DNA from: a virus | Taxonomy: Duplodnaviria > Heunggongvirae > Uroviricota > Caudoviricetes | Reading direction: 5' to 3' (one strand) | DNA: 8,461 bases | Virus record (IMG/VR): IMGVR_UViG_2734482553_000012 | In this document: positions 1 to 8,461 of the stretch, piece after piece | Numbering within the stretch: position 1 is the first letter of the stretch | Layout of the letters: every line of letters starts with the position of its first letter | Program-made: the position numbers and the translations under genes | Notes under the pieces: generated by a model | Database searches by the model: none | Seen by the model: the letters and a program-made list of their open reading frames with translations, nothing else | Told to the model about the DNA's origin: nothing

Positions 1-3000
1 CGCCTGCTGGTTCAGATACAGCGTAACGGTGGCTGGGTGACGGAAAAAGACATCACCATTAAGGGCAAAACCACCTCGCAGTATCTGGTCTCGGTGGTGG
101 TGGATAACCTGCCTCCGCGCCCGTTCAGTATCCGGATGCGCAGGATGACACCGGACAGCACCACAGACCAGCTGCAGAACAAAACGCTCTGGTCGTCATA
201 CACCGAAATCATCGATGTGAAACAGTGCTACCCGAACACTGCACTGGTCGGCGTACAGGTGGACTCGGAGCAGTTCGGCAGCCAGCAGGTGAGTCGTAAT
301 TATCATCTTCGCGGGCGCATTCTGCAGGTGCCGTCGAACTATAACCCGCAGACGCGACAATACAGCGGTATCTGGGACGGAACGTTAAAACCAGCATACA
401 GCAACAACATGGCCTGGTGTCTGTGGGATATGCTGACCCACCCGCGCTACGGCATGGGGAAACGTCTTGGTGCGGCGGATGTGGACAAATGGGCGCTGTA
501 TGTCATCGGCCAGTACTGCGACCAGTCAGNNNNNNNNNNNNNNNNNNNNNNNNNNNNNNNNNNNNNNNNNNNNNNNNNNNNNNNNNNNNNNNNNNNNNNN
601 NNNNNNNNNNNNNNNNNNNNNNNNNNNNNNNNNNNNNNNNNNNNNNNNNNNNNNNNNNNNNNNNNNNNNNNNNNNNNNNNNNNNNNNNNNNNNNNNNNNN
701 NNNNNNNNNNNNNNNNNNNNNNNNNNNNNNNNNNNNNNNNNNNNNNNNNNNNNNNNNNNNNNNNNNNNNNNNNNNNNNNNNNNNNNNNNNNNNTGAACTG
801 GATTGACCCGGATAACGGCTGGGAGACGGCGACAGAGCTTGTGGAGGATACGCAGGCCATTGCCCGTTACGGTCGTAACGTCACGAAGATGGATGCTTTT
901 GGCTGTACCAGCCGGGGGCAGGCACACCGCGCCGGGCTGTGGCTGATTAAAACAGAACTGCTGGAAACGCAGACCGTGGACTTCAGCGTGGGCGCAGAAG
1001 GGCTTCGCCATGTGCCGGGCGATGTCATTGAAATCTGTGATGATGACTATGCGGGTATCAGCATCGGCGGGCGCGTGCTGGCGGTAAACAGCCAGACCCG
1101 GACGCTGACGCTCGACCGTGAAATCACGCTGCCATCCTCCGGTACCATGCTGATAAGCCTGGTTGACGGAAGTGGCAATCCGGTCAGCGTGGAGGTTCAG
1201 TCCGTCACCGACGGCGTGAAGGTGAAAGTGAGCCGTGTTCCTGACGGCGTTGCTGAATACAGCGTGTGGGGGCTGAAGCTGCCGACGTTGCGCCAGCGCC
1301 TGTTCCGCTGTGTGAGTANNNNNNNNNNNNNNNNNNNNNNNNNNNNNNNNNNNNNNNNNNNNNNNNNNNNNNNNNNNNNNNNNNNNNNNNNNNNNNNNNN
1401 NNNNNNNNNNNNNNNNNNNNNNNNNNNNNNNNNNNNNNNNNNNNNNNNNNNNNNNNNNNNNNNNNNNNNNNNNNNNNNNNNNNNNNNNNNNNNNNNNNNN
1501 NNNNNNNNNNNNNNNNNNNNNNNNNNNNNNNNNNNNNNNNNNNNNNNNNNNNNNNNNNNNNNNNNNNNNNNNNNNNNNNNNNNNNNNNNNNNNNNNNNNN
1601 NNNNNNNNNNNNNNNNNNNNNNNNNNNNNNNNNNNNNNNNNNNNNNNNNNNNNNNNNNNNNNNNGCTGACAGTCCGGGCGGTAAATGCCTGGGGACAGCA
1701 GGGCGATCCGGCGTCGGTATCGTTCAGGATTGCCGCACCGGTAGCACCGTCGCGGATTGAGCTGACGCCGGGCTATTTTCAGATAACTGCCACGCCGCAT
1801 CTTGCGGTTTATGATCCGACGGTACAGTTTGAGTTCTGGTTCTCGGAAACGCGGATTACCGATATCAGGCAGGTTGAAACCACAGCCCGCTACCTTGGCG
1901 CGGGGCTGTACTGGATAGCCGCCAGTATCAATATCAAACCGGGCCATGATTATTACTTTTATATCCGCAGTGTGAACACCGTTGGCAAATCGGCATTCGT
2001 GGAGGCCGTCGGTCGGGCGAGCGATGATGCGGAAGGTTACCTGGATTTTTTCAAAGGCAAGATAACCGAATCCCATCTCGGTAAAGAGCTGCTGGAAAAA
2101 GTTGATCTGACGGAGGATAACGCCAGCAGACTGGATGAGTTTTCGAAAGAGTGGAAGGACGCTAACGATAAATGGAATGCGATGTGGGGCGTCAAAATTG
2201 AGCAGACCAAAGACGGCAAACATTATGTCGCGGGTATTGGCCTCAGCATGGAGGACACGGAGGAAGGCAAGCTGAGCCAGTTTCTGGTTGCCGCCAATCG
2301 TATCGCGTTTATTGACCCGGCAAACGGGAATGAAACGCCGATGTTTGTGGCGCAGGGCAACCAGATATTCATGAACGACGTGTTCCTGAAGCGCCTGACA
2401 GCCCCCGCCATTACCAGCGGTGGCAGTCCTCCGGTATTTTCCCTGACATCAGACGGAAAGCTGACCGCTAAAAATGCGGATATCAGTGGTAGTGTGAATG
2501 CGAACTCAGGAACGCTCAACAATGTCACGATTAACCAGAACTGTACGATTAAGGGCATGCTGGAGGCGACCCAGGTCAGAGGGGATTTCGTTAAAGCTGT
2601 ATCAAAAGCCTTCCCGAAAAAAGTCGGTACGTGGGGTAACACGGAAACACCAGACGGTACGGTTACAGTCACCATCAGCGATGATCATAACTTTGACCGC
2701 CAGATTATTATTCCGCCCATTATTTTTAACGGTATAGCGTATGACGATCCGGGGAGCGGAAATAACCCGGGAGGCACGCGATACACGGGTTATGGTTTTG
2801 AAGTTCGCAAAAACGGCGTATTAATCGCATCCAGAGAAACTAAAGGTGCCATTCCCGGTAGTTACAGTGCAGTTATTGATATGCCTAGTGGTGGTGGTAG
2901 CGTCACTCTGGAGTTTAAGATTTTCCAGAAAGGCAATCAGGGGGCAGGCAATATCACCGACTGTACGGTGATTGTGACCAAAAAAGCGGCTTCCGGCATC

Positions 3001-3012
3001 AGTATTCGTTGA
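1..3012 (+). CDS. J: Host-specificity / tail tip protein J (central tail fibre), 5'-partial; start lies upstream of the window
   Basis: Seen: one open frame-1 reading frame from base 1 to TGA at 3010-3012 (the ORF track's 37..3012 is the same frame from its first ATG). From memory of lambda J: visible segments such as [128 protein letters not shown] and [59 protein letters not shown] match lambda J closely. Two N-runs fall inside the gene and keep the frame. Confidence 0.95.
530..793. other. Run of 264 N (masked or unresolved sequence) inside J
   Basis: Seen: uninterrupted n characters. Length is a multiple of 3 and the J frame is the same on both sides; the hidden span (88 codons) matches the distance between the flanking motifs (QYCDQS ... 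[10 protein letters not shown]) as I recall them in lambda J, so the masking appears length-preserving. Confidence 0.99.
1319..1664. other. Run of 346 N (masked or unresolved sequence) inside J
   Basis: Seen: uninterrupted n characters. Together with the partial codons at 1318 and 1665 it spans 116 codons; the J frame is positionally conserved across it (CVS before, [12 protein letters not shown] after). Confidence 0.99.
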
Positions 3013-3034
3013 AATATTTATAACCCCAATAAAT

Positions 3035-3061
3035 GGCGTCAGGAATGACGCCTTTTTTATT
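3035..3061 (+). terminator. Putative rho-independent terminator downstream of J
   Basis: Seen: inverted repeat GGCGTCA (3035-3041) / TGACGCC (3046-3052) with a 4-nt loop GGAA, followed directly by TTTTTTATT (3053-3061), 23 nt after the J stop. Confidence 0.6.
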
Positions 3062-3082
3062 GCAGAAAAGCGAGAGGTAATT

Positions 3083-3893
3083 ATGCGTAAAGTTTGTGCA
3101 GCCATTTTGTCCGCAGCCATTTGCCTGGCCGTATCCGGTGCGCCTGCATGGGCGTCTGAACATCAGTCCACGCTGAGCGCGGGGTATCTTCATGCCCGGA
3201 CCAACGTTCCCGGCAGTGATGATCTGAACGGGATTAACGTGAAATACCGTTATGAGTTTACGGATACGCTGGGGCTGGTGACGTCATTCAGCTATGCAGG
3301 AGACAAGAATCGCCAGCTGACCCGTTACAGCGATACCCGCTGGCATGAAGATTCCGTGCGTAACCGCTGGTTCAGCGTGATGGCGGGGCCGTCTGTGCGC
3401 GTGAATGAATGGTTCAGCGCGTATGCGATGGCGGGTGTGGCTTACAGCCGTGTGTCGACTTTCTCCGGGGATTATCTCCGCGTAACTGACAACAAGGGGA
3501 AAACGCACGACGTGCTGACCGGAAGTGATGACGGTCGCCACAGCAACACGTCTCTGGCGTGGGGAGCTGGCGTGCAGTTTAACCCGACCGAATCCGTGGC
3601 CATTGATATTGCTTATGAAGGCTCCGGCAGTGGCGACTGGCGCACTGACGGTTTCATCGTGGGTGNNNNNNNNNNNNNNNNNNNNNNNNNNNNNNNNNNN
3701 NNNNNNNNNNNNNNNNNNNNNNNNNNNNNNNNNNNNNNNNNNNNNNNNNNNNNNNNNNNNNNNNNNNNNNNNNNNNNNNNNNNNNNNNNNNNNNNNNNNN
3801 NNNNNNNNNNNNNNNNNNNNNNNNNNNNNNNNNNNNNNNNNNNNNNNNNNNNNNNNNGACGGTTTCATCGTGGGTGTCGGTTATAAATTCTGA
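3083..3893 (+). CDS. lom: Lom outer-membrane protein (Ail/Lom/PagC/OmpX family of 8-stranded beta-barrels); reading frame as given is broken near the 3' end by an N-run plus a 19-bp duplication
   Basis: Seen: ATG at 3083 preceded by GAGAGG (3072-3077); N-terminus MRKVCAAILSAAICLAVSGAPAWA-SEHQ looks like a signal peptide. From memory: the visible translation (HQSTLSAGYLHARTNVPGSDDLNGINVKYRYEFTDTLGLVTSFSYAGDKNRQLTRYSDTRWHEDSVRNRWFSVMAGPSVRVNEWFSAYAMAGVAYSRV...DWRTDGFIVG) matches lambda Lom almost residue for residue. Seen: the last codons GVGYKF-TGA (stop 3891-3893) sit in a different positional frame (start mod 3 = 0, versus 2 for the start codon) after the N-run. Confidence 0.85.
3647..3876. 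repeat. 19-bp perfect direct repeat GACGGTTTCATCGTGGGTG (3647-3665 and 3858-3876) flanking a 192-nt N-run inside lom
   Basis: Seen: the identical 19-mer immediately precedes and follows the N-run. N-run plus one repeat copy is 211 nt (not a multiple of 3), which accounts for the lom frameshift. Removing those 211 nt would restore an uninterrupted lom ending ...DGFIVGVGYKF. Confidence 0.9.
3666..3857. other. Run of 192 N (masked or unresolved sequence) inside lom
   Basis: Seen: uninterrupted n characters bounded by the 19-bp direct repeat. Confidence 0.99.
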
Positions 3894-3919
3894 TTAGCCA
3901 GGTAACACAGTGTTATGAC

Positions 3920-3947
3920 AGCCCGCCGGTTCAGGCGGGCTTTTTTG
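3920..3947 (+). terminator. Putative rho-independent terminator downstream of lom
   Basis: Seen: AGCCCGCC (3920-3927) / GGCGGGCT (3934-3941) form a perfect 8-bp GC-rich stem with a 6-nt loop, followed by a T-run (3941-3946), 27 nt after the lom stop. Confidence 0.7.
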
Positions 3948-3957
3948 TGGGGTGAAT

Positions 3958-6900
3958 ATGGCAGTAAAGATTTCAGGTGTACTGAAAGACGGCACAGGAA
4001 AACCGGTACAGAACTGCACAATCCAGCTGAAAGCAAAACGTAACAGCACCACGGTGGTGGTGAACACGCTGGCCTCAGAAAATCCGGATGAAGCCGGGCG
4101 TTACAGCATGGACGTTGAGTACGGTCAGTACAGCGTTATTCTGTTGGTGGAAGGATTCCCGCCGTCACATGCCGGGACCATCACCGTGTATGAAGATTCC
4201 CGACCCGGTACGCTGAATGATTTTCTCGGTGCCATGACGGAGGATGATGCCCGTCCGGAGGCACTGCGCCGTTTTGAGCTGATGGTGGAAGAGGTGGCGC
4301 GTAACGCGTCCGCGGTGGCACAGAACACGGCAGCCGCGAAGAAATCAGCCAGCGATGCCAGCACATCAGCCCGTGAGGCGGCAACCCATGCGACTGATGC
4401 TGCAGATTCAGCACGTGCAGCCAGCACGTCAGCCGGACAGGCCGCTTCGTCGGCTCAGTCAGCGTCTTCCAGCGCAGGAACGGCATCAACAAAGGCCACT
4501 GAAGCCTCAAAAAGTGCTGCCGCTGCAGAGTCCTCAAAAAGCGCGGCGGCTACCAGTGCCGGTGCGGCGAAAACGTTAGAAACGAATGCGGCAGCGTCAC
4601 AACAATCAGCAGCCACTTCTGCATCCACCGCGACCACGAAAGCGTCAGAAGCTGCCACCTCAGCCCGGGATGCGTCGGCTTCAAAAGAGGCGGCAAAATC
4701 ATCAGAAACGAACGCATCATCAAGCGCCAGTAGCGCAGCTTCCTCGGCGACGGCGGCTGCAAATTCTGCGAAGGCGGCCAAAACGTCCGAGACGAACGCC
4801 AGGTCTTCTGAAACGGCAGCGGGACAGAGTGCCTCAGCTGCGGCAGGCTCAAAAACAGCGGCTGCGTCGTCTGCCAGCGCCGCGTCAACAAGTGCCGGGC
4901 AGGCCTCAGCCAGTGCCACCGCCGCCGGAAAATCGGCAGAAAGCGCCGCATCATCCGCTTCAACAGCCACAACGAAGGCTGGCGAAGCCACTGAGCAGGC
5001 CACGGCAGCAGCGAGGTCAGCTTCCGCAGCGAAGACATCCGAAACGAACGCGAAAGCGTCGGAAACCCGTGCAGAATCCTCAAAAACGGCTGCCGCATCG
5101 TCCGCCAGTTCGGCGGCGTCATCGGCATCATCGGCGTCTGCTTCAAAAGATGAGGCGACCAGACAGGCGTCAGCAGCGAAGGGCAGCGCCACGACGGCAT
5201 CCACGAAGGCGACAGAGGCTGCTGGTAGTGCGACGGCAGCAGCTCAGAGCAAAAGTACGGCGGAATCTGCAGCAACGCGCGCTGAGACAGCGGCAAAACG
5301 GGCAGAGGATATTGCATCCGCCGTGGCGCTTGAGGATGCGAGCACGACGAAAAAGGGGATAGTACAGCTCAGTAGTGCGACTAACAGCACTTCCGAGTCA
5401 CTGGCGGCAACACCAAAAGCCGTTAAGGCCGCGTATGACCTGGCTAACGGGAAATACACCGCACAGGATGCAACGACAGCACAGAAAGGGATAATCCAGC
5501 TAAGCAGCGCGACCAACAGCACGTCTGAAACGCTGGCGGCAACGCCAAAGGCAGTAAAAGCAGCCAATGACAATGCTGAGAAACGTCTGCAGAAAGATCA
5601 GAACGGTGCGGATATCCCTGGCAAAGACACCTTTACGAAAAATATTGGTGCCTGCCGTGCCTTCGGTGGGTCAGTAAGCACAACAACAGGAAACTGGACG
5701 ACTGCACAGTTTATCGAGTGGCTGGATTCTCAGGGAGCATTTAACCATCCATACTGGATGTGCAAGGGTTCCTGGTCTTATGGCAATAATAAAATCATTA
5801 CTGATACTGGCTGCGGTAATATTCATCTCGCCGGAGCTGTCATTGAAGTAATGGGGATAAAGTCAGCGATGACGATCCGCATTACCACTCCGACCACATC
5901 CAGCGGTGGCGGAACAACCAACGCCCAGTTTACCTATATTAATCACGGAACAGATTATTCACCTGGCTGGCGAAGGGACTATAACTCCAGAAATAAGCCA
6001 ACGGCATCAGAGATCGGGGCGCTACCGTCAGGTGGAACAGCAGTATCATCAGTTAATCTGGCTTCAAAAGGTCGGGTAGCCGCGCTGACAGACAATACGC
6101 AGGGGGCAGCAGGTCTTGAGTTATACGAGGTGTATAACAACGGATATCCAACAGCGTATGGAAATATCATTCACCTGAAAGGGATGACAGCCGTTGGCGA
6201 AGGTGAGTTACTCATCGGCTGGAGTGGTACAAGCGGTGCTCATGCTCCGGCATTTATTCGTTCACGACGGGATACGACCGACGCAAACTGGTCGCCGTGG
6301 GCGCAGCTTTACACCTCGGCTCATCCTCCTGCAGAGTTTTATCCAGTCGGTGCACCAATCCCGTGGCCATCAGATACCGTTCCGTCTGGTTATGCCCTGA
6401 TGCAGGGGCAGACTTTTGACAAATCTGCTTACCCGAAACTTGCAGCCGCTTATCCGTCAGGCGTGATCCCTGATATGCGTGGCTGGACGATTAAGGGCAA
6501 GCCCGCCAGTGGTCGTGCCGTATTGTCTCAGGAACAGGATGGCATTAAATCGCACACCCACAGCGCCAGCGCATCCAGTACGGATTTGGGGACGAAAACC
6601 ACATCGTCGTTTGATTACGGCACTAAATCCACGAATAACACCGGGGCGCATACGCACAGTCTGAGCGGCTCTACAAGTTCAGCTGGGGCCCACCAACATA
6701 GTCAGACTGGGCCCAGAACGAATAGCGGGAGTCAACCTACTGGAATGTTTCCGGCAGGGAGTACTCAAGTTAGCGGGACTAATCAGGTTGGTATCAGTGG
6801 CTCATTAACCAGTGGCACCTCCCAATGGGTAGGTAAATCATCTTCAGAAGGAAACCATACACACTCACTGTCCGGCACAGCAGCATCTGCGGGTGCACAC

Positions 6901-7041
6901 GCGCATACTGTCGGTATTGGTGCTCATACGCACTCTGTTGCGATTGGTTCACATGGACACACCATCACCGTTAACGCTGCTGGTAACGCGGAAAACACCG
7001 TCAAAAACATCGCATTTAACTATATTGTGAGGCTCGCATAA
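3958..7041 (+). CDS. stf: Side tail fibre protein (Stf-like), about 1027 aa, mosaic: lambda-Stf-like N-terminus, expanded Ala/Ser-rich shaft, tandem tail-fibre repeats, a non-lambda central module and a lambda-Stf-like His-rich C-terminal tip
   Basis: Seen: frame-1 ORF ending at TAA 7039-7041; the ORF track starts at GTG 3952, but ATG 3958 gives [26 protein letters not shown], which matches the lambda Stf N-terminus from memory; GGGGTG lies just upstream. From memory: the C-terminal ~230 residues (GAPIPWPSD...[34 protein letters not shown]...[31 protein letters not shown]) match lambda Stf. Choice of start codon is inference. Confidence 0.92.
4290..5340 (+). repeat. Ala/Ser/Thr-rich low-complexity, internally repetitive region of stf (about 350 codons)
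   Basis: Seen: translation is dominated by A, S, T, K, E with recurring motifs ([44 protein letters not shown]) and the DNA is GC-rich and self-similar. Both antisense frames and an alternative sense frame stay open across it (ORF-track entries 4455..5204 -, 4550..5317 -, 4586..5362 +), a typical low-complexity artefact. Confidence 0.85.
5353..5571 (+). repeat. Tandem duplication of a phage tail-fibre repeat motif inside stf (period 132 nt / 44 aa)
   Basis: Seen: [29 protein letters not shown] (5353-5439) and [29 protein letters not shown] (5485-5571) are nearly identical at the protein level, while the DNA copies differ at many synonymous positions (e.g. CAGCTCAGTAGTGCGACTAACAGCACTTCC vs CAGCTAAGCAGCGCGACCAACAGCACGTCT). 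The motif resembles the conserved phage tail-fibre repeat found in T-even and lambdoid fibres (recollection). Confidence 0.85.
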
Positions 7042-7622
7042 TGGCATTCAGAATGAGTGAACAAGCACGGACCATAAAAATTTATAACCTGCTGGCCGGA
7101 ACTAATGAATTTATTGGTGAAGGTGACGCATATATTCCGCCTCATACAGGTCTGCCTGCAAACAGTACCGATATTGCACCGCCAGATATTCCGGCTGGTT
7201 TCGTGGCTGTTTTCAACAGTGATGAGTCATCGTGGCATCTCGTTGAAGATCATCGGGGTAAAACGGTTTATGACGTGGCTTCCGGCGACGCGTTATTTAT
7301 TTCTGAACTCGGCTCATTACCGGAAAATGTCACCTGGTTATCCCCGGAAGGGGAGTTTCAGAAGTGGAACGGCACAGCCTGGGTGAAGGATACGGAAGCA
7401 GAAAAACTGTTCCGGATCCGGGAGGCGGAAGAAACAAAAAACAGCCTGATGCAGGTAGCCAGTGAGCATATAGCGCCGCTTCAGGATGCTGTGGATCTGG
7501 AGATCGCAACGGAGAAAGAAACCTTGTTGCTGGAAGCTTGGAAAAAGTATCGGGTGTTGCTGAACCGTGTTGATACATCAACTGCACCGGATATTGAATG
7601 GCCAGTAGCACCTATAGGGTAA
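7041..7622 (+). CDS. tfa: Tail fibre assembly protein (Tfa chaperone)
   Basis: Seen: ORF from ATG 7041-7043 to TAA 7620-7622; its start overlaps the stf stop by one base (TAATG at 7039-7043). From memory: translation [62 protein letters not shown]...[26 protein letters not shown] matches lambda Tfa very closely. Confidence 0.93.
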
Positions 7623-7705
7623 ATTCGTAATGATTACCTAAATACGTTATTCTTTTGTTAAAAAAGTGATTTTGCTATAGGTAGGGAGTATGTTCTTGGA
7701 TTAAG

Positions 7706-7738
7706 AATAAAAAATCGCCATGAAAGAGCTTCATGGCG
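7706..7738 (-). terminator. Putative rho-independent terminator readable on the minus strand
   Basis: Seen: perfect 9-bp inverted repeat CGCCATGAA (7716-7724) / TTCATGGCG (7730-7738) with a 5-nt loop; on the + strand it is preceded by AATAAAAAAT (7706-7715), so on the minus strand the hairpin is followed by ATTTTTTATT. No T-run follows it on the + strand. Confidence 0.45.
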
Positions 7739-8068
7739 AGTACATAAACGTACAAAATGTGATGAAAGTAGAGTGGCGTAAGCCACTATATTAAGATATG
7801 ACAATAGCGAAGAAAAGTAAATAACATTTTATGGACGTTTAATTGTTAATTATAAAAACTAGAGTGCCCGATATTGTTTATCTTGCTTTAAAATAATGTA
7901 CTCAAACCAAATTTTTGAGCTAAAAGCTCAAATAATATAAATGCAATAATAATGTTTAATAAGACAATTAGCTTGCTTTGTATTTTCATTTCGGAATACT
8001 GTTAAGTAACTTTGATGACCCTAACAATAGATCGGAATTTTCTTAGAGTCAATGGTCACTGTTTTTGC

Positions 8069-8098
8069 TTGCAAAGCAAATGTTTTGGTGGTTATAAG
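8069..8098 (+). promoter_or_regulatory. Sigma70-like promoter candidate (TTGCAA - 18 bp - TATAAG)
   Basis: Seen: TTGCAA at 8069-8074 and TATAAG at 8093-8098, separated by 18 bp, in AT-rich DNA. Pattern match only; AT-rich sequence produces many such matches by chance. Confidence 0.2.
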
Positions 8099-8371
8099 TC
8101 GTCTTAATATAGTCACGCATGCAACTTGTTCCATGCGGAGATTAAAGATTGGAATATAACGCGAAGATGGAATTAAATTACATTTGCAATAATTAATTTA
8201 TTATTACTCAATAATTACCGATATTATTATTGTAAATTAATCATTAGAATGCAAAAAGAAATGTAACGGCAAAATAAGAGGACGATAGCTGAGAAAAAAG
8301 CGTGCTTTCCCAATCTGGGGCAAATCACGTCTGAATGACACCTGAAAACAGGTGGTAGCCTCAAGAAGGCT

Positions 8372-8394
8372 GGTGATGCTGCCAACTTACTGAT
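8372..8394 (+). repeat. IS1 left terminal inverted repeat (IRL)
   Basis: From memory: GGTGATGCTGCCAACTTACTGAT is the canonical 23-bp IS1 terminal inverted repeat. The 9 bp just outside it (8363-8371, AAGAAGGCT) would be the target-site duplication if this is a simple insertion; the other copy would lie beyond the window. Confidence 0.85.
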
Positions 8395-8426
8395 TTAGTG
8401 TATGATGGTGTTTTTGAGGTGCTCCA

Positions 8427-8461
8427 GTGGCTTCTGTTTCTATCAGCTGTCCCTCCTGTTC
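8427..8461 (+). CDS. insA: IS1 InsA (transposition regulator), 5'-partial fragment with GTG start
   Basis: Seen: GTG at 8427 followed by GCT TCT GTT TCT ATC AGC TGT CCC TCC TGT, translating to (M)ASVSISCPSC. From memory: this is the InsA N-terminus, and insA is known to start with GTG. Runs off the window end. Confidence 0.85.
   Translation, partial: MASVSISCPSC

Follow-up and report, generated by a model that had tools for sequence, protein, structure and literature searches.

The host-range allele of J from phage 434 has been part of lambda genetics for decades, and the switch of receptor to OmpC associated with it is textbook knowledge. Protein Ib, i.e. OmpC, was reportedly first identified as the 434 receptor by Hantke in 1978. 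Host specificity is set by the C-terminus of gpJ, and replacement of lambda J by the 434 tail fibre gene yields a phage that binds OmpC, the receptor of 434 (PMC3509688; PMC11101478). The cryo-EM analysis of lambda gpJ with LamB revealed three receptor-binding domains (RBDs), each with four bottom loops, inserted into the LamB trimer; the base of the knob spreads, and this change travels up the beta-prism and opens the tail tip (PMC11101478). Structures have been solved for related OmpC-binding tips, which have already been used for retargeting lambda particles; with a natural gpJ C-terminus fused at residue 964, such particles deliver DNA through OmpC (PMC11338833). The EHEC siphophage phi330, whose RBD shares 35-40% identity with those of 434 and lambda, also needs OmpC (PMC12502783), and in the J protein of phage 21 single substitutions can move receptor use from LamB to OmpC and on to OmpF (PMC11336670).

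The window analyzed here is a stretch of 8,461 nucleotides from a Caudoviricetes virus (IMG/VR record IMGVR_UViG_2734482553_000012). Based on the list of open reading frames (ORFs), Pfam domains and protein comparison, it represents a region of lambda-type tail-tip genes (J, lom, stf and tfa), all encoded on the plus strand. J, coding for the tail tip attachment or host specificity protein, occupies positions 1..3012 as a frame-1 ORF with its 5' end outside the window, with N-masks (530-793 and 1319-1664) hiding 610 nt of its body. It is followed by lom (3083..3683), an outer-membrane beta-barrel gene of the Ail/Lom family (PF06316 Ail_Lom, E 1e-118), whose 3' end lies under a further N-mask (3666-3857), so that its end at 3683 was placed by colinearity with 434; the 267-aa lom ORF in the ORF list was discarded as an artefact of the Ns. 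The tail fibre assembly chaperone gene tfa (7041..7622; PF02413) encodes a product with 93% identity to lambda Tfa and is followed on its 3' side by an AT-rich stretch and then by an IS1 end at 8372-8461, ~750 nt downstream of tfa. Long minus-strand ORFs across J and stf (e.g. 526-2223 and 4455-5204) were not taken as genes, since they appear to result from the N-masks and from the high GC content of the Ala/Ser-rich part of stf.

The side tail fibre gene stf, located between lom and tfa (3958..7041, starting with the ATG at 3958), is intact and codes for 1027 aa with phage_tail_N, Phage_fiber_2 and Collar domains (Pfam). The Stf N-terminus, MAVKISG, is the same as in lambda and mEp460_ev081, and the whole protein is 94% identical to Stf of mEp460_ev081. 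Its N-terminal 326 aa show 85% identity to lambda orf-401 and its C-terminal 233 aa 70% to lambda orf-314. Stf represents a second adsorption determinant of this phage, separate from the J tip considered in the following.

According to the original prediction, made for positions 2620-3009, the last ~130 codons of J are unlike lambda J. The peptide quoted there is the exact translation of this segment, and pairwise alignment with lambda J (NC_001416) returned a near-identical body followed by a tip of 130 residues with 44 identities in the 136 columns of a global alignment (32%). The prediction was to be abandoned if the last 150 residues turned out more than 90% identical to lambda, as expected of the lambda (LamB-binding) allele; instead, BLASTP of the last 170 aa gave 40% (E 7e-37, three indels), and the last 130 aa, as stated above, 32%. 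Upstream of the tip, the proposed match to lambda J was borne out: the visible 50-residue blocks are 86-100% identical up to alignment column 950, all but one of them at 92% or more, whereas those after column 950 retain 38/50, 23/50, 13/50 and 14/45 residues. The protein encoded by 1666-2499 agrees with lambda J at 262/278 positions, and at the DNA level J is 93-96% identical to lambda up to 2568 (blastn). The drop in GC content noted for the tip was reproduced as well, with 0.479 in 2620-3009 compared to 0.557 in the rest of the visible J, while the 3' end of lambda's own J has 0.554.

While the divergent tip itself stood up to this comparison, its borders had to be moved on both sides. The break lies ~50-100 nt before position 2620: measured per 60 nt, the identity to lambda DNA falls from 0.95 to 0.65 (block 2518-2577) and then to 0.38, and blastn homology stops at 2568, which corresponds to lambda J residue ~974-990, as compared to residue 1008 for position 2620. 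At the other side, an end at 3009 is too short, as the divergence runs past the J stop codon through a terminator and most of lom; alignment to lambda DNA resumes at 3555, close to where lom ends, and is fully restored after 3858 (blastn). J thus departs from lambda at a sharp mosaic junction located inside the gene at 2520..2568, as marked by the fall in identity per 60 nt and the end of the blastn HSP. In the protein, this position lies at the beta-prism fibre base, immediately above the RBD, and the graft point used for lambda particles, residue 964, is essentially the natural junction of this J protein.

When positions 2200-3100 were searched against phage records by megablast, matches spanning the entire query were obtained with mEp460_ev081 (97.8% identity) and with 434, 434B and lambda h434 imm21 (96.7-96.8%). 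Within the last 130 aa of J, 127 residues (98%) are identical to 434 J and 129 to J of mEp460_ev081; over the last 170 aa, 167 agree with 434 J (UMO75286.1, OL657226), the classical h434 host-range allele. The DNA is 96-100% identical to 434 in every 60-nt block from 2518 to the J stop codon, and the larger segment 1665-3665 shows 96-97% nucleotide identity to both 434 and mEp460_ev081 and is colinear with 434. Judged by this near-identity over the whole domain and by the same junction to a lambda-like body, the J tip can be assigned with near certainty to the 434 allele of the gpJ RBD. The original prediction had rightly spotted a different receptor-binding tip, but had not recognized it as the classical 434 ('h434') allele. 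From ~2520 up to its stop codon at 3012, J encodes a 434-type tip, which sits on an otherwise lambda-like body.

The same relationship continues beyond J. The Lom protein shows 97% amino acid identity to Lom of 434 versus 44% to Lom of lambda, and the 70-nt spacer between J and lom contains an intrinsic terminator-like hairpin followed by a T run (3035..3060; GGCGTCAGGAATGACGCC then TTTTTTA), which lies within the non-lambda DNA at the place where a terminator is annotated in phage 434. Since Lom likewise belongs to the 434 allele and the J tip is near-identical to 434, the unit that is unlike lambda is, on sequence grounds, a cassette of ~1 kb comprising the J tip, the terminator and most of lom, with lambda-like DNA on both sides. 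A module exchange by recombination is indicated by the abruptness of its edges, by the GC shift and by the fact that the unit takes in non-coding DNA as well as a second gene. The cassette, which is common to 434 and mEp460_ev081 almost base for base, would have been gained by homologous recombination. Selection is known to act on the receptor-binding loops of gpJ, and variable sites within the 434-type clade cluster in loops, so that one might also consider that the tip diverged in place from that of lambda by point mutations under diversifying selection, with no module swap. We rejected this explanation, to which we assign next to no probability, because the break is abrupt and takes in the non-coding spacer and the neighbouring lom; moreover, it is accompanied by the GC shift from 0.557 to 0.479, and the resulting segment is a near base-for-base copy of the one in 434 and mEp460_ev081.

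In order to describe the tip at the domain level, we compared it with Pfam and with solved structures. Nucleotides 2599..3006 encode an Ig-like domain matching PF12421 (Ig_GpJ_C; 'Tip attachment protein J, C-terminal receptor binding domain') with 89.8 bits at a cutoff of 26.2. The match covers profile positions 1-134 of 135 and residues 312-447 of the 1666-3009 translation, ending one residue before the stop codon, and in the same frame the visible J carries Ig_J_second (PF24489) and Phage_Tail_Tip (PF09327) directly upstream. An AlphaFold2 model of the last 170 J residues, built on a 33-sequence alignment, was all-beta with a mean pLDDT of 82. Its four best Foldseek matches in the PDB, far ahead of the rest, were 9wcb, 8xck, 8xcj and 9wca (TM 0.71-0.74, E about 1e-13), with 46% identity to 9wcb, entitled 'Open state of A8 gpJ 713 central tail fiber with OmpC G17 from E. 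coli EDL933', and 39% to 8xck/8xcj; these lambda gpJ matches include closed and open states. A sequence search of the PDB likewise gave A8 gpJ 713 (9wca/9wcb) at 1.8e-55, followed by lambda gpJ 8xcj/8xck at 8.9e-47 and 8iyk at 4.9e-46.

The PF12421 score together with the PDB sequence and fold matches identifies the J tip as a genuine member of the gpJ receptor-binding family, with the fold of the lambda tip, as modelled, but different loops; the profile score, the Ig-like fold and the upstream J fibre modules are all those of a PF12421 member. The assumption that the C-terminus of J is its receptor-recognition part is therefore in agreement with both the domain assignment and the literature on gpJ. 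A tip of the A8 type was also considered and rejected, the PDB A8 sequence being 46% identical in the structural alignment, where close identity would be expected. A search for the window DNA in the supplementary files of PMC11338833, aimed at a possible identity with the published A8 or 1A2 tips, gave no match.

It had further been suggested that the receptor of this phage may differ from LamB. The 98% identity to the RBD of 434 J, an OmpC user, supports this, and since the tip is nearly identical to that of 434, whose receptor is OmpC, we consider it highly probable that the phage uses OmpC rather than LamB. By analogy with the solved homologues, the central tail fibre would end, as it does in lambda, in a distal knob made up of three copies of the Ig-like domain. 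The bottom loops of this knob would dock in the extracellular mouth of a trimeric porin, most probably OmpC and not LamB, and binding would spread the knob, twist the beta-prism and open the tail tip for DNA ejection. Taken as a whole, a 434-type tip acquired by recombination and most probably directed at OmpC is, with good confidence, the best explanation of the locus.

In the hybrid lambda h434 imm21, J, lom, stf and the genes beyond are all of the 434 version and have the same coordinates as in 434. We therefore rejected it as a narrow map of the host-range determinant, as the additional presence of 434 lom, stf and further genes means that it does not pin host range to the J tip alone. A survey of the literature on mEp460 and the PhiR/ECOR phages retrieved unrelated or genomic papers only, with no receptor data, and a preprint on bulk receptor prediction (10.64898/2026.04.02.716166) was set aside as a receptor source because it covers GpJ tips of Drexlerviridae and excludes lambda-like ones.

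The IS1 end beyond tfa would fit a decaying prophage in which the J tip no longer serves adsorption at all, and with J partly masked and its 5' end outside the window, the reading frame is seen in the visible parts only. Nevertheless, we regard decay as improbable, as all visible parts of J, stf and tfa are open frames and colinear with the functional mEp460_ev081 and PhiR26_1 at 96-97%; it would, in addition, bear on the activity of the phage and not on the identity of the domain. For the annotation of this phage, the 434-type assignment means a probable OmpC user rather than a LamB user.

Next, we analyzed the variation within the 434-type allele based on 80 IMG/VR loci with a tip of the window type (94-100% identity), which comprise 31 distinct 170-aa sequences, three of the loci being identical to the window. 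Variable positions in this clade cluster at the junction and in three loops, which coincide with the indels relative to lambda, and these loops are probably receptor-facing. The window differs from 434 J at only three residues (Ile/Val at nt 2920, Gln/His at nt 2926 and Gly/Arg at nt 2941), all within a single loop at 2920..2943; in lambda h434 imm21, the third of these sites is occupied by Trp. In each case, the residue found in the window is that of the majority of the 80 loci (I 72/V 8, Q 72/H 8, G 72/R 4/W 4).

Since single J substitutions in phage 21 can add OmpC and OmpF to LamB use, there is a modest chance that the fine specificity of this tip differs from that of 434. In its stronger form, this would mean that the allele is of 434 type by descent, while its Ile/Gln/Gly loop shifts specificity towards another porin (OmpF, LamB or others) or towards a different subset of OmpC alleles. 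In favour of this, the loop in which all three differences from 434 are located is the most polymorphic one in the clade, the third site varies between G, R and W in nature and is W in the laboratory h434 allele, porin use is altered by single J mutations in phage 21 (PMC11336670), and the natural OmpC-binding tips A8 and 1A2 accept different OmpC alleles (PMC11338833). However, the domain is 98% identical to 434 over its entire length, the window residues are those of the clade majority (72 of 80 loci), which makes 434 the outlier, and a changed preference among OmpC alleles would still be use of OmpC. Such a shift thus appears unlikely, and we retain OmpC as the predicted receptor. Independent of this question, loop 2920-2943 is a hot spot of natural variation in the 434-type allele and a sensible target for host-range engineering.

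To place the allele in its host population, we determined its prevalence in complete E. coli genomes. The 493-nt tip (2520-3012) was present in 2113 of 5426 genomes, with up to seven copies in some of them and 299 records at 99% identity or higher. The corresponding lambda segment was detected in 98/5426 genomes, in all cases with at least 99% identity, and the five lambda-allele genomes listed are the laboratory strains K-12 C3026, B C3029, C41(DE3), C43(DE3) and BL21-Gold(DE3). Based on these counts, the 434-type tip is the common natural form in E. coli and the lambda tip the unusual one. A protein search also returned many hundreds of clustered 'host specificity protein J' matches from E. 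coli, E. albertii and Shigella.

A close association was also seen between the J tip and lom. Among the 72 IMG/VR loci that combine a window-type J tip with enough downstream DNA to be informative, 61 carry a 434-type lom and none a lambda-type lom, the remaining 11 having no lom. One could assume that both are kept together by a functional match beyond their close linkage; in that case, 434-type Lom expressed by a prophage may alter the cell surface in a way relevant to phages docking at OmpC. However, with 11 loci lacking lom and a distance of only 70 nt between both genes, we rate a functional link behind this tight co-occurrence as very unlikely.

Overall, the J tip is not a novel element but a long-known 434-type module in an ordinary lambdoid mosaic, the product of a very common swap. 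The RBD of lambda gpJ, which binds LamB (8XCK, closed; 8XCJ, with LamB), shares with it the Pfam family, the Ig-like fold, the position at the fibre end and framework motifs such as DDHxFDRQ. It differs by an overall identity of 32-40%, by three indels of 2-6 residues at the loops that are variable in the 434 clade, and by the predicted porin. A8 gpJ, a lambda chimera engineered to carry a natural tip from a prophage (9WCA; 9WCB, with EDL933 OmpC), is the best PDB match in both sequence and fold. It belongs to the same domain family, binds OmpC and was grafted at almost the same junction, but at 46% identity it represents a separate allele, whose OmpC contacts are not simply transferable to the tip described here.

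Closer relatives are found among the phages themselves. The visible window up to 7605, including stf and tfa, matches mEp460_ev081 (LR597641) at 97% nucleotide identity, and its J tip is separated from that of mEp460_ev081 J (VUF53328.1) by a single substitution (D/N). After tfa they differ, and the window goes on like mEp332/ev099 before reaching the IS1 end. Phage 434, in turn, is set apart by the three loop substitutions and by a Stf of 437 aa, compared to the 1027-aa Stf of the window, which is close to that of mEp460_ev081; what 434 and the window have in common is the lambda-like J body, the junction, the terminator and the lom allele (97%).

The lom gene, which encodes an Ail/Lom outer-membrane protein and lies directly downstream of the tail tip gene J, carries the phage-434 allele (3083-3683). 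Its product shares 97% amino acid identity with the Lom of phage 434, but only 44% with that of lambda, and the gene is part of the non-lambda cassette that also includes the phage-434-type receptor-binding tip of J. Among 72 IMG/VR loci with a 434-type J tip, 434-type lom was found in 61 and a lambda-type gene in none (0/72), while the remaining 11 were without lom. Between lom and stf, the side tail fibre gene, we identified a strong terminator-like hairpin (3920-3941; AGCCCGCC GGTTCA GGCGGGCT, followed by TTTTT), the counterpart of the terminator that the phage 434 annotation places after lom.

Within the 434-type tip, one codon (2941-2943, corresponding to residue 1115 of 434 J) differs between related phages: the window has Gly, wild-type 434 has Arg, and the laboratory hybrid lambda h434 imm21 has Trp. 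Gly also prevails across 80 IMG/VR loci (G 72, R 4, W 4). In tips of the 434 type, this site is a likely hot spot for changes in host range.

Three stretches of the window are masked by N runs, two of them within J (530-793, 264 nt; 1319-1664, 346 nt) and one hiding the 3' end of lom (3666-3857, 192 nt). The span of the first is 3 nt shorter than in colinear lambda and 434 alike, and that of the second 6 nt longer than in the colinear homologues; this means either that the masks do not preserve length exactly or that they conceal small in-frame indels. Long ORFs running across the masks are artefacts.

The tail fibre assembly gene tfa contains, wholly within its 3' half and on the coding strand, a gathering-level match to the Rfam family IS009 (RF02111; 7384-7582, 218 bits). 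Rather than marking a separate RNA gene, the match probably arises because the family was defined from a tfa-like sequence of a prophage.

Downstream follows an AT-rich stretch (7650-8370; GC approximately 0.29) with a longest ORF of at most 52 aa. It marks another mosaic junction directly after tfa: phages mEp332, PhiR70_1 and ev099 have this stretch in common with the window at 98.5-99% identity, whereas mEp460_ev081, otherwise the best match to the window, does not share it. An IS1 element is inserted 3' of tfa; its left inverted repeat and the start of insA (8372-8461; GGTGATGCTGCCAACTTACTGATTTAGTG... GTGGCTTCTGTTTCTATCAGC) show 98% identity to the IS1 copy of phage P1, and the element continues past the right end of the window. 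The insertion fits better with a resident prophage than with a freshly isolated phage.

In contrast to laboratory lambda, where stf is frameshifted, the stf gene of the window is intact (3958-7041; 1027 aa). Its central part is long, Ala/Ser-rich and GC-rich (~0.6) with a strong A-over-T skew, and this composition accounts for long spurious antisense ORFs over the gene. The C-terminal 233 aa of Stf share 70% identity with lambda orf-314, the portion of the Ur-lambda Stf that was reported as OmpC-binding (PMC11338833). Judged by this resemblance, OmpC might be a shared target of J and Stf in this phage.

Follow-up and report, generated by a model that had tools for sequence, protein, structure and literature searches.

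A hypervariable tip allele on a conserved HxH scaffold in the side tail fibre of a lambdoid prophage

Near the C-terminus of the side tail fibre protein Stf of a lambdoid prophage, a divergent segment lies between conserved HxH motifs. This raises the questions of whether the segment forms the receptor-contacting tip of the fibre and whether its divergence from lambda Stf means a different receptor. The DNA analysed, referred to here as the window, is a stretch of 8,461 nt that carries J–lom–stf–tfa, i.e. the distal part of the tail module. Its contents are:

To position 3012, cut at the 5' end: J, annotated as such in related records
From position 3083: lom (Pfam Ail_Lom, E = 4.5e-119)
3952–7041, + strand: stf, side tail fibre gene, an intact ORF of 1029 aa including the variable tip
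7041–7622, + strand: tfa, tail fibre assembly chaperone (Pfam Caudo_TAP, E = 4.6e-44), ORF intact
About 580 nt after tfa: unannotated stretch
About 8200 to the end of the window: IS1 copy, which begins about 580 nt past tfa

The N-terminal tail-attachment domain (PF08400) and the position downstream of J and lom identify the stf product as a lambdoid Stf. Its Pfam domains are phage_tail_N (PF08400, residues 3–136, E = 1.4e-71), two copies of Phage_fiber_2 and Collar (residues 800–847). The start of tfa overlaps the stop codon of stf, and the chaperone gene is thus located directly downstream of the fibre gene. Stretches masked with N are present at 530–793, 1319–1664 and 3666–3857.

All seven HxH motifs listed in the initial annotation were found in the C-terminus of Stf. 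They begin at nt 6553, 6649, 6691, 6856, 6898, 6925 and 6952, correspond to residues 868–1003 and are confined to the last 165 residues. Shuffled Stf sequences contained on average 0.45 HxH motifs and at most 4 (20,000 shuffles), compared with the 7 observed. The features of this region are:

6340–7041, + strand: C-terminal receptor-binding module (collar/D10 and iron-stapled needle/D11), conserved and joined to variable shafts
6553–6561, 6649–6657 and 6691–6699, + strand: ascending HxH motifs 1–3, which align to T4 gp37 histidines
6856–6864, 6898–6906, 6925–6933 and 6952–6960, + strand: descending HxH motifs 4–7, giving the 3+4 layout of T4 gp37
6700–6855, + strand: hypervariable tip core of 52 aa (residues 917–968, SQTGPR...KSSSEGN), the presumed receptor-contacting head, aligning to gp37 932–965
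6645–6870, + strand: recombinant cassette as delimited by DNA identity breakpoints (comparison with PhiR42_1 and ends of blastn HSPs)

The C-terminal 234 residues of Stf match residues 785–1026 of T4 gp37 (PDB 2XGF) with a phmmer E-value of 3.8e-84 (query 30–263 against chain residues 28–242). In gp37, residues 882–931 and 960–1009 constitute the "stem", while the "tip" (932–959) forms the distal pole (Islam et al. 2019, PMC6957217). The metal coordination that had been ascribed to the HxH motifs is documented for T4 gp37, in which the histidines coordinate seven iron atoms and H929 and H931 of the third motif are named as iron-binding (PMC6957217). The 3+4 layout is common to this Stf and T4, while lambda, slur03 and JK42 have a 3+5 layout. 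Conservation extends to the extreme C-terminus: the last 26 residues are identical to those of lambda Stf, and T4 gp37 departs from them at just three positions.

In the stf frame, window positions 6691–6864 encode HQH, 52 residues and HTH, so that the interval takes in the whole of the third and fourth HxH motifs and all that lies between them. The core aligned to gp37 932–965 encompasses the tip subdomain 932–959. For T4, LPS- and OmpC-binding residues were assigned to this tip by amber-suppressor, combinatorial and alanine mutagenesis (PMC6957217). Judged by the homology to 2XGF and by the gp37 tip mutagenesis, the flagged residues would be the receptor-contacting knob. The view of the segment as a fibre-tip homologue is supported by this alignment, which probably places it at the distal knob of an interwoven trimeric needle. 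An AF2 monomer model of Stf residues 796–1029, calculated with a 39-sequence alignment, had a pLDDT of 54, a pTM of 0.19 and almost no secondary structure. A poor monomer model of this kind would be expected of an obligate interwoven trimer.

Stf was aligned to lambda Stf, T4 gp37 and two other Stf proteins. The inter-HxH block is different in each of lambda orf-314, T4 gp37, PhiR42_1 Stf and mEp332 Stf, whereas the flanks are nearly invariant. Identities of the window allele are:

Lambda: core 35%, upstream flank 84%, downstream flank 81%
PhiR42_1: core 33%, upstream flank 97%, downstream flank 98%
mEp332: core 38%, upstream flank 95%, downstream flank 100%
T4: core 17%, upstream flank 81%, downstream flank 78%

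Hence, the initial annotation was right that the segment differs from lambda Stf (core 35% versus 81–84% in the flanks) while the HxH framework and the extreme C-terminus are conserved. Core identity amounts to 33–38% with lambdoid alleles and to 57–58% with the gp37 proteins of slur03 and JK42. Serine, glycine and threonine together account for 29 of the 52 tip residues.

The extent of this variation was surveyed by taking the longest inter-HxH segment from each of six reference sequences and 120 database hits to the last 173 residues of Stf; among the proteins listed for the 173-residue query, all were short or partial. At least 69 distinct longest segments occur in these 126 scaffolds. In most of them the third HxH motif is followed by the longest gap, and the segments there measure 32–53 aa. 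In a smaller number of scaffolds, most of them partial or with five or six motifs, the longest gap lies elsewhere. In a 39-sequence alignment, the mean column entropy was 2.43 bits in the core and only 0.61 and 0.58 bits upstream and downstream, respectively. The hypervariable insertion therefore sits between the third and fourth HxH motifs, at the site of the tip subdomain 932–959. The window allele belongs to a superfamily loosely described by the pattern HQH..SG..FPxG(Y/S)T..SG..GK(T/S)SS(D/E)G(A/N)HTH, which also takes in the Stf proteins of mEp332 and ev099 and several T-even gp37 tips. The tip of the window is thus one allele of a large polymorphic series on a near-invariant scaffold.

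At the DNA level, the borders of the variable segment are abrupt. Identity with PhiR42_1 is 93–100% from 6200 to about 6640, drops to 30–63% across the block and is back at 90–100% between 6860 and the end of tfa. The conserved motifs on either side of the variable segment are called His boxes here, following Tetart et al. Compared with PhiR42_1, mEp332, MLI023K1, L019 and L021, identity falls at 6645–6668, between the second and third His boxes, and recovers at 6845–6870 at the fourth. Correspondingly, blastn HSPs end at 6660–6668 and 6845–6856 for E. coli MLI023K1 and the loci L009, L010, L019 and L021. Since these sharp borders lie beside flanks that are 97–100% identical, the divergence reflects recombinational replacement and not local drift. 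Homologous recombination inside the conserved His-box flanks accounts for the exchange of the tip. The borders fit the principle, attributed in PMC3157838 to Tetart et al. (1996, 1998), that adhesins are exchanged in or beside their best-conserved motifs. The base composition of the cassette (52.2% GC, with flanks of 54.2% and 50.9%) gave no signal of foreign origin. Two stf copies with different tips at L009, L019 and L021 had suggested a true tandem; this was rejected, as the L009 junctions hold N/X, suggesting scaffolded prophage copies.

The start of the collar, at about 6340, marks a second junction: 6350–7600 is common to BH100N, lambda and mEp332 at 90–100% identity, and the shafts upstream are unrelated. 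One and the same tip sits on more than one shaft, as in BH100N (946 aa), the window (1029 aa) and L017. Conversely, the window shaft carries other tips in PhiR42_1 and MLI023K1. Consequently, tip, scaffold and shaft assort independently. A change of tip is not accompanied by a change in the downstream tfa, whose DNA is about 90–100% identical to that of its counterparts in lambda, PhiR42_1, mEp332 and BH100N whatever tip they have. The chaperone evidently acts on the conserved scaffold.

A protein identical to Stf over all 1029 aa is encoded by Shigella sonnei Ss046 (CP000038.1), and one draft assembly encodes it too. In Ss046 the gene adjoins an IS1 element and its companion tfa has a 64-nt deletion, so this copy may be inactive. 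No complete E. coli genome matched the window as a whole, the best hit having 97% identity over 88%. Of 5426 complete E. coli genomes, 25 contained the full 251-nt tip query (19 at 100% identity, six at 98.8–99.6%), as compared with about 690 that have the flanks and scaffold. The sources of these 25 genomes include humans, chicken, rodents, bat, soil and water. A scan of viral contigs added 11 IMG/VR prophage contigs with the tip at 100% amino-acid identity, while a search of genome contigs for a 60-aa tip yielded pattern matches, of which tblastn confirmed none. In the phage collection no record contained the cassette at the DNA level, every match being split in two around it. By tblastn with a 68-aa query, the best phage relatives were T-even gp37 tips (slur03, mar005P1, JK42 and others; 60–63%), and lambdoid alleles reached at most 46%. 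One frameshifted tip variant (P0035) was also encountered.

Taken together, we are confident that the segment corresponds to the distal tip, or head, subdomain of a fibre of the lambda-Stf/T4-gp37 type. By homology, a collar and an interwoven needle would be built from the last ~230 residues of three Stf chains, folding with the help of the adjacent Tfa. Every chain would run up the needle past three HxH motifs, form the distal knob with its 52 variable residues and run down again past four HxH motifs. Histidines from the three chains would coordinate seven metal ions and thereby staple the needle. The knob presumably touches the cell surface first, in a reversible manner, which may speed up adsorption ahead of irreversible binding by the central fibre J.

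As for the receptor, Ur-lambda Stf binds OmpC, as the initial annotation had noted for lambda Stf, and accelerates adsorption 10- to 30-fold (PMC12617516). Genome-wide receptor screens of 255 E. coli phages, reported in a 2026 preprint, found 17 of 17 Straboviridae with this scaffold to be OmpC-specific despite tip variation; these screens were done on K-12, so only receptors that K-12 possesses can appear. JK42 (MK962756.1), for which the screens picked ompC, envZ and ompR, is one of the 17, and its gp37 is the closest characterised relative of the tip discussed here (58% core identity). At this level of identity, a transfer of function would not be confident. Moreover, this allele does not retain the residues with which T4 contacts OmpC and LPS, hence the binding chemistry is not transferable from T4. 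We nevertheless lean slightly towards the OmpC trimer as the most likely target still, possibly in the form of particular OmpC variants and with a possible contribution from LPS. The initial annotation had argued that a swapped tip implies altered receptor specificity. The swap itself is borne out by the breakpoints and the allele series. Its consequence does not follow, because the sister alleles in the K-12 screens, JK42 among them, were all OmpC-specific, so that a swapped tip need not entail a change of receptor. An altered fine specificity, for an OmpC variant, the LPS core or the O-antigen, is plausible, but the swap does not imply that the class of receptor has changed. A more far-reaching proposal, which we regard as tentative and rather unlikely, is that the allele does not bind OmpC of the K-12 type and reads some other surface feature, for instance an OmpC loop variant particular to certain lineages, a type of LPS core or an O-antigen.

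Glycans serve as receptors for certain members of the scaffold family, and the main competing explanation is that the tip has left OmpC for a surface glycan (LPS core sugar or O-antigen) or another outer-membrane protein, with the allele series following the diversity of that target. PhiNP ORF6, which has the same scaffold and another tip, uses LPS Glc-II (PMC9659904), T4 gp37 binds LPS of E. coli B besides OmpC (PMC6957217), and Ur-lambda Stf lets lambda infect O16-expressing K-12 if the O-antigen is unglucosylated (PMC11990801). Gifsy-1 Stf, compared here by name and not by scaffold, targets Gal II of the LPS core (PMC12312913). The many deeply diverged alleles would suit a highly polymorphic target, and the abundance of Ser, Gly and Thr in the tip also points in this direction. 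OmpC itself varies strongly, however: 525 genomes encode 76 unique OmpC proteins (PMC11338833), a polymorphism that could equally have driven the diversity of the tips. In addition, the nearest characterised allele, that of JK42, depends on OmpC, as do all 17 Straboviridae with the scaffold in spite of their tip variation. Hence, we consider a departure from OmpC possible but doubtful.

If, on the other hand, the loop tolerated almost any sequence, the specificity would be that of lambda Stf and the divergence mere neutral drift. Alanine is indeed tolerated in T4 at T939, V941, N944, K945, S948, I951–R954, S958 and N959, but many other residues of the T4 tip are essential (PMC6957217). Diverse tips have all been assigned to OmpC in the K-12 screens, as drift would allow. 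It would hardly explain why divergence ends sharply at the cassette borders next to flanks of 97–100% identity, why allele lengths vary by up to 21 residues and why this allele is kept at 98.8–100% DNA identity in 25 genomes and at 100% amino-acid identity in 11 IMG/VR contigs. Drift is therefore quite improbable. Slightly less probable still is a gene left over from a prophage in decay, with a tip that has lost its function. The occurrence of the exact protein in S. sonnei Ss046 beside IS1 and a tfa with a 64-nt deletion, the IS1 element that starts some 580 nt past the tfa of the window and the frameshifted variant P0035 would be in line with decay. Yet the window has an uninterrupted stf ORF of 1029 codons and an intact tfa, and an identical tip is found on at least two shafts in 25 complete genomes of varied sources. 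A tip that still recognises OmpC remains, by a small margin, our preferred reading.

Because scaffold and tfa are about 90–100% identical across tips, the 52-residue cassette could be inserted into Ur-lambda or T4-type fibres. Such a graft could be used to test or to retarget adsorption, a practical value that is modest but real. If the doubtful proposal of a target other than K-12-type OmpC were true, the at least 69 His-box-flanked segments of prophage Stf and T-even gp37 proteins would amount to a decodable table of tip alleles and receptors, graftable onto lambda or T4 scaffolds with the chaperone unchanged. The cassette is clean and chaperone-independent, and its target is addressable by standard means.

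Among known systems, Ur-lambda Stf (orf-401/orf-314) with its Tfa has the same J–lom–stf–tfa order, an N-terminal PF08400 domain, flanks with 81–84% identity, identical last 26 residues and tfa DNA of about 90–100% identity. It differs in the core (35% identity; 45 aa in lambda, 52 aa here), in having eight HxH motifs (3+5) instead of seven, and in its shaft, which is longer here (1029 aa Stf) and unrelated upstream of about 6340. The C-terminal domain of J differs as well. OmpC binding is documented for Ur-lambda (PMC12617516).

With the T4 gp37 tip (2XGF; D10, D11), Stf shares homology over 234 residues, about 71% identity overall, seven HxH motifs in 3+4 layout and a variable insert at the position of the tip subdomain 932–959. 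Work on this tip, which is part of a well-described family, is reportedly also due to Bartual. Unlike the present core, the T4 insert comprises 34 aa, with 17% identity, and its contact residues I933, N937, G938, G940, G942, G943, S947 and Y949 are unconserved here. T4 gp37 is moreover a myovirus fibre that depends on the chaperones gp38 and gp57A, not on a Tfa.

The closest tips are those of the T-even gp37 proteins of JK42, slur03 and mar005P1, with 57–58% core identity and 60–63% over the 68-aa query. These tips and that of the window have in common the string KSS(S/T)EGNHTH and a second string of 17 letters, and OmpC dependence is experimental in the case of JK42. In contrast, their flanks are only about 70–72% identical, they have eight HxH motifs and a gp38-type downstream gene, and the phages are virulent myoviruses. 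Identity at the DNA level that would support a recent transfer with T-even tips was not found. A paper on fPS phages (PMC7917993) deals with gp38-type adhesins and has no bearing on this fibre. For the PhiR and mEp phages, PMC12315714 was consulted and is silent on Stf.

Finally, the "T4- and lambda-based RBP family" of more than 200 phages (Magaziner & Salmond 2022, PMC9659904) is characterised by a conserved distal module of ~215 aa, divergence centred on gp37 932–965 and a chaperone gene immediately downstream, all of which apply to the window. The window allele is absent from the examples that the text of PMC9659904 names. PhiNP ORF6 differs in being a short myovirus fibre (282 aa) that uses LPS Glc-II. 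An architecture in which a hypervariable tip tops a conserved needle stapled by iron, with a chaperone of generic type, is textbook knowledge from T4, lambda and more than 200 other phages. What is new is an uncharacterised allele which has no characterised phage as carrier and which is present in S. sonnei and, among complete E. coli genomes, in about 0.5%.

Over the last ~220–230 residues aligned, the J C-terminus (window ~2560–3012) is 95% identical to J of PhiR42_1, 61% identical to J of BH100N and 55% identical to lambda J. The identity to lambda J drops steeply within the last ~150 residues, where the LamB-binding domain of lambda J is located. Since the J C-terminus is only 55% identical to that of lambda, the prophage has non-lambda alleles of J as well as of Stf, its two receptor-binding proteins.

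The window further contains these stretches:

530–793, run of N (264 nt)
1319–1664, run of N (346 nt)
3666–3857, run of N (192 nt)
8200–8461, IS1 copy, starting ~580 nt 3' of tfa

The three runs of N hide portions of J and the lom 3' end, and open reading frames crossing them are displayed with X. Partial matches to the window were found in 5419 of 5426 E. coli genomes because of the IS1 copy.

A second mosaic junction lies at window ~6340, where the collar (D10) domain of Stf begins. The region 6350–7600 is common to the window, BH100N, lambda and mEp332 at 90–100% identity, and the shafts 5' of ~6340 are unrelated to that of the window in BH100N, lambda and mEp332. In PhiR42_1, the shaft too is common with that of the window.

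Shigella sonnei Ss046 (CP000038.1, locus L008) encodes a Stf identical to that of the window. Its tfa carries a 64-nt deletion, corresponding to window 7165–7228, and the gene is uncalled. An identical deletion is present in two IMG/VR loci (L014 and L016); tfa is intact in the window and in loci L015 and L020.

In locus L009 (1–8119, CXFU01000079.1), and likewise in L019 and L021, stf copies form head-to-tail chains. Two N-terminal fragments are followed by a full stf with the window's tip, a 715-aa stf bearing a PhiR42_1-type tip, and tfa. Since the junctions between the copies in L009 contain N/X, this chain is probably the result of scaffolding several prophage copies and not a genuine tandem array.

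The siphoviruses JenK1, HdK1 and HdSG1 (~60 kb) possess a tail fibre with the same HxH scaffold as Stf and tips related to that of the window (43–44% over the query). The HxH tail-fibre module thus extends across lambdoid phages, T-even phages and these three siphoviruses.

Follow-up and report, generated by a model that had tools for sequence, protein, structure and literature searches.

YncL of Escherichia coli K-12 (b4598, 31 residues) is located in the inner membrane and its expression is linked to stress (heat shock, sigma-S) (PMC12542507, PMC5437024). When produced, YncL depolarises the membrane (PMC12542507), and depolarisation together with condensation of the nucleoid has been shown recently. 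The Salmonella yncL transcript, which is sigma-S dependent, was first catalogued as the sRNA STnc1110 (PMC5437024); it encodes STM14_1932, and both genes illustrate how a short monocistronic transcript can be mistaken for a non-coding RNA. Two other kinds of described system are relevant here. The morons of lambdoid phages (lom and bor of lambda, sitABCD and AraC-like regulators in prophages) are stand-alone units located between the last tail gene and att, with promoter-like hexamers and a terminator of their own. The Hfq-dependent sRNAs Esr41, PasA-D, AgvB/AsxR and MicC are built in the order 5′ hairpin, U/A-rich single strand and terminator with U-run, and the prophage sRNAs of pathogenic E. 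coli are intergenic in lambdoid prophages and belong to the strain-level accessory DNA.

The window analysed here, a stretch of 8,461 nt, has the gene order of the tail end of a lambdoid prophage: J, interrupted by three N-masked gaps, lom, stf (3952-7041), tfa, an AT-rich stretch and the left end of IS1. The gene tfa (7041-7622, plus strand) is an open reading frame (ORF) for the tail fibre assembly protein, annotated likewise in three related prophages (L001, L002 and L010), and is the last gene of the late operon. The stretch from its stop to the left end of IS1 (8372, GGTGATGCTGCC...), that is 7623-8371, has a G+C content of 31.5% versus ~50% in the tail genes (21-37% across 7623-8286), and an earlier note based on the letters of the window had rightly described it as AT-rich DNA between tfa and IS1. 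The features listed in that note, a minus-strand hairpin, a palindrome, a CGCATG repeat and a pair of sigma70-like hexamers, are all present. Its statement that the stretch holds no credible ORF does not stand.

We consider it probable that 7623-8200 is a compact moron-type accessory cassette on the strand opposite to the late operon, consisting of a promoter, a YncL-family gene, a 3′ RNA module and a terminator. As in lambdoid morons, the unit stands alone between the last tail gene and att, carries promoter-like hexamers and its own terminator, is low in G+C (30% versus ~50% in the flanking genes), and has neighbours that are swapped between relatives. It differs from them in being much smaller (~0.4 kb), in encoding a 33-residue peptide and perhaps an RNA, and in being constant and fixed to the 3′ end of tfa, unlike the variable moron cargo past it. 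As with YncL and STnc1110, its predicted transcript would be short, monocistronic and easily taken for a non-coding RNA.

The small gene and its candidate promoter

The unannotated gene is located at 7989-7888 on the minus strand and encodes a hydrophobic small protein of 33 residues, MKIQSKLIVLLNIIIAFILFELLAQKFGLSTLF, predicted to be a membrane protein of the YncL family. The peptide matches the YncL profile NCBIfam NF000537 over positions 1-28 of 30 (E 1.3e-5, 25 bits); the curated cut-off of this profile is 35 bits, so the peptide is a homologue or paralogue of YncL and not an 'equivalog' in the sense of NCBI. An ungapped alignment of 28 residues with YncL of K-12 (MNVSSRTVVLINFFAAVGLFTLISMRFGWFI) has a BLOSUM62 score of 60, while shuffles of the same composition score 20.3 +/- 4.1 (z 9.7) and none of 5000 reaches the score of the alignment. 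Both proteins have a single hydrophobic span and share M1, S5, K/R6, V9-L10, N12, A16, L19-F20, L22 and K/R26-F27-G28. The two genes differ in their setting: yncL of K-12 lies at the chromosomal patD-ortT locus and the peptide gene is prophage-borne, there is no DNA similarity between the loci, and the K-12 gene lacks the long conserved 3′ region of the prophage gene. Moreover, a Shine-Dalgarno sequence precedes yncL of K-12 (AAAAGGUGG), whereas none is found upstream of the ATG of the prophage gene (UAUUCCGAAAUG).

Three lineages could be aligned, with up to ~25% overall divergence from the window and 35-45% in spacers, and in all of them the frame, start and stop of the ORF are kept despite indels in the flanks. 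Between the window and the L007 lineage the ORF has 11 synonymous and 7 non-synonymous changes (dN/dS 0.09, binomial P = 1.5e-4), and between the window and the L010 lineage 5 and 1 (dN/dS 0.04), statistics that rest on few independent changes since just three sequence lineages exist. Control values of dN/dS, from the other two reading frames, were 0.37-7. Among 84 copies of the ORF collected across genomes, phages, IMG/VR and metagenomes, 82 are intact, and the remaining two, on short low-coverage contigs, carry a frameshift in an A-run. Judged from its sequence, the 33-codon ORF is a conserved gene under purifying selection, homologous to YncL. The other ORFs of at least 20 residues in 7623-8200 either are interrupted in the L007 lineage or have non-synonymous changes alone, and a 37-residue ORF annotated in phage PhiR70_1 was rejected by the same test.

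No RefSeq or phage record that was inspected annotates the gene, and the inspected E. coli records have no feature beneath the cassette stretch 7623-8200. A phmmer search of the peptide against 1.84 billion representatives returned nothing but the peptide itself and its frameshift variant, tblastn against phages gave no match, presumably owing to low-complexity masking, and a literature search by sequence, peptide and RNA core found no relevant match. This paralogue of YncL, carried by a prophage at the usual position of morons, is new and unannotated, although the kind of system is already known. If it acts as YncL does, the peptide would enter the inner membrane of the lysogen and modulate membrane potential and stress state; YncL-type peptides would in that case belong to the equipment with which temperate phages supply their hosts.

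A sigma-70 promoter candidate for the small gene, with the hexamers TTGACT-17-TATTGT, was located at 8052-8024 on the minus strand by consensus match only; the start of transcription would fall at ~8017, giving a 5′ untranslated region of ~28 nt. Its hexamers are kept in all three lineages, the −35 element TTGACT being invariant and the −10 element reading TATTGT or TATCGT, and the identity of the hexamer region is 86-100% across lineages and 86-90% in the most divergent one. Promoter-like sites in the region are not above chance (5 found versus 3.9 +/- 1.8 expected). A sigma-S-like extended −10 element (TGACTATATT, 8115-8106) was considered as an alternative promoter and weighted lower, since its final T reads C in the L009/L010 lineage.

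Upstream of the candidate promoter lies a conserved block (8053-8170; 76% identity in the L007 lineage, 89-91% in the others) in which every ORF is broken in the L007 lineage. It contains two of the features that had attracted attention before. The hexamer pair TTGCAA-17-TTATAA (8069-8097) is present but fails the criteria of the promoter scanner, and the inverted repeat CGCATG/CATGCG (8116-8137) is likewise present but its pairing is only partly kept in divergent lineages. The palindrome CACCTG-AAAA-CAGGTG (8339-8354) is present too, within the attachment-arm remnant described below, and has one arm mutated in APEC O1. For neither the palindrome nor the CGCATG repeat is there evidence of anything beyond chance or passive sequence. 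The block is followed by a very AT-rich junction (8171-8286, 20.7% G+C) where the shared cassette ends, at 8168 in some relatives and at 8200 in others; the part from 8201 to 8286 is restricted to the lambda-attB lineage.

The terminator and the conserved 3′ RNA element

The minus strand carries an intrinsic terminator at 7739-7706, formed by a perfect 10-bp stem (7739-7715; 11 pairs by the count of the terminator scanner) with arms TCGCCATGAA/TTCATGGCGA, and followed by the U-run TTTTTTATT at 7714-7706. The hairpin had been placed at 7706-7738 in the earlier note, correctly within 1 nt, and among the features listed there it alone stands out statistically. Two terminator-like sites were found in the region versus 0.8 +/- 1.0 expected; the second and weaker one (7914-7932) was discarded, being located inside the ORF and having its stem broken in the L007 lineage (GAGC to AAAC). 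The stem of the terminator is invariant in all lineages, changes being limited to the loop or top pair and to the U-run. Between the stop of tfa and the terminator there is a spacer (7623-7705) that is poorly conserved, with 65-67% identity in the divergent lineage. That an RNA ends at this hairpin, as had been suggested, is very likely, but the description of such an RNA as antisense does not fit, no annotated gene being located opposite. Such an RNA would be the final part of the transcript of the small gene, a separate sRNA, or both.

The terminator is part of a block of ~90 nt (7706-7795, minus strand), the best conserved of the region, that has the appearance of an sRNA. Its 5′ hairpin, AGUGGC-UUAC-GCCACU, has 6 bp (7787-7772) and is followed by a single strand of 32 nt, CUACUUUCAUCAYAUUUUGUACGUUUAUGUAC (7771-7740), invariant except for one Y, which leads into the terminator. 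The predicted fold has an energy of −27.1 kcal/mol (z = −7.3). Compared with the most divergent lineage, the window is 91-92% identical in this core, 82% in 7796-7829, 80% in the ORF, 74% in the 5′ untranslated region and 56-57% in the spacer 7830-7887, where the L007 lineage has 8 gap columns. The 3′ untranslated spacer (7796-7887) is variable, its indels falling in 7830-7887, and the conservation of the core reaches ~7833. The extension may correspond to a promoter (TTTACT-17-TAnnTT, start of transcription at ~7787), whose hexamers are conserved, or to a longer 5′ seed.

A plus-strand ORF of 24 residues overlapping the core accumulates only non-synonymous changes, and the conservation of the core is therefore not protein-coding. 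Two substitutions occurred in the stems of the core and pairing was kept both times (G-C to G-U and A-U to G-U); no pair shows a double compensatory change among the aligned lineages, and there is no covariation. The high identity of the 3′ core could also reflect a recombination patch rather than selection. The covariance-model search proposed in the earlier note found nothing in 7623-8371 at the Rfam gathering threshold, permissive searches of 7000-8461 and 7650-8200 were also run, and in the whole window only IS009, inside tfa, passes the gathering threshold. MicC (22.8 of 90 bits, E 0.5) and Esr41 (15.6 of 102 bits, E 2.5) were chance-level hits. A preprint places IS009 next to PasB, for which reason PasB was suspected here; PasB, a prophage sRNA of EPEC, is, nevertheless, an unrelated sequence at another position, between the tail assembly protein (gpI) and gpJ in E2348/69 (NC_011601, 1466261-1466343), and its probe sequence AATCCCGCAGTGATCGCGGAGCT has no counterpart in the region.

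The architecture of the core is that of an Hfq-type sRNA or a 3′UTR-derived sRNA, with a Rho-independent terminator and U-run placed after a conserved, predicted single-stranded seed, and its role as an sRNA is that of an unproven candidate. It shares the order of its elements with Esr41, PasA-D, AgvB/AsxR and MicC, while having no significant match to MicC or Esr41 in sequence or structure, and, like the prophage sRNAs known from pathogenic E. coli, it lies between genes of a lambdoid prophage, in DNA that is accessory at the strain level. The cassette offers a specific candidate for an sRNA of prophages that would be new. A tentative proposal, possible though not the likelier outcome, is that the locus yields a dual-function prophage transcript, in which the YncL-like peptide would be combined with an Hfq-dependent 3′ sRNA (7706 to ~7790-7830) with a nearly invariant seed of 32 nt, representing an uncatalogued sRNA family linked to the tail-fibre recombination hotspot. 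If so, the sRNA would be the means by which lambdoid prophages, in Shigella as well as in ~15% of E. coli strains, rewire host gene expression.

The hairpin and core could instead be a terminator or insulator only, protecting the late operon against leftward transcription from cargo such as sitABCD or genes of the b region, with no sRNA being made. We regard this as rather unlikely. It is favoured by the orientation of sitABCD in L009 and L010, upstream of the cassette and in the same direction, by a terminator that is unidirectional on the minus strand, and by the candidate sRNA having neither covariation nor Rfam membership. On the other hand, termination alone leaves unexplained the near-invariant single strand of 32 nt and the second hairpin upstream of it, and in the lambda-attB lineage the adjacent AraC-like gene is on the plus strand, so that there is no upstream minus-strand operon to terminate.

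Distribution and interpretation of the cassette

The travelling unit extends from window position 7480, inside the 3′ end of tfa, to 8168 or 8200. Homology breakpoints fall at 7480, the 3′ end of tfa travelling with the downstream cassette. After tfa the unit is constant over ~550-580 bp, and the cargo past it differs between relatives, in agreement with the view of the earlier note that the slot after the tail-fibre genes is a cargo (moron) position. This cargo is a YdeO/GadX-like AraC regulator in L001, a prophage that E. coli TUM9757 carries at lambda attB, and in the deposited phages mEp332, ev099 and PhiR70_1, which are the close relatives without IS1; it is sitABCD in L007-L010, and in L006 the unit is followed by the ydfJ chromosomal junction. 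In the IS1-free relatives an unannotated gap of ~1.5 kb separates the stop of tfa from the plus-strand AraC-family gene, beyond which there are IS remnants and then int/att. The cassette remains beside the 3′ end of tfa even where tfa is truncated, alongside three different cargos. Additional 3′ fragments of tfa are found past the cassette in several relatives, which suggests that the 3′ end of tfa is a recombination anchor for cargo exchange.

Among 5426 complete E. coli genomes, 827-831 (~15%) contain the cassette, never on plasmids. It also occurs in the deposited genomes of four lambdoid phages, and the records of two of these (mEp332 and PhiR70_1) name E. coli as host. In ~600 genomes it belongs to a defective prophage located at ydfJ, where the tfa that precedes it is truncated (~96% identity), in sitABCD-carrying prophages it is 79-94% identical, and most copies are more than 95% identical. 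Neither the degenerate ORF pattern nor the RNA-core pattern had a match in representative genomes of 185,579 species, and the cassette is therefore strain-level accessory DNA. A scan of metagenomes yielded no lineage beyond the known three. The small gene is unannotated in the inspected records in spite of being part of a cassette present in about 830 of those complete genomes, which constitutes an annotation gap.

In the model that we propose for the cassette, the sigma-70-like promoter at 8052-8024 would drive a minus-strand transcript of ~310 nt encoding a single-pass membrane peptide of 33 residues of the YncL family (7989-7888). The transcript would cross the variable 3′ untranslated region and stop at the intrinsic terminator 7739-7706, which would also shield tfa from leftward transcription. 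Its last 80-125 nt would constitute a module of hairpin, single strand and terminator, conserved above the coding sequence, and this module would probably be released from the transcript, or separately transcribed, and act as a base-pairing sRNA. Beyond the cassette, 8201-8371 consists of junction DNA and a serU-type attachment-arm remnant cut by IS1, the DNA that in intact relatives leads to the AraC/YdeO-like regulator gene. The 3′ end of tfa and the cassette appear to form a fixed anchor beside which virulence-related cargo (sitABCD, an acid-resistance-type AraC regulator) is swapped. Should the cassette not be expressed, the finding shrinks to an ordinary mosaic junction.

The same elements could belong to a type I toxin-antitoxin system, in which translation of a membrane-toxin peptide would be restrained, either by a small RNA made from the conserved flanks or by a fold-back of its own long 3′ region. 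Such a system would account for a hydrophobic peptide of 33 residues lacking a Shine-Dalgarno sequence on a long structured transcript (z = −3.6), flanked on both sides by highly conserved non-coding blocks, and overproduction of YncL does depolarise membranes (PMC12542507). Pairing of the translation initiation region (TIR) with the 3′ region is somewhat above shuffles in two lineages (1.8% and 4.8% of the shuffles reach it) but at chance in the window (27%), and pairing of the single strand of the core with the TIR is not above shuffles either (74%), nor is that with yncL of K-12. Support for a hok-like 5′-3′ fold-back is inconsistent between lineages. Moreover, a conserved antisense promoter was not found, the plus-strand hexamers at 8069-8097 falling where the upstream block is least conserved in the L007 lineage, and YncL is described without a cognate antitoxin (PMC12542507, PMC5437024). 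We therefore consider the toxin-antitoxin interpretation improbable.

A region without function, either filler coated by H-NS or cargo in decay, with passive ORF and hairpins and a conservation due to recent ancestry and recombination, is very improbable: its 30% G+C is typical of H-NS targets, most copies are nearly identical, 8287-8371 is truly a remnant cut by IS1 and the palindromes are not conserved as such, but the ORF keeps its frame and stop between lineages whose flanks diverge by 20-45%, changes mainly synonymously (dN/dS 0.04-0.09, P = 1.5e-4) and encodes a homologue of a validated small protein, identity changes sharply from segment to segment (56% to 92%), and the presence of a gene is compatible with H-NS binding. 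As far as base composition goes, such binding would be compatible with every reading of the region. Decay of a cargo locus, one of the possibilities raised in the earlier note, applies to 8287-8371 but not to 7623-8200, which the comparison with relatives revealed as an intact unit with no gene loss.

Attachment-arm remnant and IS1 junction

Positions 8287-8371 are the left 85 bp of a block of 535 bp (L001 6665-7199) that forms the right arm of serU-integrated prophages and is here truncated by IS1. Right ends of prophages integrated at serU match the block at 96-99% identity, and its 8287-8371 part is common to prophage ends beside serU/zinT and other sites (93-100% identity). In L001, mEp332 and ev099 the block runs on into the last 62 nt of the tRNA-Ser gene serU, followed by 278 bp of E. 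coli chromosome, with 97% identity to the DNA next to serU in K-12; the serU end and these 278 bp are host DNA captured into the b region of the phage.

The left end of IS1 occupies 8372-8461 on the plus strand, the window ending inside the element, and aligns without interruption with positions 6750-6839 of L002 (E. coli 2009C-3133), which lie upstream of an annotated IS1A family transposase. The junction is identical in the window and in L002, the only relative that has it. At this junction L002 lacks 550 bp (L001 6750-7299) and has no target duplication, which is consistent with an IS1-associated deletion. With regard to the preference of IS1 for AT-rich targets mentioned in the earlier note, the junction sits in a piece of 48% G+C that adjoins DNA of 25% G+C.

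Probable host-derived DNA and the IS1 junction

The left end of IS1 occupies window positions 8372-8461, on the side where relatives carry an AraC-family regulator, and the window ends inside the element. Any such gene here would lie outside the window; in intact relatives it is reached past the AT-rich gap, and in L001, the prophage located at lambda attB in E. coli TUM9757, it extends over positions 7506-8249 and is 247 amino acids long. Its best matches are YdeO (E 1.9e-43) and GadX (E 4.3e-32), both under the family cut-offs, and phrog_1450 is also among them.

Beyond the site of the window's IS1, the b region of L001 contains, at positions 6860-7199, the last 62 nt of the tRNA-Ser gene serU together with 278 bp, the latter 97% identical to the K-12 chromosome adjoining serU. 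The same fragment and its 278 bp are present in phages mEp332 and ev099. Judged from the sequences, this segment looks like host DNA taken from a former serU integration site, and the route of capture looks like aberrant excision or recombination. The only inspected relative that shares the window's IS1 junction is that of E. coli 2009C-3133 (L002). Since 550 bp are missing there beyond the far side of IS1 and no target-site duplication is found at the element (L002 6750-7517 compared with L001 6750-7299), the alignment indicates an adjacent deletion mediated by IS1, which would have removed the serU fragment.

Variable cargo beyond the cassette

In four prophages (L007-L010) the sitABCD operon is placed upstream of the cassette and on the same, minus, strand, ending 235 bp from it in L009 and L010 and 1.1-2.3 kb from it in L007 and L008. 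With this arrangement, transcription running on out of sit could be a further source of transcripts crossing the YncL-family small gene and reaching the terminator.

Several relatives have additional fragments of the tfa 3' end, 73-77% identical to window 7506-7623, between the cassette and the variable cargo. They are located downstream of the cassette at 7327-7421 in L006, a relative with the cassette at the ydfJ chromosomal junction, at 4587-4686 and 5333-5421 in L007, and at 4542-4646 in L008. This recurrence suggests repeated use of the 3' end of tfa as a recombination anchor.

Reading frames and RNA models in the window

Three runs of N, at 530-793 (264 bases), 1319-1664 (346 bases) and 3666-3857 (192 bases), break up J and the lom/stf region, and ORF calls spanning them are unreliable. 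Antisense to the conserved RNA core, a plus-strand ORF of 24 codons (7720-7794) is open in every lineage. A coding role was rejected because its differences between lineages are non-synonymous; on this comparison, the frame is open owing to conservation of the other strand. The Rfam model IS009 matches the plus strand at 7384-7582 with 218 bits, against a gathering score of 117. As the match falls entirely in the tfa coding sequence (7041-7622), the model seems to describe a conserved portion of the tail fibre assembly gene and not an independent RNA.

What the first reader, a model, noticed from the sequence alone, without database searches (positions are those of the whole stretch)
8363..8461. 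IS1 inserted immediately downstream of the tail-fibre module; possible prophage truncation or rearrangement point
The IS1 left inverted repeat begins at 8372, with insA reading away from the phage genes. IS elements at prophage borders or interiors often mark truncation, inversion or deletion of phage DNA, so whatever lay downstream of tfa in the ancestral phage may have been lost or moved. The 9 bp just outside the repeat (AAGAAGGCT, 8363-8371) is the expected target duplication for a simple insertion; if it is absent at the far end, the IS mediated a rearrangement.
Basis: partly seen in the sequence, partly recalled or inferred. Interest (0 to 1): 0.45.

Follow-up and report, generated by a model that had tools for sequence, protein, structure and literature searches.

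The report
IS1 copy with small adjacent deletion
The last 90 bases of the window are the left end of an ordinary IS1 insertion sequence in the accessory DNA behind a Shigella/E. coli prophage's tail-fibre genes; in complete genomes it lacks a target duplication because about 0.7 kb of mostly non-coding DNA beside it was deleted, a routine event that leaves the prophage's downstream DNA in place.

Summary
Window 8372-8461 is the first 90 bp of IS1: the left inverted repeat, the insA promoter region, and insA starting with GTG at 8427 and reading rightward. AAGAAGGCT (8363-8371) is the 9 bp outside it. The IS1 is not immediately after tfa; a 749-bp AT-rich spacer lies between them.

The window stops inside IS1, so I read the far end from Shigella sonnei chromosomes that are 100% identical to window 3858-8461. 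There the IS1 is a complete 768 bp and its right flank is AATTGGGTG, so there is no target duplication. An IS1-free E. coli allele (NCTC9104) shows that 741 bp was lost. The lost DNA holds a tRNA-Ser 3' fragment and the upstream region of a YdeO/GadX-like (probably PatE-type) AraC regulator gene.

A second allele has the same left junction but has lost only 550 bp. Both alleles share a private base in the right inverted repeat. This fits one IS1 whose right end made successive adjacent deletions.

The same DNA continues after the IS1 (regulator gene, IS fragments, intS, argW), so no phage genes are lost. In one E. coli strain this IS1 also took part in a 2.25-Mb inversion.

This is ordinary, already annotated IS1 biology and of low interest.

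The parts
8372..8461 (+). Left end of IS1 (first 90 of 768 bp): left inverted repeat, insA promoter region and first 11 codons of insA
   Evidence: 90/90 identity to complete IS1 copies. The matching places are annotated IS1A-family transposase in RefSeq.
8372..8394 (+). IS1 left terminal inverted repeat (about 23 bp, imperfect), GGTGATGCTGCCAACTTACTGAT
   Evidence: Read directly. It pairs with the right repeat GGTAATGACTC(C/G)AACTTATTGAT of the complete copy in L001 and L010.
8379..8406 (+). Sigma-70-like promoter match inside the left repeat (CTGCCA-16-TATGAT), positioned to drive insA
   Evidence: Consensus scan. Function is inferred from established knowledge of IS1 and was not tested.
8427..8461 (+). 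Start of insA (GTG; MASVSISCPSC...), cut by the window end
   Evidence: Offset 55 from the IS1 start equals the annotated CDS start in L001. Pfam Zn_ribbon_InsA, HTH_Tnp_IS1 and DDE_Tnp_IS1 hit the full genes in S. sonnei loci.
8363..8371 (.). 9 bp abutting the left repeat (AAGAAGGCT); not duplicated at the far end of IS1
   Evidence: It occurs once in each of three S. sonnei loci checked (L010, L012, L013), with no reverse-complement copy. Right flanks are AATTGGGTG or CTTATTGGC.
7623..8371 (.). 749-bp AT-rich spacer (31.5% G+C) between tfa and IS1, with no annotated gene; it is the intact left flank of the deletion
   Evidence: It is colinear with the IS1-free allele L005 8653-9400. The uninterrupted continuation across the breakpoint is present in 829 genomes.
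7041..7622 (+). Tail-fibre assembly gene tfa (context)
   Evidence: Pfam Caudo_TAP, E = 4.6e-44.
3958..7041 (+). Side tail-fibre gene stf (context); its exact protein was used to locate the S. sonnei loci
   Evidence: Pfam phage_tail_N, Phage_fiber_2 and Collar. Exact product found in S. sonnei chromosomes.

Best explanation
The window ends in the left end of a complete, ordinary IS1 element. IS1 is 768 bp and encodes insA and insB', which produce a DDE transposase by -1 frameshifting. This copy sits in AT-rich accessory DNA between the tail-fibre assembly gene of a lambdoid prophage and a YdeO/GadX-like AraC-family regulator gene. The lineage is Shigella sonnei or a very close relative. The most likely history is as follows. 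IS1 inserted once at ...AAGAAGGCT. Then its right end attacked nearby AT-rich targets on the same molecule (intramolecular transposition). This deleted the DNA between the IS1 terminus and the new target, along with the right-hand copy of the target duplication. One allele lost 550 bp (A). The allele expected in the window's source lost 741 bp (B) and places the right IS1 end 15 bp upstream of the regulator's ATG. Shown: the identity of the IS1 end; the absence of a duplication; the exact breakpoints; the missing DNA; and colinearity after the IS1. Inferred: that the window's own source has allele B; the order of events; and the transposition mechanism. The consequence is small. The lost DNA is a relic tRNA-Ser 3' fragment plus the native upstream region of the regulator gene. 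In S. sonnei that gene is also inactivated by a 1-bp frameshift. The confidence given (0.65) is for the whole statement including the mechanism. That this is an IS1 end is about 0.99, and that the copy lacks a duplication because flanking DNA was deleted is about 0.85.
For: IS1 identity. Far end: S. sonnei chromosomes L010, L011, L013 and L015 are 100% identical to window 3858-8461. They carry a 768-bp IS1 with left flank AAGAAGGCT and right flank AATTGGGTG. Missing DNA: the IS1-free allele in E. coli NCTC9104 (L005) continues from ...AAGAAGGCT through 550 bp to CTTATTGGC and 741 bp to AATTGGGTG. Polarity: the uninterrupted sequence across the left breakpoint is in 829 of 5,426 complete genomes, against 79 with the IS1 left junction. 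Controls: perfect 9-bp duplications flank four other IS1 copies (GAAACGTTG, AGGTATAGT, TACCTAATG, CATGTTCAG). Nested deletions: alleles A and B share the left junction to the base and differ only at the right. One copy of origin: all E. coli focal copies of both alleles (L001, L002, L007, L008, L009, and L027 from IMG/VR) carry a private C, 12 bp from the right terminus, that every unrelated IS1 lacks. A crossover with a second IS1 would have replaced that base. No intermediate with a duplication exists in 5,426 genomes. Literature: IS1 is 768 bp and makes 8-9-bp duplications (PMC12428005). Adjacent deletions start exactly at an element terminus, end at variable distances, and are documented for IS1/Tn9 (PMC9330008). 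IS1 is the most abundant IS in Shigella, and IS are linked there to deletions (PMC7373316).
Against: The window does not contain the right end of IS1, so the state in its own source genome is inferred from identical relatives. Window 1-3665 (J-lom) is only 91-97% identical to those same S. sonnei loci, so the source is not one of them. The S. sonnei focal IS1 lacks the private right-repeat base. It is 0-1 differences from another S. sonnei IS1. This requires gene conversion among the many S. sonnei copies, or an independent origin of the same two breakpoints. Junction counts are imperfect: the left junction is in 79 genomes but the allele-A right junction is in 101. The transposition mechanism itself cannot be shown from sequence.
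Confidence: 0.65

Rival explanations
1. Two independent IS1 copies inserted in direct orientation, one at ...AAGAAGGCT and one about 0.55-0.74 kb to the right. Homologous recombination between them then deleted the interval. This left one hybrid IS1 flanked by one half of each duplication.
For: It also predicts an intact IS1 without a duplication and colinear flanks. The region takes repeated IS1 hits: a simple insertion with duplication CATGTTCAG lies 25 bp from the allele-B breakpoint in another strain (L020), and a further configuration exists in L006. IS1-IS1 recombination involving this very copy is demonstrated by the STEC409 inversion. Deletions between homologous IS copies are described for Shigella (PMC7373316).
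Against: No genome among 5,426 has a single IS1 with its own duplication at the left site or at the allele-A right site. E. coli allele-A and allele-B copies share a private base 12 bp from the right terminus. A hybrid with a second, canonical IS1 would retain that base only if the crossover fell in the last 11 bp.
Confidence: 0.25
2. A simple IS1 insertion whose target duplication has since decayed by point mutation; nothing was deleted.
For: The focal E. coli copy is old enough to have private substitutions.
Against: The flanks share no residual similarity (AAGAAGGCT against AATTGGGTG or CTTATTGGC). They map 741 or 550 bp apart on the IS1-free allele. That allele's continuation across the left breakpoint is in 829 genomes.
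Confidence: 0.01
3. In the window's own source genome, this IS1 is the breakpoint of a large rearrangement (inversion or translocation by recombination with a distant IS1). The DNA to its right would then be unrelated to the prophage.
For: This has happened in E. coli STEC409. There the left junction is followed by IS1 and a truncated htrE at 1.41 Mb, and the right junction sits at 3.66 Mb on the other strand. More genomes have the right junction than the left (101 against 79). S. sonnei is IS1-rich and prone to rearrangement (PMC7373316; abstract of PMC8072062). The source's J-lom region differs from the S. sonnei genomes examined.
Against: All six complete S. sonnei chromosomes sampled have the two junctions contiguous around one 768-bp IS1. 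Four of them are 100% identical to the window over 4.6 kb.
Confidence: 0.08

Closest known systems
IS1 (IS1 family; IS1A-type copies of E. coli and Shigella)
   Same: The terminal repeat, the insA start and the 768-bp length in identical relatives all match. So do the InsA zinc-ribbon, HTH and DDE domains and the programmed frameshift annotation. It is 0-1 differences from another S. sonnei IS1 copy.
   Different: This copy has no flanking 8-9-bp target duplication. E. coli versions of this copy carry a private substitution in the right inverted repeat, and some carry a 1-bp frameshift.
IS1-mediated adjacent deletions (classically described in the E. coli gal region and for Tn9; reviewed in PMC9330008)
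   Same: The deletion starts exactly at an IS terminus, and the IS stays intact. One junction is fixed while the distal endpoints vary (550 and 741 bp) and fall in AT-rich DNA.
   Different: It is inferred here from comparative genomics and was not observed experimentally. The distal endpoints cluster just upstream of one regulator gene.
Prophage-borne AraC/XylS regulators of acid resistance and type III secretion (AppY of DLP12; PatE, PsrA and PsrB of O157:H7)
   Same: The gene to the right of the IS1 encodes a 247-aa YdeO/GadX-like protein carried at the tail-fibre end of prophages. An allele about 98.5% identical lies in O157:H7 next to an e14-like prophage. This fits the description of PatE (z0321, OI-8) in PMC10877973 and the class described in PMC10057817.
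   Different: Equivalence to PatE was not verified by locus tag or protein sequence. In S. sonnei the gene is frameshifted and its upstream region is replaced by IS1.

Membership tests
IS1 insertion sequence | Characteristic imperfect terminal inverted repeat starting GGTGATGCTGCCAACTTACTGAT | tested here: met
   Window 8372-8394; identical to complete IS1 copies.
IS1 insertion sequence | Total length of 768 bp with a matching right inverted repeat | tested here: met
   Not within the window. In S. sonnei loci identical to window 3858-8461 the element spans 768 bp (L010 14415-15182) and ends ...GTTGGAGTCATTACC.
IS1 insertion sequence | insA followed by insB', with a programmed -1 frameshift giving a DDE transposase | tested here: met
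   The insA start is in the window (8427). Full genes in relatives hit Zn_ribbon_InsA, HTH_Tnp_IS1 and DDE_Tnp_IS1. RefSeq notes 'programmed frameshift'. The A6C motif TTAAAAAACTC is visible in L001.
IS1 insertion sequence | 8-9-bp direct duplication of the target at both ends, the signature of a simple insertion | tested here: not met
   The left flank is AAGAAGGCT and the right flank is AATTGGGTG or CTTATTGGC. This does not affect membership of IS1; it shows a secondary deletion. Four control IS1 copies meet the feature.
IS-mediated adjacent deletion | Deleted DNA begins exactly at an IS terminus and the IS is retained intact | tested here: met
   Alignment of IS1-bearing and IS1-free alleles; breakpoints at L005 9400|9951 and 9400|10142.
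IS-mediated adjacent deletion | A nested series sharing one junction, made by the same IS copy | tested here: met
   Alleles A and B share the left junction. The E. coli copies of both share a private right-repeat base. The S. sonnei copy lacks it, which leaves some doubt.
IS-mediated adjacent deletion | Produced by intramolecular transposition rather than by recombination between two IS copies | not testable with these tools
   Only indirect evidence is available: no two-IS intermediates in 5,426 genomes.
   Pfam hits to GpJ domains, Ail_Lom, phage_tail_N/Phage_fiber_2/Collar and Caudo_TAP. The same order is annotated in relatives.

The most novel reading that the evidence does not exclude
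The roughly 250 bp upstream of this prophage-borne PatE-like regulator gene may be a recurrent IS1 target under selection rather than a neutral graveyard. At least five distinct IS1 configurations end within it or at the gene's first codons: right breakpoints at L005 9951, 10142 and 10164, a simple insertion at 10167-10175, and an inversion that uses the same copy. IS1 would be replacing an AT-rich, presumably H-NS-silenced promoter. This would rewire the regulator where the gene stays intact (for example E. coli Res13, with the IS1 end 15 bp from the ATG) and help silence it in S. sonnei. It would parallel IS activation of bgl.
Probability: 0.12. Interest if true: 0.35.

Novelty: already known. 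Interest (0 to 1): 0.1.

Why it matters
It matters little beyond correct annotation. The result identifies the sequence at the window's end as an IS1 end, inside which at least ten draft contigs with this junction break. It shows that the prophage is not truncated at this point. It also documents a textbook IS1 adjacent deletion that removed the upstream region of a PatE-like regulator gene, which is a pseudogene in S. sonnei anyway. It is a small, concrete example of how IS1 erodes and reshuffles prophage accessory DNA in Shigella and IS1-rich E. coli. Anyone studying prophage-borne AraC regulators should know that this gene's promoter region differs between strains because of IS1.

Tried and rejected
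1. Exact-junction search in GTDB species-representative genomes found nothing.
2. Exact-protein look-up of the 267-aa 'Lom' ORF found nothing. The ORF reads through a run of N and is not real.
3. I first read the N run in lom as a scaffold join. I then found three N runs whose lengths roughly match homologous sequence, so they could be masking or sized gaps. I withdrew the scaffold claim.
4. A junction query for counting allele B in E. coli was confounded because the tool joins pieces up to 600 bp apart, so allele-A genomes also scored 100%. No clean allele-B count was obtained.
5. The lambda att core GCTTTTTTATACTAA was not found in any locus. The prophage at the ybhB site does not use the canonical lambda core, or the core is not exact.
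6. ARAGORN found no intact tRNA in the deleted segment. Rfam shows only a tRNA-like T-arm fragment.
7. Pfam and PHROGs gave nothing for the small ORFs in the spacer.
8. The PatE paper (PMC3416394) is not held, so PatE equivalence rests on a review and on genomic context.
9. Decay of a duplication by point mutation was considered and rejected.

Full report
What is in the window. Window 8372-8461 reads GGTGATGCTGCCAACTTACTGATTTAGTG...GTGGCTTCTGTTTCTATCAGCTGTCCCTCCTGTTC. It is 90/90 identical to the first 90 bp of complete 768-bp IS1 copies. It matches places annotated 'IS1-like element IS1A family transposase' in more than 9,000 E. coli records. The left inverted repeat starts at 8372. A promoter-like site lies inside it at 8379-8406. 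insA starts with GTG at 8427 and reads rightward. The 9 bp outside the repeat are AAGAAGGCT (8363-8371). One detail is off: tfa stops at 7622, and a 749-bp spacer with 31.5% G+C and no annotated gene separates it from IS1. Upstream are J, lom, stf and tfa (Pfam).

Where the window comes from. No complete E. coli genome matches the right end better than 99.5%. The exact Stf protein is encoded in Shigella sonnei chromosomes. Window 3858-8461 is 100% identical to four of them (L010, L011, L013, L015). The J-lom part (1-3665) is only 91-97% identical to those loci, so the source is a close relative and not one of these genomes. The window holds three runs of N. An IMG/VR contig (L035) is 100% identical over 3858-8461 and ends exactly 90 bp into IS1, as the window does. 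Nine other draft contigs with this junction break 19-98 bp into the IS1. The far end of the IS1 therefore has to be read from complete genomes.

The far end. In all six complete S. sonnei loci the IS1 is 768 bp. Its left flank is AAGAAGGCT and its right flank is AATTGGGTGGATGATATG..., so there is no target duplication. AAGAAGGCT occurs only once in each of the three S. sonnei loci checked (L010, L012, L013), in either orientation. In E. coli relatives with the same left junction, the right flank is CTTATTGGC (L001, L002, L007, L008) or AATTGGGTG (L009). The method does detect duplications where they exist. Four unrelated IS1 copies in the same loci are flanked by perfect 9-bp repeats: GAAACGTTG, AGGTATAGT, TACCTAATG and CATGTTCAG.

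What was lost. E. coli NCTC9104 (L005) has the same tfa-spacer-regulator neighbourhood without this IS1. Its sequence continues from ...AAGAAGGCT for 550 bp to CTTATTGGC and for 741 bp to AATTGGGTG. The IS1 therefore replaces 550 bp in allele A and 741 bp in allele B, the S. sonnei type. The uninterrupted sequence across the left breakpoint is present in 829 of 5,426 complete E. coli genomes. The IS1 left junction is in 79, and the allele-A right junction is in 101. The IS1-free state is therefore ancestral. The lost DNA holds the 3' half of a tRNA-Ser-like sequence, with no intact tRNA. It also holds the region upstream of an AraC-family gene. In allele B the IS1 right end lies 15 bp before that gene's ATG.

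What continues after the IS1. Homology between the S. sonnei and E. coli loci resumes directly after the IS1 at 99.7% identity. It runs through the AraC-family gene and two IS fragments. Beyond those, S. sonnei has intS, argW (tRNA-Arg CCT), yfdC and mlaA. Most E. coli relatives have an 84-bp remnant of that integrase gene and then ybhB-bioA. The IS1 is thus interior to the accessory region, 2-3 kb from the chromosomal boundary. No phage structural gene is missing. The regulator is YdeO/GadX-like. An allele about 98.5% identical lies beside an e14-like prophage in O157:H7. This fits PatE (z0321, OI-8) as described in PMC10877973, but I could not verify the equivalence. In S. sonnei the gene carries a 1-bp frameshift.

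How it most likely happened. Alleles A and B share the left junction to the base and differ only on the right. Every E. coli focal copy of either allele carries a private C located 12 bp from the right terminus. This includes an IMG/VR copy on a flank only 97.3% identical to the window. All unrelated IS1 copies have G at that position. Recombination with a second IS1 would have replaced that base unless the crossover fell in the last 11 bp. No genome keeps a single IS1 with its own duplication at the left site or at the allele-A right site. These facts fit one IS1 whose right end made successive adjacent deletions by intramolecular transposition. Such deletions begin exactly at a terminus, end at variable distances, and are documented for IS1/Tn9 (PMC9330008). 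IS1 is 768 bp and normally makes 8-9-bp duplications (PMC12428005). The mechanism is inferred, not shown. The S. sonnei focal copy lacks the private base and is nearly identical to another S. sonnei IS1. That requires gene conversion among the many IS1 copies of this species (PMC7373316), or an independent origin.

Other events at the same place. L006 has different breakpoints on both sides. L020 has a simple IS1 insertion 25 bp from the allele-B breakpoint, in another prophage context. In STEC409 the focal IS1 recombined with an IS1 in htrE and inverted about 2.25 Mb. This AT-rich stretch is thus hit repeatedly by IS1. I did not test whether that reflects target preference or selection.

Verdict. 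This is a known element doing a known thing, and the IS1 is already annotated at this locus in public genomes. Interest is low.

Noticed in passing
window 530-793, 1319-1664, 3666-3857: There are three runs of N inside J and lom. The first two are about as long as the homologous S. sonnei sequence. The third is flanked on both sides by the same 19-mer, GACGGTTTCATCGTGGGTG. ORFs listed across them, such as the 991-aa J fragment and the 267-aa 'Lom', read through N and are unreliable.
   Followed up: partly
window 1-3665 compared with 3858-8461: The right 4.6 kb is 100% identical to S. sonnei chromosomes, but the J-lom part is only 91-97% identical to the same loci. The source either has a different J allele, for example through recombination among prophages, or is a mixed assembly.
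   Followed up: partly
window 7888-7989 (minus strand): A 33-aa hydrophobic ORF (MKIQSKLIVLLNIIIAFILFELLAQKFGLSTLF) overlaps a weak terminator-like hairpin. It is intact in all 19 loci that hold this spacer. The only change is one synonymous substitution in relatives that are 95.5% identical around it. It has no Pfam or PHROGs match and is not annotated in RefSeq. It could be a small membrane peptide.
   Followed up: partly
window 7384-7582 (+), inside tfa: A full-length match to Rfam RF02111 (IS009, an E. coli sRNA candidate) scores 218 bits against a gathering score of 117. It lies wholly within the tfa coding sequence.
   Followed up: no
L005 9508-9576 (NCTC9104), within the DNA lost from the window's lineage: This is the 3' half of a tRNA-Ser-like sequence ending ...GGTTCAAATCCCCCTCTCTCCGCCA. 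It is probably a fossil attachment-site remnant. Homology to another prophage context (L020) begins at almost the same point (L005 9511). This suggests the fragment and the AraC regulator gene travel together as a module.
   Followed up: partly
L010 15198-15942 (S. sonnei), just right of the IS1: The YdeO/GadX-like AraC-family gene, which is probably PatE-type, has a 1-bp deletion near nucleotide 411 and is a pseudogene in S. sonnei. It is intact in the E. coli relatives.
   Followed up: yes
L022 and L023 (E. coli STEC409, 1.41 Mb and 3.66 Mb): The focal IS1 and an IS1 inserted in the fimbrial usher gene htrE have recombined, inverting about 2.25 Mb. Each junction now has half of htrE on one side.
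   Followed up: yes
L001 12194-12277 compared with L010 16644-17801: E. coli loci at the ybhB site keep only the last 84 bp of an intS-type integrase gene, abutting an IS fragment. S. sonnei and STEC409 have the whole gene next to argW. This marks an older IS-associated rearrangement that joined a lambdoid right arm to an argW-type integrase end.
   Followed up: partly
L012, L018, L019 (S. sonnei 53G and two draft contigs), corresponding to window 7165-7227: A deletion of about 65 bp inside tfa shortens the called product to 150 aa in these strains. The window has the undeleted form.
   Followed up: no
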